From a virus: a DNA stretch of 52,030 nt. The stretch is from positions 1 to 52,030 of IMG/VR virus record IMGVR_UViG_3300018063_000006. The stretch is one strand, 5' to 3'. The number at the start of each line of letters is the position of its first letter. Position 1 is the first letter of the stretch. The notes under the pieces were generated by a model. It saw nothing but the letters and a program-made list of their open reading frames with translations, had not been told where the DNA came from and searched no databases. A program made the position numbers and the translations under genes. Below are positions 1-52,030 of the stretch, piece by piece.

Positions 1-123
1 ACCTCCGCAAACTGCGAGGAGCGAGGCGCTGTAGCACTCCGCAAGAAGGCCCGAAAATTTGCTGCGCGCGTATACGAGGAGGTTCCCTGGCTTCTCACGA
101 GCTGCCTGGGGTCTGGCCCCGGG
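1..123. repeat. Direct terminal repeat, left copy
   Basis: Bases 1-123 match 51908-52030 base for base (compared by eye). Confidence 0.95.
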
Positions 124-352
124 TATGCTTCGCGACTCGCTGTGGCCTGTGCGCTGAGCGCATGAGCCACAGCACCAGTCAACTAGTGCTGAGCAAGAAG
201 CGTGCCAAGGCTGCGCCGAGGTCCAGCCCGAGCGAAGCCTGCGTCTGATAATGAAAGATTATGTCAACTCTTCGCAGGGTTAGGCGACATGCTGGCGCAG
301 AACAGCGTTAGTCACTTCACGTCCCGACGCTGAAACCCTTGCCGCTCTAGGC

Positions 353-378
353 AGTACGGGCAGTACGGCGAAGTACGG
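353..378 (+). repeat. Three tandem iterons AGTACGG (353-359, 362-368, 372-378)
   Basis: Exact 7-mers spaced 9-10 bp apart in non-coding DNA. Extended consensus g(C/A)AGTACGG. Confidence 0.8.
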
Positions 379-451
379 CGAGGTGCTACCTTGATAGCAT
401 AGCCTAAGGCTGCGACTTCGTTGACTGAAATGCGCCCAGGCACATGCGCAG

Positions 452-758
452 CCGTACTGCCGTACTTCAAGTCGTACTACTTGGCTCCCGTGTGAGGCAG
501 CCAGGGCGCGCAGCCGGAGCGGAGCGCCCGGCGCCGAGCCGGGTTTACCCCCTTAGGGGCCCGTACTCCCGTACTTCGCAATTCGCCAATGACGACGCAG
601 GCTTAAGCCGGGCCTTAGCATGTGCCAGTATGGGCACCCCCCGTACTGCATGTGCTGTGTCGCATTGCGCGATTCGCTTGGGTTGGCGCGAGCTTGCGCG
701 CGCTATGAGCTGTGCCATGGGCCTACCAAGGTAGCAGATTCCGTACTACCTCCGTACT
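452..758 (-). repeat. Iterons in opposite orientation (CCGTACT)
   Basis: Copies at 452, 460, 561, 569, 641, 741 and 752, plus variant TCGTACT at 472. A plus-orientation variant AGTATGG lies at 627. Copies mostly occur in pairs 8-11 bp apart. Confidence 0.8.
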
Positions 759-920
759 GCAAGCGCCATGTTTCTGGCACTCACTGTGCGCAACGCTAAG
801 GGACTTGACACGAGTGGCGTAGAAGTGCCAGAAGCGTGCAGCGATGACACGCCGCGACCACTGGCGACCATTGACTGTAAGGGACGAAGCGTGGCGAGCA
901 GTTTGCAACGGGAGGGACGC

Positions 921-1115
921 ATGAGGACACGAGCACTGCGGTACACTTCGTACGCGACGTTCCGAGCCATCAAGCAGGCGGCACTCGCGGCGGTCGCTGC
1001 GCTGGTCGATGGTCTCCAGGCAGGCGCCGGACGCTGTGCCTGCGGCGAAGTCCTGCGTTACGGGACCCTAGGGACCAGCAATGCGTGGTGGCACTGCATC
1101 CGTTGTCATGAGTAA
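921..1115 (+). CDS. Small Cys/His protein, zinc-ribbon-like (64 aa)
   Basis: ATG 921 sits behind GGGAGGGA. In-frame inner part of ORF 768..1115. Contains CAC..HCIRCH. Confidence 0.6.
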   Translation: MRTRALRYTSYATFRAIKQAALAAVAALVDGLQAGAGRCACGEVLRYGTLGTSNAWWHCIRCHE

Positions 1116-1155
1116 CGCGCCGCGAGGCGCCACAACCGGAGGGAGGACGAGAGTC

Positions 1156-1464
1156 ATGAGCACGACGATCGCAGTAGCAACCGAAGTAGGGAAACGCGAG
1201 ACGGCCTGCTTCGGCATGCGCGACGGACTCGCAGTAACGACACCGCTTCCATACGACCGGAAGCGCTGCGGCCGTTACGTCATCACGCACATGGCGAGCG
1301 GGTTGAAGTTTGGCGGCTTCGCCTCGCGGCCGGCGGCATTGAAGGCGCTTGCTGCGGTCGCCACGTTGGCCGACTGGACGCAGACGCGGGAGGCGCTCAA
1401 CCTTGCGTCGCTTGTCGAGCCGGTGCGGGCGGCAATCGAAGCGGCCGGCGGAAGGTGGGTGTAG
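1156..1464 (+). CDS. Hypothetical protein (102 aa)
   Basis: ATG 1156 sits behind GGAGGGAGGA. In frame with ORF 1081..1464. Confidence 0.6.
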   Translation: MSTTIAVATEVGKRETACFGMRDGLAVTTPLPYDRKRCGRYVITHMASGLKFGGFASRPAALKALAAVATLADWTQTREALNLASLVEPVRAAIEAAGGRWV

Positions 1465-1468
1465 TCCC

Positions 1469-1675
1469 ATGAGCACGACAGCAGAGACCCTGGACCGCGA
1501 AGCCTATCGCAACGGCGCTGCCTTCGCGCAGGCGTACGCGAGGAGCTATGGACTCGACGCGGCGCGACGGGCGATGTTCAAGCTTGCGGGGCGCGAGACG
1601 GCGGACTACTTGCGAGGCATGCGGGCGAGCGTGCGGGGGATGGAGACGGCGAAGCAGGGGAGGGCGGCGGCATGA
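1469..1675 (+). CDS. Hypothetical protein (68 aa)
   Basis: ATG 1469 sits behind GGAAGGTGGG. In frame with ORF 1349..1675. Confidence 0.55.
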   Translation: MSTTAETLDREAYRNGAAFAQAYARSYGLDAARRAMFKLAGRETADYLRGMRASVRGMETAKQGRAAA

Positions 1676-1842
1676 GTCGGGCGCGACGCAAGGACCCAAC
1701 GTGCATGCACTGTGGACACAGTGACCGCCGCCTCTACGCGACGGCCGATCGCTTTTGCACGCACGGCCGTGTCAATCAGACATGGACGGCGCGTACTCGG
1801 GCCGCCTACCGCAAGGCGCGGCGCGCGGGGGAAGCGGTATGA
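1672..1842 (+). CDS. Small zinc-ribbon-like protein (56 aa)
   Basis: Hand-translated because it is below the ORF-track size cut-off. ATGA overlaps at both ends. Contains CMHCGH..FCTHG. Confidence 0.5.
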   Translation: MSRARRKDPTCMHCGHSDRRLYATADRFCTHGRVNQTWTARTRAAYRKARRAGEAV

Positions 1843-2471
1843 CGCAGCCGGCAATGACGGAGAGCGAGTACGCAGCACGCTTCACCAATGCGAGCCGAGC
1901 CGACTTGCTCAGGTTGTGCCGAGCAGCAGGCCTCGCAGCACGCAGGCTCAAGACGAACGAGGCCCTCATTCACCTACTGTGGCTCAAGGAAGGTCGAGCA
2001 GCGGCAGTACGGTACACCGAGCGCGTCAACGAAGCACTGCGTAACCTTGGCTGTGTGACGAAAGGCAAAGCCGCCCACCACGGAGCACGAGACAGGGCGG
2101 GACGAGTAATGGCTAACGAAGCGAAGCCGCAGGCGCATACGCCGGGGCCGTGGACGGTCGGGACGACCGAGCGACCCAACAAGCGGTTCATAATCTATGG
2201 TGACGAGCGGCGCATTCCGATCGCCGAGTTGGATGCGGACGACAACGAAGCCCGCGGCAATGCCTGCCTCATCGCCGCTGCGCCCGAGACGGCGGCCGAA
2301 CGTGACCGACTGCGGGAGGTGAACGCCGAGATGTTGGCGGCGTTGCGCGAGGTACTACGTGAAATCGACGCCTGCGTTGATGACGGCTCGCTGTCTCGCG
2401 ATGCCGTCGAGCACACAACCGCTATCATGTTTGCTCGCGCCGCCATCGCCAAGGCCGAGGGCACGTCATGA
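1839..2471 (+). CDS. Hypothetical phage protein (210 aa)
   Basis: ATGA overlap at 1839. Contains the GPW..ANA.LIAAAPE-type motif common in small phage early proteins. Confidence 0.65.
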   Translation: MTQPAMTESEYAARFTNASRADLLRLCRAAGLAARRLKTNEALIHLLWLKEGRAAAVRYTERVNEALRNLGCVTKGKAAHHGARDRAGRVMANEAKPQAHTPGPWTVGTTERPNKRFIIYGDERRIPIAELDADDNEARGNACLIAAAPETAAERDRLREVNAEMLAALREVLREIDACVDDGSLSRDAVEHTTAIMFARAAIAKAEGTS

Positions 2472-2641
2472 CAGACGAAATCCGCGCTACGATCTTCCGC
2501 GCCATGCGCGCCGCGATTGACGATGTAGAGATTGATCGCGGCGGGTATGGGTATTTCAATGGGCCGGCGGCTTCGTTGTACATCGCTACGCGGGCACTGG
2601 CGCAGGAGGCGCTGAAAGAGGCGGAAAGGGACGGCGAGTGA
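2468..2641 (+). CDS. Hypothetical protein (57 aa)
   Basis: Hand-translated. ATGA overlap with the upstream stop. Its stop overlaps the next start. Confidence 0.45.
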   Translation: MTDEIRATIFRAMRAAIDDVEIDRGGYGYFNGPAASLYIATRALAQEALKEAERDGE

Positions 2642-3054
2642 TGGCGCGGCGCTGGACCACAGACCCGGGCTGCTACTGTATGTCTAGCTACCACAACGCA
2701 AATTGCTACATGCAGACGCCGAGTGGTTACGGCCTGCGCTCGCACAAGATGCTTCTCGGCTCGCGGCGCATGCCCTACGAGAAGTGGGCGCGCACCATGA
2801 GCCTCTATACCTGGCCGCTGTGGCGAAACTGGAAGCCACCAAAGTCGATGGTAGTGGAGTCGGCGGAGGAGCATACGAGGAAGGCGATTCGCGCCATCCG
2901 GCCGAGCGTGCAGACCGGCCACGAAGGCGGCGCTTCGTGCATCGTGCCCTATCCCTGGAAGCTCTGGCATCAGCACAAGGGGGCGGTCGCGGCGCATCGG
3001 GCGTACCTAGCGGCGCGGTGGGCCCCTGTGGGCGCGAAGCGGAGCGCAGCATGA
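2641..3054 (+). CDS. Trp/Cys/His/Tyr-rich hypothetical protein (137 aa)
   Basis: Third-codon G+C is high in this frame by hand count (about 85% versus about 54% in the competing 2703 frame). Confidence 0.55.
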   Translation: MARRWTTDPGCYCMSSYHNANCYMQTPSGYGLRSHKMLLGSRRMPYEKWARTMSLYTWPLWRNWKPPKSMVVESAEEHTRKAIRAIRPSVQTGHEGGASCIVPYPWKLWHQHKGAVAAHRAYLAARWAPVGAKRSAA

Positions 3055-3254
3055 GCAAGCCTGACGGCTACCGCTACGTTCGCCAGTACGTCAAGCCGAG
3101 TGTCGGCCCCGTCGAGCGGTGGGGATTGTTCGAGGTCCGTGAGGGCCGGGCGAGGAGGGTAGGGACGGCCGCGAGCGCTGCTGAGTATCGGGCGTTCTTG
3201 GCACGCGAAGCGCAAGCGGGTAGTTCAACCGAAGAAAGGGAGGGTCAGCTATGA
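3051..3254 (+). CDS. Hypothetical protein (67 aa)
   Basis: ATGA overlap at 3051. C-terminal part of ORF 2703..3254. Confidence 0.55.
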   Translation: MSKPDGYRYVRQYVKPSVGPVERWGLFEVREGRARRVGTAASAAEYRAFLAREAQAGSSTEEREGQL

Positions 3255-3598
3255 CGCATTGTGAGAGAATGCAGAAGCATCCTGAGTACGAGACGATGCC
3301 TGGCTACTGGCGGCGGCACGTGGAAGCGATCCTTGCCGTGCGAGCGCCGAGCATTGCTAAGTCGCAGCTAGAGCGAGCAATGGCGCTCATGCTCGCCGGC
3401 TGGGCGTACTACGCCGACGCGCACCGCGCAGCGTACGAGAGCGGCATCGGCGAGGATGGCGTGCTCGGGCCGGAGTGGGAAGCGATCGGCAAGGCGCTTC
3501 GGGGGTTGCTGAATGGTGATCTCGGGCGGCTCGATGCGGGCGCGATCGACAGTGCGCTGCTCGGCAGCTTGCAGGCCGAAGGGTTCAAGGAGGACTAG
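3251..3598 (+). CDS. Hypothetical protein (115 aa)
   Basis: ORF-track entry. ATGA overlap with the upstream gene. Confidence 0.65.
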   Translation: MTHCERMQKHPEYETMPGYWRRHVEAILAVRAPSIAKSQLERAMALMLAGWAYYADAHRAAYESGIGEDGVLGPEWEAIGKALRGLLNGDLGRLDAGAIDSALLGSLQAEGFKED

Positions 3599-3600
3599 AC

Positions 3601-3768
3601 ATGTTCAAGGTGGAAATCGAGACGCGCAACGCGGCGTTCGCGGACAGGGACGAGTTGATGCGCTGCTTCGAGCGCGTCCTCAATGCACTGTCGACCGGCA
3701 GTCGCAGAGGCCCCGTAATCGACACCAACGGCAACCGCGTCGGGCGGTTCGAGGTGGTGGAGGACTAA
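3601..3768 (+). CDS. Small phage protein with NAAF motif (55 aa)
   Basis: Hand-translated as MFKVEIETRNAAFADRDEL... TAATG overlap with the next gene. Confidence 0.45.
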   Translation: MFKVEIETRNAAFADRDELMRCFERVLNALSTGSRRGPVIDTNGNRVGRFEVVED

Positions 3769-4028
3769 TGGAAGCGGTAGCAATTGACGACAGTCTGAAC
3801 CATCCGAGCATCGTGTTCTTTCAGTGTCGGGAGACGCGGTACACGATTGCGGTCGACCGGGCAACGGGGATCGCCTTCGGCGCGGCAACGGTAGCGTTCG
3901 ATGCGACGCGAAGCGGTGCGGTGTGGGATGCGGTGATGGAATATCAGCGCGCGCTGGAAGCGCAGCGGTGCCCCATGGGGATCGCTTCGGTATGCCGAAG
4001 GGCAGGCAACGGTAATGGATCGCAATGA
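3768..4028 (+). CDS. Hypothetical protein (86 aa)
   Basis: ATG 3768, in frame with ORF 3513..4028. Confidence 0.55.
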   Translation: MEAVAIDDSLNHPSIVFFQCRETRYTIAVDRATGIAFGAATVAFDATRSGAVWDAVMEYQRALEAQRCPMGIASVCRRAGNGNGSQ

Positions 4029-4218
4029 GCTGTTTCGCTTGCTCGTTCGGGACCTGCAAGGCTTACTGAACGAGGCCGAAATAGGTTGGCCGGCGTCGGT
4101 GAGTGGTTGGAGCCTTGCCGAGCTGGCTCGATGGGAACGATGGGAAGGGGCCTTGATCGCAGCGCGCACGACACTGGCACTGGCAAAGGAGGGCAAGGAT
4201 GCCGCAGCTTCGCGGTGA
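4015..4218 (+). CDS. Hypothetical protein (67 aa)
   Basis: ORF-track entry. Helical, Trp-rich. Confidence 0.5.
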   Translation: MDRNELFRLLVRDLQGLLNEAEIGWPASVSGWSLAELARWERWEGALIAARTTLALAKEGKDAAASR

Positions 4219-4403
4219 GCACGTATGATCGCTGGAAGGCGACCGACGATGCTGGCGACGAGGCCGATCGAAGCGAAGCCTCGTGCCGTTGTCGAGAATG
4301 CGGAGCCGAGTTCGAGAGTCCGTACGGCGCTGACATCGAAGGCTATGTCTGCGACGAATGCCTTGCAAAGCCAAAGCCGATCAAGAAAGGAGTGTTTACA
4401 TGA
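4215..4403 (+). CDS. Zinc-ribbon mini-protein (62 aa)
   Basis: GTG 4215 in a GTGA overlap. Contains CRCRECG..CDEC. Confidence 0.5.
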   Translation: MSTYDRWKATDDAGDEADRSEASCRCRECGAEFESPYGADIEGYVCDECLAKPKPIKKGVFT

Positions 4404-4801
4404 GCAAGAGCGAAGCTAGCGAAGCGGCGCGGAAGGATGTTGAGGAGTGGACGGACGGCTTGCCCATTCAGATACGGGGAGTGGTCCATCTTCATGATCC
4501 CGACCTCATCTCCCGCCTCACGTCGGTCTACGCGCGAGCGGCGATAGCTGACAAGCTCGATGAACCGATCTGCACAATGCGCGAGTACAAGACAGTGCGC
4601 GAACGCGCCGAGCGCGCGGAGGCCGACGTGGCGCGGCTGCGAGTACAGGGACTTCGCGATAGCCGCGCCATCCACGCCCGCGAGTGCATGAAGTGCGAGC
4701 ACGGTGAATCGTTCGAAAAGTGTGGCTGGTCCTCGTGCAAGGAGCGACGCCAACTGCTCGCCGCCACCGACCCGCAGCGGGGGGAGAAGGACCATGGCTA
4801 G
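4400..4801 (+). CDS. Hypothetical protein (133 aa)
   Basis: ATG 4400 sits behind AAAGGAG, with an ATGA overlap. Confidence 0.65.
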   Translation: MSKSEASEAARKDVEEWTDGLPIQIRGVVHLHDPDLISRLTSVYARAAIADKLDEPICTMREYKTVRERAERAEADVARLRVQGLRDSRAIHARECMKCEHGESFEKCGWSSCKERRQLLAATDPQRGEKDHG

Positions 4802-5447
4802 GCCACCAACGTACAAGCGGGGACGTGAGGGAGCACCAACGCCGGAGGAGATTGCCGAGGAAGCGGCGTCGCGCCAACCCGATCCCGACGCGCAGTCGCA
4901 GCTAACGAACGGTATCTGGTTTCTGGAGCACAACCCGCGCGTCGAGCACTACTCGTTCACGCTGCAACAGATGCGCGACCTGACTCATCACATGAGCGAC
5001 CTGGAGGCCGAGAGCGCGCGCCTCACGGCCCAGCTGGCGGAAGCCGAGATGCTCAGGAAGGGCGCTGAGTACGATGTCGGTCTGATTCAAGCTGAGCTAG
5101 AAGACACGACGGCTCAACTCCACGCGTGCGAGGGGCAGGTCTGCCTGATACGCGAGGCGCTCCTACAGGTCATCATCATGGCTGAAAGCTACGTGAAGGA
5201 ATACGGCCCGACCTCAGGTGCCGATGAATGGCTCGAGTTGCAGGAAGCACGGGCTCTCCTCACCAACACCGCCGCTGCCGCCCACCAGCACGACGCTCGC
5301 GTGGCCCGGGAGGCGCGGTGGGGAATGCGGGAGGAAGCGGCGCGGCTTGCGGAAAAATGGTCTGTAGACGCGCAATCTGACTGCCAGTATATTGCTGAGG
5401 CCATTCGCGCCCTCCCCGACGACCCGCCGTCTGGAGCGAAGCCGTGA
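4794..5447 (+). CDS. Coiled-coil hypothetical protein (217 aa)
   Basis: ATG 4794 sits behind GGGGAGAAGG. Long heptad-like helical stretch. Confidence 0.65.
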   Translation: MARPPTYKRGREGAPTPEEIAEEAASRQPDPDAQSQLTNGIWFLEHNPRVEHYSFTLQQMRDLTHHMSDLEAESARLTAQLAEAEMLRKGAEYDVGLIQAELEDTTAQLHACEGQVCLIREALLQVIIMAESYVKEYGPTSGADEWLELQEARALLTNTAAAAHQHDARVAREARWGMREEAARLAEKWSVDAQSDCQYIAEAIRALPDDPPSGAKP

Positions 5448-5563
5448 GCCGCGTTACGATCGTCGCGCTCTGGCTCGTTATGATCGTCGTGTGCTGGTAC
5501 GTGCCGCGGGCGCTTTGGGACTTGTGCCACTCAGCGGCAGAGCTGGTGCAACCGGCCCGGTGA
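5444..5563 (+). CDS. Small membrane protein (39 aa)
   Basis: GTGA overlap. One hydrophobic helix (IVALWLVMIVVCWYV). Hand-counted GC3 is about 85%. Confidence 0.4.
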   Translation: MSRVTIVALWLVMIVVCWYVPRALWDLCHSAAELVQPAR

Positions 5564-6176
5564 GTAGTCGCGGGGCCGCGCGGCCTGGCAGCGGAGGCGG
5601 AATCGCGTGTAGGTCGTCGGCTTCGCTGCGAACAGTCAGCATCGAGAGCGGCTCGCCGTTATCGTCGATCAACCCGAGCGCCGCACTGCACTCCTGATAG
5701 ATCATCGCGCGCAGCCCGGCTGCGCCGTAGCGTCGCGACTCGGCCGCGAACAGCAGCCGCGACAGCGCCGCGCGTAGGCGCTCGATCTCTTTTAGCCCCT
5801 CGAGCATGGTGGCGAGCACCGGATCAGGGGCGGACGCAGGGTCAGCACTAGGCTTATCGGTTGCTGAGCGAGAGTCCGATAGGGCGCCGCGCTTCGCTGC
5901 GAAGTTGACATAACGTACCGACGAGGACTTGCGTTCCATGTCGGCACTTCGCATAGAAAGTTGAGCCAACGTATCGACACGCGCAGATGATGTGTGGTTT
6001 GCTTGGTCAGCTGCCAACGTCTGATAAGGTACGAGTAGTGAACTTTCAGTGGCACTTGGCACGTTATTTGCTCGGGGCGAAGAGATGGCGAAGCGGCGCG
6101 ATGCGAAGGCGTACACCTTTGCGCGCTGCGTCGTTTTGGGCGGCACAGTTTCGTCGATGATCGGCATGAGGCCCAT
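5478..6176 (-). CDS. Hypothetical protein, partner of the RHH gene (232 aa; alternative start at 6278)
   Basis: Only long ORF in this interval. Has a low-GC Ser/Thr/Ala linker between two domains. No recognisable motif. Confidence 0.45.
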   Translation of the reverse strand: MGLMPIIDETVPPKTTQRAKVYAFASRRFAISSPRANNVPSATESSLLVPYQTLAADQANHTSSARVDTLAQLSMRSADMERKSSSVRYVNFAAKRGALSDSRSATDKPSADPASAPDPVLATMLEGLKEIERLRAALSRLLFAAESRRYGAAGLRAMIYQECSAALGLIDDNGEPLSMLTVRSEADDLHAIPPPLPGRAAPRLLTGPVAPALPLSGTSPKAPAARTSTRRS

Positions 6177-6240
6177 TGTTGCAAGCAAAGTGCCGCACGA
6201 AAACGCACGCGAAGCGGTGCAGAATCGGCCAGTAGGGGCG

Positions 6241-6558
6241 TCAGGATCGTGACCGAGTGCCAGTCTGGCGCCGCTCATGGGGCGCCGGCGGCTCGGTAGG
6301 AATCGTTGGCACTCCGTGCGGCTCGAGCGCTGCCCGATGCTCGAGCGCCTCGAGGCCGACGCGGAGGGCGATGCGGGCGGCCTGGGGCAGGCTGTAGGGC
6401 TCGCCGCTGTGCGCGGCGCTCAGCGTCTCAGCGACCCGGCGCACGCGCTCAGCGAGGTCGGGCTCAAGGAAGATGTTGAGGCGGGACCAGCGGGGACGAG
6501 ACGGGCGGTTGATGCGATCCGGCGTACCGTGCTGCTGCCGAGGCTTGCTGCGCGTCAT
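6241..6558 (-). CDS. Ribbon-helix-helix (CopG/Arc-like) DNA-binding protein (105 aa)
   Basis: ATG 6558 sits behind AGGAGG at 7-nt spacing. RLNIFLEPDLAERVRRVAE...LPQAARIALRVGLEALE fits a strand-helix-helix pattern. Confidence 0.7.
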   Translation of the reverse strand: MTRSKPRQQHGTPDRINRPSRPRWSRLNIFLEPDLAERVRRVAETLSAAHSGEPYSLPQAARIALRVGLEALEHRAALEPHGVPTIPTEPPAPHERRQTGTRSRS

Positions 6559-6623
6559 AGGGATCCTCCTGTGCGGTAAGCTATAGCTCCCAGTCGCTCC
6601 CCGTGTCAACCCCCGGCGCTTGC

Positions 6624-6647
6624 ATTCGTGCGCCAGCGGCGCAGAAT
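6624..6647. promoter_or_regulatory. Imperfect palindrome, candidate operator
   Basis: ATTCGTGCGCC-AGC-GGCGCAGAAT lies in the divergent intergenic region between 6558 (-) and 6756 (+). Confidence 0.25.
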
Positions 6648-6755
6648 GTGGCGCGAGTGCCAGTGACGACACGCGAATGGCAGTGGCGGAGCGCGGCAGA
6701 GTGAGCAACGGCGTGGCGCCCAGCGACGGCATGCAGATTGCTGTCTAGCCGTCGC

Positions 6756-7109
6756 ATGATGACGCGAACGATCCTCTTGGGAGTCTGCTTCTTCGTTGGA
6801 AGCGTGCTCGTATGCGAAGCCGCGCAGCCGCCATGTACTGGCGATCGGCATGAGAACTGCGCGACGACTTCAACGACGCTGCCGAGCGATGGTGTCGAGC
6901 CGAGAGCGTGTCCTGACCCGGGGCCGTGCCCGAGCTGTGTGTGCGTCTGCGACGGCGCGAGCGCGACCGTTGCGGTCGAGCGCTGCCCGATGTTCCCGGA
7001 CTACGTGCCGTGCCGCAAGCGCAAGAACGGCACGGTGAAGTGCCCTCGACGAGGTGCTGCACGGCGGGTGCTCAAGCCGTTCACGGGGTCGCCGAACGGC
7101 GCGTTCTGA
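6756..7109 (+). CDS. Secreted cysteine-rich protein (117 aa)
   Basis: N-terminal signal-like MMTRTILLGVCFFVGSVLVCEA, followed by about 14 Cys including CPSCVCVC. Confidence 0.6.
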   Translation: MMTRTILLGVCFFVGSVLVCEAAQPPCTGDRHENCATTSTTLPSDGVEPRACPDPGPCPSCVCVCDGASATVAVERCPMFPDYVPCRKRKNGTVKCPRRGAARRVLKPFTGSPNGAF

Positions 7110-7441
7110 TGACGATTCGTCAAGCTGTTCTGAAGTCTGCGAGCCTCCTCGATCGGCTCAAGCCGGGCTGGTGGAAGCCGCGGCGCTTCTCGCTTCGCCG
7201 ACTAGCCTTGACGAGCTGCACCGATTGCATCCTAGGGCAGGTGTTCGAGCGTGAAGCTCTCAGGATCAACAAGGCCGAAGGTCACGACTGCTGTACCGGA
7301 TTCGACTTTGGTCTTTACCGTTCCGAAGGCCCGAAGTTACCAAGCGGCACCGGCGAACATGGTACGTTCTCTAACCCCGATAGCGAGCCTGAATGGCGCC
7401 GTCTGATCGAGCGTCGCCGGCAACGAGCGAAGGTCGCCTGA
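7109..7441 (+). CDS. Hypothetical protein (110 aa)
   Basis: TGATG overlap. In frame with ORF 6926..7441. Confidence 0.55.
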   Translation: MTIRQAVLKSASLLDRLKPGWWKPRRFSLRRLALTSCTDCILGQVFEREALRINKAEGHDCCTGFDFGLYRSEGPKLPSGTGEHGTFSNPDSEPEWRRLIERRRQRAKVA

Positions 7442-7824
7442 TGTTCCTTCCGGTTGACACCATCGACGGCGCCGCGCCGCCGCTTTCGGCACTTGCGGGC
7501 GCGCGCACGCTGAGCGAAGCCGAGCGCAGGCTGATGGCCGATGTGCTGATGCAAGCAGTTCAGGAGGCTAGGGCGAGTGCGGGCAGTGCGGCAACAGTAG
7601 CGCATCAGCTACGGCAGGCGGATCGTGACGCCGCTCGCGCGTGGCTGCGGGCGCAGCCGGGCTTCACGGCGCGGGAGTGCTGCGAGGCGCTGGGTGTCGA
7701 GTACGAGGCGATGATGGCAAAGCTGGAAGCTGAGTGGCGCCAGACGAAGCCGAAGCCGGGGCCGAAGGTGAAGGAACGCGCAGCGTCGCGCGGAACGCGG
7801 ACGCGGCTAGTGGTGGTGAAGTGA
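7441..7824 (+). CDS. Hypothetical protein (127 aa)
   Basis: TGATG overlap. In frame with ORF 7393..7824. Confidence 0.55.
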   Translation: MFLPVDTIDGAAPPLSALAGARTLSEAERRLMADVLMQAVQEARASAGSAATVAHQLRQADRDAARAWLRAQPGFTARECCEALGVEYEAMMAKLEAEWRQTKPKPGPKVKERAASRGTRTRLVVVK

Positions 7825-7925
7825 TGGAGTGCGCGATGCCCTACGAACTGATGCTGATAGAGGGGGCGCAGCTTCTCACCTTGCTGGTCCTCGTCGTGTG
7901 GACCTTTTTCAGGGGCCAGCGATGA
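7824..7925 (+). CDS. Small membrane protein (33 aa)
   Basis: TGATG overlap. Hydrophobic LLTLLVLVVWTFF. Confidence 0.35.
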   Translation: MECAMPYELMLIEGAQLLTLLVLVVWTFFRGQR

Positions 7926-8230
7926 GCGCACCGAAGCGCAAGGCAGCACCGCTCCCGCGCCTCACTGAAGCGCAAGCGTGGCGCGTGATCGCAATAATGT
8001 TCAAACGCCCAAATGGCGTGTGTTACGCGATCCATAGCTTGGCAGAATCCGGCGTCATCAGCGAGGTGATGTGCGATACCCTAAACGCTCGAGTTGATGC
8101 GGAGTTCAAGCGGCTAGAGAAGTCGCCGAATAGCCCGTTCCTGTGGCCGCTTATTATGGCATCCTCAGACTCACAGCGGATGGCGTTCGCGGCCAAGCAG
8201 GCGCAGCGCGCGGCAAGGCGGCTCAAGTGA
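7922..8230 (+). CDS. Hypothetical protein (102 aa)
   Basis: ATGA overlap. In frame with ORF 7829..8230. Confidence 0.55.
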   Translation: MSAPKRKAAPLPRLTEAQAWRVIAIMFKRPNGVCYAIHSLAESGVISEVMCDTLNARVDAEFKRLEKSPNSPFLWPLIMASSDSQRMAFAAKQAQRAARRLK

Positions 8231-9201
8231 ACGCTCCCGCGATCGTCAACGTGAGTCCCAGCGTCCTTGCTGACGTGCTCACTTGCGAGACGAAAGCCTG
8301 GTCGCGGCACATCAAGGGTTATACGTCGAAGGGCGACGCGATCAAGGCGGTAGCAGGGCAGGGGTTTCACGCCGCCATCGCTGAGCACTTCCGGCCCGAT
8401 CGCGCGTTCAGTCAGAGCTTCGCCAACACGATGAAGGCGTTTCACGACGTCTACGACTCCGCTTTCGCTCGCCTCCCCGCCGACGCGCTCCCCGATCAGG
8501 CGTACTTGCCCGCTAACCTTCATCGCGTACTGGCGCGCTGGATCGAGATGCATCCGTCGAGCGCGTTGCCGTGGCGCAAAGTGCTCACAGTTGAAGAAGC
8601 CTTCACTTCGCGGACTTTCACAGTGGGTGACACGACGGTCAAGCTAATCGTTCGCCCCGACCTCGTCATCGAGGACTTCAACGGCGCCATTCGCTTCGTC
8701 GACACGAAAACAACGGGTTGGCGTATTAGCGACTCGGGCTGGCGGCGCGCGCTTCGCTTGAGCCTTCAGGTCGCGCTCTACACCGACGCGGTCGCGCAGC
8801 GCTACCCGGGGCGAAGCGTGTGCGGCGGCTGGATCAACGCGATTGAGATGCGGACGCTGCCGAGCGACCCAACGCGGAAGTGCGCAACGCACAAGCTGAC
8901 GTACGCCGAGTGCGGCAACGAGCACGTCAAGTACGAGTTCATCGAGTGCATGACGACGCCGGAGCGGCTGGCGCAGGCGTTGACCGACGCTGAAAGCGCG
9001 GCCGAGCGCTTCGTGCGGATGCTGCGGCTCAATGAGCATGAGCTGAACGGCGCAATGCCGTGGCTCAACATGAACGGCGGTGCGAACGGTGCTTGTCGCT
9101 TTTGCGCTGCGGGCAATTGGTGCGAAGCCGGGCGCGTGCCCGAGGCGCTTGGCAGCTTCATGCAGTACGAACCGTGGGTCGTCGAGGAGGGAACGCGATG
9201 A
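8227..9201 (+). CDS. PD-(D/E)XK (Cas4/RecB-like) exonuclease with C-terminal Cys cluster
   Basis: GTGA overlap. Motifs RPDLVIED...FVDTKT, QVALYTD and C..CRFCAAGNWC. Confidence 0.7.
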   Translation: MNAPAIVNVSPSVLADVLTCETKAWSRHIKGYTSKGDAIKAVAGQGFHAAIAEHFRPDRAFSQSFANTMKAFHDVYDSAFARLPADALPDQAYLPANLHRVLARWIEMHPSSALPWRKVLTVEEAFTSRTFTVGDTTVKLIVRPDLVIEDFNGAIRFVDTKTTGWRISDSGWRRALRLSLQVALYTDAVAQRYPGRSVCGGWINAIEMRTLPSDPTRKCATHKLTYAECGNEHVKYEFIECMTTPERLAQALTDAESAAERFVRMLRLNEHELNGAMPWLNMNGGANGACRFCAAGNWCEAGRVPEALGSFMQYEPWVVEEGTR

Positions 9202-9347
9202 AGGTGCTGCTTCTCTTCGTGCTGCTCGCTGGCTGCGACGGCGCGACCGGCGATCCGACAGCCAAGGACCCGACTGAGCGCGGGCTGTCGTATCTTGCGG
9301 CGGCGATCGTGACGAGCGCGGTGCTGCGTGCGATCTTCAACAAGTGA
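9198..9347 (+). CDS. Small lipoprotein (49 aa)
   Basis: ATGA overlap. MKVLLLFVLLAGC carries a lipobox (L-A-G-C). Confidence 0.55.
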   Translation: MKVLLLFVLLAGCDGATGDPTAKDPTERGLSYLAAAIVTSAVLRAIFNK

Positions 9348-9354
9348 GACGCTG

Positions 9355-9621
9355 ATGCCCTACGTGACGCCTGACGATCGCAAGTGGATCGACCCGATCA
9401 TCGACAAGCTGGTCGAGGAGCTTCGCAACGGCATCGTGACGAAGGGTTGCATGAACTACATCGTCACGAGGCTGATGTTGGCATTCGTCGGCACCGATCC
9501 GCGGTACGCGGACTACAGCGACGCGGTCGCGGTCGTCGAATGTGTGAAGCTGGAGCTGTACCGAAGACATGTTGCGCCGTACGAGGACGTGCAGCGCGAG
9601 AAGAACGGAGACGTGAACTGA
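9355..9621 (+). CDS. Conserved phage protein (88 aa)
   Basis: The pattern ..NYIVTRL...ECVKLELYRR.VAPYED...NGDV recalls a widespread small phage family. Confidence 0.6.
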   Translation: MPYVTPDDRKWIDPIIDKLVEELRNGIVTKGCMNYIVTRLMLAFVGTDPRYADYSDAVAVVECVKLELYRRHVAPYEDVQREKNGDVN

Positions 9622-9749
9622 TGACGCATTCCTGTCGCTGCGGCGCTCTCATCCGCTGGGCGCTCGCGTACTGCTTCGACTGCAACGCTGCGCTGCGCAA
9701 GTCGAAGCGGCTCAAAGGCTGGTGGTTGCCAGCGCGAGGTGATGCGTGA
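9621..9749 (+). CDS. Zinc-ribbon mini-protein (42 aa)
   Basis: TGATG overlap. Contains CRCG..CFDC. Confidence 0.4.
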   Translation: MTHSCRCGALIRWALAYCFDCNAALRKSKRLKGWWLPARGDA

Positions 9750-10594
9750 ACGTCACCCTCGCGGACGGCCGCACGCTTGAGCTGCCGCGCCTCAAATTCG
9801 GCGTCATGGGCCGCCCCGGCAGCGGCAAGAGCACCCTCATCTCCTCAATGGCGATGGAAGGGCATCCGTTGCTGGTGTTCGCGGTGGACCCCGAGGAGAA
9901 GCTGACGCCGTATTTCGATCGCTGTGGCGAGATCAAGCGCAGCGTCGGACAGTACGGCCAGCCCGTGCTCGTTGGTCTGAGTCCCAAGACCGGCAAGCCG
10001 TTGATGCAGGTCGAGCTGTTCTACGACGACGAGCCGAAGATTCCGCGCGCAATCACGATGCTGTTGGCGCGGCTCGAGCAGGTCCGAGGCGAAGTCGAAG
10101 CTGGCATGTGGGCGTCGTTCGGTCTCGACTCGTGGACGCAGTTGGAGACGTTTGCGATTTGGCGGCGGCAGACCGGGCCGATGGCAGTGAAGGACGCGGA
10201 CGCCTTCGGACGCGCGCACGGCGCAGCGAAGGACGATCTCAAGCCGATCGTCGTAGCGCGGCTCATGCCGCTCAAGTGCAACGTCGGCATCGTGTTCCAT
10301 ACGACAGAAGTGATGAAGGAAGAGGGCGGGGTGAGCTTCTTCGGCATGAAGGCGATCGGGACGCTATCGACGGAGTTGTCGGCGCTGTTGCCTGAGCGCT
10401 ACCGCGCGACGGCCGAGGCTGATGGCGTGACGCGGCGACTGTGGACGCGGCCTGATGGACGATTCGATCTTTGCACGCTGATCGACGCGCCGAGTCCGTG
10501 CCGAAACGATTTCAAGGCGTTGTGGCAGAACTGGATTGCGAAACGCGCTGCGGCAGCCGCGGCCACTGAACCCGTGAAGGAGGAACCGAAGTGA
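9746..10594 (+). CDS. AAA_24/Sak4-like RecA-fold ATPase
   Basis: Walker A GRPGSGKST and Walker B-like FGLDSW. GTGA overlap. Confidence 0.7.
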   Translation: MNVTLADGRTLELPRLKFGVMGRPGSGKSTLISSMAMEGHPLLVFAVDPEEKLTPYFDRCGEIKRSVGQYGQPVLVGLSPKTGKPLMQVELFYDDEPKIPRAITMLLARLEQVRGEVEAGMWASFGLDSWTQLETFAIWRRQTGPMAVKDADAFGRAHGAAKDDLKPIVVARLMPLKCNVGIVFHTTEVMKEEGGVSFFGMKAIGTLSTELSALLPERYRATAEADGVTRRLWTRPDGRFDLCTLIDAPSPCRNDFKALWQNWIAKRAAAAAATEPVKEEPK

Positions 10595-10938
10595 AGTTCA
10601 CGATCGACCGCAATGTGTGGCTGCGCGGCGAAGGCGTCTGCAATAGCAAGCTACTGCGCGACGACGGCAAGATGTGTTGTGTCGGCATTTTCCTGAAGGC
10701 GCTTGGCGTCATGGACGAGGACTTAATCGACCAGCGCGTTGCGTACGACCTAGGTATCGTTCGCCTGGAGAAGCTGCAATGCCCGTGGCTAGCTGCCCAT
10801 GGTGCCGACGAGCCGGTGCCAAGTATCATCGAGCTTTATCGCACCAACGACAGCCGTGTGATGGACGATGCTGACCGCGAGCAGCTCATCACCAAAGAGT
10901 TCGGCAAGCACGACGTCGAAGTCGAATTCATCAACTGA
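10591..10938 (+). CDS. Hypothetical phage protein (115 aa)
   Basis: GTGA overlap. W.RG...L....G.MCCVG motif. Confidence 0.6.
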   Translation: MKFTIDRNVWLRGEGVCNSKLLRDDGKMCCVGIFLKALGVMDEDLIDQRVAYDLGIVRLEKLQCPWLAAHGADEPVPSIIELYRTNDSRVMDDADREQLITKEFGKHDVEVEFIN

Positions 10939-11002
10939 AACGCGCAGCGCAAGCTGCCCTACCGGCGACTGCGAGCGCAGCGCCGCAAGAAGGAGAGTCG
11001 AA

Positions 11003-11581
11003 GTGAACACAGAGCAGAATCAGGCCGCGCTCGCCGAAGCGTGGTCAGGTACGGTGACGCCGTACAGCCAGATCAAGGACCAGCTCGGGCTCGACGTTGG
11101 GCAGTACGACTTCATCGTCGGCAAGCTCGAGCCGCAGCTCGACAAGAATGGGCTGTACTGCATCGTCGGTGAGTTCCCGGTGACGAACCCAACGGGCTTT
11201 CTGTATCCGTACAAGCGCACGCTGTACGTCGGCACGCACAAGGACCCGATGGCGAAGCTGCCTGACACGCGGCTGAATAATTCGGCGCTGCGGTTCCTCA
11301 AGAACATCGCCAAGGCGAACAACGTCCCGACGAACGACCAGAGTGACGCGGCGCTGTGCACGAGCATCCTCGGGCGTGCTTTCGGGTGTCCGATCGTCGA
11401 AAGCAAGCCCTACAAGGACGCGCATGGCAACGATAAGAAGGGCGGCACCGAGTTCGGCCGCAACGTCACCCCTGCGGGGATGATCCCGGCGCGGGTCTAC
11501 GCGACGCCGGTGGCGAATGGCGCGGCGGGCACGCCGACGGCTGCGCCGGCGCTCACGGGCGCGAGCTTCGGGACCGAGTAG
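11003..11581 (+). CDS. Hypothetical protein (192 aa); possible ssDNA-binding protein by position only
   Basis: GTG 11003 sits behind AAGGAGAG. Follows the Sak4-like gene. Confidence 0.5.
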   Translation: MNTEQNQAALAEAWSGTVTPYSQIKDQLGLDVGQYDFIVGKLEPQLDKNGLYCIVGEFPVTNPTGFLYPYKRTLYVGTHKDPMAKLPDTRLNNSALRFLKNIAKANNVPTNDQSDAALCTSILGRAFGCPIVESKPYKDAHGNDKKGGTEFGRNVTPAGMIPARVYATPVANGAAGTPTAAPALTGASFGTE

Positions 11582-11597
11582 GCTTCGCACCCAGGTT

Positions 11598-11661
11598 GCG
11601 GGCGGCTCGGTAAGGAGCGTCCACCCAAAGCGATAGCAGGCTCGATTCCTGCTCGCCCGCA
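11598..11661 (+). other. tRNA-like mini-element (not a canonical tRNA)
   Basis: 7-bp closing stem GCGGGCG/CGCCCGC. D-arm-like GCTC-GGTAAG-GAGC. T-arm-like GCAGG-CTCGATT-CCTGC. No anticodon arm; about 64 nt in total. Confidence 0.2.
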
Positions 11662-11719
11662 TCAACCTCAACGCAGGTGCCACGGATGGCGCCTCCAACG
11701 TCAGCATAGGAGATCATCC

Positions 11720-11917
11720 GTGGACACAACGAACGAGACCAGCACCAACGGCGCCGACACCGAGATGACCGAGCGCGCGAAGGGCACCGTGACCCGTAAC
11801 CCGCGCATCGTCGCCATCTCGAAGATCAGCAACATCCTCGATGCTCTCGACGAGGAGTCGCGCGGCCGTGCCGTGCGCTTCATCGCCGAGGAGTACGAGA
11901 GCGACCTCACTTCCTGA
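11720..11917 (+). CDS. Hypothetical acidic protein (65 aa)
   Basis: GTG 11720 sits behind TAGGAGA. Confidence 0.55.
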   Translation: MDTTNETSTNGADTEMTERAKGTVTRNPRIVAISKISNILDALDEESRGRAVRFIAEEYESDLTS

Positions 11918-11922
11918 CACAA

Positions 11923-12001
11923 GGTGTGCAGGCTGAGCATGGTGTGCAGGGAGACCCTGCAACGGGCAACCCCCCTCTGCTCTGAGAAACACTCAGCCTG
12001 C
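11923..12001. repeat. Direct repeat GGTGTGCAGG x2 plus a 10-bp inverted repeat
   Basis: GGTGTGCAGG at 11923-11932 and 11941-11950. GCAGGCTGAG (11928-11937) pairs with CTCAGCCTGC (11992-12001). Inner hairpin CAGGG-aga-CCCTG. Confidence 0.6.
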
Positions 12002-12103
12002 GCTTCAACTGCCGCGGACGCCGGCCCGGCGGCGTGGACCTGCGGCGGCGAGGGCCGGGACGAACCCCTCGCCGTCCTTAACTCCAACGGAGAATACGAA
12101 GCA

Positions 12104-12409
12104 ATGGCCAACGCACTCGGTAACGCTGTCCGCATGAACGAGGCTCCCTCCCCTCGTGAGAGAAGGCGTCCCCAAAAGGGCGTGCGGCAGGGCCATCATT
12201 CTTCGCCGTCGAGGCCGTGCGCGCGGTGCGGCGAGACACGCCAGGCGGGAGGGTATCGGTCCTGGCGATACGGCGTCGCGTACTGTGACGGCTGCGCAAA
12301 GCTGTTGCCATCGTGGAACCTCGGCATGGGATGGGCGAAGTTCTCGCCGATGGTGGTTGAGGCGTTCAAGCCGACGGGCGTGGACTTGCCGGCGGTCAAC
12401 CATGTCTGA
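12104..12409 (+). CDS. Zinc-finger protein (101 aa; may extend 5' to 11924 or 11939)
   Basis: ATG 12104 sits behind GGAGAA. Contains CARCG...CDGC. Confidence 0.5.
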   Translation: MANALGNAVRMNEAPSPRERRRPQKGVRQGHHSSPSRPCARCGETRQAGGYRSWRYGVAYCDGCAKLLPSWNLGMGWAKFSPMVVEAFKPTGVDLPAVNHV

Positions 12410-12659
12410 GCACAACGATTACCTGCGCGCCGAAATACTGCGCCTTCATCGCTCGGCGCTGTCGAAGGTACGCGATGGGCTGATACCAACGCGCATCGAA
12501 GTTCTGGCAATTGCCTACGCGATGGCCACCGTCGAGGCGTTCAACGACATCGTCGTGGAACGCTACAGTGGGCTGGGCGCGCTGCAAACTGAAGTGCTGG
12601 ACCGCGCCGACATTACGATGGACAAGCTGATGCTGATGACGAGCGGCAGCAATGGGTGA
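12402..12659 (+). CDS. Hypothetical protein (85 aa)
   Basis: ATG 12402 with an 8-nt overlap. In frame with ORF 12156..12659. Confidence 0.6.
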   Translation: MSEHNDYLRAEILRLHRSALSKVRDGLIPTRIEVLAIAYAMATVEAFNDIVVERYSGLGALQTEVLDRADITMDKLMLMTSGSNG

Positions 12660-12771
12660 GCCCCTCGTTCTCTGTCCCGTGTGTCGCGTCGCAGTGCCCG
12701 ACAAGGACTACTATCGTCACGCGCAGAAGCATCAGGAGCGCGAGTCGGAGCGGAAGGAAGGTGGGAAGTGA
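12652..12771 (+). CDS. C2H2-like zinc-finger mini-protein (39 aa)
   Basis: Hand-translated. CPVC-x11-H-x3-H pattern. Overlaps both neighbours. Confidence 0.45.
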   Translation: MGEPLVLCPVCRVAVPDKDYYRHAQKHQERESERKEGGK

Positions 12772-12959
12772 GCGCGTGGTTCTTCATCTTCATGTTCGGG
12801 TCCAATTACCCGACAACGTTCGGCCCGTTTGCAACACCAGCCGAATGCGAACGAATCCGCAAGGAGCTAGTGGAACCTCGGCATGGATTGGTAGGACGCG
12901 CCTTCGTCGGGTCGTGCTACCGCGGACGGCTACTGCCGGTCGTGAAGGCTACGAAGTGA
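12768..12959 (+). CDS. Hypothetical protein with hydrophobic N-terminus (63 aa)
   Basis: GTGA overlap. In frame with ORF 12681..12959. Confidence 0.5.
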   Translation: MSAWFFIFMFGSNYPTTFGPFATPAECERIRKELVEPRHGLVGRAFVGSCYRGRLLPVVKATK

Positions 12960-13147
12960 GCACCGCCTACAACCGTCGCCGCGGTGCGAGCGCGCGGAAG
13001 ATGCGGAAGCCGAGACAGTGCTTCGCCGGCGTCGTCGATGCGTACACATCGACCGTAAGCACTGCTCAAGCGTGGGACCTCTACCGTTGTCCGCGCCTCG
13101 CCCCGCGCAATCGCTTCTGCGACGAGCATCAGCGAGGTGCAACATGA
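12956..13147 (+). CDS. Basic hypothetical protein (63 aa)
   Basis: GTGA overlap. In frame with ORF 12656..13147. Confidence 0.45.
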   Translation: MSTAYNRRRGASARKMRKPRQCFAGVVDAYTSTVSTAQAWDLYRCPRLAPRNRFCDEHQRGAT

Positions 13148-13413
13148 TGCTCGCGTGTGACAACGGCATCTCCATGACCGCCATCAAGGAGCTACAAGCG
13201 CGCGGGCACGAAGTCGTCTATTGGGCCGACGACGAGCACGATGAGTGGTGGTTTCGTGCCGCATTGGACGCCGGTGCTGAAGTGTTCATCTCACACGATT
13301 GGGACATCGTGCTGATGGCCGATGCAAGATACAAGCCCCGCATTCACATGAAACAAGGTATCGGCGGCGCGCGACAAGCGGCGTTCATTCTTCGTAAGTT
13401 GGAGGCGCTATGA
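13144..13413 (+). CDS. Hypothetical protein (89 aa)
   Basis: ATGA overlap. In frame with ORF 13018..13413. Confidence 0.55.
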   Translation: MMLACDNGISMTAIKELQARGHEVVYWADDEHDEWWFRAALDAGAEVFISHDWDIVLMADARYKPRIHMKQGIGGARQAAFILRKLEAL

Positions 13414-13634
13414 TCTTCGACCATCAACGCTTCTTCGAGCAAGTTACCGTCTTCATCTTCTGCCAGCGGCTACAAATCGTCTTCGACCTCGCGACCGATG
13501 AACGTTTCGCTGCGCAGGTGTTTCGTGCGTTCAGCGCGACGGCGCGCTTGCGGCTGATCGCGAAGATACTGGCGTTGCGAGTGGTGAAGCCGAGCGGAAG
13601 CGAGCCGCCGGCTTCGCTGGCGGTGGTGCAGTAG
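13410..13634 (+). CDS. Hypothetical protein (74 aa)
   Basis: ATGA overlap. High GC3 by hand count. Confidence 0.5.
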   Translation: MIFDHQRFFEQVTVFIFCQRLQIVFDLATDERFAAQVFRAFSATARLRLIAKILALRVVKPSGSEPPASLAVVQ

Positions 13635-15628
13635 TGCAATCGCGTGACGACGGCAGCACCCGCGCTCCGATCGCGATGGTGGGCGAGGCGTACGGGCATT
13701 GGGAAGGTATATACGACCGCCCGTTCGTCGGCCCGTCGTACAATGACAAGTTGCAGCCGTGGTGGAGAGACGCTGGCCTGTCGCGCGACATGTTCTACAT
13801 CACGAACGCTTGGGACCAGGGCCAGCCGCAGCCACACATCGACCGAATCCCTGAAAGCGAGCTGCGCGCTGCAATGGATCGCCTGCACGATCGGCTCGCC
13901 ACACTTGAAGGTCCCGATGGCAACGGCCCCATTGTCATAGTGCCCACTGGCAACGTGGCGCTCTACGCCTTGACGGGCAAAGGCAAAGTCAGCTTCCACT
14001 CGCGCGACGGCCGCTGGGAGCGACCGGGCATTCAGTCGTGGCGCGGCAGCATCTTGCAGTACGAAGACCGCAAGGGCCGAAGGATCAAGGTCATCCCGAC
14101 AGTGCATCCGGCGGCGACGTTTCGGCAACCGGGGCTCGAGTGGGTGTGCGCGACTGACTGGCGGCGGATCGCCGGCGACGTCGCGTTTCGTGAGCTGCGC
14201 CTGCCTGATCGCACACACATGATCGCGCCCAACATCAGCGAGGCGATCGAGTGGATGCGGTGGACGCGGAGCTTGGCGGCGAAATGGGCGGCTGGCGCCG
14301 GCGGCGACCTCGCGCTCAACGGCCGCCTCGCGTGCAGCCTCGACGTCGAGACGCCGAAGCGGACTGAGTATGCGACGAAGGAAGGCGTGAGCGCATCGAC
14401 TGCACCAGGCACGAAGTGTCGGATGTGCGGGCATACGCTGCGCTGGCACGAGAAGCCGGAGAGTGACCCGGAACTAGGCGCGCTCGTTGGTGTAAAGTTG
14501 TCGATTCCGTGTCGTGGGCCTCACAAGAAGGGATGTGGTCATGACTGCCGTAAGTTCTCGCCGCCGCTTCTCAAACCCAAGCGCATCAAAATCAGCGAAG
14601 AAGCCTATCTCGGCTGCATCGGCTACGCTTGGGACCCGAAGATCAGCCTGACGATCCCAACGACGCTCGCGTACTGGCAGGACCCCGCTGCGTGGGCGCT
14701 CGTCAAGGCCGAGCTAGTTGCCTTCCACGCCGACCCGAACATCGACTTTGGCGGGCAGAACCAGCCCTTCGACGCCTGGTGGTGCGCGACCGAAGGCATG
14801 CCGTTTCGGATCGCGTGGGACTTAATGAACATGCATCGCGTTCGGGTGCCGTTCAGCGAGTGGCACGATCTTGCGTTTCAGGGATCGCTCTATACGCGCC
14901 AACCGTACTGGAAGGACGAAGCCAAGGACCCCGATTCGGTTCAGCGGTACGCGCATAACAGCGAAGCCCTGTGGACCTACAACGGCATCGACAACTGCGT
15001 TCAGCGGGAGCTGCTGTCGAAGCATCTCGAGGCGCTGCGCGAAGCCGGGCGGCTCGAATATTACGAGCAGCTCGAGGCGTCGATGTTCGCGCCGCTTCTC
15101 GAGCTGAGCCTCACCGGGATTCGCGTTGACGCAAAGGGCCGCAGCGAGGAGCTAGCCCGGACGAAGGTCGAAGCCGGCGACGTCGCGAAGCAGATCAACG
15201 AGGCCGCGGGGACGAAGCTCGTTGCGAAGACGGCTGTCAGCAACGCGAAGATGAAGATGTTTCTCTATAGCGCCGAAGGGCTGCGGTTGCCTGAGCAGTA
15301 CACGAAGAACGCGAAGAAAGAGAAGGTCGTCACCGTCAACGTCGTCGCGATCAAGCGGCTGATGGAGCGCTTCCCAGGGCACGAGAAGCTGCACACTGTT
15401 GGGCGGTTCGTGCTGCGCCATCGTCGGCTGCTGAAGATCGCCGCGTTCCTGAGCGAGTCGCGCGTATCGGCCGACGGGCGCGTGTACGGGATGTTCAAGC
15501 AAGACACGATTCTCGGGCGGCTGTCGTGCGAGTCGTTGCCGAATGACGAAGGCGACAACCTTCAGAATCAGGATCGGAAGCTGCGTAAGTATTTCGTAGC
15601 GGATACGAACGAGGAGAGTGTGGCATGA
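13634..15628 (+). CDS. polA: Family-A DNA polymerase, N-terminal fragment: UDG-like domain + 3'-5' exonuclease + fingers/thumb up to the pre-motif-A segment
   Basis: UDG family-4-like motifs: VGEAYG..E, PFVGPS, TVHPAA. Exonuclease motifs: SLDVET, NQPFDAWW, YNGIDN. Polymerase motifs: GRLS, NLQN, RKYFVAD. Confidence 0.85.
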   Translation: MQSRDDGSTRAPIAMVGEAYGHWEGIYDRPFVGPSYNDKLQPWWRDAGLSRDMFYITNAWDQGQPQPHIDRIPESELRAAMDRLHDRLATLEGPDGNGPIVIVPTGNVALYALTGKGKVSFHSRDGRWERPGIQSWRGSILQYEDRKGRRIKVIPTVHPAATFRQPGLEWVCATDWRRIAGDVAFRELRLPDRTHMIAPNISEAIEWMRWTRSLAAKWAAGAGGDLALNGRLACSLDVETPKRTEYATKEGVSASTAPGTKCRMCGHTLRWHEKPESDPELGALVGVKLSIPCRGPHKKGCGHDCRKFSPPLLKPKRIKISEEAYLGCIGYAWDPKISLTIPTTLAYWQDPAAWALVKAELVAFHADPNIDFGGQNQPFDAWWCATEGMPFRIAWDLMNMHRVRVPFSEWHDLAFQGSLYTRQPYWKDEAKDPDSVQRYAHNSEALWTYNGIDNCVQRELLSKHLEALREAGRLEYYEQLEASMFAPLLELSLTGIRVDAKGRSEELARTKVEAGDVAKQINEAAGTKLVAKTAVSNAKMKMFLYSAEGLRLPEQYTKNAKKEKVVTVNVVAIKRLMERFPGHEKLHTVGRFVLRHRRLLKIAAFLSESRVSADGRVYGMFKQDTILGRLSCESLPNDEGDNLQNQDRKLRKYFVADTNEESVA

Positions 15629-15783
15629 GCCACGTTTGCTTCACTGAAACGTGGTGGGTGGATGTCGCGCATTACGAGCGAGTTCTGATCCATGACTTCT
15701 GGTGTCAGGTAGCCATCGCAGCGATGTGCAAGCTGATGTTCCTCGAGACGGCCATTCAGTATTTCGACGAGGTACAACTGTGA
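15625..15783 (+). CDS. 52-aa ORF inside the polA interruption
   Basis: GAGGAG lies 8 nt upstream. ATGA overlap with the N-fragment stop and GTGA overlap with the C-fragment start. Lower GC than its surroundings. GC3 about 71% by hand. Confidence 0.45.
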   Translation: MSHVCFTETWWVDVAHYERVLIHDFWCQVAIAAMCKLMFLETAIQYFDEVQL

Positions 15784-16649
15784 TCCTCTTGTCGTGCGAC
15801 TTGTCGCAGATCGAGTCCCGCGTCGAACTGATGCTCGCTGCCGCGACACCTGAGTTCGAGGGCACCGACGTTGCCAAGGAGTGCGTACGCCTCGCGACCG
15901 CGCATCCCAGCGAGTTCGACATCCACACCTGGACCGCTGCGGTCGTGCTCGGCAAGAGCGAAGCCGACATCAGCGACATCGCGCCCGAAGGCGGCAGCGA
16001 GCCAAGCGATCGGCAGATCGGCAAGACAACCGGCCACGGCTTCATGCGCGGCATGGGCGCGCAGACGATGGCCGACGGGCTGCTGAAGATGGGATACGTC
16101 GTTACGCCGGAGACGTGCGCGCGGCGCCTCGGTCGACTTGCGGCGAAGCTGCCGGCGATCCCCGATGGCTACTTCCTCGACATCCGTCGGCAAGTCATGC
16201 GTTACCGCGGGCTGGCGACGACATGGGGCGCCATCTGGCGCTGCGACTATCGGCGACTCGAGGAGCATCTGTACGCAGTCGGGTATAGCTATCAGCCGCA
16301 GCGCGAGACGATTGACCTCATCAACCAAGAGGGCTTCTTGCCGCTTCGCAATGCGATTCACCTGCGTCGGCTCAACCCCGTCGAAGGTCGTCCCGCGCCG
16401 CGCATCCACATCCACGGCCACGACTCGCTGCTCATCAGCGTCCATCCTGATGATGCCTGGACCGTCGCTAACTTCATCGACCGCACGCTCGGCTGTTGCG
16501 AGCGGCGGTACGCTGCGGGGACGCTGCGGGTGCCGGTGACGTACGCGCTCGGAGAGACGTGGAAGGCCCGACACGAGCTGAATCGCCTTCCTGATAAGCG
16601 CGCGTTCCGCGACATGGCGTGGGACTGTGCAGCACACGCTACGAAGTAG
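15780..16649 (+). CDS. polA: Family-A DNA polymerase, C-terminal fragment (palm motifs A, B and C)
   Basis: Starts at GTG 15780. Motif A ILLSCDLSQIESRV, motif B RQIGKTTGHGFMRGMG, motif C HGHDSLL. Confidence 0.85.
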   Translation: MILLSCDLSQIESRVELMLAAATPEFEGTDVAKECVRLATAHPSEFDIHTWTAAVVLGKSEADISDIAPEGGSEPSDRQIGKTTGHGFMRGMGAQTMADGLLKMGYVVTPETCARRLGRLAAKLPAIPDGYFLDIRRQVMRYRGLATTWGAIWRCDYRRLEEHLYAVGYSYQPQRETIDLINQEGFLPLRNAIHLRRLNPVEGRPAPRIHIHGHDSLLISVHPDDAWTVANFIDRTLGCCERRYAAGTLRVPVTYALGETWKARHELNRLPDKRAFRDMAWDCAAHATK

Positions 16650-16687
16650 AAGGACTCTATGTGTGGATTTACGCCGAGGACACCGCG

Positions 16688-17677
16688 ATGAAGAAGCCGC
16701 CTGAGTGGTTGGTTGACGGGCTACTGACTGTCAGCAGCGTCAGTGCGCTCGTCAGCGCGCCCAACGTCGGCAAGACGTTCATCGCGCTCGATCTCGGCTT
16801 CAGCATCGCCGCCGGCGTTGACTGGCACGGCTACGGCGTTCGCCGCGGCGGCGTCGCCTACATCGCGAGCGAAGGCTACGGCGGGCTGACAAACCGCGTG
16901 CGCGCGTGGCGCGTGGACCGCGACATACCCCCGGGCGCTGACGTCGGGTTGTGGTTCTGGGACCGTGACATTCAGCTCGCCAACCGCGTACGGCGCGAGC
17001 AGTTTCGCGCTGACCTGCATGAGCTGAAGACGAAGATGGGCACGATGCCGATTCTAACCGTCATCGACACCCTCAACGGCTGCTTCATCGGTCAGGACGA
17101 GAACGCCGCCGGCTCGATGGGCGAGTTCCTGAGCGGGGTGAAGCTGGTTCAAGACGTCACCGGCGGCGCCGTGTTGATCCTGCACCACAGCGGATGGCGC
17201 AAGCGCGACGACAAGGGCCGGGTTGAAGACGAGCGCGAGCGCGGCAGCACGGCGCTGCGAGGCGCGGTCGACCTGATGATGCTGCTGCAACGCGGCCTTC
17301 GGCCTGGCGAGCTGGCGATCAAGTGTACGAAGAACCGCGAGGGCGAGCTGTGGGAGCCGCTTGCGCTTCAGCTTCGACAGGTCGAGATCGCCGATGGCAT
17401 CAGCTCGTGCGTCGTCGATGACGGCTCGTATGATGCCGAGACGGCGAGCCTGCCACCGCGGTGGCTGACCGCGATCCGCCGACTCGGGAAGTTCGGCGCC
17501 GAGGGCGCGACGTTCTCGCAGTGGCTCAACGCGAGCGGGCTGTCGCGAGACACGTTCGGCAATCGCATGCTGAAGCAGGCGATACAACGTGACCTCGTGG
17601 CGAAAGAAGGCGAGCGGTACGTGCTCAAAGTGCGTGAGGCGAATCCAACAGAATCACCTCAAAGGGAGGATGCGTAA
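16688..17677 (+). CDS. RepA/AAA_25-like RecA-fold replicative helicase with C-terminal wHTH-like domain (alternative GTG start at 16661)
   Basis: Walker A SAPNVGKT and Walker B ILTVIDTL. RGSTALRGAVD resembles the arginine-finger region. Confidence 0.7.
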   Translation: MKKPPEWLVDGLLTVSSVSALVSAPNVGKTFIALDLGFSIAAGVDWHGYGVRRGGVAYIASEGYGGLTNRVRAWRVDRDIPPGADVGLWFWDRDIQLANRVRREQFRADLHELKTKMGTMPILTVIDTLNGCFIGQDENAAGSMGEFLSGVKLVQDVTGGAVLILHHSGWRKRDDKGRVEDERERGSTALRGAVDLMMLLQRGLRPGELAIKCTKNREGELWEPLALQLRQVEIADGISSCVVDDGSYDAETASLPPRWLTAIRRLGKFGAEGATFSQWLNASGLSRDTFGNRMLKQAIQRDLVAKEGERYVLKVREANPTESPQREDA

Positions 17678-18493
17678 GTGGAACTTGTAACGCTCGACAC
17701 GGGCCGCGCGAAGTCTATCGTTGTCGCGCCCATTGGTGACTTTCAGTGGAGCGGCGCCAACGGCTCGACAGCGCAGGATCATCTCAAGCGCCACATTGAC
17801 CGCTGCCTCGCGCTCGACGCCTGGTTCCTCGGCATGGGCGATTACATCGACTTCATGTCGCCGAGCAACCGCGCACGGCAGAAGGCTGCGGGGCTGTACG
17901 ATACGGCCGAAGACGTACTCGAGGACGCAGCCGGCAGCCTGGTCAACGAAGTCTTTGAACGATTCCTGACGCCGACTGTAGGGCGCTGGATCGGCCTTCT
18001 CGAAGGCCATCACTTTTTCGAGTTCGGCGGCCGCACGAGCGACATGCTGCTCGCGGAGAAGCTGAAGACGAAGCATCTCGGATCGAGCTGTTTCGCGCAT
18101 CTAAAGCCGTGCGGTGTCACGCTTTGGGCGCACCACGGACAGGGCGGCGGCATGTTGCCAAGTGCCCCATTAAACAAGCTGTACCACGTCGCGGCGGGAC
18201 TTGAAGGTGCTGATGTATACCTGATGGGACACACAACTAAGGCATCCGCGGTGCGACTAAGTCGGCCACAACCTACGTGGGGCAAAACGTCTGACCTCGT
18301 GCATCGCGACATCTTCTTGGTGAACACGGGCGGCTTCAGCAAGTCGAGCGTGGTCGGGCACCGTCGCGGAAACATTCCGCGCGGCGACTATGCTGAGCAG
18401 GGAATGATGACGCCAAGTCCACTCAGGTCGCCGCTAGTATTAATCGACGCGGAGGCGAAGCGATTGGAAGATCGCGTGCAGGTGGAGCTGTGA
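17678..18493 (+). CDS. Calcineurin-like metallophosphoesterase (nuclease or phosphatase)
   Basis: Motif series IGDFQ, GMGDYID, EGHH, AHHG, MGHT. Confidence 0.7.
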   Translation: MELVTLDTGRAKSIVVAPIGDFQWSGANGSTAQDHLKRHIDRCLALDAWFLGMGDYIDFMSPSNRARQKAAGLYDTAEDVLEDAAGSLVNEVFERFLTPTVGRWIGLLEGHHFFEFGGRTSDMLLAEKLKTKHLGSSCFAHLKPCGVTLWAHHGQGGGMLPSAPLNKLYHVAAGLEGADVYLMGHTTKASAVRLSRPQPTWGKTSDLVHRDIFLVNTGGFSKSSVVGHRRGNIPRGDYAEQGMMTPSPLRSPLVLIDAEAKRLEDRVQVEL

Positions 18494-18496
18494 AGA

Positions 18497-18907
18497 GTGA
18501 CAAAAGCACAACGACGAGCCGCCTACGCGGCCCGAGAAAAGGAGAGAAAACGAAAATGGGACCGCAGTCCAAAAGGACGAGAATATCGCCATCAACAGCG
18601 TTACAATTGGTATCACAGCGCAAAAGGACAAGCGGCATATCGTCGAAACAGAGAAAAGCCAGAAGTGGTGGAACGATCGCGGCTATATCAACGAAAGTGG
18701 AGGATCAGGAATCCTCACTATCAGCGCCAATGGCACGCCAAGAATCCGCTCTACCAGTACCTACACGACTGCAATCGCGCTCTCCTTCGGCGCTTCGGAA
18801 TAAAGAGCATGAGAGCCTTCGATCAAATGGACTCAACTACACGACGGCAGCTCTGTGCGCGGATACTCCAGGACTTAGAGGCACGCACAAGGAAATCTTC
18901 AATCTAA
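18497..18907 (+). CDS. Basic Trp/Tyr-repeat protein resembling the N-terminal region of the HNH endonuclease at 33265..33774 but lacking the nuclease motif
   Basis: Repeats of the type RKW..NP / Y..W..KNP. Visibly lower-GC segment. GTG start. Confidence 0.45.
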   Translation: MTKAQRRAAYAAREKERKRKWDRSPKGREYRHQQRYNWYHSAKGQAAYRRNREKPEVVERSRLYQRKWRIRNPHYQRQWHAKNPLYQYLHDCNRALLRRFGIKSMRAFDQMDSTTRRQLCARILQDLEARTRKSSI

Positions 18908-19050
18908 TGACGAAGGTCGCAACTATGGCTTTCGCGAAAGGAAACCTCCGTGAGATGATTGCAGCAGGGGCCATCGCCGAACGCGCTGCTACCAATGGTG
19001 CGAAAGTTAACTCACCGCGTCTCGTACGTTCCCAAGGGAGACTGCCTTAA
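18907..19050 (+). CDS. Hypothetical mini-protein (47 aa)
   Basis: TAATG overlaps at both ends. Confidence 0.3.
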   Translation: MTKVATMAFAKGNLREMIAAGAIAERAATNGAKVNSPRLVRSQGRLP

Positions 19051-19502
19051 TGACCCGCCCATCAATCATCTACTGTAGCGGCCCGATAACGACCGGCGGC
19101 AACGTCCCGGTGAACGTGCGCCGCGGCATCGAAGCCGCAACGATCATCATGGATCGCGGGTACGTCGTCATCTGCCCGCACGAAAAGGCGTTCGGCATGG
19201 AGATGCTGAGCCCGAGGTCGTACGAGGACTGGATGGACTACGATTATCGGTGCATCGAGGCGTGCGACGCACTATATCGCATGCCTGAACCGAGCGTCGG
19301 CGGCGACCGCGAGGTCGCATACGCGCAGAAGATCGGGCGGCCGGTGTACTGGAGCTATGAGACGCTGTTCGCGGGAGTGCCGTTATTGCAGACGGTCGAC
19401 CGCAAGTGGGCGTATCCTACGACGCCGGCAAAGATGTGCTTTTCTTGCGGGCTGCTAGTGCTGCGCGAGGCCGACCACGTTGCGTGTCGGGGGGCGGCAT
19501 GA
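19050..19502 (+). CDS. Nucleoside 2-deoxyribosyltransferase-like (DUF4406-like) protein
   Basis: IYCSGPIT..N...N pattern, then CPH, then CDALYR...S.G...E...A....GRPVY. Confidence 0.5.
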   Translation: MTRPSIIYCSGPITTGGNVPVNVRRGIEAATIIMDRGYVVICPHEKAFGMEMLSPRSYEDWMDYDYRCIEACDALYRMPEPSVGGDREVAYAQKIGRPVYWSYETLFAGVPLLQTVDRKWAYPTTPAKMCFSCGLLVLREADHVACRGAA

Positions 19503-19957
19503 GCGCGCACGTTCCCATCGACGCGAAAGCCCGCAAGTCGATCCCGCTAGCAACCGGCGTCCTCGACTACTTCCCTGACGCGCTCCTCGCGGTGGCCGAG
19601 CTATCGCGCATTGGCAACGAGCAGCACAACCCTGGCGAGCCTCTTCATTGGGCGAAGGAAAAGTCGACGGACGAGGCCGATGCGTTGATGAGGCACCTCG
19701 TCGACCGCGGGAAGCTGGACACCGACGGTGTGCGGCATAGTACGAAGGTCGCATGGCGGGCGCTGGCACTGTTGCAGCGTGAGATCGACGCGGAGCGGAC
19801 ACCCATGCGGGTCGATACCGGAGGTGGGTTCATGCCTGCCGGTCGCATCATGCGAGTGAACCCGCATGGCATCCTCGTTCCGTTTCACGTGACCGCATAT
19901 AGTCGGAGCGACGCCGCGTGGGATCAGGTTCGTGGCTTTGGCATCACAGAGCGATGA
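19499..19957 (+). CDS. dATP/dGTP diphosphohydrolase-like (DUF5664-like) protein
   Basis: Pattern P.ALLAVAE....G...H......W......DAL.RHL......D.DG..H...VAWRALALL. Confidence 0.5.
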   Translation: MSAHVPIDAKARKSIPLATGVLDYFPDALLAVAELSRIGNEQHNPGEPLHWAKEKSTDEADALMRHLVDRGKLDTDGVRHSTKVAWRALALLQREIDAERTPMRVDTGGGFMPAGRIMRVNPHGILVPFHVTAYSRSDAAWDQVRGFGITER

Positions 19958-20058
19958 GAAACAAGGTCATCGAGACGTCGTGGCTCGACTTCGTCGTTGC
20001 CTTCACGATCGCACTCGTACTGCTGTACGCAGCCCTGACTCCGCTGCCAGCGCCGTGA
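19954..20058 (+). CDS. Small membrane protein (34 aa)
   Basis: ATGA overlap. Hydrophobic FVVAFTIALVLLYAAL. Overlaps the 3' end of the convergent vWA gene. Confidence 0.4.
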   Translation: MRNKVIETSWLDFVVAFTIALVLLYAALTPLPAP

Positions 20059-20764
20059 GGACGTCAACGATCGCCGTCGCGAGGTCGCTGCCGCTTGCAT
20101 CCGTCTCTACGTAGACGCCGCGGCTCAGCTCGGCGACTTCGCGCAACAGCCCTGCCTGGTCGTCGTAGTCGCCGCCCGTCGGCACGAAGACGCTCGCGAT
20201 GTGGATGCCGAGGCCGCGGGCCTGCGCGCCGAGCGCTCGGGCGTGCGTGACCGACGCGGGGCTCGAGACGATGTCGAACCCGCTCGGCGGCGCGTCGGTC
20301 ACGAGCACGATGAGATGGTAGACGCCGGGGCGCCAAACGCCTATGAAGTTTCCGCTCTGGAAGCCAATCGGGCGCTGCGAAGCGCGAAGTCGATGCACGA
20401 CCGTGTTGAGTGCTTCGTCCCACGACTCAGGGTTGCCGACGCCCTGGAATTGCGTCGAGAGCCTATCGAGATGTTGACGTACGCTGACGCTGTTATCGAG
20501 CGCCAGATCGTTCATCACGATGACTTGCTGATCGCGGAAGGTCACGAGGCCAAGCTGGAGGTTGCTCTCGCTTATCGCGATGGCCGCGTCGAGGATCGTC
20601 TGCGCACCAGTTCGCACCGACGCGATGGCATCTCGCATGCTGCTCGTGGCATCAAGGACGAAGACGAGGTCAAGCGGGCCAGGAAGCGGAGCATCGCCCC
20701 CGCCTTCGCTCAAGGTGCCGAACGGCCCCCATTCGATGCGCAGCTCGACATTCAGCTGTAACAC
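20003..20764 (-). CDS. von Willebrand factor A (vWA) domain protein (253 aa)
   Basis: MIDAS motif DLVFVLDATSS. Downstream LIVLVTDA. High GC3. GTG start. Confidence 0.75.
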   Translation of the reverse strand: MLQLNVELRIEWGPFGTLSEGGGDAPLPGPLDLVFVLDATSSMRDAIASVRTGAQTILDAAIAISESNLQLGLVTFRDQQVIVMNDLALDNSVSVRQHLDRLSTQFQGVGNPESWDEALNTVVHRLRASQRPIGFQSGNFIGVWRPGVYHLIVLVTDAPPSGFDIVSSPASVTHARALGAQARGLGIHIASVFVPTGGDYDDQAGLLREVAELSRGVYVETDASGSDLATAIVDVLTALAAESGLRTAVRVRS

Positions 20765-20794
20765 ATGCTATCCCGGCGGCCGGAGGTGAGTGCG

Positions 20795-21232
20795 ATGAAG
20801 ATGCTGCTAGCTGTAGGGGTAGCTGTGCTCGCGATGGCAGTCGAAGGCGAGGCGAAGCGGTACGTCGGCACGGGCGCGCTCGGCTCGACAGTGACGATCG
20901 CGCGCGTGCGCTGGAAGCCGCTCGCCTGCACGACGATGACGCCGTGCTGGACGCTGCGCGCGAAGTATCGCTGCCGCGGCGAAGTGTGCCCGAGTCCGCG
21001 CCCGGGAAAGCTGCTCGCCGAGATGCGCCACGCGGGCGACTTCGGCGGCGTGTTGACGTTCGGGGATGGGGCCATGTGTACGGTCGCTGGGTCGCTCACG
21101 AATCGTGGCCTCGGTGGCGGGCTATGGGAGACGGACCTGCCGAAGCGAGCCCCGCGTATGACGTTCGCGCTCGAGTGCGGCAGCGCGGACGGCGACCACT
21201 ACGGCTTCATTGGGGAGACGCCGGCGCCATAG
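20795..21232 (+). CDS. Secreted protein (145 aa)
   Basis: ATG sits behind GGAGGTGA. Signal-like MKMLLAVGVAVLAMAVEGEA. High GC3 on the plus strand. Confidence 0.6.
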   Translation: MKMLLAVGVAVLAMAVEGEAKRYVGTGALGSTVTIARVRWKPLACTTMTPCWTLRAKYRCRGEVCPSPRPGKLLAEMRHAGDFGGVLTFGDGAMCTVAGSLTNRGLGGGLWETDLPKRAPRMTFALECGSADGDHYGFIGETPAP

Positions 21233-21243
21233 AAGCAAGTGCA

Positions 21244-21444
21244 ATGCCGGACACTAAGGTAATTCGATGGGGCATGCCGTATCCAAACGGACCATTTTTT
21301 CGTGAAGCGTTTGAGTTCGCCTGTCGACAACGTGACCTCTATCCATACGTGTTCCGTAACGATACGAAAGGTCGGCTGTTGCTCGAAGAAGCGCTTGCCG
21401 CGGCACTAGCCGCATTGATAATAAAAACTGAAACTACGGAATAA
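21244..21444 (+). CDS. Hypothetical protein (66 aa), low-GC
   Basis: ATG 21244, in frame with ORF 20944..21444. The 3' end overlaps the convergent late gene by 11 nt. Confidence 0.45.
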   Translation: MPDTKVIRWGMPYPNGPFFREAFEFACRQRDLYPYVFRNDTKGRLLLEEALAAALAALIIKTETTE

Positions 21445-23506
21445 CCGGCTCGCGTTCCTGCGTTCGCACGCTACCGCGGCCCGCCGCGGGCACGCTGGCG
21501 AGGAACTCGTCGATCGCGTTCTGCTCCTCAATCTGCTTCGCGGCAATCGCTAGGCGGCTGATGAGCGAGCCGGCAATCTTGGCCGTCGGCGGTGTCTTTA
21601 CGGCCATCATCAGCAAGCGCGCGGTCGGCTTGCGGGTCAGCATCTCGGCGAAGACGCTCGGCGAAATCAGGGTCGTAGCAATCGTGCCGAGAGCTGCGGG
21701 TATAAATCCCGTCGCCGCCGCAGTAACTACAGCGGCGAGCAATGCCGAGCCCTGCGTGAGCTGAATCAGCATCGTTCCGCCGCCGCCGGCTTCGCCCGCC
21801 TGCTTCTCGATCGTCCGCAGCGCGTCGCCGAAGTGGACGAGGTTGCGACGTACGACAGGGTCGGGGAATGCTGCGGTGAAGCGCGCCTCGGCCTGGCCGC
21901 CTTTGCCGACGAGTGAGTCGAGCAGCTTGGCTCCGCTAATGTTGCCTTGCTGATCGGTCGCGTCGGCGAACGCGCGACTGACGTAGCGACGCTGAAGAGC
22001 CTTCATCTCGGGAGAGTCGGCGCCCAGCGCGCGGACAGTCGCCTTCGCAGTGTTCTCGTTAGCGAAGACGCGAGTGACCAGCTCGTCGGCGCCTGCGCCG
22101 CCGCCACGCACGCCGAGCTTCGCCGGGTCGCTGATGCGCACGAGGCGCTTCAAGAAGGCCGAGTCTGTCGTCGCCATGCGTTCCTTGACGAGTGCGTTGG
22201 ATTCACGCCAGAGCTTGATCGTCTCAGGGTCCTTGACGTTCGTCTCGATGAGCTGATCGACTTCGTGGATCAGCTTATTGATGGTGCGCAGCATGCCCTT
22301 CGGCACCCGCTCGCCGAGCTGCGTTCCGCGCTTCTGTTCGAGCAGGCTGGAACGAAGTTCTGCAAGGTCACTGACAGTCGTCGTCTGCGGTATATCGAGC
22401 ACGCGCTCAGCCAGTGGCACGCCTTCGCGCGCGGCGCCGACATGGCCGCGTCGTTCCGAGCCCTCGACGATCGACTTCGCGATGGCGCGCAGCTTCCCGG
22501 TCTGCGCGATGATGTGACCAGCGCGATCCTCGAACTGCTTGCGCAGCCCGGTGCTCGTCAGCATCGCCGCGGCGTTGCGACCCTGAACGCCAGCGACGAA
22601 GACGTCGGCGATCGCCGAGGGCTCGAGGTTCGGTGCGATCTCGTTGAGGAAGTCATCAGCAACCTGCTTGAGGCCCTCGCGGCGCGAAGCGAAGTAGCGC
22701 TGCATGCGCCCGCGAGAGAAGAAGCCGCCTTCGGCGATGTTCTGGGTGAGGTCGAGTAGCGCAGAGTCGCTCGACTCAGCCGGCGTGAGCGCCAGGTTGA
22801 TACCCGTCTTTCGCAGTCGAGGCTCGAGGAAGGCACGCGCTGCGGCTGCCTCGGCCGTCTCGCGCGTGGCGCCAGTGGCAAGTGCTGTAGGGACGCCGAT
22901 ACTGAGAGCTGCACCAGCGCGACCAACGGCTGCGCCGGCGCCAGCGGTGCCCGCAGCGGTCGCCAGCTCTGCGGCACCGCCCTCACCGAGCACAGGCTGC
23001 CCCGCCACGACGCGCTTGACGGCTCGCCCGGCCGCACCCCCTAGGGCAGCGCCGCCGAGGGCTCCGCCGGGCACTGGCGACGCCGCGCCGGCTAGCTCAC
23101 CTGCTGCGCCAAGTAGGAACTCAGGGTCCGTAGCAGCCTGCACAGCAAGCGAAGCTGGGCTCACGGGCTCGCCGCCGGGGGTCAGCGGCCGGGCGCCTGC
23201 GCCGGCGGCCGCTTGCGCACGACCGACCATGCCCGGCTCGGGCGTCGCACCGATGCTCTCGGGGCTCGTTGCGAGCGCAGCCGCACGCTGCATGATCTCT
23301 ACGTCGGACGTGCCTGGCGGCGCCGTTAGGCGGTAGCGCTTCCCGTCGGGGCCGACGAGATCGAACGCTCGAGGAGCGTCGGGCGCCGGTGAAGGCGCAG
23401 CGGCGACTTCGCTTCCCATCATCGCTTGCGCCCACTCTGGCACGGCAAGCGTCCCGCGAGGCGTCTGAACGTCCACGTTCTCGTTGATGTTAACTGTTCG
23501 CGGCAC
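21434..23506 (-). CDS. Large virion internal/ejection-type protein (start uncertain; GTG 23506 chosen)
   Basis: Last gene of the late operon. Ala/Gly-rich N-terminal region and C-terminal hydrophobic helices (ALLAAVVTAAATGFIPAALGTIATTLI). Confidence 0.45.
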   Translation of the reverse strand: MPRTVNINENVDVQTPRGTLAVPEWAQAMMGSEVAAAPSPAPDAPRAFDLVGPDGKRYRLTAPPGTSDVEIMQRAAALATSPESIGATPEPGMVGRAQAAAGAGARPLTPGGEPVSPASLAVQAATDPEFLLGAAGELAGAASPVPGGALGGAALGGAAGRAVKRVVAGQPVLGEGGAAELATAAGTAGAGAAVGRAGAALSIGVPTALATGATRETAEAAAARAFLEPRLRKTGINLALTPAESSDSALLDLTQNIAEGGFFSRGRMQRYFASRREGLKQVADDFLNEIAPNLEPSAIADVFVAGVQGRNAAAMLTSTGLRKQFEDRAGHIIAQTGKLRAIAKSIVEGSERRGHVGAAREGVPLAERVLDIPQTTTVSDLAELRSSLLEQKRGTQLGERVPKGMLRTINKLIHEVDQLIETNVKDPETIKLWRESNALVKERMATTDSAFLKRLVRISDPAKLGVRGGGAGADELVTRVFANENTAKATVRALGADSPEMKALQRRYVSRAFADATDQQGNISGAKLLDSLVGKGGQAEARFTAAFPDPVVRRNLVHFGDALRTIEKQAGEAGGGGTMLIQLTQGSALLAAVVTAAATGFIPAALGTIATTLISPSVFAEMLTRKPTARLLMMAVKTPPTAKIAGSLISRLAIAAKQIEEQNAIDEFLASVPAAGRGSVRTQEREPVIP

Positions 23507-23508
23507 GA

Positions 23509-25146
23509 CTACTGTACCTGTTCGATCGTCCAGCCTTCGGGCAGGCCGCCCGCCGTCGGCGTCTGCACCTGCTCGCCAGCCTGCGGCGGCGTCTCGACCT
23601 GCGCAAGCCACTGCTGAAGCCCAGCACCGACGTCGAGCGGCACCGTCACCTCGTTGTTCGCCCGCAGCACGTTGCTCATGTTCTCGTGGATGTTGCGCGT
23701 ACCTCGCGCCATCTCGACTACGCGAGCGAAAAACTGCTGCGGCGCCTGGTTCAGGTTGAGCAGCTCTTTCTTCATGCGCGACAACTCTTCGACGCTGGCG
23801 CCTTGGCCGGTGGTCGCGAGCCGCTCCGCGCGCACGAAGTTATCGATCGCGGCACGAAAGCGCTCCTCGGGGATGCTGAGCGCGCCGATGATGCCGCGGA
23901 TGTTCGTGACGCGGCCGGCGAGCGGGCCGACGACCTTCGGGTCGAACAGCTCTTGTACGGTACTGAGCGCATCCATGGCGTTCTGTGAAGCGGTCAGCCG
24001 CGTACGCGCATCAGCGGGTGTCGGCTGCGGCGCTTCGGGCGCGAGCCGGCCCTTCGCTGTACCGACCTCGCGTGAGGTCGCCTCGGCGCCGACGCGACGT
24101 GCACTGAGCCCCTCGCGGATGTCTGCGGCGACGCCGGCCGCCTGCTCGGGCGTCAGGTTGTGGCGCCTCGCCATGTCCTCCGCCATGACGGCGATCTGTT
24201 CATCTTCGCTGATCGGCACCGTCGTACGCGCCTGGCGCTGGCCGATCTCCGTCTCGCGGGAGATACCACGCGCGGTCGCTCGGTCGATCGCCTTCTCAGC
24301 CTCGCGCGTGGCACGCTTCAATGCCACTGTTACCTGCTGCTGCGTCTTGGCGTCCGAGAGCTTGCGAGCTTCCTTCGGCACGAGCAGACCTTCGCGATCA
24401 GCCGCGTCAGTCGCTTCGCGGAGCGCCGTCAGGTGCGCCTGCACCTCGGGCAGCCCTTCGGCTTCCAGCTCCCGCCGGCGTGCTTCGGCCGCCTGGTAGA
24501 AGGTCAGCTCGCTGAACTCGCTCCGCGTTGGGCCGGTGAGCCCGACCGTCGTTTCACCCTTCGCGCCCATGCGTACCGTCGCGCCGGGCGTTGTGCGGCC
24601 CGCGCGCACGACCTTCTCCTTGAATACAGCATACGGCTGTGGCACAGGAACGCGGGGCGGCGCAGCCGGCAGCGGAAGCAGCACATTCGCGGCCGTTGGA
24701 CCGACGATCGGCACCTGTCCGATGACGCCACGGGCGATGCTGGCGATAGGATTCATCGCCGGGGCGCCCTGCGCGTTTGCTGCACGCGCAGCCCGCGCCT
24801 GACCTTCGAGCCCCGCGACTCGCTGCGCGTCTTCTGGCGTAACTGCGCCGAGAGCCTGTGCTTGTTCATACGGCACCCGCGCCCCAGCTTGCGCCTGCGC
24901 CTGATACATCCCCTTCACCACCTCGAAGGCATCCTTGTCGCCGATGTACGCCATGATCGACTTCGACGCCTGCGGGTCGTCGAAAAGATCGGGATCGGTT
25001 TTCGCGGCCTCTAAGAGAATTTGTCCAGCGCGCGCCCGGCGCGATTCGGTCTCTTCGCGCGCTCGAGCCGCCCCGCGCGTAAATCCAGAAAGCGCCTCGC
25101 CAATTGGCGATGTGCCGATGTCAGGAGTGAACGGAAGTCCTGGCAT
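23509..25146 (-). CDS. Virion internal protein candidate (545 aa)
   Basis: ATG 25146. Long Ala/Arg/Glu-rich helical protein in the distal tail/ejection module. Confidence 0.4.
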   Translation of the reverse strand: MPGLPFTPDIGTSPIGEALSGFTRGAARAREETESRRARAGQILLEAAKTDPDLFDDPQASKSIMAYIGDKDAFEVVKGMYQAQAQAGARVPYEQAQALGAVTPEDAQRVAGLEGQARAARAANAQGAPAMNPIASIARGVIGQVPIVGPTAANVLLPLPAAPPRVPVPQPYAVFKEKVVRAGRTTPGATVRMGAKGETTVGLTGPTRSEFSELTFYQAAEARRRELEAEGLPEVQAHLTALREATDAADREGLLVPKEARKLSDAKTQQQVTVALKRATREAEKAIDRATARGISRETEIGQRQARTTVPISEDEQIAVMAEDMARRHNLTPEQAAGVAADIREGLSARRVGAEATSREVGTAKGRLAPEAPQPTPADARTRLTASQNAMDALSTVQELFDPKVVGPLAGRVTNIRGIIGALSIPEERFRAAIDNFVRAERLATTGQGASVEELSRMKKELLNLNQAPQQFFARVVEMARGTRNIHENMSNVLRANNEVTVPLDVGAGLQQWLAQVETPPQAGEQVQTPTAGGLPEGWTIEQVQ

Positions 25147-25147
25147 A

Positions 25148-25687
25148 TTAGCCTCCCATTCCGCCGGATGTCGCGTATGACCGTACGTTCCCAACAATCC
25201 CGTTCACAAGCCCGCCGATCAGTGACATTTTGTACGCATAATTCTGCGCCTTCGCGGCTTGCTGCAAAGCTTCCCCTTGCTGCGCAACGCCCATGAGCTG
25301 CATTGCCGCTTGATTTGCGGCGGTGATCGTGTTCGACGCATTCATCACGGTCTGACCAATGACTTCGCTCGGAATCTGCGCCACCGCACGCTCCGCCGTT
25401 GCGCGGTTCGTCGCAAGCGTCTCTTGCACGTATGGTGTCCGACCGGCGCCTGGCGCTGTGGCGAGGGCCGATTCTGCCGTACGAAGGTTCTGCGAGCTTT
25501 GCTGCAAGCCCTGCTCGACCGCACTCTGAATAATCGGGATGCGCGCCTCGATATTGCCAGTACCAAGCGCTTCCTTGAGCTGCTGAAATACCAGCGTGCG
25601 GCTCTGTTTGCTGCCCCTCATGAAGCTGTACGCCATCTGTTCAGCTTGCTTCGAGAAGACGCCTTGCCCTTGCTGTTTGCCACCCAT
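25148..25687 (-). CDS. Gln/Ala-rich structural protein, paralog of 25690..26409
   Basis: ATG sits behind GAGGAT. Shares MGGK..., F.QL..AL.TG.....P..Q.AV and QIP..V..Q with its neighbour. Confidence 0.5.
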   Translation of the reverse strand: MGGKQQGQGVFSKQAEQMAYSFMRGSKQSRTLVFQQLKEALGTGNIEARIPIIQSAVEQGLQQSSQNLRTAESALATAPGAGRTPYVQETLATNRATAERAVAQIPSEVIGQTVMNASNTITAANQAAMQLMGVAQQGEALQQAAKAQNYAYKMSLIGGLVNGIVGNVRSYATSGGMGG

Positions 25688-25689
25688 GA

Positions 25690-26409
25690 TTATGATCCTC
25701 CCCACATGTTACTGAAGCGAGAAAACCAACTCTGCGACGGTTGCGCCGGCATTGCTGTGCCCGTCGCGAGCGCTGCGCGGCGATCGTACTCCGTTGCCCT
25801 GGCATTGATAACCGCTGGATCGAGCGACCGACCAGGATAACTGGCGTATGGGTCGATCCCACCGCCGGTTCGCACGCCACTCGTACCAGGGTTGCTTCTC
25901 ATGAAGTCACCTTCGGTCTTGCTCCCAACAGCCTGCGCGATTTGGCCCATCATTTGACTAAACGCCTTCATCCGCGAAACGGTTGCTTCGATCCCGGCTT
26001 GCTGACCGCTAATGCCGGTCGCTAGACCTGCCGCGGCTGGACCGACTTGACCAAGGGCTGTACTAGGAGCCTGCTGAATCATCTGCGACGCCACTGCCGT
26101 CGGAATCTGGCTCGTGATCTGCCGATTGGTCATCGACATGCGGTTGAGCACGCGATTGCGAATCGAAGCGTCAACACCCGCAAGGCCGCCGCGAGCACCA
26201 GCCATGGCTGCGGTGCCCGCAGCACGCGAACGCGCGACCGCCTGCTGTACGAATGGCATGCGAAAGCCCTTGCCGCCGCCGGTCTGAAGCGCCGACGCGA
26301 GCTGCTTAAACAGCATATTTCGCGCGGCGTTCGTCTGCCCAAAAATCTGACCGCCGTACCGACCAGCCGCAACACCCATGCGATTGCTCGTATCAACCTT
26401 ACCGCCCAT
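25690..26409 (-). CDS. Gln/Ala/Gly-rich structural protein, paralog of 25148..25687
   Basis: See paralog. ORF-track entry. Confidence 0.5.
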   Translation of the reverse strand: MGGKVDTSNRMGVAAGRYGGQIFGQTNAARNMLFKQLASALQTGGGKGFRMPFVQQAVARSRAAGTAAMAGARGGLAGVDASIRNRVLNRMSMTNRQITSQIPTAVASQMIQQAPSTALGQVGPAAAGLATGISGQQAGIEATVSRMKAFSQMMGQIAQAVGSKTEGDFMRSNPGTSGVRTGGGIDPYASYPGRSLDPAVINARATEYDRRAALATGTAMPAQPSQSWFSRFSNMWGGS

Positions 26410-26917
26410 TTGCAGCCTCTAAAGAGGGCGAATCGAACAGCCGACCATACTTCGCGACTGTTGGATAGAAGTGCTCGCTATCGAGCCACGAGAGCGTCGC
26501 AGCTTCGCCGTCGAAAATACTAGGAATGTCGCCAAGCGTAACGAAGCCGAGTCGATTGATCTGCTCAACGACCTTCGGCTGCTTCGTCACGCTGATGAGC
26601 ACCGGCCAGCGCTCGAGCCCGAAATGCAGCGACTCGATCATCGCGCGAAGCGCTGACTTCGACGCGCGGCGATCGGCACGAATCCACGCATGATGATACG
26701 CGCCCGCGAGCGCTACATCGTACCAGGCCGTGAACCAGAAGCCCTCGACATCGGCCTCGTATACGAGCGCGCAGCGTCGCATTTCGGACATGAATGCCGA
26801 GCACGGAGCCATCGACGCACTGAAGGTCTGCTCGAGAGCACCGCTTGTCGCCATGTGGTGCCACCAGCTCAGCACCAGAAGGTCAGAGTTGATACCGGGC
26901 TCGTAGATGGTCAGCAT
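26399..26917 (-). CDS. Hypothetical protein, possible GNAT-fold acetyltransferase
   Basis: C-terminal pattern RRASKSALRAMIESL...VLISVTKQPKVVEQINRLGFVTLGDIP resembles a GNAT core. Weak call. Confidence 0.4.
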   Translation of the reverse strand: MLTIYEPGINSDLLVLSWWHHMATSGALEQTFSASMAPCSAFMSEMRRCALVYEADVEGFWFTAWYDVALAGAYHHAWIRADRRASKSALRAMIESLHFGLERWPVLISVTKQPKVVEQINRLGFVTLGDIPSIFDGEAATLSWLDSEHFYPTVAKYGRLFDSPSLEAANGR

Positions 26918-26945
26918 GGGCGTTCAGCGTGCAGCGGCGCACGAA

Positions 26946-26960
26946 CGCTGGCAACAGGGG
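26946..26960 (-). promoter_or_regulatory. Late-arm 15-mer, copy 5 (top strand CGCTGGCAACAGGGG)
   Basis: One mismatch to the consensus. Intergenic, about 29 nt upstream of ATG 26917. Confidence 0.6.
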
Positions 26961-26961
26961 A

Positions 26962-29514
26962 TCAGGGCTCCGGCGGGATGTAAACGTCCATCTCGACGGC
27001 GCTGATCTCGATGCGCTTGTTGAGCGCAGTGCCGACGAGACGCACGCCCTGGATGAAGCCCGCGCGTTGGACCGCAACCTCCATGACGCGCTTGATGCCG
27101 ACCGCCGTGCTGACGTTGCCGAGCGCAATGACGGTATTGTCTACGATGGCCGACACGGCGAGGTTCTGCGCTTCGGTCTGGCCTTCGATGTAGATGCGCT
27201 GAAGGATGCCCCAGAGCCCTGTGCCCTTGAACACGCCACCAGTCTCCAGCTCGAAATCGCTAGTCAGCGAAGCGCCGCCGACGTCAACCGTCGCGTCTGC
27301 AACCGCGCCGCCCTGCTCGCCGCTGGCATCGCCCTCGAAGCTCGTCACGCGCGTTGTGCCGCTGATGGTCGGCGAGGCCAGGAGAATCCTCGTGTCGACC
27401 TCCCAGAAAAACGCCTTACATGGGATGCCGACGTTGCGCCAGCCCTGCGGGCCGAGGGCGAGCGTCGTGTTAACGTCGGCGACGTAATACTCGTCCCGGC
27501 CCCACACCGACGCCGTGCCCACGAACGCGCTGATGCCGTCGCTGCTGCCGCCGCGGAAGATGGGCGCGAGCGCGTCATCGGCGACGAGCGCGCTCTCGTT
27601 GCCATCGAAGATGCGAATGCCATCACGCGCTTGGTAGATGATGCCCGATGGCATCGCCACAACGGTGAATGGAAAGAACGTCCCGGGCGCCGCGAGCACG
27701 GGCACGAAGAGGAACGGCTCATCGGTGTTGACGAGGCGGTAGAGATACCGAGTCGTCAGCACGAATAGCGTATCGTTCCACACAACGAGCTTCTGACACT
27801 CCTCGTCAGTCGAACCGACGGGGACGAAGCTACTGACCGTCTCCATGCGCCCGGCTCCGCTGTAGTACACGCGATTCCGCGCTGTCTTATCAGTTACATG
27901 GTTGTCTCGCGTCAGCCACATGCGACCGAGGAAGCCGACGGCATCGTTGAGCGTGTCTCGCGGCCGGGCGTTGTCGTCGGGCAGCTCAGTCGGCTGAAGG
28001 AACGCTGCGCCGCCGCCAGAGAACATCCCTGGGTAGTCGGCGACACGGTCGATGTAGCCGGTCGCCGGCACCGCGCTTGTGCTCGCGACCTTGGCGGCGA
28101 AGAAGAACAGCGTGCCGTTACCGACAGTGCGCCAAATCTCGATGTGCGTCACCTGTGAGTCCGTGGGTGCAGGTAAGTTCGTCACACCTGCTGACGAGCC
28201 CAGCTCAATGCCGTCACGCTCCACCCCACGAAAGATGAGCGGATCGTATATCTCATCGCCATTCGTATCGGTCGTCTTCGGGTACGGGTTGCTGCGCGTG
28301 CCGGTATCGTTATTCAAGAAGGTAAACATGTACTGATAGTCACCCTGCATGCCAGCGCCGCCGATCATGCGAATGCGATCCAGCCAGACGCGCGAGCCGC
28401 CCTGCTTGTTGCACTCGACGCTGATGCGCACGCCCCTGACATCGGCCCAGGTGAACGTCGAGCCGACCGCGAGCCGCTCCGCGAAGGTCGCCTTGGGGAT
28501 CGTCAACCGCGTCCACGTCCGCCGCGTCACGGCGATCTTGTCGTCGGCAACGAATTCGGCCATCGAGAAGTCGACCTTGTCGAGCCGGCCAGTCCTGATC
28601 GCCTCTTCGATGTCCTTCTTGCGGATGAGATCGCCGGTGCCGATCAGCTTCTTCTTCGCCTTCCGCTTCACCGCCTTGATGATGAACTCGCGCGAGTACG
28701 TGTCGTTCTCGTTGTCGAAGTCTGCCGGAGCGCCCGTGCCGAGATAGAACACGATCTCCATGTTCTTCACATGCTTCGGCCGGTTGAACGCGATGAACAG
28801 CTCGATGTAGTCTTCGTCGCCCGAGTCGCCCGGCGCTGCAAACTGCAAGAGGTTCACTGCGATAGCCTTATTGACTCGCGTCGTTTTGTCCTTTGCGGCC
28901 TTGAAGCGCAGCGAGCGAAGGCCCTGTACCTTCTTGCCGGTAACAGGCGTCAGGTTCGGCGGGAAGGTCGCTGATACGTCGTTGTCGTCGTCGTCGACTG
29001 TCGTTCCGGTCCAGGTTGCAGGGTCGTCGTCGAACGTGTCGATGTCCTTTGACGACAACGACGCTCGATCAATGCTCGGCTTCGTGCCTGCTGGCGGATC
29101 GAGCGCCCACTGCGTCGCAGTGTCTAGCGCGGGGTTAAGCTTTCGCAGCTTCACCCCCGCGCCTGAGCCACTGCCGGCTAAGAAGACATAATCCTCTTTC
29201 GTCGTCGTGGGCGGCGCCGAAACGAACGTAAGGCGATTGCCCGAAAGAACGACCCCGAGGCTCGTGAAGACGCCGCCAACTTCACGATAGATGTCCGAGA
29301 ACACGGCCGCGATCCGCCGACCGCCGAACTTGAACAGCGAATGCGCATCGAGCAAGGCGAGCGTCGCAATGCCGCTGCGCGAGCGCACACTTCCCGTGCG
29401 AAGCGGGAAGACCGACTTCGCACGCCGCAGCGTCCCATCGGGGTTGTTCTCGCGCGGCCCCTTGAACCACAGGCCGCTCGTGAAGCTGCGCCAGCGTATA
29501 CGCTGAATCGGCAC
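26962..29514 (-). CDS. Large virion structural protein (850 aa), tail tube/nozzle candidate
   Basis: Largest late ORF. Lies between a fibre-like gene and the ejection proteins. GTG start overlaps the upstream TAG. Confidence 0.5.
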   Translation of the reverse strand: MPIQRIRWRSFTSGLWFKGPRENNPDGTLRRAKSVFPLRTGSVRSRSGIATLALLDAHSLFKFGGRRIAAVFSDIYREVGGVFTSLGVVLSGNRLTFVSAPPTTTKEDYVFLAGSGSGAGVKLRKLNPALDTATQWALDPPAGTKPSIDRASLSSKDIDTFDDDPATWTGTTVDDDDNDVSATFPPNLTPVTGKKVQGLRSLRFKAAKDKTTRVNKAIAVNLLQFAAPGDSGDEDYIELFIAFNRPKHVKNMEIVFYLGTGAPADFDNENDTYSREFIIKAVKRKAKKKLIGTGDLIRKKDIEEAIRTGRLDKVDFSMAEFVADDKIAVTRRTWTRLTIPKATFAERLAVGSTFTWADVRGVRISVECNKQGGSRVWLDRIRMIGGAGMQGDYQYMFTFLNNDTGTRSNPYPKTTDTNGDEIYDPLIFRGVERDGIELGSSAGVTNLPAPTDSQVTHIEIWRTVGNGTLFFFAAKVASTSAVPATGYIDRVADYPGMFSGGGAAFLQPTELPDDNARPRDTLNDAVGFLGRMWLTRDNHVTDKTARNRVYYSGAGRMETVSSFVPVGSTDEECQKLVVWNDTLFVLTTRYLYRLVNTDEPFLFVPVLAAPGTFFPFTVVAMPSGIIYQARDGIRIFDGNESALVADDALAPIFRGGSSDGISAFVGTASVWGRDEYYVADVNTTLALGPQGWRNVGIPCKAFFWEVDTRILLASPTISGTTRVTSFEGDASGEQGGAVADATVDVGGASLTSDFELETGGVFKGTGLWGILQRIYIEGQTEAQNLAVSAIVDNTVIALGNVSTAVGIKRVMEVAVQRAGFIQGVRLVGTALNKRIEISAVEMDVYIPPEP

Positions 29515-30959
29515 TAGGAGCCCACTTTCTGAAGCAGGGTCGTCGTGTGCCAGACGACGTTGTTGTCGAGCGCTCCAGTCACGCGCACGCGCACGTTAGC
29601 TCCCAAGACGTCAAGCGTTGCATCCCAAGCTGCCTGATCTTCCTGCGTCAACCCGTCCTGTACCGCGTTGATCGTTACCGTCCCGGCCTTCGTCGTCACC
29701 ATCGAGCGGCGAATGTAGACCGCGCCGTCGTCGGCCGTGCCAGCGGCGCCGCCCGTGCGCCGAGCTGTTATACGCGCCTCGATCAGGTACGTCATCGACG
29801 CGACAATCGGGATCGTTTGAAGCGTCGTAACCGTCGCGTCAGTCGTGGTAACGCGCGCCTGGAGCCCGGCGAAGTCGGGATCATCGTTCGTCGCTATCGT
29901 CTCGAAGCGGAAGACTTCGTCGCCAGCGTTGTCCTGGACGGTGTGAAGCTGCGCCGAGGCGTCGGTCGCGATGCCGATGCTGACGTTCCCGCGCGCCGAG
30001 ATACGCGCCTTCTCCGTCAGCGTCGTGCCGCCGAGCGAGACAGTAAGGAACTTGATTCTTGTGCCCTGCGCGCCAACGGCCCACGCTTCGGATGTCTCGG
30101 CCTCGGCAGCAGCGCCAACGCCGAAGCTCGTCCCATCGTGCCCGTAGCCGTCCCAGCGCGAAATGACTGTCGCGTCGGCGGTCGCGGTTGGGGTGCCGAG
30201 CGTGCCGCCCGGCCGTACGCCGCTGACGGTCGGCGCCGCGCCCGTGCCGTAGACCCGCACATTCGGGTTGCTGGCGTCGGCTATTCGCAACCTATCGGTC
30301 AGGCCACCTGAAACCACCGTGCCGAGCCGCGTATCGCCGCGGTTGTCGAGCGACACCGCGGGCGTGGTCGTGCCGATGCCGAGGCGCTTGGCCGTATCGT
30401 CCCAGAACAGGTCATTGTCGCCGTCGATCTGGAACGAGCTGGAGAAGAAGGCCACCTGCCCAGCCGAGCCGCCCGCCGGCGGAGCCCCGAGCACGCCGCC
30501 ATGTGTGTGGTCGCTCAGCGCGAACAACACCGGATCGGTTGTCGTGCCGACCGCCGATGCCGCAGCCACGTTCGGCGGCGCCACCGTCGAGATGGCGTTC
30601 TCGAGCGCCGCCTGATCGTTGTCTTCGTCCTCGCCGCGGCCATCGGACGTACTGTCATCGCTCGACGTGCCTTCGTCGTCGGCTTCGCTCGTCAGGTCCG
30701 CGCGCAAGCGATTCTCGAGGTCGCTCAGCTCAGCCTCGAGCTGGCCCAGCGGCAGCGCATCATCATTGGAGACGGCCGTGCCGAGGTTCGTCAGCCGGAA
30801 GCCGCCAGCGTCGAGATCGCCCTTCAGCTCCAGCTTTCGCGGCGTGCGATCGAGCAGCTCGCTGACGCGCCGCAGCCGAGCGTTCAGCTCGCGGACGAAG
30901 GCGTTGAGCGTTCCCAGCTCCAGCCGCGAGATCGGCGCGAGGTTCAGGTTCTCGGCCAT
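29514..30959 (-). CDS. Tail fibre/spike-like protein (481 aa)
   Basis: N-terminal motif DLDAGGFRLTNLGTAVSNDDALPLGQL is typical of fibre proteins. Followed by an acidic linker and a Gly/Thr-rich beta region. Confidence 0.55.
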   Translation of the reverse strand: MAENLNLAPISRLELGTLNAFVRELNARLRRVSELLDRTPRKLELKGDLDAGGFRLTNLGTAVSNDDALPLGQLEAELSDLENRLRADLTSEADDEGTSSDDSTSDGRGEDEDNDQAALENAISTVAPPNVAAASAVGTTTDPVLFALSDHTHGGVLGAPPAGGSAGQVAFFSSSFQIDGDNDLFWDDTAKRLGIGTTTPAVSLDNRGDTRLGTVVSGGLTDRLRIADASNPNVRVYGTGAAPTVSGVRPGGTLGTPTATADATVISRWDGYGHDGTSFGVGAAAEAETSEAWAVGAQGTRIKFLTVSLGGTTLTEKARISARGNVSIGIATDASAQLHTVQDNAGDEVFRFETIATNDDPDFAGLQARVTTTDATVTTLQTIPIVASMTYLIEARITARRTGGAAGTADDGAVYIRRSMVTTKAGTVTINAVQDGLTQEDQAAWDATLDVLGANVRVRVTGALDNNVVWHTTTLLQKVGS

Positions 30960-31558
30960 TAGCTCACCAGCATCCTTACAATCGCCGCGAGCTTGCGCCA
31001 CGTATCGGCCATCACGGCGTCGAAGTGATCGCTCTCGCGGGCGAACTCACGCGCCGTGACATCGAGCGCCGTCCACAGCTCGTCCCACGGTAGCACATCC
31101 GTGACGTTCTCGGTGAAGATGAACATGAGGTTGTTGTCAGGGAACGAGCCGACGAAGGGCGTCGAGGCACCAATCGTCTCGCCCGCACGATCGGGCACCG
31201 GCACTAGGCGCACCGTGCGCACGTCTTCGTCTTCAGTGACGAAGGATGTAGGGCGGCCTTTGCGCGTACGCCAATCGTGATCGTACGTCTCGAGCGCGCG
31301 GCGCATCGCCGGCCGCAGGTCGCGATCATCGTAGACAAGCGTTAGCAAGCGCAATGCGGCCGACGGCAGCACGTAGGTCGCCGTTGCGACGACGCCCGCG
31401 ACGAAGCTCGCATTGCACGAACTCTCGCCTGTCATACCTGTCTCGCGCACGATGTCAGCGTAGTACCTGTCGATCGCCGTCGCGTCGCTGAGCGTCGCCG
31501 CGTCGCTCCGCAGACTGGCAAAGTCTTCGGCAAGCGTGATGACGTCGAGCTTCGCCAT
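30959..31558 (-). CDS. Head-tail adaptor/connector candidate (199 aa)
   Basis: Position. Shares a loose pattern with 31558..32151 and 32319..33263. Confidence 0.4.
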   Translation of the reverse strand: MAKLDVITLAEDFASLRSDAATLSDATAIDRYYADIVRETGMTGESSCNASFVAGVVATATYVLPSAALRLLTLVYDDRDLRPAMRRALETYDHDWRTRKGRPTSFVTEDEDVRTVRLVPVPDRAGETIGASTPFVGSFPDNNLMFIFTENVTDVLPWDELWTALDVTAREFARESDHFDAVMADTWRKLAAIVRMLVS

Positions 31559-32151
31559 CAAGTCTCCGTCAACGGCTTCGCGGCCTTCGGTTGCAATGCC
31601 GCAGCAAGCCTTGTCAGCGGCGCGTCCATCGCGTGCGTGATGCGGGCTTTCGCCAACATGATGCCCTCGGCTAGGTCCATGACCATCGGCAGCAGCTCAT
31701 CGGGCAGGTCGACGTTCGTCGCGCCGTCGATGACGTCGGCCGGCACCGTGACGTAGATGACGGTCACCGCCTCGGGCTCCCACAGCGCCGGATGCAGCAC
31801 GAAGAGGTTGCCGCCGATGCGCGCCCACTGGACGTGCCGGCCGCCGATGGCGCGGTACCAGTGGCGATCCGTGTCCTGGAGCATAGGCCAGCGCACCTCG
31901 GGTAGCGTGCGGTCTGCGATGATGCGGAGAATACGCCCCACATTCGCCGCAACCTCGGTCCTAGTATAGATCGTCCGCCCCGGGTCGGGCGTGAAGCTGA
32001 CTGACGCCTTCTTCGCCTGCTGCGCGAGGTTGATCGCGCGCTGGCTGTGCGTCAGGATGCGCTTCAGCAGGTCCCGGCTGTGCGCCGTGTTGCTCGTGTC
32101 ACGGAGCCGCCGCGAGAGCGCGTCGATGAGCGTCGCCCCGGTCGTTGCCAT
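31558..32151 (-). CDS. Head-tail adaptor/connector candidate (197 aa)
   Basis: Position. ORF-track entry. Confidence 0.4.
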   Translation of the reverse strand: MATTGATLIDALSRRLRDTSNTAHSRDLLKRILTHSQRAINLAQQAKKASVSFTPDPGRTIYTRTEVAANVGRILRIIADRTLPEVRWPMLQDTDRHWYRAIGGRHVQWARIGGNLFVLHPALWEPEAVTVIYVTVPADVIDGATNVDLPDELLPMVMDLAEGIMLAKARITHAMDAPLTRLAAALQPKAAKPLTET

Positions 32152-32154
32152 CGG

Positions 32155-32322
32155 TCATCGCCTGCGATCGAGAAGCCACTGCGGGTCTTTGCCGCCAGAG
32201 CACTTGCGCCCGCGCACCTTCGGACGGCGCAGCGGCGTCGTCGGCGAGCCCGTCTCATCGAGTCCGCGATGGTCGAACATGATCGGCACGTCGGCTTTGC
32301 GCTTGTCCCGCGGGCGGCTCAT
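32155..32322 (-). CDS. Basic mini-protein (55 aa)
   Basis: ATGA overlap with the upstream stop. In frame with ORF 32155..32502. Confidence 0.35.
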   Translation of the reverse strand: MSRPRDKRKADVPIMFDHRGLDETGSPTTPLRRPKVRGRKCSGGKDPQWLLDRRR

Positions 32323-33263
32323 GGCCGGTTGCCTCGCGTGTAGACCATGTCGTACGCATTCCGAATCATCCGATCGCCGCTGCGCGGAAACCCGCCCGTC
32401 TCCATCTGAAAGCTGATCGTGTTCGTCGCGCGGTCCTGCTTGATGGCTTCCTTGATCTTCTCTTCCCAGCGCGTCACGAGGCTGTTCATCTCGTTCCTCC
32501 ACACGCCCGCGGCTTCGACCTGATTCCCGCGCAGCGCCTTCGCCATCTCCCAGCGATGCAGGTCAACAAGCGCCCCGACCTTCAGGATGTGCGGGTCCAG
32601 CTCCGAAGGCAGCGGTGAGTCCAATGTCAGCACAGGCGCGTGCGCCCAGTAGATGAACGTGATGAGCTGATCCGTCTTGACGTACGGATAAATCTCGACC
32701 AGCTTGCGGCCGTCTTCGTTGACGCCGCGCTCGGCGATGTACTTCGGCAAGTCCGCGACCAGCACCCGCGACACCATCGCCTGATCCATCTCCTGCGGGT
32801 CGATCATCTCGAGGGGCTCGTACAGCCGCGGATGGCCGAAGACGCCGACATGGCGCAGGCCCTCGGGCAGCGCGAGGAAGCGCGCAGCGAGCTTGTACGC
32901 GACGCCCGCGGCCGTCGATTCGACGAACGATGACTCGAGCACGAGGTCGCCGCTGCCGTCCGTACCGACGATGCGATACCAGTTCCGCCGGCCGTCGAGG
33001 CGCACGTAACGGTCGACGACGGTGTCGGGAGGCCAGGCGGCCCGCGCGGTCGCGTTGCCGACGATCGTCCGCGAGCCCTGCGTCGCTGTGACCGTACCGG
33101 CCGTGATGACCGCCGGCATGACCAGCTCGCCAGCCTGCATCAGGTGGCGGAACCGCGAGCGATTCGTGAGTTCTCTGTACCTTTCTGAACACCATCCTGC
33201 TACGAGTTGAGGCGCCGCATCCGAGTCGACAGCCGCAAGAACCGCATCGACTACATCTGACAC
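32319..33263 (-). CDS. Virion structural protein (about 314 aa; start uncertain)
   Basis: GTG 33263 lies just after the HNH gene's TAG. High GC3. Confidence 0.45.
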   Translation of the reverse strand: MSDVVDAVLAAVDSDAAPQLVAGWCSERYRELTNRSRFRHLMQAGELVMPAVITAGTVTATQGSRTIVGNATARAAWPPDTVVDRYVRLDGRRNWYRIVGTDGSGDLVLESSFVESTAAGVAYKLAARFLALPEGLRHVGVFGHPRLYEPLEMIDPQEMDQAMVSRVLVADLPKYIAERGVNEDGRKLVEIYPYVKTDQLITFIYWAHAPVLTLDSPLPSELDPHILKVGALVDLHRWEMAKALRGNQVEAAGVWRNEMNSLVTRWEEKIKEAIKQDRATNTISFQMETGGFPRSGDRMIRNAYDMVYTRGNRP

Positions 33264-33264
33264 A

Positions 33265-33774
33265 CTAACCACGACGCACTCTCCGAATGTCCTCAATCAC
33301 CGCGCCAATGCGCTTCATCTCAGCGGCTGTGAAGAATTTGTTTTTGACAATATTACAAACTCGACAACACGGAACGCAATTGTTCGCGAAGTAGCCTGCA
33401 TTGTTGTCAAGGCGATCAAGTCCACCAGTCATGGGAAGCGGCCCAGCGCAGTAGTAGCAGACCCCATCACTCACCAATTCACGATACTGTTGCCGCGTGA
33501 GATTCCACAGAATGCCCCGACGGACGGCTCCGGCCTTAAGAGAAGCTTCCGGGGCCGTTCTCCAGCGCCGTCGATTCGCTTCCTTGATGCGATCAGGATG
33601 CGCCTTAGCCCAACGTTTCGCACTAGCCGCAGCGCTGGGTGCGCGGCACAAGCGACAAGAACGTCGCCAGCCCACGTTGCCACTGTTAAGAGGAAACGTT
33701 GCGAACGCCGCGAGCGGCTTCTCCTCGCCGCAGGCCGTGCAGACCTTCGTTTCGAGTGCGAGGACCGCGCCCAT
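33265..33774 (-). CDS. HNH-family homing endonuclease
   Basis: N-terminal CTACG zinc ribbon. KRW..HPD / RRW..APE repeats. C-terminal CYYC...GLDRLDNNAGYFANNCVPCCRVCNIVKN. Markedly lower GC. Confidence 0.7.
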   Translation of the reverse strand: MGAVLALETKVCTACGEEKPLAAFATFPLNSGNVGWRRSCRLCRAPSAAASAKRWAKAHPDRIKEANRRRWRTAPEASLKAGAVRRGILWNLTRQQYRELVSDGVCYYCAGPLPMTGGLDRLDNNAGYFANNCVPCCRVCNIVKNKFFTAAEMKRIGAVIEDIRRVRRG

Positions 33775-33786
33775 CGGCGGCCTTCG

Positions 33787-33996
33787 CTACCCTACACGAG
33801 AGTTGTGAGTCTCGCCGAAGCCGCCGCCACGCGGGAAGCGCCGGGCTTCGGCCATCTGCTGAAGCCGCGCGCCCGACAGGCGGGCCATGGCCGCGGCGAC
33901 GTCCTTGCGCTGCGCCTCGGGTACGTCCGCGAAGCGCAGCTCGCTGGTGCGAACGCGATAGGCGAGATCGAGGATCGCTTCGTCAGCCGCAGCCAT
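33787..33996 (-). CDS. Hypothetical protein (69 aa)
   Basis: ATG 33996 overlaps the upstream TGA by 1 nt. Confidence 0.4.
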   Translation of the reverse strand: MAAADEAILDLAYRVRTSELRFADVPEAQRKDVAAAMARLSGARLQQMAEARRFPRGGGFGETHNSRVG

Positions 33997-34880
33997 CAAT
34001 CGAGGCCGGAGCCGTCCTGGACGCCGACGGTGTCGTAGCAGCCGACGAGAGTAAAGCCAGTACCGACCATCGCAATGTTCGTAGTCGTGATAGCGTCAGT
34101 CGCGAAATAGCAGTCCTGGATACTGCCCTTCTGGTCGCTCGCAGCGCCGCCGTTGGCAGTCGTCAGATCGACATACACAGACTTGTTCTTGTCCTCGAAG
34201 GCGCAGCGATGAAGAAGGAGATTCTTGACGGAGTACGTCGAGCCTCCGGCTACGGAATCTTGCGTCACGATGTCCTTGCCGGCTGTGCCGTCGAGCGAGG
34301 ACACGAAGCGGCAATTGCGGAATGTACAGTCACTTGATCCGACGCCGTTCGTTGGCGGCTCGCCGGGCTGGAAGATAGCCCCAACGCCACTAGCACCGCG
34401 AAAGAGACAATCTTCGATCAGCCCCTCGCTAGCCGTCTTCTTGTTCGTCGTCGAATCGCCCTGAAGACGCAAGAGACCTTCGGTGGCCGCGAGCCCTGTA
34501 CCGCTATCAAAGACGCACCCAATGTACTTGAATCCGTTGGCGCGCTGGATTACTACATCAGAATCTTCACTCACGAAGCGGCAGTTCTTGGCGACGAAGC
34601 CCTGACCTGTCACAGTGAGCGCAACGCCAGTTGTCGGCGCGATGTCTGGCCGCCCGTACCCGCCAAGCTGCGCACCGATGATCGTGATGTAGTTCTTGCT
34701 GACAGTCAGAGCTTCGGCATAGGTCCCTGGCTGCACGAAGATGACATCACCTTCGGTCGCGTCGATTAACGCAGCCGCGATCGAGGCATACCCGACGTAG
34801 TTCTCGCTCGGGCCAACGAGCAGAGTGCGCCCGGCGGCCCCGCCAACCCGAAGGGGAAGGTCGCTGATCTTCGTGCTCAT
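33996..34880 (-). CDS. Right-handed parallel beta-helix (pectate-lyase-fold) repeat protein
   Basis: Repeated ..NC.F....G... rungs (AKNCRFVS, IGCVFDS, EDCLFRG, FRNCRFVS, LHRCAFED, QDCYFAT). Confidence 0.6.
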   Translation of the reverse strand: MSTKISDLPLRVGGAAGRTLLVGPSENYVGYASIAAALIDATEGDVIFVQPGTYAEALTVSKNYITIIGAQLGGYGRPDIAPTTGVALTVTGQGFVAKNCRFVSEDSDVVIQRANGFKYIGCVFDSGTGLAATEGLLRLQGDSTTNKKTASEGLIEDCLFRGASGVGAIFQPGEPPTNGVGSSDCTFRNCRFVSSLDGTAGKDIVTQDSVAGGSTYSVKNLLLHRCAFEDKNKSVYVDLTTANGGAASDQKGSIQDCYFATDAITTTNIAMVGTGFTLVGCYDTVGVQDGSGLD

Positions 34881-34901
34881 GGATGCGCTCCTGCGCGCGG
34901 C

Positions 34902-35813
34902 TTACGCCGCTGCCTTGCTGCCGTCGATCCCGCGGTCGCTGCCGAAGCCGACGTCGTACGCCATGAACGCGGTGAAGATCGCGTTCTTCGTCCACGGATC
35001 GTCGAAGCCGTCGAACATCGGACGATCGCGCCACTTCATGTTGATGTCGTGGACGCCCTTCGCCGCGGTCACGAACCAAGCCGACTTGGTCGTGAAGTAG
35101 TGGCAAATCTGGTAGCTCAGGTCATCCGCGACCAGTGCGTTGATCTCGTTGTCGGGAGTGAACGGCTTGCCGCCAGAGCCGAGAATCTCGCGGGCGAGGA
35201 AGCGGTTGGCCGTGCTCAGGAGAATCTTGCTCGGCGAGAGGAGCATCGGCAGGCCGCGGTCGTTGACCTGATCCTCGAACCGGATGATCGCGTTCTGAAG
35301 CGCGGTCACGCCGAAGCCGATGTCGACCGCGGGGCGGTTAGCGCGGCTGACGCCGCCCGGCGCGTACGCCGGATGCGCGGTGTTGACCAGCGACACGCCG
35401 TCGAAACCAGGGAAGGCGTTGTCAAAGGAGTTCATCAGGATCGACCAGAAGTCGACTTCCTGCTTGTTGCGCATCGCGCGGGCCAGCTCAGCAACGAGGT
35501 CTCGCATGACGCCGTACTTCTCGTCGCGCCAGAGTCGATACGTGATCTCAATGGCGAGGCCCTTGTTCGTCACCTCGTAGGACTTCGTGCCACCGAGCAC
35601 CGCCTCATCGAGCGGGAATGTATCGCCCTCGCCCATCACGAGCGCGGTGCCGAGCCCGCTCACCTGCTGGTACTTCTCTGGGTTCGTCTCCATGTCGGAA
35701 ACGTTGGCGAAGAAGGGATACTCGAGCGGGCGCTCCTTGTAGGTGCCAAGGTAGACGCCAGCCAGCTCCGTGCGGAGCAGGGCATTGAAGCCGCCGCGAA
35801 CCATGATTGCCAT
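34902..35813 (-). CDS. Major capsid protein (HK97-fold type, 303 aa)
   Basis: Strong AAGGAG SD. Size and position after the scaffold/decoration genes. Composition typical of a major head protein. Confidence 0.7.
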   Translation of the reverse strand: MAIMVRGGFNALLRTELAGVYLGTYKERPLEYPFFANVSDMETNPEKYQQVSGLGTALVMGEGDTFPLDEAVLGGTKSYEVTNKGLAIEITYRLWRDEKYGVMRDLVAELARAMRNKQEVDFWSILMNSFDNAFPGFDGVSLVNTAHPAYAPGGVSRANRPAVDIGFGVTALQNAIIRFEDQVNDRGLPMLLSPSKILLSTANRFLAREILGSGGKPFTPDNEINALVADDLSYQICHYFTTKSAWFVTAAKGVHDINMKWRDRPMFDGFDDPWTKNAIFTAFMAYDVGFGSDRGIDGSKAAA

Positions 35814-35839
35814 GAGAGTGCTCCTTGTCCTTCAGCCGG

Positions 35840-36382
35840 TTACGAGTAGATCGTGCCGGCCACGACGCCGTTGTCGGCGGCGTTCTGGCGCGTATCGAGG
35901 AAGACGAAGTAGACCTTGCCATTGACAGTCGCTACGGCGTCCTTCAGAGCGACGACGCGGCAGCCGGCACCGGCCACCGGATTCGTCGCGTGCGCGTCGT
36001 TCGCACCGAGATACCACGACTTGTTGGTCGCATCGCGGCGAAGCGCGCAGAGCTTGCCAACGTCGGCCGCGAGCAGCGCGTAGAGATCGTCGGCCACGTT
36101 GCCGAATACGGCCTCGAACACGAGCCCCGGTAGTGCTGGAGCGACTACGACTGGATCGCTTGTGGTCCCGCTCGAATCTTCCGTCGCAATGCCGACGATC
36201 TGCTCGGTGTCACCGACCGGATCGGTGATCTCCGCGACCTTGCCAGCGTTGAAGAACAGTGGGGCGCCGGTCTTGAACGTCTCTGTCGCATCTTCGACGT
36301 ACGTCTGAAGCGCGTGCGAGCCGACGGAAAGATGCTGCTTGCCGGCGACGCGGATCGAATTGAACGCCTTGACGGTTGCCAT
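35840..36382 (-). CDS. Head decoration / minor capsid protein candidate (180 aa)
   Basis: Beta-rich protein immediately upstream of the capsid gene. Confidence 0.4.
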   Translation of the reverse strand: MATVKAFNSIRVAGKQHLSVGSHALQTYVEDATETFKTGAPLFFNAGKVAEITDPVGDTEQIVGIATEDSSGTTSDPVVVAPALPGLVFEAVFGNVADDLYALLAADVGKLCALRRDATNKSWYLGANDAHATNPVAGAGCRVVALKDAVATVNGKVYFVFLDTRQNAADNGVVAGTIYS

Positions 36383-36397
36383 GGATGATGACTCCTA

Positions 36398-37150
36398 TTA
36401 CGCGCCCGGGGGCATCCCAGGCACCGTGCCTTCGCGCAGTGCGCGGTCGAACTTGCGATTCGCCAGCTCAGACGCCAAGACGCGCTGTCCCGGCCGAGCC
36501 TGGCGCATGGTGCTGACCATCGTCGCGCGGGCGGCTTCGGCCGCAGCGCGCTGCGCAACGGCGAGCTGCTGAGCCCGCGGGTTGTTGGACTCGAGATCGT
36601 GCATCGGGATGCCGGCGCGCTCGGCGGCTTCCAGCACCGCGAGTCCGACGCCTTCCTTGCGAGCAATGCGGCGCCGGCGGTCAGCGGCATCGAGCGCGGC
36701 GTACCGCTCCTTGCTGACGTACAGCAGGATCGTGTCGCCCCAGCGGCGGGTGCCGTCCACGGAGCGACGCTCTCGCGCTTCGGGCATGTCACCTTCGACG
36801 ACTCGCCAGCCAAGCGCCTTCGCCTGCGTCACCCACATGTCGCTGCGAAAGTTCTCCCAGATGTAGGCGTAGGCGGGGTTCGCGTTGGTCACTTCGGAAC
36901 CGTCGAAGCCGTTACCACTGTAGCAGGCGATCTCATTCTCGATCTTGAGCTTGCTGGGGTCGACGGTGCCGATCTCAGCGGCGCCCGCAAGCGCTTCGCC
37001 CGCGGCGTGCAGCGCGTCCGCGCGGCGCCGAAGCTCCTCGCGACGCGCGTCGCCAGGCGGAGGCAGCGTGGTCACGTCGGCGGCCGTCGAAGCGGCCTGC
37101 TCGGCGCTCAGTACAACCGGGTCCTTGGCGATCTCAGCGTCGGTCGGCAT
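36398..37150 (-). CDS. Head-assembly-associated hypothetical protein (250 aa)
   Basis: ORF-track entry lying between the scaffold-like and decoration-like genes. Confidence 0.45.
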   Translation of the reverse strand: MPTDAEIAKDPVVLSAEQAASTAADVTTLPPPGDARREELRRRADALHAAGEALAGAAEIGTVDPSKLKIENEIACYSGNGFDGSEVTNANPAYAYIWENFRSDMWVTQAKALGWRVVEGDMPEARERRSVDGTRRWGDTILLYVSKERYAALDAADRRRRIARKEGVGLAVLEAAERAGIPMHDLESNNPRAQQLAVAQRAAAEAARATMVSTMRQARPGQRVLASELANRKFDRALREGTVPGMPPGA

Positions 37151-37180
37151 GAGTCTGCGATCCTTTCGTCTACGGGTCTA

Positions 37181-37195
37181 CGCTCGCAACAGGGG
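37181..37195 (-). promoter_or_regulatory. Late-arm 15-mer, copy 1 (top strand CGCTCGCAACAGGGG)
   Basis: Exact match to the copy at 47550-47564. Intergenic, 30 nt upstream of ATG 37150. Confidence 0.65.
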
Positions 37196-37201
37196 CGAAG
37201 C

Positions 37202-38068
37202 CTACTGAAGGCCCTTCGGCATGGCTTCGTCGCCGTTGCCGGTCAGCCCGCCACGAATGGCCGCAAGTTCCTTGTCGATAGCCCGGCCGCGCGTTACGTA
37301 GTCGTTCCAGTCCTTGTACTTCTGCGACGCGGGCTTGCCGCGGTTGATGCGACGAATGAAGTCGGCTTCGTCCATCTCGCCGAAGAACTCGGCCTTATCG
37401 CCGAGTACCTCGGCTACGGTTGGGATGGCGTCGTCGTCATCGGAGCCGCCCGAAGCGCCCCGCGCCGTCCTCGAGCCGGGTTGCGGAGCCGCAGCGGCAG
37501 TCGCTTCGTCTGCGCGCCGGCGAAGCTCGCCTTCGACGCGCTCGTTCGCCAGCTCGTCCGAATGCACGCCCTTGACGTTGTTGAAGCACGCCTGCCAGGT
37601 GTCGGGATGGCCGCGCAGCGCCGGCTCGCACTGGCTCAAGAGCCCGCGGACTTCCTTCTCGTAGCGCACGAGCAGCTTCTTGTCGGCCTCGCTGAGCCCG
37701 GCGATGAAGGTGCGTTCCGCCAGGGAACCCAGCATCGTCGTGCCGTACTCGCGCACGGTGCCGATTTCGGCCGCAGCCTCGCGCTTCGCCGCAGCGACTC
37801 GGCGGTCGATCAGCTCCTTGATGTGCCCGGCGCCCTTGCCTTCGGCGACCGCGGCGTCGAGGCCCTCGTCGGTGATTTCGGCCGCCATCGGCGGCGCCTC
37901 GGGCTGATGCGACTGCACGATGACCGGGCGCTGAGCCAGGTCCCTGACGGACTCGGCGAGCGCCTTCAGCGTTGCGTCGAGCGCGCCGAACTCGGCCCGC
38001 GTAACGGGCGGATCGGCCACCGCCGGTGCGGGAGTCTCAGCAGGCTTGTCTTTCCCGAATAGGCTCAC
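37202..38068 (-). CDS. Scaffolding protein candidate (288 aa)
   Basis: Helical, Ala/Glu-rich. Lies between the portal and capsid genes. GTGA overlap. Confidence 0.5.
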   Translation of the reverse strand: MSLFGKDKPAETPAPAVADPPVTRAEFGALDATLKALAESVRDLAQRPVIVQSHQPEAPPMAAEITDEGLDAAVAEGKGAGHIKELIDRRVAAAKREAAAEIGTVREYGTTMLGSLAERTFIAGLSEADKKLLVRYEKEVRGLLSQCEPALRGHPDTWQACFNNVKGVHSDELANERVEGELRRRADEATAAAAPQPGSRTARGASGGSDDDDAIPTVAEVLGDKAEFFGEMDEADFIRRINRGKPASQKYKDWNDYVTRGRAIDKELAAIRGGLTGNGDEAMPKGLQ

Positions 38069-38280
38069 GAGGGGTTCTCCTTCTGGTCTTCGGCCTTCTT
38101 GACATCGTGACGTAGCGACCGCAGCTCTGCTACCCGACCGCGCTGATGCTCGACCGAATGCTTGTCGTCGACACGATCAAGGCTGTTCTCGGCGGCGATG
38201 CGCCCATCAAGGTACGCGGCGAAGCCGTCGCGAAGTGTAGAATCAGCAGCGAGGAGCTGCATAAACGAAGGTAGACTCAT
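38065..38280 (-). CDS. Hypothetical protein (71 aa)
   Basis: ATGA overlap with the portal stop. Confidence 0.45.
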   Translation of the reverse strand: MSLPSFMQLLAADSTLRDGFAAYLDGRIAAENSLDRVDDKHSVEHQRGRVAELRSLRHDVKKAEDQKENPS

Positions 38281-40166
38281 TCGCCGCCGCCACCGTTCGC
38301 AACAGGGGGCGTTTCGCCGCCTCCGCCGAGCGCGCCCATGATCGGGCCGAGCATGTTCTCGAGCTGCCCAGACGTCTCCGCGGCTTCCTCGGCGTCCATC
38401 TGTGCTTCGCCGATCTCTGCGTCGATGTCGACGATCATCCGCTCGGGGTTTCTCACCTGATCGAACGTCCGAAGGTACTGGTCCATCGTCACGTTGGTAG
38501 CTTCCAGAATCTTCCGCGCGACGCGATGCACCAGCGGGTCAATGCCAGGCTGCGTCAGCATCGCAATCGACTGCATGACTTGCTGGAAATACCCGCCCTG
38601 CGTCTGCATGCGCAGCATCGCGTCCTGACGATCGGCCTCGCGGTTCGTACTGGCGCTGACCGCGGTGAACTCGACGGCGACGGCGCGCTCGAAGTCGTCT
38701 TGACGAAACAGCTCGACGACGCGCGCGGCGCCAACCGAGCCAAGCAGTCGCGTGAAGTGCTCCTCGACTTGCGTGCCTGCCTTGCCACCCTGTCGTACGC
38801 GCTCAGCGTAGCGCCACAAGCACTGCCGCACCGCGGCTGCGGTATTCAGCCGAATGCCATCGAACGCCGGCGCGAAGCGTCGGTTCACCTGCTGCATCGC
38901 CGTCATTGCGGTGATGCCCGGCGTGCGCGTGCCGAGAAGCCGTGGCGACGTCGCGCCGCTAGAGAAGTCACCGCTGACGCCCACGCGGCGTTCGGCGGCT
39001 TGAATCACTTGATTCAGGCCCATGAGCGCGCTCGGGTAGACGTCGGTCAGGCGCAGCTCCTTGATGTCATCCGTCGACTCGACGCCGACGATTTTGTTCG
39101 GCCAGATGCGCGTGAAGTCGTCGACCGTGCCGTGGCGGGCCATGAACAGCCGACCGTTCACGAGCATCATGTTCAGCAGGTAATGGTTGAGAATCTTGCT
39201 CGCGGTCGACTGAAAGGGCGCGACCATCTCAAGCACACCAAGGCCCCAGAAGAGATGCGGCCGAATCTGATACCGCATCGTCTCAACAGGTCGGGTGTCG
39301 TAGCGGTTGTACCCGAGACCGAGGATCGCGTGACTGTTGCGGTCGAACGCCACCATGAGGTCGCGATCGATGCCATCGTTGAAGTAGTCGAAGTACGTCC
39401 AGACGATCTCGACTTCGTAGCGCTCACGCTGGCCGGTTGTGCTCGACGTGCGATGAAGCTGCTCGTAGTAGCTGCGCGTCTGGTCGATGTTGGCCGTCGG
39501 CTTGCAGAGCGTCAGGTCCCACTTCTGCGCACGTGCTTGTGCTTCCAGCTCGCCCTTCGTGTACCAGAAGCGTAGGCTCAACCACGGGTCCTGCTGATGG
39601 TCGCCGCGCGAGCCGCCGGGCACGAGCAAGTCCTGCGGCGCGATCGGGAAGAGGCGCGGCGAGCGGTACACGACCTTGTGAACGCTCGTGTTGCGCTCCT
39701 CTTCAACGAATGGACAGTAGAGCACGCCGGTGCCGAGCTGGATGTCGTCTTGCGCCGCGGTGTCGACCGCGAAGCGCAGCCCGATCTCGTTGTTCGCCAT
39801 CCAGGCAACGAGCTTCTGCATCGCCTTCGCGTGCTCGGTCCATTCGCTGTCCATCTCGCGGACGGTCAGCAGCGGGTTGCCGCTGAACAGCGTATCGACG
39901 CCTGTTGCGTACAACGAGTCGCTGATGATCGCGCCAAGAGGAAACTCGATGTTCGGCGCGTTCGGAATCGGCTGATTGACGACCGGCGTATCGGGAACGG
40001 CGGCGTACTGCCGCATGCCTTCCATCCAGGCCGAGTCCTGTGGGCGTCGCGCCGCGTAGCCATCTTCGATCTCGTGAACGAGGTGATCGAGAAGGCGGCC
40101 GTCGGCGTTCGCTGAGCGCTCCATCGGACGCTGCGTCTCGGGATGACGTTGAAGGTAACGTGCCAT
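38277..40166 (-). CDS. Portal protein (629 aa)
   Basis: Size, position upstream of scaffold and capsid, and an acidic/Gly-rich C-terminal tail. Confidence 0.65.
   Translation of the reverse strand: MARYLQRHPETQRPMERSANADGRLLDHLVHEIEDGYAARRPQDSAWMEGMRQYAAVPDTPVVNQPIPNAPNIEFPLGAIISDSLYATGVDTLFSGNPLLTVREMDSEWTEHAKAMQKLVAWMANNEIGLRFAVDTAAQDDIQLGTGVLYCPFVEEERNTSVHKVVYRSPRLFPIAPQDLLVPGGSRGDHQQDPWLSLRFWYTKGELEAQARAQKWDLTLCKPTANIDQTRSYYEQLHRTSSTTGQRERYEVEIVWTYFDYFNDGIDRDLMVAFDRNSHAILGLGYNRYDTRPVETMRYQIRPHLFWGLGVLEMVAPFQSTASKILNHYLLNMMLVNGRLFMARHGTVDDFTRIWPNKIVGVESTDDIKELRLTDVYPSALMGLNQVIQAAERRVGVSGDFSSGATSPRLLGTRTPGITAMTAMQQVNRRFAPAFDGIRLNTAAAVRQCLWRYAERVRQGGKAGTQVEEHFTRLLGSVGAARVVELFRQDDFERAVAVEFTAVSASTNREADRQDAMLRMQTQGGYFQQVMQSIAMLTQPGIDPLVHRVARKILEATNVTMDQYLRTFDQVRNPERMIVDIDAEIGEAQMDAEEAAETSGQLENMLGPIMGALGGGGETPPVANGGGGE
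38294..38308 (-). promoter_or_regulatory. Late-arm 15-mer, copy 3 (top strand CGTTCGCAACAGGGG)
   Basis: One mismatch. Lies in the last codons of the portal gene, 13 nt upstream of ATG 38280. Confidence 0.55.
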
Positions 40167-40168
40167 AA

Positions 40169-40963
40169 TCAATCCGCGACGAAGCCGACGATGCAATATG
40201 CGACGATGGTCGTCGATGTACCTGCCGTGCGATGAAAGCGCCACGAGACGAAGTCGCCCGCGACCACCGCGACTTCAGTCGTCCCATCATCGACCAGCGC
40301 GCCGCCGGTAGACGTCGGCAGTGCCAGCACGATCGCTGACGCGATGCCGTTTATCATGAGCGTCGCCGTGTACGCGTTGTCAGAACCCGTGCTGTAGCGA
40401 CAGCGTGCGAACTTGAACCGACCAGGGACCGATACAACCGCCCGGGCCAGTGCGTCAGTAGTAGCTCCTACCGTGCCCCGCGAGTCGATGCCGCGGAACT
40501 CATCAGTGGCGCCGACGGCGAAGTTCGAGGCGCTGTCCCCAGAGGCGAAGAACACCAACCCGGGGATGTCCGTGTGCTGATAGACGATCCCGATGTGCGC
40601 ATCGACCGCCGAAGGCGAACCGCTCGGGATCAGCCGGCCAAAGTGAATGCCGCTGCCATTGTTGAGCACGGACGTCGTAACGGGGATCGAGACGTCGAGC
40701 GCTCCCTTCTCGGATACCTCGGCGTCTGACAGCACGATCGAGTTGGCTCCCGGCGTGCCGCCCTGGTCGATCCGCAGCGTGACCGACTTGCCAGCGCCAG
40801 GCGCCGTCGGCACATGGATCGTCGCGTCCGAAATCTCGAGCGCCTTCGGGGTGTAGAACGCCGCTTCGCCCGCGCTGGCACCGCCAAACTGGTCAGTGCC
40901 TCCGCCGAAGATGGCGAAATACTGGTTGGCAAGGACGATGTTCTTGCGATGAGAGCGGATCAT
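40169..40963 (-). CDS. Beta-sandwich repeat protein (264 aa)
   Basis: ATGA overlap at 40963. Two roughly 100-aa modules resemble 40960..41433. Confidence 0.5.
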   Translation of the reverse strand: MIRSHRKNIVLANQYFAIFGGGTDQFGGASAGEAAFYTPKALEISDATIHVPTAPGAGKSVTLRIDQGGTPGANSIVLSDAEVSEKGALDVSIPVTTSVLNNGSGIHFGRLIPSGSPSAVDAHIGIVYQHTDIPGLVFFASGDSASNFAVGATDEFRGIDSRGTVGATTDALARAVVSVPGRFKFARCRYSTGSDNAYTATLMINGIASAIVLALPTSTGGALVDDGTTEVAVVAGDFVSWRFHRTAGTSTTIVAYCIVGFVAD

Positions 40964-41433
40964 GCTTCTGGCGCAATCAGGTAAGCGATGCTGATGGAAC
41001 GAATCTGCGGCAGGCCGCCAACGATGGACACCAGCTCGATGCACAGGAGGTCGTCTTCCGCGATTATCAACGCACCGACGGCTCCCTTCGTCTGATCGCC
41101 CGCCGCGAAGGGCACAGAGATGAGCGCACTCGGCGTGCCGTTCACGTTGAACTGATAAGTGCCCGAGACGCCGCCGCCGAGCACGCCCGCGTGGTGAAGC
41201 CACAGCGCCGTCAGCGTGAGGTCGCGCGGCGATTGCCACTGCGCGGCCGCGACTGTTGAATACGCAGTACCCGGCAATGGAGACGTGACGGGCAGGAACT
41301 TGAGCGTCGCCGAGACGCTCATGTCGGACGTCGCCGTGTTCGTCCGCAGTATCCACATGTCGCCGACGAAGCCCGGCAGCGAACGCTGCCAGCCGAGGCC
41401 CACTGTCGTACGGACTTGCGCTACTCGAGGCAT
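40960..41433 (-). CDS. Beta-sandwich protein (157 aa)
   Basis: High GC3. The upstream part of the 443-aa ORF 40169..41500 is a shadow frame. Confidence 0.5.
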   Translation of the reverse strand: MPRVAQVRTTVGLGWQRSLPGFVGDMWILRTNTATSDMSVSATLKFLPVTSPLPGTAYSTVAAAQWQSPRDLTLTALWLHHAGVLGGGVSGTYQFNVNGTPSALISVPFAAGDQTKGAVGALIIAEDDLLCIELVSIVGGLPQIRSISIAYLIAPEA

Positions 41434-41439
41434 CGGTCA

Positions 41440-41574
41440 TCAGCCCAAGAACATCCCCTCGGACAGCTCGCGCGAGATGATGTCCAGGCACGGCTGGCAC
41501 AGCGGCAAGAAGCCTTTAGCGTCGGTCGGCTCCTTGCACCGAGCGCACGGGCGCGAAGGCGGCGTCTCGTCCAT
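41440..41574 (-). CDS. Zinc-ribbon mini-protein (44 aa)
   Basis: Hand-translated as MDETPPSRPCARCKEP...CQPC. GGTGGA SD. Confidence 0.4.
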   Translation of the reverse strand: MDETPPSRPCARCKEPTDAKGFLPLCQPCLDIISRELSEGMFLG

Positions 41575-41594
41575 CTATCCACCAGTGCGAATCA

Positions 41595-41930
41595 TTAGGA
41601 GCCCAGCACGACCCCGCGGACCTTCGCCGTCGACCCGCTGGCGTTGTTGACTGTCGGCGGATTGGTCGCAGGGGTGCCGCCCACGATGATGATGAAACCG
41701 CCGGCATCGAGCGCGATGGTGCCCGTCGTCACCGTCACGGCCTTGTCTGCCTGGACGATGATGACCTTCGGCGTTGCGATGTGCGACGACGGGATCGCCT
41801 CGGTCGTCCCTGTAGCCTGCTCCTTCTCGAAGCCCGCGATCTCGGCGAACTCACGGCGAATTGAGAGCGGCAGGTCGGGGACGAGGGAGTCGGGCAAATC
41901 AGTCTCCACATTCAGGCGAACGATCGGCAT
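41595..41930 (-). CDS. Hypothetical beta-rich protein (111 aa)
   Basis: ORF-track entry. Confidence 0.5.
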   Translation of the reverse strand: MPIVRLNVETDLPDSLVPDLPLSIRREFAEIAGFEKEQATGTTEAIPSSHIATPKVIIVQADKAVTVTTGTIALDAGGFIIIVGGTPATNPPTVNNASGSTAKVRGVVLGS

Positions 41931-41934
41931 GGCC

Positions 41935-42183
41935 TCACTTCGCCGAAACGATGCCTGTGATCGGCTCTTTGGTGAGCAGACGCACGACCACGTTCAGGAT
42001 CGCGAGCGCTGGCACGCCGTACTGCGGAGGCACGACACCCGCGAGCTGCGTCGCGAGTCCGACCACGTTGAGCCAGAAGGTTTTGCTTGTGAGTAGTGAC
42101 TTTCCCATTGCCTTCTCCTTCTCGGCATCTGCCCACACGTCAAGTGCCGCGCGGCCGAGTTTGATTTTCTCCCACAGTGTCAT
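41935..42183 (-). CDS. Holin-like protein with two hydrophobic helices (82 aa)
   Basis: TGATG overlap with the endolysin stop. Helices TFWLNVVGLATQLAGVV and VPALAILNVVVRLL. Confidence 0.5.
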   Translation of the reverse strand: MTLWEKIKLGRAALDVWADAEKEKAMGKSLLTSKTFWLNVVGLATQLAGVVPPQYGVPALAILNVVVRLLTKEPITGIVSAK

Positions 42184-42602
42184 CACGCCGCCCCTTCCGC
42201 TCGCAACAGCGAAGCGATCGTCTGCGCGCGGTCGCCAACCTGTGTAGCCCATTTCGAGTGGATGGCTTCTGAAGCCGCTGTCTCGAAATCCCGTGCATTG
42301 ATGGCTGCGATCATCTTGACGAACTTGCGCAGGCGCGGCGGCCCAAGATTGAATGCCATGTCGATGAGCGCATGCTGGCGGCCCTCGCTGAGCGTGTCGA
42401 AGCCGGGAAAGATGTGCTGACAGGTCGCGCGGGCTTCGTTGATGTCCTCGTCGAGCATGAGCGCGACGACGGCATCACTGAGCGGCTTGGCCTCGAGATT
42501 GCGCCCGACGCCGATCGTCCAGTGGCCTTCGGTGTCCTGGTACGGTTTACGCTTGTCGCCTTCGTGCTTCACGAGTTGGATTTTCAGGCGAGTGCGATGC
42601 AT
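42183..42602 (-). CDS. Endolysin, T4-lysozyme-like (GH24)
   Basis: HEGDKRKPYQDTEGHWTIGVG gives the E-x8-D-x5-T catalytic triad. Confidence 0.8.
   Translation of the reverse strand: MHRTRLKIQLVKHEGDKRKPYQDTEGHWTIGVGRNLEAKPLSDAVVALMLDEDINEARATCQHIFPGFDTLSEGRQHALIDMAFNLGPPRLRKFVKMIAAINARDFETAASEAIHSKWATQVGDRAQTIASLLRAEGAA
42198..42211 (-). promoter_or_regulatory. Late-arm 15-mer, partial copy 4 (top strand CGCTCGCAACAGCG)
   Basis: First 12 nt are identical to the consensus. About 14 nt upstream of ATG 42183. Confidence 0.45.
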
Positions 42603-42604
42603 GA

Positions 42605-42754
42605 CTAGCACTCCACTCGCCATTCGCAGTCGTTCGTATCCAAACTGAAATGCCAGCGGTCGTTGCACGGAAGCGTCAACGTCACCGACAACGCCGCAGC
42701 GATCGGCACGACGAGAAGCCCGAGCAGACCGCCGATGACAATGGCTAGGCGCAT
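42605..42754 (-). CDS. Single-pass membrane mini-protein with Cys-rich tail (49 aa)
   Basis: Hand-translated as MRLAIVIGGLLGLLVVPIAAAL...C..C..C. Ends 2 nt before the endolysin ATG. Confidence 0.4.
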   Translation of the reverse strand: MRLAIVIGGLLGLLVVPIAAALSVTLTLPCNDRWHFSLDTNDCEWRVEC

Positions 42755-42939
42755 ATCCGACACAGCGCTTCGGCTGCGGCGACACCGATGTCGCGCTGCT
42801 GAATGAGGCCCTCGACTTCCGCCAAGGCTCCACCAACAGCCGTGATTTGCTCCTTGTACCGCTCGGCGGCGAGAGCCGCTTCGGCGCGAAGCTGATTGAG
42901 TCCCTGTTGTAACCGCGTTCTCTCTGCGTCGAGGTCCAT
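42745..42939 (-). CDS. Coiled-coil protein (64 aa)
   Basis: GGAAGG SD. Heptad-like sequence. Confidence 0.45.
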   Translation of the reverse strand: MDLDAERTRLQQGLNQLRAEAALAAERYKEQITAVGGALAEVEGLIQQRDIGVAAAEALCRICA

Positions 42940-42949
42940 CCGTGCCTTC

Positions 42950-43453
42950 CTATAGTAGTTCGACTACGCTCGTGAACATCGTGATGCTGTTCGCAGCGTT
43001 AGCGGTGCCCCACTGAGCCGTGACCTGGATCAGGCCGTCGACGGTCGTGTCGACGGTCTGCGTGGCGGTCGCCACTAGTTCGAATGACTTTTGTGCGAGA
43101 CCTGAATCATCGAATAAGATAACCCAGCCCTCTGGCGCAGCCTTACCGCTCGCTCCGACCGAAGAGAACACCAACAGCACGTCGACACCGAAGACATGCG
43201 ACGCGGCGTTTGCTATCGGGCACGTCTGCGCGCCCGAGTCGAGGATCGTCGACGCGCCGATCTTGACGCGGATACGAAGGGTCGGCGGGATGAGCGTCGT
43301 ACTGTAGAACCCGCGCATGACGATACGCAGCGCCGTTCCGATGACGACCTCGTTCGCAGGCAACGAAATCTGCTCGGCGGTCGGGAACAGTGTGTTCTCG
43401 ACGACCGAATTGTCGAGCGTCTTCGACTGCGTAGTGACGTGGAGGGTTGCCAT
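42950..43453 (-). CDS. Beta-sandwich protein downstream of the tail fibre (167 aa)
   Basis: TAATG overlap with the tail-fibre stop. Confidence 0.5.
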   Translation of the reverse strand: MATLHVTTQSKTLDNSVVENTLFPTAEQISLPANEVVIGTALRIVMRGFYSTTLIPPTLRIRVKIGASTILDSGAQTCPIANAASHVFGVDVLLVFSSVGASGKAAPEGWVILFDDSGLAQKSFELVATATQTVDTTVDGLIQVTAQWGTANAANSITMFTSVVELL

Positions 43454-44961
43454 TAGAGGTTTGCCCACACGCCAGCTATACGCCCCTGGAGCGTGTTCGT
43501 AGTCGTGTTGTAGAGGATCATACCGTTGACGGCGGTCAGGGCATCGCGCTGAGTCGTCGTCATGCGCGAGGGCAGAAAGGCCTTCGTGGTGCTTTGAATC
43601 TCAATCCCGACCGACGTGTTGGTCGGCCCAGCGTTGGCACCGTTGACGATGTAGCCCACATGGCGCATGCCGACCGTCGCGCCAGATGATCGCAGTGATA
43701 AGGGCGTCGTCGTGTTGACCGATGTATCTTCGACATCGAGGGCAACGTCGAGCGTAATCGCCGGCGTCCCGAACATCGTCGCATTGTCGTGCCAGAAGCC
43801 GCGTCGAGTGCCGATGTTGAGGGCGCCAGCAGTCTCGCGGAACGTCGGACGCGAGAGAATCGTGAAGACGTCGCTGATCGTGAACGTACCACCGGCAAGG
43901 ACGTTCTCGAACTCACGTATGTCGGTCATGCAGCTGGAGTCAGTCAGCGTTCCCGTACCGCTGGCAACGTTGTATCGCATCCGCGCCGTGATGACGTTTT
44001 GGATGAAGCCGAAGGGCGCTACTCCCGCCGTCTGCGACTCGTAGGTCGGCCGCATACGGAGAAGGATCGCGTTGCCGAGGCCGTTCGCGACCGTATTTAC
44101 CATCGTCCCCGATACGTCGAGGGTAGAGATGACGGTGCCGTTGAGCCCCCCAGTCGATCCTGGCGTAATGCCGCTCACGTCCATCGACAAGGCGTTGATC
44201 GTAGCCGCCACGATGACTCCGGACGGCGTAGCGATGATAGTCGGGGCGAAGTGGTAGCCGGAGAGAATCGACTCGCCCGACGACGGGCTCATTACTAAGG
44301 TAGCGGCAAATTGTGCGACTCTTGTAGCGCCAGCAACCGAAAGGTCAGGGATCGACGGCCACCACTGTTGGGCGTCGTCGAAGATCAGGTCACCCTTAGT
44401 CGCGTGCGACGTCGACTGAAGTGTAGCGTCGTCGCCGGCGCCAGTGCCGCCGATACCGACCTGGCCGCCGGGCCGACCCGCCAGGAGCCAGAACTGCGTA
44501 TGCCCGGCGTCGCCAGTCGTAAGACCGGCGAGCGTGGAGTGAGTGATGCCGCCGGGGACGACGGCCGCGGAGAGCGTCGGGTTCCCAGCAACACCGTCGG
44601 CGTTCGCGATCGTCAGGTCGATCGACCCAGTGTCGGTGACAGCAATCGACCGCTGGACCCAGGTGTCGGCGGCGCTCCGCACAGCGATGCCGGTGCCAAC
44701 AAGCGCCTCAAGCGCCGCGAGGTCGTTAGCGAGCGCGAACGTCGGGTCGCCCAGGACGCCACCGGGGTTGGCGATCGTGATGCCGGCCGCAGGTGGCTGG
44801 AGTGTGCGCAGCGCCCACGTTCCGGCTGCGGTGCGACACGCGATGCCCGTCCCGATAAGGGCCGAGATCGCCGTCAGGTCGTCATCGAACGGCTGGGCTC
44901 CGCCAACGCCAAGGACGCTAGTGCGCTGCAAATCTCCAGTGAAAGGATTGAGCAGCGACAT
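43453..44961 (-). CDS. Tail fibre protein (502 aa)
   Basis: N-terminal repeats (DDLTAISALIGTGIACRTAAGTWALRTL / NDLAALEALVGTGIAVRSAADTWVQRSI). C-terminal RMTTTQRDAL...ILYNTTTNTLQGRIAGVW. Confidence 0.7.
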   Translation of the reverse strand: MSLLNPFTGDLQRTSVLGVGGAQPFDDDLTAISALIGTGIACRTAAGTWALRTLQPPAAGITIANPGGVLGDPTFALANDLAALEALVGTGIAVRSAADTWVQRSIAVTDTGSIDLTIANADGVAGNPTLSAAVVPGGITHSTLAGLTTGDAGHTQFWLLAGRPGGQVGIGGTGAGDDATLQSTSHATKGDLIFDDAQQWWPSIPDLSVAGATRVAQFAATLVMSPSSGESILSGYHFAPTIIATPSGVIVAATINALSMDVSGITPGSTGGLNGTVISTLDVSGTMVNTVANGLGNAILLRMRPTYESQTAGVAPFGFIQNVITARMRYNVASGTGTLTDSSCMTDIREFENVLAGGTFTISDVFTILSRPTFRETAGALNIGTRRGFWHDNATMFGTPAITLDVALDVEDTSVNTTTPLSLRSSGATVGMRHVGYIVNGANAGPTNTSVGIEIQSTTKAFLPSRMTTTQRDALTAVNGMILYNTTTNTLQGRIAGVWANL

Positions 44962-44964
44962 CGG

Positions 44965-45174
44965 TCAGGTCTCGTAGATCAGGCCAACACGCGCGGTCCA
45001 CACGTTGTCGAAGTTCGTGTTCCCGTCGACCCAATTCAGCTCGAGCGTTCGCTGGCTTCCGTCGACCGTTTCCTTGACGATGCGCCACAGCGCCGTACCC
45101 TCGGCGGTCCCCGGCTCGGCCCAACCGTGATAGACCGTGCTTGGCGTCGATATGTAGTCGCCGCGGTACTTCAC
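44965..45174 (-). CDS. Hypothetical protein (69 aa)
   Basis: ORF-track entry. GTG start. Confidence 0.45.
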   Translation of the reverse strand: MKYRGDYISTPSTVYHGWAEPGTAEGTALWRIVKETVDGSQRTLELNWVDGNTNFDNVWTARVGLIYET

Positions 45175-45500
45175 GGCCGCACCGCCGGCGACACCGACGG
45201 CTGTGCAATCTTCGTGATGCCGCGCATAGCGCCGGCTACGCCAGTCAACGAGCGAAGGTGCGTCGGCAGAGTGTGCCGAGGCTGCGTCGCGGTAGGCGCG
45301 GCGCCGCTAGCGGGCACGTCGGGCGAAGCCGCCGCGGCTCCTGCATCAGGCGAAGTCCCCATCGCCGCGTCGAGCTTCTCCTCGATCCGTTCGAGCCACG
45401 CAAAGATGAGCTGGAACGATTCGGTCGCGCTCAGGTGGCCGCCGAGACTGGCGCGGCGCCGAAGGGTGTCGGCGAGCACCTTCTCGTAGAGGCCCACCAT
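45171..45500 (-). CDS. Hypothetical protein (109 aa)
   Basis: ORF-track entry. Confidence 0.45.
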   Translation of the reverse strand: MVGLYEKVLADTLRRRASLGGHLSATESFQLIFAWLERIEEKLDAAMGTSPDAGAAAASPDVPASGAAPTATQPRHTLPTHLRSLTGVAGAMRGITKIAQPSVSPAVRP

Positions 45501-45504
45501 GGGG

Positions 45505-45810
45505 TTAGCTCCGGTTCAAGTCGAGGTACAGATACAGAATGCCGCGATCGAGCACCGGAACCCGCAGCCCGTGCAGGTAAAGCGGAGCCCCGCTCTCGTG
45601 CTGGAACTGCGCCGAGCCTAGATCGTTCACCGACTCCCACACGACGTCGCCCTCACCGTTGGCGATCTGCACGTTGTCAGTGGCGACGCCCGCGGCGGTC
45701 ACGACCCAGCGGACCAGCTCGATGCGGACTTTGTCGGTGGCGATGTTGGTCGCCGACGCCGTGTCGATGACCCAAACGTTGCCTTCGTTGCGGGTGAGAT
45801 CGTTGGCCAT
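45505..45810 (-). CDS. Hypothetical beta-rich protein (101 aa)
   Basis: ORF-track entry. Confidence 0.5.
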   Translation of the reverse strand: MANDLTRNEGNVWVIDTASATNIATDKVRIELVRWVVTAAGVATDNVQIANGEGDVVWESVNDLGSAQFQHESGAPLYLHGLRVPVLDRGILYLYLDLNRS

Positions 45811-45813
45811 GGC

Positions 45814-46026
45814 TTACGCCTCCGGCTTCGCGCGGTCGGTCGAAAGTGGCGGAAGGTTCTGGTAGACGATCTCGCCGCGGCACTGGTCGAAGATGATCGC
45901 GAGGCGCGCAGCGGGATTGATCGCCACGGGCACGAAGCACGCCGTTGCCGGCGTAATGGTGCAGCCGGCGGCAGCAACGGCCAGGAAGACGAACATCGCC
46001 ACGGCGGCCCAGAGCGAGTCGCGCAT
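45814..46026 (-). CDS. Small lipoprotein (70 aa)
   Basis: MRDSLWAAVAMFVFLAVAAAGC carries a lipobox. TGATG overlap. Confidence 0.5.
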   Translation of the reverse strand: MRDSLWAAVAMFVFLAVAAAGCTITPATACFVPVAINPAARLAIIFDQCRGEIVYQNLPPLSTDRAKPEA

Positions 46027-46217
46027 CAGCCTGATGCTCCGCTCATGTAGACGATGGGCGGGTAGCCCCATGATGACTGCACCTGGATTGGCTGCGCGTT
46101 CGGCCGCCCGCAGACGTTGCAGTGGCCGCAGCCGGGGCAGACGTTCGGCATCGGCATCGGAACTGGGCTGAGCGGGATGAACGTGATCGACGGCGCTGTA
46201 GTTGACGGCACGTACAT
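46026..46217 (-). CDS. Pro/Cys-rich mini-protein (63 aa)
   Basis: Contains CPGCGHCNVCG. Overlapping start and stop. Confidence 0.45.
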   Translation of the reverse strand: MYVPSTTAPSITFIPLSPVPMPMPNVCPGCGHCNVCGRPNAQPIQVQSSWGYPPIVYMSGASG

Positions 46218-46417
46218 CACTTCTTGTCCTTCACAAACCACGGCGCTCGGGTATAGTCGCGGCAGAGCCCCTCACGCGAAGCCGCCTGGCGGTCGCGCAG
46301 GTCGATGTCGGCCGCCTCTTCCGCCATGACCCGATCGAGCGTCTTCTCCATCGGGTCTTCGTAGTTTGGGCACGCCGGCGGCGGGCCGTTGTCGTTCACC
46401 TTGCGCAGATTCGGCAT
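46217..46417 (-). CDS. Hypothetical protein (66 aa)
   Basis: ORF-track entry. Confidence 0.45.
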   Translation of the reverse strand: MPNLRKVNDNGPPPACPNYEDPMEKTLDRVMAEEAADIDLRDRQAASREGLCRDYTRAPWFVKDKK

Positions 46418-46659
46418 CAGTAGTTCACTCCAAACTTCGTCTTGTCGGTTCGCGGGTTGCCTGCCGCCTCGTGCAGGGCGCGAATCTCGGCGTCGCTCAG
46501 GCCCTTACCGACGAGCCCCGTACGCTCAGTCGGCTGCCCCGCCGGCATCGCCGACTCGAAGCCCCCACCGCCGGTCGACCGCAACGGCGATTCCGTGGCG
46601 CCCTTCATGCGCTTCATGGACTCACGGTCGCGCTTGCGACGCTCGGCATCATACGGCAT
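46417..46659 (-). CDS. Hypothetical basic protein (80 aa)
   Basis: ORF-track entry. Confidence 0.45.
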   Translation of the reverse strand: MPYDAERRKRDRESMKRMKGATESPLRSTGGGGFESAMPAGQPTERTGLVGKGLSDAEIRALHEAAGNPRTDKTKFGVNY

Positions 46660-46662
46660 CAG

Positions 46663-46839
46663 TTACTCGCCTCGCTGCGCACGGCGGCCTTCGCTGAGCG
46701 CGATGGCGACCGCCTGCTTGCGCTTCTTGACCTTCGACCCGCTGCCGGATCGAAGGCTGCCGCGCTTGTACTCGCTCATGACCTTGCCGACCTTGCGACG
46801 TCCGCGCCCGCTGCTGACCTTCACCACGCCAGCGGCCAT
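46663..46839 (-). CDS. DUF6496-like small basic protein (58 aa)
   Basis: EYKRGSLRSGSGSKVKKRKQAVAIALSEGRRA matches the pattern I recall for that family. Confidence 0.5.
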   Translation of the reverse strand: MAAGVVKVSSGRGRRKVGKVMSEYKRGSLRSGSGSKVKKRKQAVAIALSEGRRAQRGE

Positions 46840-47303
46840 TAGGCAGCCCTCCGAATCACAATTACCTTCTCGCGGCGACACTGTTTGCACATGCGATACT
46901 TGCCTAGATAGAGATACGTGTTCAGCGCGTCGAATGCATGTCCCTGCGGACAGTGCGTCTTCGGCTTCCGTCCCGAAGCGCACCAAGCCGCAAGCAGTTT
47001 CTTGACCTGATCTTGCCGCCGAGGACTGAGCAGTGTGTAGAGCGTCATCGACAAAGCCGCCGCGTATTTACCATTCAGCTCCCAGCGCCACAGCGGCTTC
47101 TTCGTAAGTGGACTGAGTGAACGTGCGCTGACGGACATGATGTATCCACCAAACAACGAGCGCAGCTTCAGCAGCGGCCATTCCTGAGCCTGACATGCCG
47201 ATACGCGAACCTTGCGCTCGTTGCGGCTCTTGCGGACGTGAGTAGTGAAGCTACCTTCACCGTCCAAGAAACCAGCCGTCCAATGAAGGTCGGCAGTGGT
47301 CAT
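46839..47303 (-). CDS. LAGLIDADG homing endonuclease, single motif, with C-terminal Cys/His finger
   Basis: WTAGFLDGEGSF motif. HCPQGH...CKQC. Lower GC than its neighbours. Confidence 0.75.
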   Translation of the reverse strand: MTTADLHWTAGFLDGEGSFTTHVRKSRNERKVRVSACQAQEWPLLKLRSLFGGYIMSVSARSLSPLTKKPLWRWELNGKYAAALSMTLYTLLSPRRQDQVKKLLAAWCASGRKPKTHCPQGHAFDALNTYLYLGKYRMCKQCRREKVIVIRRAA

Positions 47304-47483
47304 CTACTCACTGGTACCGGACTTCAGTGCCCTGTTTATTCCCCCAGACTTCACTGGATTGTCTTTGAGGGAACCGGAACTGTACGCCGGGCCGACCTTC
47401 ACTTCGGCCGCGGTGTCCTGGCCCTTGCCCTGGTCGTAGGTGTTCATGCTCTCGACGGGAACTTTCGTGACTGGCTGACTCAT
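47304..47483 (-). CDS. Hypothetical mini-protein (59 aa)
   Basis: ATG 47483 sits behind AAGGAGA. Confidence 0.45.
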   Translation of the reverse strand: MSQPVTKVPVESMNTYDQGKGQDTAAEVKVGPAYSSGSLKDNPVKSGGINRALKSGTSE

Positions 47484-47526
47484 GCGATGTCTCCTTCGGC
47501 GTTCGTAAAGCTGCCGGTATCGTCTC

Positions 47527-48192
47527 TCACGCTGCGCCGCGAGGCAGCGCGCTCGCAACAGGGGAGGGGCGTGATGCGCGAGCTTCGCGCTCGATGACAT
47601 CAGGCGGCGCTCCACTTTCCCGAAGGTAACGAAGGTACGCCGCGCGTTCGTCATCAACGCCAGCGCGCTTCGCGCGCAGCGGCATCAGCCGGCATACGCT
47701 GGCGAGCGTGTCGATCAAGTCCTTGCGAAAATTCATCGGGAACGTCGTGATCTCGGCCTTCAGCTCGAGCATCCCCGAGTCGTTGCCGAGCAGGAACAAC
47801 CGCCCATTTGCGACGAGCGGCTGCAACGTCGTGCGGATGCGAAAGTCCTTCTCCTGATTGCTCGGCTGCTTGACGCCGACGAGCGGCAAATGCCGATGCG
47901 AGAACAGGCGAAGCACGTCCGTCAGCAGCCCCGAGAAGGCGACTTCCTCGCAGCCGATCAGCTTCGGTCGGAAGCGCTCGTGGATCGAAGCCAGCGTATC
48001 GAGGAACTTCTCGGTCGAACACCGCGCGGCCCAGGCGTGCAGCACGAAGACACGGCCGAGATCGTCGCTGCCGGCGACAACGATGGCACTGCGCGACGCG
48101 ACGTTCTTGAGCCCTTCGGCGCGGCGCTTCGGCCCCGCTGGGTCAATGAAGCCGTAGAAGGGCTTGAGCTTTTCAAGTGGGAAGCTAGTCAT
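47527..48192 (-). CDS. terL: Terminase large subunit, nuclease (RNase-H-like) fragment
   Basis: FYGFIDPAG (first Asp), IGCEEVAF, FP.NFRKDLIDTL. A stand-alone 221-aa gene. Confidence 0.8.
   Translation of the reverse strand: MTSFPLEKLKPFYGFIDPAGPKRRAEGLKNVASRSAIVVAGSDDLGRVFVLHAWAARCSTEKFLDTLASIHERFRPKLIGCEEVAFSGLLTDVLRLFSHRHLPLVGVKQPSNQEKDFRIRTTLQPLVANGRLFLLGNDSGMLELKAEITTFPMNFRKDLIDTLASVCRLMPLRAKRAGVDDERAAYLRYLRESGAPPDVIEREARASRPSPVASALPRGAA
47550..47564 (-). promoter_or_regulatory. Late-arm 15-mer, copy 2 (top strand CGCTCGCAACAGGGG)
   Basis: Exact match to 37181-37195. Lies in the last codons of the terL nuclease gene, 66 nt upstream of ATG 47483. Confidence 0.65.
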
Positions 48193-48355
48193 CGCCCCGC
48201 AGCGTCTTCACGATCTCTCGCATCAGCGTCTCGCTGACCTCGATGACGTTCGTGCCTTCAGGCGCGTCCGGCCCGCGGCCGTGCAGCTCTGCGTTCAACG
48301 TCTCTTCCAGCGAAGCCGCCAGCATGCGGGCCGCGATCGTCTTCAGCCCCATCAT
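48185..48355 (-). CDS. Hypothetical mini-protein (56 aa), terL-splitting cassette
   Basis: Hand-translated. ATGA overlap upstream and an 8-nt overlap with the nuclease fragment's ATG. Confidence 0.4.
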   Translation of the reverse strand: MMGLKTIAARMLAASLEETLNAELHGRGPDAPEGTNVIEVSETLMREIVKTLRGDD

Positions 48356-48615
48356 CGCGCTCGCCGTGGGCCGTTGCGGACCTGCTGCTTCAGTTCCGCG
48401 AAGTTCTGCGCATCGGCTTCCGTGTGCGCTTCCAGCTTGGCCGCGACGACGTCGAGCGCGCCCTTAACTTCCGCAACCTTCTCTCGCGTCGCACCATTCT
48501 GCTCGACGGCCTTGACTTCGTTCGTGGCGAGGCGTCGATGGAGTGTCCACGTCGCGCCGACGATCGACACGATGATCGACACTGCAACGCCGAGAAAGGA
48601 GAGCGCACTGTCCAT
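48352..48615 (-). CDS. Membrane-anchored coiled-coil protein (87 aa), terL-splitting cassette
   Basis: N-terminal helix FLGVAVSIIVSIVGATW followed by heptads. Confidence 0.5.
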   Translation of the reverse strand: MDSALSFLGVAVSIIVSIVGATWTLHRRLATNEVKAVEQNGATREKVAEVKGALDVVAAKLEAHTEADAQNFAELKQQVRNGPRRAR

Positions 48616-48617
48616 GA

Positions 48618-48824
48618 CTACGCGGCCTTCGGCGAAGCGAACAGCAGCACGGCGTCGCGCCCGATGAAGCCCCAGACGCTAATTGCTGGCTCGTGATAGA
48701 AGACGAAGTCGCCGGGCTCGGGGCTGCACTGCTTCTTGTACAGCTCGAGCGCCGCATCGCGGGCCTCGAGCGTGGGTGCTAGCTCGGGTAGCCAGTGCGC
48801 CGTGACGGCGAAGGCTGCGTTCAT
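48618..48824 (-). CDS. Hypothetical protein (68 aa), terL-splitting cassette
   Basis: ATGA overlap at 48824. Confidence 0.45.
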   Translation of the reverse strand: MNAAFAVTAHWLPELAPTLEARDAALELYKKQCSPEPGDFVFYHEPAISVWGFIGRDAVLLFASPKAA

Positions 48825-49069
48825 TCGACGATCCAATCACGAACGCTGAAAGCCCCGGTCGAAGCCGTCAGCTTTAGCTGCGGAACGCAGTCACCTTCGG
48901 GCACGACCCCAAAGCTATCGTGTGTGAACACCATGATAATATTCTTCGTCCATGGGTCCTTGAAGATGTCGTCGATCTTCGCATCAGTCGGCGCTTGCTG
49001 AAGCGCCTCGATCAGCCTGCCGACGGTGCAGGATCGAAACAGCTCCAATGCCGCGAATCGTCCGTTCAT
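48821..49069 (-). CDS. Hypothetical protein (82 aa), terL-splitting cassette
   Basis: ATG 49069 sits behind GGAGGA. ATGA overlap with the ATPase fragment's stop. Lower-GC core. Confidence 0.5.
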   Translation of the reverse strand: MNGRFAALELFRSCTVGRLIEALQQAPTDAKIDDIFKDPWTKNIIMVFTHDSFGVVPEGDCVPQLKLTASTGAFSVRDWIVE

Positions 49070-50424
49070 GCGTCCTCCACGAGGGGTTTCATCAGTCGCG
49101 CATGCTCCGGCGCGCGCCCCCCGCCACGCACACCCTTGATGTAGTCGAGCCGCTTGCGGCTCAGCCCGCTCGCCGACTTCGCCTGGTCGCAGTAGTCGAG
49201 GTACTCGGTGAGCGTCATCCCGCGGCCACCATTCGGCGGCTCGACTTCGCCCGTCAGCGCGGAGCGCATCGTCTTCGCCAGCGTCGCGTCGCGATCGTCC
49301 TCGCTGATCCACACCATGCCACTGCGCAGTTCGTATTCTCGAAGATCGGCCGCACTGAAGTCCACGAGTGCGCTATCGCTGACGCTGTTCATGTAGAGCA
49401 GCCAGAACATCGACCCGTGCTGCTTCATCAACTGCTCGATCGCGCCCGGCTTGCCGAAGTCGGTCAGCTCATCACGCGAGTTTTGCGGGTAGATGACGCG
49501 GCTGCCATCGACGACTTGTCGCCACTCAGGATTCACGTCGACCGTTGGGTCGTTGTTCTCAATGTGGTCGATGAGATCGCCGACGGCCCAGCGCGTGCCG
49601 GCGATGAACTCAAGCGGGTTGGCGCCCTGCGACGCCAACAGCGCGCGGACGTTCTCGTGCCAGCGGATCGCAGCGTGCATGACGACAACGCTATTCGCCG
49701 CCGCTTCGGTCGTGATGTCGTCCTTGATGAGGCAGCTCGGATGCGCGCCGGTGATGGCGCCGCCGACGCCGATCGCGCGCAGCGTCGGGTCGGGCCACTC
49801 GCGCTTCCGCGGCACGATCATCTCGGTGTCGTTCCACTTCTTCGACTGCCGCTTTGGGTTGTCCCAAGCGACGTGCGGCCAGAGTGCGCGCAGCAACGTC
49901 GAGTTGACGAGATGGTCCTCAACGACGCGAAGATGGTCCTGCGCTCGGTCGATCTTCTCGCCCGCCAGAAGGATGCGCGTGTCGGTACCCGGCTGGCCGG
50001 GGAAGTAAATGTTCCCGTCCTCGGGCTGCACGATCATGTGCAACGGCAACGCCTGACAGACGAGCGTCGACTTGCAATGGCCACGGGGCGTCACGAGTGC
50101 CTTGCGATGCGGCGGCACGCGCTGGAGCCAGGCGCAGATGAGCCGGTGCAGCGGCGGGTAGAGCCACCACTGATCCAACACGCCGAAGGCGAAGAAGAAG
50201 AGATCGCGCTCGGCGCGCTGGCGGAACGCGCGCACGGTGGTGCCTTCGGCCGCGGTCGCGCCGGCCTGGCGAGCCTGCCCGTTCCGCTGCACGACGATCT
50301 CTTCGCGCGGCGAGCGCTCCAGCTCGGGCGAGGGCACTCCCGTTTCCTCGCCTTCCAGCTCGGGGACCGCAAAGCCCTCGCCCCGCAGCTTGTCGACCTC
50401 GCGACGGTCAAGCTGGGTGAACAT
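49066..50424 (-). CDS. terL: Terminase large subunit, ATPase fragment (452 aa)
   Basis: Walker A-like TPRGHCKST and Walker B-like CLIKDDI. No nuclease motifs. About 80-aa C-terminal tail. Confidence 0.8.
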   Translation of the reverse strand: MFTQLDRREVDKLRGEGFAVPELEGEETGVPSPELERSPREEIVVQRNGQARQAGATAAEGTTVRAFRQRAERDLFFFAFGVLDQWWLYPPLHRLICAWLQRVPPHRKALVTPRGHCKSTLVCQALPLHMIVQPEDGNIYFPGQPGTDTRILLAGEKIDRAQDHLRVVEDHLVNSTLLRALWPHVAWDNPKRQSKKWNDTEMIVPRKREWPDPTLRAIGVGGAITGAHPSCLIKDDITTEAAANSVVVMHAAIRWHENVRALLASQGANPLEFIAGTRWAVGDLIDHIENNDPTVDVNPEWRQVVDGSRVIYPQNSRDELTDFGKPGAIEQLMKQHGSMFWLLYMNSVSDSALVDFSAADLREYELRSGMVWISEDDRDATLAKTMRSALTGEVEPPNGGRGMTLTEYLDYCDQAKSASGLSRKRLDYIKGVRGGGRAPEHARLMKPLVEDA

Positions 50425-50611
50425 CGCTAAACTCGTCCGCGCATACCCAAAGTGGCCCAATGTGCAGAGCCCATAGCAAGCCGTCGTAGTAGTCGAAGCC
50501 CACGTAGAGATACGTCTTCTCGGGCCACGTATGCCGTGTATTCCAGCCCCACGACCAACGCGCCCAGCGGAGCAACCACCACACACGCTGATGAAAGTTG
50601 TACTCAGGCAT
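50408..50611 (-). CDS. Trp-rich mini-protein (67 aa)
   Basis: 8-nt overlap with the terS stop. The 3' end overlaps the terL ATG. Moderate GC3. Confidence 0.4.
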   Translation of the reverse strand: MPEYNFHQRVWWLLRWARWSWGWNTRHTWPEKTYLYVGFDYYDGLLWALHIGPLWVCADEFSDVHPA

Positions 50612-51149
50612 CAGCTTCTTCGATCTCGTCCACCGGCGCAGCCAGCAGCTTCCGCATCCGCTCCACCTGCATCGGCGTTACGTCGATCGCGCGCGTCGTC
50701 TCGATCGACACCGCGACCTTCTTCGGGACCTGGCGATCGAGGAGCGTCTTCGCCGCGTCGGTGCGAACGCGCAGCAGCTTCGCATCGACCTTATCGAAGG
50801 TCCCTTCGCGCACCTTTCGCAACCATCGAATGTTGCGCTCGGCATCACTCATCAGCAGCTCGTTGATATCGCCGGGGCGCGGCAGCAGCCCACGGATGTC
50901 GCTCACCAGCTCGACTACGTCCGGGTCCTGGCGCATGCGATCGACGTCGTCGAGTGCAAGGCCGAAGGCCGCGGCGAGCTGCGCCGGCGCGAAGCGGTTG
51001 AACGCCAGCAGAATCGTCAGCATCTCGCGGTTCAGCGACTCAGGATCGGTCGGCAGGCCACGACGAAGGTCGGGTCGCGTAGCGCGCGAAGCCGTCTCGA
51101 TGACGTCGCGCGGCTTCGTCTTCGGCTGCCTGATCCACTCGCGACTCAT
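50604..51149 (-). CDS. terS: Terminase small subunit candidate (181 aa)
   Basis: Lies immediately upstream of terL. HTH-like LAAAFGLALDDVDRM. Confidence 0.45.
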   Translation of the reverse strand: MSREWIRQPKTKPRDVIETASRATRPDLRRGLPTDPESLNREMLTILLAFNRFAPAQLAAAFGLALDDVDRMRQDPDVVELVSDIRGLLPRPGDINELLMSDAERNIRWLRKVREGTFDKVDAKLLRVRTDAAKTLLDRQVPKKVAVSIETTRAIDVTPMQVERMRKLLAAPVDEIEEADA

Positions 51150-51841
51150 GGCCCCACCATTGCCATCGCCTGCGCCGCGCTCGCCACAGGACAGGCTTCG
51201 TTCAGCGCGTCTTTCGGTGCATGCTGCACCGCCAGCTCGCAGAGATCGCGTCGCACGTCATCCGCGCTCAGCTCGAGCACGGCGCACACGCTCTCGAACG
51301 TCCCGAGCGGCTCGGCTTCGCGCGACAACGTCCATTCGACCGCCTCGCGCCAGAGCGCCAGCGTCGAACACCCAGCCTCGAGCTGACAGCCCTCCCAGCG
51401 CGTGTCGACTCGCGACTGCGGATGCCGACCGCGCAGCGCGCTGATCGCGTCAGTCAGCACGGCGGCCCACAGGCGCTTCGCTGCTTCGATACTCTGCACA
51501 GCACGCGCCAGCTCCACCTGCCACCGCGGCCGCGTCGCCAGCACTTCAAACCGCCGCGCCGTCTCGCCGCGCCCGCTGGGAGACTGTCGCCGTCCACAAG
51601 CAGTGAATCGCATCAGGAGTTTACCGCGGAGTGCCGACCCACACCTGACGGCACACAGAAGCCCTGGTGGAGCCGGCGCTTCATCGCCGCGTTCCCGTCC
51701 GGACGGGTCCACCGATACCCATAACTGCGTCTCGCTGTACGCGACGACACGCGAAGCGTCAAGCCGCGTCGCTACTGCCCGCCGCAGCCCGCCGCATGTA
51801 GGCGATCGGCCACTTCCCGGAATGTCGGCGATCGGCGACAT
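51146..51841 (-). CDS. First late-arm protein, hypothetical (start uncertain, up to 231 aa)
   Basis: High GC3 along the whole ORF. No SD at 51841. Alternative ATG at 51613. Confidence 0.45.
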   Translation of the reverse strand: MSPIADIPGSGRSPTCGGLRRAVATRLDASRVVAYSETQLWVSVDPSGRERGDEAPAPPGLLCAVRCGSALRGKLLMRFTACGRRQSPSGRGETARRFEVLATRPRWQVELARAVQSIEAAKRLWAAVLTDAISALRGRHPQSRVDTRWEGCQLEAGCSTLALWREAVEWTLSREAEPLGTFESVCAVLELSADDVRRDLCELAVQHAPKDALNEACPVASAAQAMAMVGP

Positions 51842-51907
51842 CGGGGCGGGCCGCGTTGCGGCACTGCGCCGGCCCTGCTGCGGGTATTCACTGCTGTGTG
51901 GTATGAA

Positions 51908-52030
51908 ACCTCCGCAAACTGCGAGGAGCGAGGCGCTGTAGCACTCCGCAAGAAGGCCCGAAAATTTGCTGCGCGCGTATACGAGGAGGTTCCCTGGCTT
52001 CTCACGAGCTGCCTGGGGTCTGGCCCCGGG
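51908..52030. repeat. Direct terminal repeat, right copy
   Basis: Identical to 1-123. Implies a 51,907-bp genome unit. Confidence 0.95.

Follow-up and report, generated by a model that had tools for sequence, protein, structure and literature searches.

A clustered heptamer array at the early/late junction of an uncultivated phage genome: a candidate iteron-type origin for a self-loading RepA-type helicase

The DNA analysed here (52,030 bp over its full length, hereafter the window) is a complete viral genome that was recovered as a circular assembly in IMG/VR, with 51,907 bp of unique sequence and a G+C content of 63-64%. Bases 1-123 are identical to bases 51908-52030, and a related complete genome, G001, carries a 127-bp repeat. 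We take 123 to be the largest k-mer setting in one MEGAHIT configuration of the JGI pipelines, and 127 is presumably the top k of metaSPAdes; since the repeat lengths match these assembler k-mer sizes, both repeats are taken as assembly overlaps and not as proven physical terminal repeats. The genes are arranged in two divergent arms. Early and replication genes, including those of a split family-A polymerase and of a helicase, occupy the plus strand from about 921 to about 19.9 kb, and the minus strand carries the genes between 51616 and about 20 kb, beginning with those for a 156-aa protein, a 181-aa TerS-like protein (50604-51149, minus strand) and, in the same operon, the TerL ATPase. The identity of this terminase to that of any deposited phage is at most 34%, and positions 1-1200 had no DNA match among deposited phages.

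The two arms are separated by a non-coding junction of about 1.2 kb that spans the assembly overlap. Its left-hand part (51617-51907) lies upstream of the first late-arm gene (51146-51616, minus strand) and continues into the right-hand part (1-920). Scans of the junction returned zero Rfam families, tRNAs, sigma-70 consensus promoters or terminators. Positions 52-123 hold a block, GAAAATTTGC.GCGCG...GAGG...CCTGGGGGCT.ACCCC, that is invariant and was found in every relative. Further to the right, an AT-rich patch, CTGATAAT-N4-GATTATGTCAAC (245-268), is a candidate easily melted element: a ranking of all 30-bp windows of the genome by nearest-neighbour energies places it in the fourth least stable. 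Its GATTATGTCAAC part is also present in the relatives L095 and L098, and a scan of IMG/VR for the conserved AT-rich block gave zero matches. The minimum of the cumulative GC skew lies at the junction, a signal that is confounded by gene orientation.

The feature under study, an array of short repeats at 353-758, stands about 85 bp to the right of this patch and ends 165 bp upstream of the first early gene. The array region contains no ORF with the GC3 signature typical for the genome and is non-coding. An earlier note, made from the letters of the window, had described it as about twelve copies of AGTACGG or its complement CCGTACT in about 400 bp of non-coding DNA between divergent arms; on recheck this description was confirmed, and all of the coordinates given there for the copies and their variants were correct. 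Ten exact and two one-mismatch copies make up twelve sites, which fall into five clusters of 3+3+2+2+2 (spacings within clusters are start to start, in bp). Cluster 1 (353-378, plus strand) consists of three exact AGTACGG copies at 353, 362 and 372, with spacings of 9 and 10. Cluster 2 (452-478, minus strand) has CCGTACT at 452 and 460 and the variant TCGTACT at 472, with spacings of 8 and 12. The third cluster (minus strand) follows a palindrome, CCCCCTTAGGGG at 548-559, and comprises CCGTACT at 561 and 569 with a spacing of 8, palindrome and sites together covering 548-575. In cluster 4 (627-647) a variant AGTATGG on the plus strand at 627 and a CCGTACT on the minus strand at 641 are placed head-to-head, 14 bp apart, and cluster 5 (741-758, minus strand) has two CCGTACT copies at 741 and 752, 11 bp apart. 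The cluster starts are separated by 99, 109, 66 and 114 bp, and the orientations read +++ / --- / -- / +- / -- from left to right. Clusters 1 and 2 therefore, by their orientations (+++ and ---), face each other over a 73-bp spacer, whose stability is below average and only mildly reduced; the strongest AT-rich patch (245-268) is outside the array and not central to it. A conserved -35-like TTGACA at 805-810, about 46 bp past the last cluster, is free of any heptamer site.

The enrichment of this word was assessed against shuffled controls, a check proposed in the earlier note, and the array proved to be the strongest local 7-mer enrichment in the window. Exact AGTACGG copies number 16 in the whole window, against 2.74 +/- 1.56 (maximum 8) in dinucleotide-preserving shuffles. 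The figure of about six chance occurrences that had been proposed earlier is right for uniform composition, whereas the shuffles bring it down to about 2.7. Ten of the 16 exact copies lie within 406 bp, a stretch for which the rate in the rest of the window (6 copies in 51.5 kb) predicts 0.047, and the Poisson P(>=10) for 353-758 is 1.5e-20. The next best local 7-mers are common GC-rich words that reach at most 6 copies per 500 bp. No second pair of exact AGTACGG sites was found elsewhere in the genome, and other genes have no copy of the motif in front of them.

Relatives whose sequence spans the junction were found via exact-protein look-ups in public assemblies, since most of those anchored on TerL in IMG/VR and in metagenomes were too distant, or their sequence stopped short of the junction. 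Loci in IMG/VR with a triple AGTACGG (68 loci) or a triple GTCTCAC (81 loci) were also considered as relatives and rejected, none being related by protein content; such triples are simply common in IMG/VR. The most informative relative for the array is L095, the only one with a strong array. Its proteins are 32-70% identical to their homologues in the window, the majority 48-70%, and the synteny is the same. Read in the window's orientation, the L095 junction carries at the same place 12 GGTCTCAC sites in a 3+3+2+2+2 arrangement, and all 11 exact GGTCTCA copies of this 11.5-kb locus fall in the array. Cluster 1 of L095 is a GGTCTCA(C) triple on the plus strand (1781, a variant, then 1788 and 1800), and cluster 2 has three plus-strand GGTCTCAC sites (1867, 1875 and 1886). 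Two minus-strand GGTCTCAC sites form cluster 3 (2001, and a variant at 2008), an inverted pair AGTCTCAC / GTGAGACC with its members 16 bp apart forms cluster 4 (a variant at 2066, plus strand, and 2082, minus strand), and two GGTCTCAC copies on the plus strand, 11 bp apart, form cluster 5 (2145 and 2156).

The number of clusters and the number of copies in each agree between the window and L095, and the spacings within clusters are near-identical. In cluster 2, both have a 7-1-7-4/5-7 spacing after a shared GCGCAG, in opposite orientation, and cluster 4 is in both a head-to-head pair whose left member has one mismatch. The region of cluster 3 aligns position for position with '..TAAGGGGGGTGAGACCTGAGACC' of L095; base for base, ..TTAGGGGC-CCGTACT-C-CCGTACT-TCG in the window stands opposite ..TAAGGGGG-GTGAGACC-TGAGACC-TCG in L095. 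The orientation is flipped in clusters 2 and 5, and the clusters that face each other are 2 and 3 in L095 against 1 and 2 in the window. Homology of the spacers is significant between clusters 2 and 3 and from cluster 5 to the first early gene (z = 3.4 and 4.3), and it was not significant for the other three spacers of this pair. The conservation of the scaffold thus appears, at the level of sequence, to be only partial, and we do not claim it for the whole.

The remaining relatives have other words at the same junction. L097, which shares the GTCTCAC core with L095, ends in a triple AGTCTCAC at the place of cluster 1; L098 has the repeats GGGAAGG, GTCGGAC and GCGGATT; L184 and L285 have weak arrays of GGCASTG / GTGCCA-type repeats; and G001 has AAAAAGT repeats next to a 60-nt AT tract. 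In these genomes the junction appears always to carry short repeats, the sequence of which is lineage-specific. That different words occupy the same junction suggests that the sites co-evolve with a phage-specific reader. The conservation of motif and spacing, which the earlier note had named as a check, came out divided: the spacing is conserved in L095 with its 12 sites, and the word is not, GGTCTCAC standing in its place. The proposal that the repeats are sites for a multimeric, sequence-specific DNA-binding protein holds well with an array that keeps a 12-site geometry and changes its word, and the array is, on this comparison, a real and conserved element that is predicted to bind protein.

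Among the candidate readers, the helicase of the early arm (16619-17677, plus strand, 352 aa) stands out. Its core matches Pfam AAA_25 (9e-31), and RSF1010 RepA (PDB 1g8y) is its sole PDB match by sequence and its top match by fold, followed in the fold search by DnaB, T7 gp4 and RadA. The protein thus belongs to an AAA_25 RecA-fold, SF4-like type and not to the SF3 or MCM (AAA+) class. In an AF2 model with a pLDDT of 84, residues 280-336 (nt about 17456-17626) fold as H-H-H-beta-beta, a C-terminal winged helix with the putative recognition helix LSRDTFGNRMLKQ. The pattern of the winged helix is kept in 17 homologues, in which the recognition helix is variable, and one homologue has a Pfam HTH_IclR match. 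The helicase was also considered as a fast-evolving initiator, an idea that we rejected: it is no outlier, with 43% identity to its L184 homologue against 37-72% for the neighbouring proteins.

The wider family of this helicase was examined through an alignment of homologues that led to 80 IMG/VR viral loci, which were dereplicated at 60% helicase identity into 12 clusters; in each locus, over a length of up to 20 kb, the densest canonical 7-mer array was sought. Its start is in most loci about 200-370 nt past the matched ATPase part, which places it right at the end of the gene. Eight of the 12 clusters have 7-13 copies of one 7-mer in 400 bp, located from -60 to +600 nt of the helicase stop codon, where shuffled loci reach at most 4-6 copies. 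In seven of these eight, no array anywhere in the locus is denser than this one, which starts at most about 60 nt from the stop codon; under chance alone, fewer than 1% of loci would have their top array in a given 120-nt interval of 20 kb. An independently found locus, L121, encodes a 703-aa primase-helicase followed by about 14 copies of GTGAGACA.

The recognition helix co-varies with the heptamer word among the family loci, a comparison drawn from loci other than the GGTCTCAC phages. GTACCGA goes with the helix GLN[AS]RRFKEC (29 loci, 23 distinct C-termini), AACCGAA with GIKSNRFREV (17 loci) and GTACGAA with IPRYRFVEA (1 locus). Four lineages, with C-terminal domains that by eye show little conservation otherwise, combine TGTCCCG with [ED]AKKKAFQR, and the words AAGTGGG and AAGTGCG go with TKHFSRW (5 loci) and RKGFKRW (3 loci), respectively. 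In addition, the iteron of L251, itself a locus of this family, (A/C)GTACGAAAC, resembles AGTACGG of the window and its variant AGTACGA. Taken together, the adjacent arrays and the co-variation of helix and heptamer make a strong case, from sequence, for heptamer arrays as the targets read by this helicase family. Many of the helicase-adjacent arrays also hold a GC-stem palindrome with a TTTA or TATA centre and inverted iterons on its flanks; the counterpart in the window is CCCCCTTAGGGG, which abuts cluster 3.

The helicase had been listed in the earlier note, with the ribbon-helix-helix (RHH) protein and TerS, as one of three possible binders, and it is the one that gains support, through its predicted RepA-type core and winged helix and through the family-wide link to heptamer arrays. 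The window itself has no iterons immediately 3' of the helicase, the next gene starting at the helicase stop codon, and its sole array is 16 kb away from the helicase gene. Among the standalone helicases of about 320 aa that are nearest to that of the window, L188-L193 are mostly without an adjacent array. In the same standalone-helicase set, six TGGAACTA copies lie at the 3' end of the helicase gene in G004 and six AGTGATAG copies lie 6 kb off in G005, and three further standalone helicases like the window's showed no clear array. L184 and L285 have similar recognition helices (..TFFRMKK and ..VFFRMKK) and GGCACTGCC-type repeats in common, a likeness that is consistent with the helicase as reader, the arrays of both being weak.

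We therefore favour, with a confidence slightly better than even, the interpretation of the array as an iteron-type replication origin for the phage's own self-loading helicase, unlinked here from the helicase gene. The twelve iterons in their five clusters would be bound by the C-terminal winged helices of a hexameric RepA-type helicase, and the iteron-bound helicase would load itself onto the DNA, probably where two clusters point towards one another close to easily melted DNA; the split family-A polymerase would take over after loading. We infer in particular that the helicase of the window is the reader of the window's array, at 16 kb from its gene, and that helicase binding would lead to melting of the origin. 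Lineage-specific sites on a conserved scaffold are typical of initiator/iteron pairs and support an origin, and the AT-rich patch at 85 bp from the array together with the facing clusters 1 and 2 might be further supporting features. On the other side, the association observed in the family concerns arrays adjacent to the gene, whereas that of the window is 16 kb away. The mostly missing adjacent arrays of L188-L193, the weakness of the arrays in L184 and L285, the position of the AT-rich patch away from the array centre and the flipped orientation of clusters 2 and 5 in L095 also appear to speak against an origin.

The earlier note had listed four functions for the array, of which the replication origin is the one that we favour; a master operator is possible, a pac/terminase site is disfavoured and a partition-like site found no support. 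As an operator, which we consider unlikely, the array would hold the sites of a phage transcription regulator, perhaps early-encoded, that switches the divergent promoters by coating or looping the DNA. Its position, with a transcription unit leading away on either side and the first early gene 165 bp downstream, would suit such a role, yet no site overlaps the conserved -35-like TTGACA and no motif copy precedes any other gene. The first three to five early genes are the sole part of the early arm without homologues between the window and L095, so that a linked regulator of changed specificity could be encoded there. These first early proteins belong to no recognisable DNA-binding family, however, and unrelated small proteins would hardly be expected to retain an identical 12-site geometry with words of the same 7-8-bp length. 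The only clear small regulator is the RHH protein (6241-6558), whose beta-strand reads SRLNIFLEP in the window and GRLNLFLEP in L095. Its DNA-facing residues R, N and F are the same in both phages despite their different heptamers; the same DNA would therefore be expected to be bound in both, which argues against this protein as the reader of the variable word. The 156-aa protein has an HTH-like C-terminus (EPLGTFESVC.VL.L....VRRDL) that is nearly invariant across relatives. Since initiator iterons often double as operators, an operator function would in any case be compatible with an origin. The RHH protein also bears on a partition or centromere-like site, at which a ParB-, RHH- or omega-type protein would act to keep a plasmid prophage, a reading that we consider very improbable. 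The RHH protein omega of pSM19035 reportedly binds heptad repeats in both orientations, the type of target seen here, the phage does encode an RHH protein, and the relative L285 carries an integrase, so that parts of the clade may be temperate. Against this stand the conserved beta-strand of the RHH protein in phages with different heptamers, the lack of a ParA or ParB in the set of 20 proteins scanned from the early and late arms, and the lack of an integrase or plasmid-maintenance gene among the window proteins scanned.

A packaging role seems to us a little less likely again than an operator. The repeats would then be small-terminase sites (pac or cosB-like), or equivalents of the CCTAAAG heptamers that T7 has by its terminal repeat. 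The junction lies just upstream of the operon with the TerS-like gene (50604-51149) and TerL, and the terminal repeat of T7, which is 160 bp long, is followed directly by about 14 CCTAAAG-type heptamers at 175-361. These were counted directly on record V01146; they lie on one strand at a strict 13-bp period, whereas the array of the window is clustered and has two orientations. The circular assemblies of the window and G001 are cut within the junction and the L096 contig ends at window position ~124, which could hint at physical ends nearby, but the 123- and 127-bp repeats equal assembler k-mer sizes. Contig ends were accordingly rejected as a proxy for physical termini, being inconsistent: L099 reads through the hairpin at which L096 stops. 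The TerS-like protein is modelled as an HTH-like bundle followed by two long helices, and its fold search gave nothing significant, the best matches (E ~1) being a phage protein (2ao9) and the P74-26 small terminase; we call it TerS-like on the basis of its position and its modelled helix architecture only. Its third helix, putatively the one for recognition, is acidic (window, LALDDVDRMR; L095, ESIEYVELMR; L097, ATEDEIQEMR) and differs between L095 and L097 despite their common GTCTCAC core; it does not track the heptamer, and TerS is thus disfavoured as the binder. The terminase proteins are moreover well conserved in the clade, which the heptamers are not, and the block at 52-123, conserved in all relatives, would more plausibly serve as a terminase site.

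Iteron origins of self-loading helicases are a known kind of element. The variant features here are the RepA-type core, the heptamer words, the unlinked position at the early/late junction and the fixed 3+3+2+2+2 geometry with a swapped word. In the literature searched, we found no description of a heptamer-array self-loading design in RepA-type helicases with a winged helix. More broadly, we propose tentatively, and with rather less than even confidence, that a class of self-loading initiators, widespread in phages, consists of RepA-type (RecA-fold, AAA_25) helicases bearing a C-terminal winged helix and has heptamer-array origins whose word is set by a short recognition helix, and that in the clade of the window the origin has shifted to the early/late junction from a place at the end of the helicase gene and has then been retargeted (AGTACGG versus GGTCTCAC) at a fixed 3+3+2+2+2 geometry. 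If the origin interpretation is true, it locates a replication origin for an uncultivated clade of phages from soil and sediment that is without close relatives in culture, and the self-loading helicase design, which has been studied in the SF3/MCM-type Reps of SaPIs, would extend to RepA-type RecA-fold helicases. The family-wide pairing of recognition helix and heptamer provides a ready data set for a protein-DNA recognition code. The window and L095, with their matched architecture and different words, form a pair for swap experiments and, if the origin is real, a natural specificity-swap pair that might help to derive the recognition code as well as the geometry in which two hexamers assemble. 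Such origin arrays might also serve as landmarks in the annotation of metagenomic phages and might help to predict the replicon incompatibility of co-infecting relatives.

The proposed element can be compared with several known systems. The iteron number and layout of SaPIs are well described: in the Reps of Staphylococcus aureus SaPIs (Rep1, PriRep5), a C-terminal winged helix binds 6-12 short iterons, which adjoin the rep gene, flank AT-rich DNA and point in opposite directions, and the Rep/iteron specificity differs between related elements (PMC9371898). As in the SaPI Rep/ori system, the replicative helicase proposed here would be its own initiator by means of a C-terminal winged helix and short iterons, whose two sides may likewise be oppositely oriented, and 8 of 12 other lineages in the window's helicase family also have the array directly after the helicase ORF. 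In contrast to SaPI Rep, the ATPase of the window has an RSF1010-RepA-type RecA fold (AAA_25, SF4-like) and is neither SF3 nor MCM; the iterons are 7-8 bp long against 5-6 bp in SaPIs, and the array of the window is 16 kb from the helicase, its five separated clusters together span 400 bp, and it lacks a clear AT-rich centre.

Distance from the gene is a feature of phage P4. Its alpha protein is a fusion of an SF3 helicase and a primase, with a C-terminal DNA-binding domain that reads octamer iterons at ori and crr; these iterons form several clusters in both orientations, some of them kilobases from each other and from the gene. The window resembles alpha/ori/crr in having a helicase with a C-terminal DNA-binding domain as the proposed reader, clustered iterons of two orientations and a distance between array and gene. 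Unlike alpha, its helicase is standalone and of RepA type, and no second distant, crr-like cluster was found in the window. The closest solved relative of the helicase core is RSF1010 RepA (1g8y, 1nlf). In the oriV of RSF1010 (IncQ), three 20-bp iterons are read by RepC, RepA being without a DNA-reading domain. Iterons together with GC-rich and AT-rich elements are common to oriV and the window, whereas the helicase of the window itself has the winged helix and its repeats are heptamers.

The arrangement also recalls T7, in which a dozen or so 7-bp words likewise occupy non-coding DNA at the genome junction of a podovirus-like genome with a family-A polymerase, although the copies of the window lie in five clusters on both strands and those of T7 in one orientation at a regular 13-bp period. 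Finally, in the lambdoid phages the DNA-binding domain of O and the iterons change together between related phages; the iterons of lambda, of about 18-19 bp, are part of the O gene itself, and it is through P that O brings in the host DnaB. A joint change of initiator specificity and iterons is likewise what we propose for the window and its relatives, with the difference that the proposed reader is here the helicase itself.

In the junction between the divergent early and late arms, window 52-123 holds a block of about 70 nt, CGAAAATTTGC.GCGCG..TA..GAGG...(C)CTGGGGGCT.ACCCC, with a GC hairpin at its end. All relatives examined (L095, L096, L097, L098, L099, L184 and L285) share this block at the nucleotide level, and it is more strongly conserved than the flanking proteins. 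It might serve as a promoter, encode a structured RNA or be a pac/cos site for the terminase.

Some assembly ends also fall in this junction. Positions 1-123 of the window are identical to 51908-52030, giving 123-bp "direct terminal repeats", and the related complete genome G001 has a 127-bp counterpart; both lengths match common assembler k-mer sizes, and the repeats should therefore not be taken for true virion terminal repeats. The overlap of the window stops at 123, immediately past the conserved hairpin, and an independent Logan contig (L096) has its end, position 1, at the equivalent base. G001 is likewise cut within its own junction, and L099 continues through the equivalent of 123/124. 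The breaks at 123/124 could be due to chance or to reduced coverage at the hairpin, or they could hint at a physical end.

Directly upstream of the first early gene, several relatives share (C/T)GTGGCG-type words, in 2-5 copies, together with a conserved CTTGAC(A/G) (window 759-920; L095 9054-9310; L098 8221-8470; L285 2660-2836). They make up a conserved control element, separate from the variable heptamers, for which the RHH protein (6241-6558), with DNA-facing residues that are conserved too, would be a natural candidate reader.

A hypervariable early module adjoins the array: the three to five genes that open the early arm (window 921-1675; L095 7697-9053) have no detectable homologue between the window and L095, although the remaining arms are syntenic, with homologues mostly 48-70% identical. 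On the late side, a small gene for a Cys4 zinc ribbon is present in relatives (L095 10459-10686; L097 980-1183), where it separates the TerS-like gene from the homologue of the 156-aa gene, which opens the late arm. It is absent from that position in the window, but the first early gene of the window (921-1115) encodes a 64-aa CxC...CxxC protein. In one relative, L285, the early arm includes a gene (7586-8479) for a Phage_integrase-family protein, suggesting that parts of the clade may be temperate; no integrase was found among the window proteins scanned.

Many unrelated viral contigs of IMG/VR (L188-L267, L121, L129) have a heptamer or octamer array directly 3' of a RepA-type (AAA_25) helicase or primase-helicase gene. 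Locus L243 has a separate, very dense array (5685-6036) upstream of its helicase gene, at a distance of 4-5 kb, with 24 CGCAAAC copies within 350 bp; this locus also has nine ATGTTCG copies downstream of that gene. The arrays that follow the helicase genes frequently have a palindrome at their centre, built around TTTA or TATA, with inverted iterons on either side. The helicase gene with its adjoining array is a general and readily recognised origin-like module.

Follow-up and report, generated by a model that had tools for sequence, protein, structure and literature searches.

Organisation of the divided polA locus

The window, i.e. the whole stretch of 52,030 nt of viral DNA analysed here, contains a family-A DNA polymerase gene divided over two ORFs, with a small ORF of 52 aa between them (Table 1). 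Each of the three is read in its own frame, so that all three frames are used, and they are joined by stop/start overlaps, ATGA at 15625-15628 between the N fragment and the mini-ORF and GTGA at 15780-15783 between the mini-ORF and the C fragment. This layout, with the N fragment ending at 15628 and the C fragment starting at GTG 15780, had been described in an earlier reading based on the sequence only, and was confirmed from the sequence, as was the GAGGAG Shine-Dalgarno proposed there for the mini-ORF. The insert of lower GC content was also found: the segment has 53.0% GC against 62.8% and 65.1% in the flanks, within the lowest 1.3% of the 160-nt windows of the whole contig. No promoter or terminator was found between the three cistrons. 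The stop codon of the N fragment and the start codon of the mini-ORF both lie in the loop of a hairpin, which is a possible aid to translational coupling.

Table 1. Features of the divided polA locus, with positions in the window.
Feature	Position	Strand	Description
PolA N fragment	13634..15628	+	664 aa; tail ...KYFVADTNEESVA-TGA
PolA N fragment, C-terminus		+	...NLQNQDRKLRKYFVADTNEESVA*
PolA N fragment, domains			UDG family-4-like domain, Cys/His cluster, 3'-5' exonuclease, thumb, first palm strand
Hairpin GTGGC-ATGA-GCCAC	15620..15633	+	part of the MFE fold of the region
GAGGAG Shine-Dalgarno, mini-ORF	15611..15616	+	8 nt 5' of ATG 15625; read directly
52-aa mini-gene	15625..15783	+	HDFWCQVAIxALL small-protein family
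GAGG Shine-Dalgarno, C fragment	15769..15772	+	7 nt 5' of GTG 15780; read directly
PolA C fragment	15780..16649	+	289 aa; GTG start 15780, N-terminus ILLSCDLSQIESRV
PolA C fragment, content			motif A strand (ILLSCDLSQIE), fingers with motif B (K82), motif C (H214-D215)

The UDG domain of the N fragment was recognised by Pfam (6.1e-12), and the fragment matched the ‘DNA polymerase’ family PHROG 17 (2.7e-19) with its residues 71-657 on profile positions 545-1003. Residues 329-657 resemble Klenow chain residues 48-373 in a weak match (E 0.42). A 3'-5' exonuclease domain lies upstream of the polymerase domain; its residues D237 and E239 (DVETP) and D380 are invariant among N fragments, and PF01612 is on record for relatives. 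The C fragment matched PHROG 17 at profile positions 1007-1089. Its DLSQIE motif (residues 7-12, with D7 and E12 invariant in 19 sequences) aligned to D610 of Taq and D705 of Klenow, and K82, H214 and D215 are invariant across the aligned C fragments. A profile of C fragments matched Taq residues 603-828 and Klenow chain residues 376-597 with E-values of 1e-24 to 2e-21. This profile was required to reach the PolA chains of the PDB, as phmmer with the single C fragment gave no match there; the score of the C fragment alone against Pfam PF00476 was 22.3, under the gathering score of 34.3. Motif A, the motif B lysine, the His-Asp pair of motif C and the match to the structure profiles place the polymerase in family A. 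Searches at the DNA and protein level revealed no close relatives in the GenBank phage collection, only matches of 23-29% identity to the N fragment, and IMG/VR gave no match when scanned with the C fragment as a single protein.

The split site and its gap in related phages

Among the 120 best homologues, 49 are N-only proteins that end at the same residue position, all of them 16-34 residues past NLQN; in contiguous homologues the motif A Asp stands at +24 or +25. Stand-alone C fragments (58-73% identity) were present downstream in every relative with a long enough contig, and the start at GTG 15780 agrees with the starts in L075, L077, L078 and L083. In distant relatives polA is contiguous and in frame across the split site. 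At such loci the counterparts of N-fragment residue 657 and C-fragment residue 2 are three codons apart in the same frame, and the two fragments abut on PHROG 17 (positions 1003 and 1007) and in the PDB alignments, without loss or overlap. The N-only tails, the abutment and the contiguous relatives thus agree with the earlier claim of a cut just before motif A. The split has been passed on by descent, and in the relatives the two halves are under constraint, with 54-73% identity in the clade.

The AF2 model of the contiguous homologue P0035 (pLDDT 92) has at the split site a turn of 5 residues that connects strands 575-576 and 582-588, and the C fragment begins six residues ahead of the catalytic Asp of motif A. 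The 49 N-only homologues fall in one or two adjacent blocks of a crude NJ tree, which would be compatible with one or two fission events or with a re-fusion. In another lineage, a second cut was observed about 15 residues upstream of the hairpin-turn cut, and the homologue P0052 carries a true intein inside motif A.

The gap between the halves differs from phage to phage. It is empty in L075, the closest relative with the junction, and in L078, where N and C overlap directly by ATGA. Where filled, it measures 0.08-3 kb with changing cargo (UvrD-like helicase, Endonuclease VII, HNH nucleases, small ORFs): 77 nt in L082, about 620 nt in L077, UvrD with one to three small ORFs in L071-L074, L076 and L097, and 1.5 kb in L001, encoding Endonuclease_7 (5.7e-22), a PEMT/ICMT-like protein and HNH_3 (1.1e-5). 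The more distant split lineages L083 and MEP401 have small ORFs unrelated to the 52-aa ORF. No nuclease gene is present between N and C in the window, and no UvrD homologue was found in its 52 kb. This alignment of polA from related genomes, proposed in the earlier reading as a check, qualifies its view that a 160-nt insert cut the polymerase: the cut is real, but it predates the insert and does not depend on it, as L075 and L078 are split and insert-free.

The remaining question of how the 160 nt should be understood was approached by weighing the alternatives which the sequence-only reading had listed next to a genuinely split enzyme. A recent mobile insertion in an intact polA, with the 160 nt as its scar and a target-site duplication, would fit the low GC content of the segment, the nuclease genes at the same site in L001 and the 9-mer and 6-mer repeated at both edges. 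These repeats occur as described, TGTG at both edges and AGTATTTCG/ACGAGG at 15588/15609 and again at 15758. However, 171 direct repeats of 9 nt with a spacing of 20-250 nt are found in the window, and in gapped local alignment 66 of 2000 dinucleotide shuffles scored at least as high as the junction repeat, as did 20 of 317 real chunks of the window, which is chance level. The 6-mer ACGAGG includes GAGG, and its two copies are the Shine-Dalgarno sequences of the mini-ORF and the C fragment. With the split lacking an insert in relatives of 58-66% identity, 49 N-only homologues and an ORF that belongs to a conserved protein-coding family and is no debris, a scar is very unlikely.

Removal of the 160 nt, either by splicing of an intron or by a ribosomal skip (GUG-to-GUG hop or frameshift), would yield a single chain. 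It agrees with the matched codons GTG 15620 and GTG 15780, exactly 160 nt apart and in the right frames, and with the 5-bp hairpin at the putative take-off site. For a 3-mer such a match is trivially likely, however, and the arrangement is not conserved: five further GTG triplets compete in the gap, the first 29 nt past the take-off codon, and a GCA codon separates the take-off GTG from the TGA stop. Group I and group II introns are larger than 160 nt; no relevant Rfam match (E <= 10) was obtained for the junction region, and its fold is not unusually structured (z-score 0.04), so that neither a ribozyme core nor a stable conserved structure is apparent. Moreover, the segment codes for a conserved protein. 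As relatives carry 0-3 kb with several genes at the site, fusion cannot be the solution of the clade, and we consider removal highly improbable here. A split intein was not found either: an N-intein would take up about 100 aa and a C-intein would end in HN before C, S or T, but the N fragment has only seven residues past ...FVAD and the C fragment starts six residues ahead of the motif A Asp.

The frame change itself, and nothing more, speaks for an indel introduced in assembly or sequencing, or for a pseudogene in decay. In the Logan assembly L079 the junction is 100% identical (6159 nt compared), and in L080, from a separate JGI sample, it has one mismatch; since it recurs in three assemblies from at least two samples, an assembly artefact is excluded. 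Decay of the gene has a negligible probability: the catalytic residues are intact, the halves are conserved across the clade, the 52-kb contig is complete (123-nt terminal overlap) and no other DNA polymerase was present among the large ORFs scanned. Of the four alternatives, the evidence favours a genuinely split PolA with a mini-gene, in which association of the subunits is predicted. The split is conserved in the whole clade and the 160-nt segment is a real small gene, no scar, intron or assembly error.

The 52-aa protein and its family

By tblastn, the 52-aa ORF matched small ORFs upstream of PolA-C in relatives, which share the motif HDFWCQVAIxALL. A profile search gave 18 proteins, the family has 49 cluster representatives among 1.84 billion, and the codons of the motif show synonymous variation. 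No family was found for the ORF in Pfam or PHROG. In IMG/VR, a profile scan for the family gave no confirmed locus and a degenerate DNA pattern only an unrelated larger protein. Judged by this conservation, the ORF is a real gene of a rare, previously undescribed small-protein family. Structure prediction of the protein alone, another of the checks proposed earlier, was carried out with AF2 and gave a single helix at residues 14-51 (pLDDT 80); the protein is thus predicted to be one long alpha-helix. A Pfam hit to the ZPR1 zinc ribbon (E 0.017, below cut-off) was discarded, and a transmembrane nature was rejected with a maximum 19-residue Kyte-Doolittle mean of 1.43 and more polar sequences in other members.

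In relatives the usual place of the family is between UvrD and the C fragment. Members lie directly upstream of PolA-C in L071-L074, L076 and L097 and beside UvrD in L088 and L092, with a copy number of 0 to 4; one copy in L076 lies outside the gap, and the window has no second copy. This position, the translational welding of the mini-ORF to both halves and a predicted lone long helix, which would need a partner, could point to a functional third component, as a helical staple for N-C assembly or an adaptor to the UvrD-like helicase. Such a function is unlikely: L075, L078 and L082 are split without such a gene in the gap, L083 and MEP401 have unrelated small ORFs, the copy number varies to the point of absence and the mini-gene occurs here in a genome from which UvrD is absent. 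There is likewise only a slight chance that the mini-proteins are dedicated partners of a split replication machinery and the gap a functional operon slot and no dumping ground. Because the closest relatives have the same split with an empty gap, the mini-protein is most likely an accessory which the polymerase would not need.

A probable polymerase of two polypeptides and its parallels

The whole of the data is very probably explained by a PolA of two polypeptides, resulting from an ancient clade-wide fission, with the 52-aa gene as accessory cargo in the gap. The replicative enzyme would be made from N and C, the N fragment supplying the UDG-like domain, the proofreading exonuclease, the thumb and the last strand before motif A, and the C fragment everything from motif A onward, i.e. 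the remaining palm and the fingers. As the cut falls within a tight beta-hairpin turn, the halves are expected to dock by strand pairing, presumably as a non-covalent heterodimer. The fission is ancient and has been handed down through a broad clade of GC-rich phages that are uncultured; judged from the cargo in relatives, it probably began with a free-standing nuclease gene invading a conserved site. Later the gap between the cistrons became a landing pad for changing cargo, here the gene of a single helical protein whose family elsewhere travels with a UvrD-like helicase gene. The three cistrons are probably co-transcribed and coupled via their overlaps, with a Shine-Dalgarno before each overlap start; such coupling would keep N and C near equimolar.

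The earlier reading knew of no precedent for PolA, but a split at the same site with a small intervening ORF has already been published. In the Methylophilales phages MEP401 and MEP402 (Zobellviridae) PolA is encoded by gp13, gp14 and gp15, where gp13 ends ...NLQNFDGEIKTLFLSRYGE*, gp15 starts MILNADAKALE... and a single small ORF of 77 aa without assigned function lies between the halves; the authors speculated on an intron (PMC10580990). The structural position of the split is that found here. In contrast, the polymerase is of another PolA lineage and has no UDG-like domain, the phages are AT-rich marine podoviruses, and their small ORF has no recognisable similarity to the 52-aa ORF. In T7-like cyanophages of clade B (S-TIP37-like), PolA is also found in two ORFs (PMC12695635; bioRxiv 10.1101/325100), conserved across a phage clade as here, but there the split lies between the exonuclease and polymerase domains, whereas here the polymerase domain itself is cut before motif A. 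Phage AXL3 proved irrelevant as a parallel.

The SPO1 polymerase gene contains a group I self-splicing intron with the HNH endonuclease I-HmuI. Polymerases of the SPO1 type have the same architecture of a UDG-like domain and PolA (PMC3201878), and the gene is interrupted by mobile DNA in both cases. Splicing of the SPO1 intron, however, gives back a single reading frame, whereas here an intron could not be detected and two chains are the predicted product.

Replicative polymerases from two genes are further known in family B, as gp43A/gp43B of T4-related phages (Petrov et al. 2006, as cited in PMC2677866) and as DNAP-N and DNAP-C of PhiKZ, which form a stable 1:1 active complex (PMC13648687). 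There the products form one enzyme, as is predicted here, but the break points are different: in PhiKZ motif A is in the N subunit, while both catalytic Asp are in C here, and the PhiKZ genes are non-adjacent. Between the two polymerase genes of T4-like phages a homing endonuclease gene can be present. Gene fission mediated by homing endonucleases is represented by nrdA of Aeh1, which is split by mobE, and by the gene-breaking model of Dassa et al. 2009 (PMC2677866). As there, the gene affected is essential and conserved, the break falls at a conserved site and no intein is involved, and nuclease genes (Endonuclease VII, HNH) occur in the gap of L001. The nrdA halves work together, while cooperation of the PolA halves is predicted, and the present genome differs in having no nuclease at the site, the cargo of the clade having been replaced by a helicase, by small ORFs or by both, or having disappeared. 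With a nuclease in L001 and none here, the fission model fits the history of the clade and not the present genome.

These findings do not overturn current understanding. They define a phage protein family that is small, rare and associated with replication modules. In the annotation of metagenomic polA, ORFs with the N or the C part alone should not be taken for pseudogenes, and the split site is relevant to PolA-based virus phylogenies and useful for engineering split polymerases. The same turn is cut in the unrelated PolA lineage of MEP401, and together with the second cut upstream and the intein in motif A this marks the stretch from NLQN to motif A as a recurrent target of mobile DNA and a tolerated fission point. 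A replicative polymerase of family A can evidently be cut within its catalytic palm, at a hairpin turn that precedes the motif A Asp by six residues, and a polymerase split in this way has been long maintained across a diverse phage clade.

Layout of the locus and position of the cut

The N fragment, the 52-aa mini-ORF and the C fragment lie in three different reading frames. Their boundaries and overlaps, the GAGGAG Shine-Dalgarno of the mini-ORF and the lower-GC segment between the fragments were all found as the sequence-only reading had described them; the segment has a GC content of 53% versus 63-65% in the flanks, placing it in the lowest 1.3% of the contig's 160-nt windows. No promoter-like or terminator-like sites were found between the three cistrons. 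A perfect 5-bp hairpin over the first overlap may contribute to coupling; statistically, it is unremarkable. Across relatives, proteins holding only the N part (N-only proteins) have an acidic tail in common, D-T-G-D-E, whose codons (GGAGACGAGG-like) also form the Shine-Dalgarno of the following cistron and may therefore be constrained twice over.

Features of the split polymerase locus in the window and in contig loci of relatives (L handles)
Source	Feature	Position or size	Strand	Details
Window	N fragment ORF	13634-15628	+	664 aa; ending ...GRLSCESLPNDEGDNLQNQDRKLRKYFVADTNEESVA*
Window	Cys/His cluster	14426-14618		N residues 265-328
Window	Hairpin	15620-15633	+	GTGGC-ATGA-GCCAC; loop is N-fragment stop/mini-ORF start overlap
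Window	Mini-ORF Shine-Dalgarno	8 nt upstream of ATG	+	GAGGAG, from sequence
Window	Mini-ORF	15625-15783	+	52 aa; ATG overlaps N-fragment TGA
Window	C fragment Shine-Dalgarno	7 nt upstream of GTG	+	GAGG, from sequence
Window	C fragment ORF	15780-16649	+	289 aa; GTG overlaps mini-ORF TGA; opening ILLSCDLSQIESRV
Window	271-aa ORF	17678-18493
L075	N-C gap	none		ATGA overlap; 66% identity, closest relative that includes the junction
L078	N-C gap	none		ATGA overlap
L082	N-C gap	77 nt
L077	N-C gap	about 620 nt
L083	N-C gap			two small ORFs, unrelated
L001	N-C gap	1.5 kb		Endonuclease VII (5.7e-22), PEMT/ICMT-like membrane protein, HNH_3 endonuclease
L001	PEMT/ICMT-like gene	7422-8027
L071, L072, L073, L074, L076, L097	N-C gap			UvrD-like helicase and one to three small ORFs
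L012	Upstream cut, with cargo	6839-7187
L014	Upstream cut, with cargo	5718-7045
L019	Upstream cut, with cargo	6860-7681
L027	Upstream cut, with cargo	6524-8179
L076	Mini-family, two motifs or tandem	11175-11555
L095	Mini-family, two motifs or tandem	284-500

Together the two large ORFs encode a single family-A polymerase (PolA), one half each. The N fragment carries a UDG family-4-like domain (Pfam, 6.1e-12), and both fragments together resemble the UDG-PolA fusion of SPO1 type (PMC3201878). PHROG 17 'DNA polymerase' is matched at profile positions 545-1003 by the N fragment and at 1007-1089 by the C fragment. Klenow chain residues 48-373 aligned to N residues 329-657, a weak match (E 0.42), and a C-fragment profile matched Taq 603-828 and Klenow chain 376-597 (E 1e-24 to 2e-21). 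These alignments place the cut some six residues N-terminal to the motif A catalytic Asp (Taq D610, Klenow D705). No variation was seen at D7, E12, K82 (motif B) or H214-D215 (motif C) in 19 C fragments and C-terminal regions. In an AlphaFold2 model of the contiguous homologue P0035 (pLDDT 92.3), the equivalent site falls within residues 577-581, a turn of five residues that links a short strand (575-576) to the strand of motif A (582-588), which suggests that the two chains should meet as neighbouring beta-strands. Between the UDG-like and exonuclease domains, C265, H267, H272, C293, C305 and C328 are invariant in all 33 aligned N fragments; this cluster is probably a zinc-binding insertion, absent from classical PolA.

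The split across relatives

With the fused sequence as query, 247 homologues were found. Among the best 120, 49 were N-only proteins, all terminating 16-34 residues past the NLQN motif; in contiguous homologues the motif A Asp is located at +24 or +25 from NLQN. A stand-alone C fragment (58-73% identity) was present downstream in each relative whose fetched contig extends far enough. The distant relatives L003-L011, L013, L015 and L020 (26-36% identity) read in a single frame straight across the site, their N-matching and C-matching parts only three codons apart. A crude NJ tree put the N-only sequences into two neighbouring blocks (37 and 10 sequences), with three contiguous sequences between them, suggesting one or two ancient fissions.

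Among the relatives with the split, the content between the halves differed from locus to locus. Where polA had been proposed to be cut by a 160-nt insert, the split and the inserted ORF are real, but the split exists without the insert in L075 and L078. The whole clade has the split, irrespective of the insert, and, judged from sequence, the window's polymerase is a genuine two-gene family-A enzyme inherited across the clade. L001 has Endonuclease VII and HNH genes on either side of its PEMT/ICMT-like membrane methyltransferase gene, a cargo that is unusual in a replication module.

An assembly indel had been considered; the 52-aa protein and its flanks recur with 100% identity over 6159 nt in L079 (Logan assembly of SRR7007152) and with one mismatch in L080 (1625-nt contig, JGI sample 3300018079), and being found in three places, the window contig included, the arrangement is not an artefact. 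Window positions 1-123 and 51908-52030 are identical, an exact 123-nt terminal overlap which indicates that the phage genome is complete at about 51.9 kb, circular or terminally redundant. Its other genes include a PD-(D/E)XK nuclease, an AAA_25 helicase and an SU10-type portal. The 271-aa ORF has counterparts of 271-274 aa downstream of the helicase in L071-L074, L077, L079 and L082, and only a weak PHROG match (DNA repair exonuclease, 3.6e-4).

Removal of the insert at the RNA or translation level also found no support. For an intron, Rfam gave no match to the junction at E <= 10, and the fold was no better than that of shuffles (z = 0.04). Against a ribosome hop from GTG 15620 to GTG 15780 speak five further GTG triplets in the gap, a stop that is not next to the take-off codon, the conserved protein encoded by the gap, and gaps of 0-3 kb in relatives. 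There is no room for a split intein, because only seven N residues follow the homologous FVAD and C begins at the motif A strand. The junction duplication, previously taken as a possible insertion scar, is unexceptional: its 9-mer plus 6-mer score was reached in 3.3% of the shuffles and in 6.3% of the real chunks taken from the window, the window holds 171 9-mer repeats at comparable spacing, and the 6-mer corresponds to the Shine-Dalgarno in front of each of the two downstream cistrons.

The mini-protein family

The 52-aa ORF is a real gene. With tblastn, five relatives showed small ORFs directly ahead of PolA-C (best E 1e-4), which share the motif h-D-F-W-[CSA]-Q-V-A-I-x-A-L-L. A profile search gave 18 proteins of 52-116 aa with a near-invariant HDFWCQVAIC, and HMMER, run exhaustively over 1.84 billion cluster representatives, found only 49 members, all 44-126 aa; no Pfam or PHROG entries were found for the family. 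The motif codons vary synonymously (CAC/CAT, TTC/TTT, TGC/TGT, GTG/GTA/GTC and others), therefore selection acts on the protein and not on a DNA or RNA element. AlphaFold2 predicted the 52-aa protein alone as a single long helix (residues 14-51, pLDDT 80), with hydrophobicity under the typical membrane-span value.

Some members have a Cys-rich, DUF5763-like N-terminal part. Two HDFWxQVAI motifs per protein or tandem paralogues occur at several loci (L076, L095 and protein P0128), and L076 carries a further copy with two motifs that lies beyond the polymerase gap, after the AAA_25 helicase gene. UvrD adjoins family members in L088, L092 and L097. In the window genome one family copy and no UvrD were found. 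We read the mini-gene as an accessory from helicase-linked cargo, retained or acquired alone in this genome; it is a conserved small gene which, from its sequence context, would be translationally coupled between the polymerase halves.

A recurrent fission site and known split polymerases

In another UDG-PolA lineage (L012, L014, L019 and L027), the cut lies about 15 residues further upstream, after NLQNLKR, and is a second, independent PolA fission with other cargo. This cargo includes a YAcAr/SLOG protein and a PAPS-reductase-like protein. The homologue P0052 carries an intein within motif A itself (DL|C...HN|SQAE), and inteins of 247-310 aa occupy at least six sites of the polymerase family (P0052, P0009, P0063, P0066, P0070, P0082, P0089, P0092); P0009 is an N-only protein, both split and intein-bearing. 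With the upstream cut and the P0052 intein, the NLQN-to-motif-A stretch is thus a recurrent mobile-DNA target and a tolerated fission point. The pattern seen across the clade fits the gene-breaking model of Dassa et al., in which a free-standing endonuclease invades an intein-less gene and is later lost (PMC2677866).

The sequence-only reading knew of no PolA precedent, but two-gene PolA is already known: in Methylophilales phages MEP401 and MEP402 it consists of gp13 and gp15, which a 77-aa ORF separates (PMC10580990). Their sequence record has PolA broken at the same point (...NLQNFDGEIKTLFLSRYGE* / MILNADAKALE...); this PolA lineage is unrelated and without UDG domain, and the small ORF is unrelated to the 52-aa ORF. 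T7-like cyanophages of clade B have another kind of split, with the exonuclease domain in a separate ORF (PMC12695635). Family-B polymerases are split in T4-related phages, where a homing endonuclease sometimes occupies the gap, according to work cited in PMC2677866, and in PhiKZ, whose two subunits associate 1:1 in a complex that is stable and active (PMC13648687). Two modest points are new: the HDFWCQVAI mini-protein family is defined, and there is evidence at the level of a clade that fission and cargo recur at the palm hairpin ahead of motif A in UDG-PolA phages.
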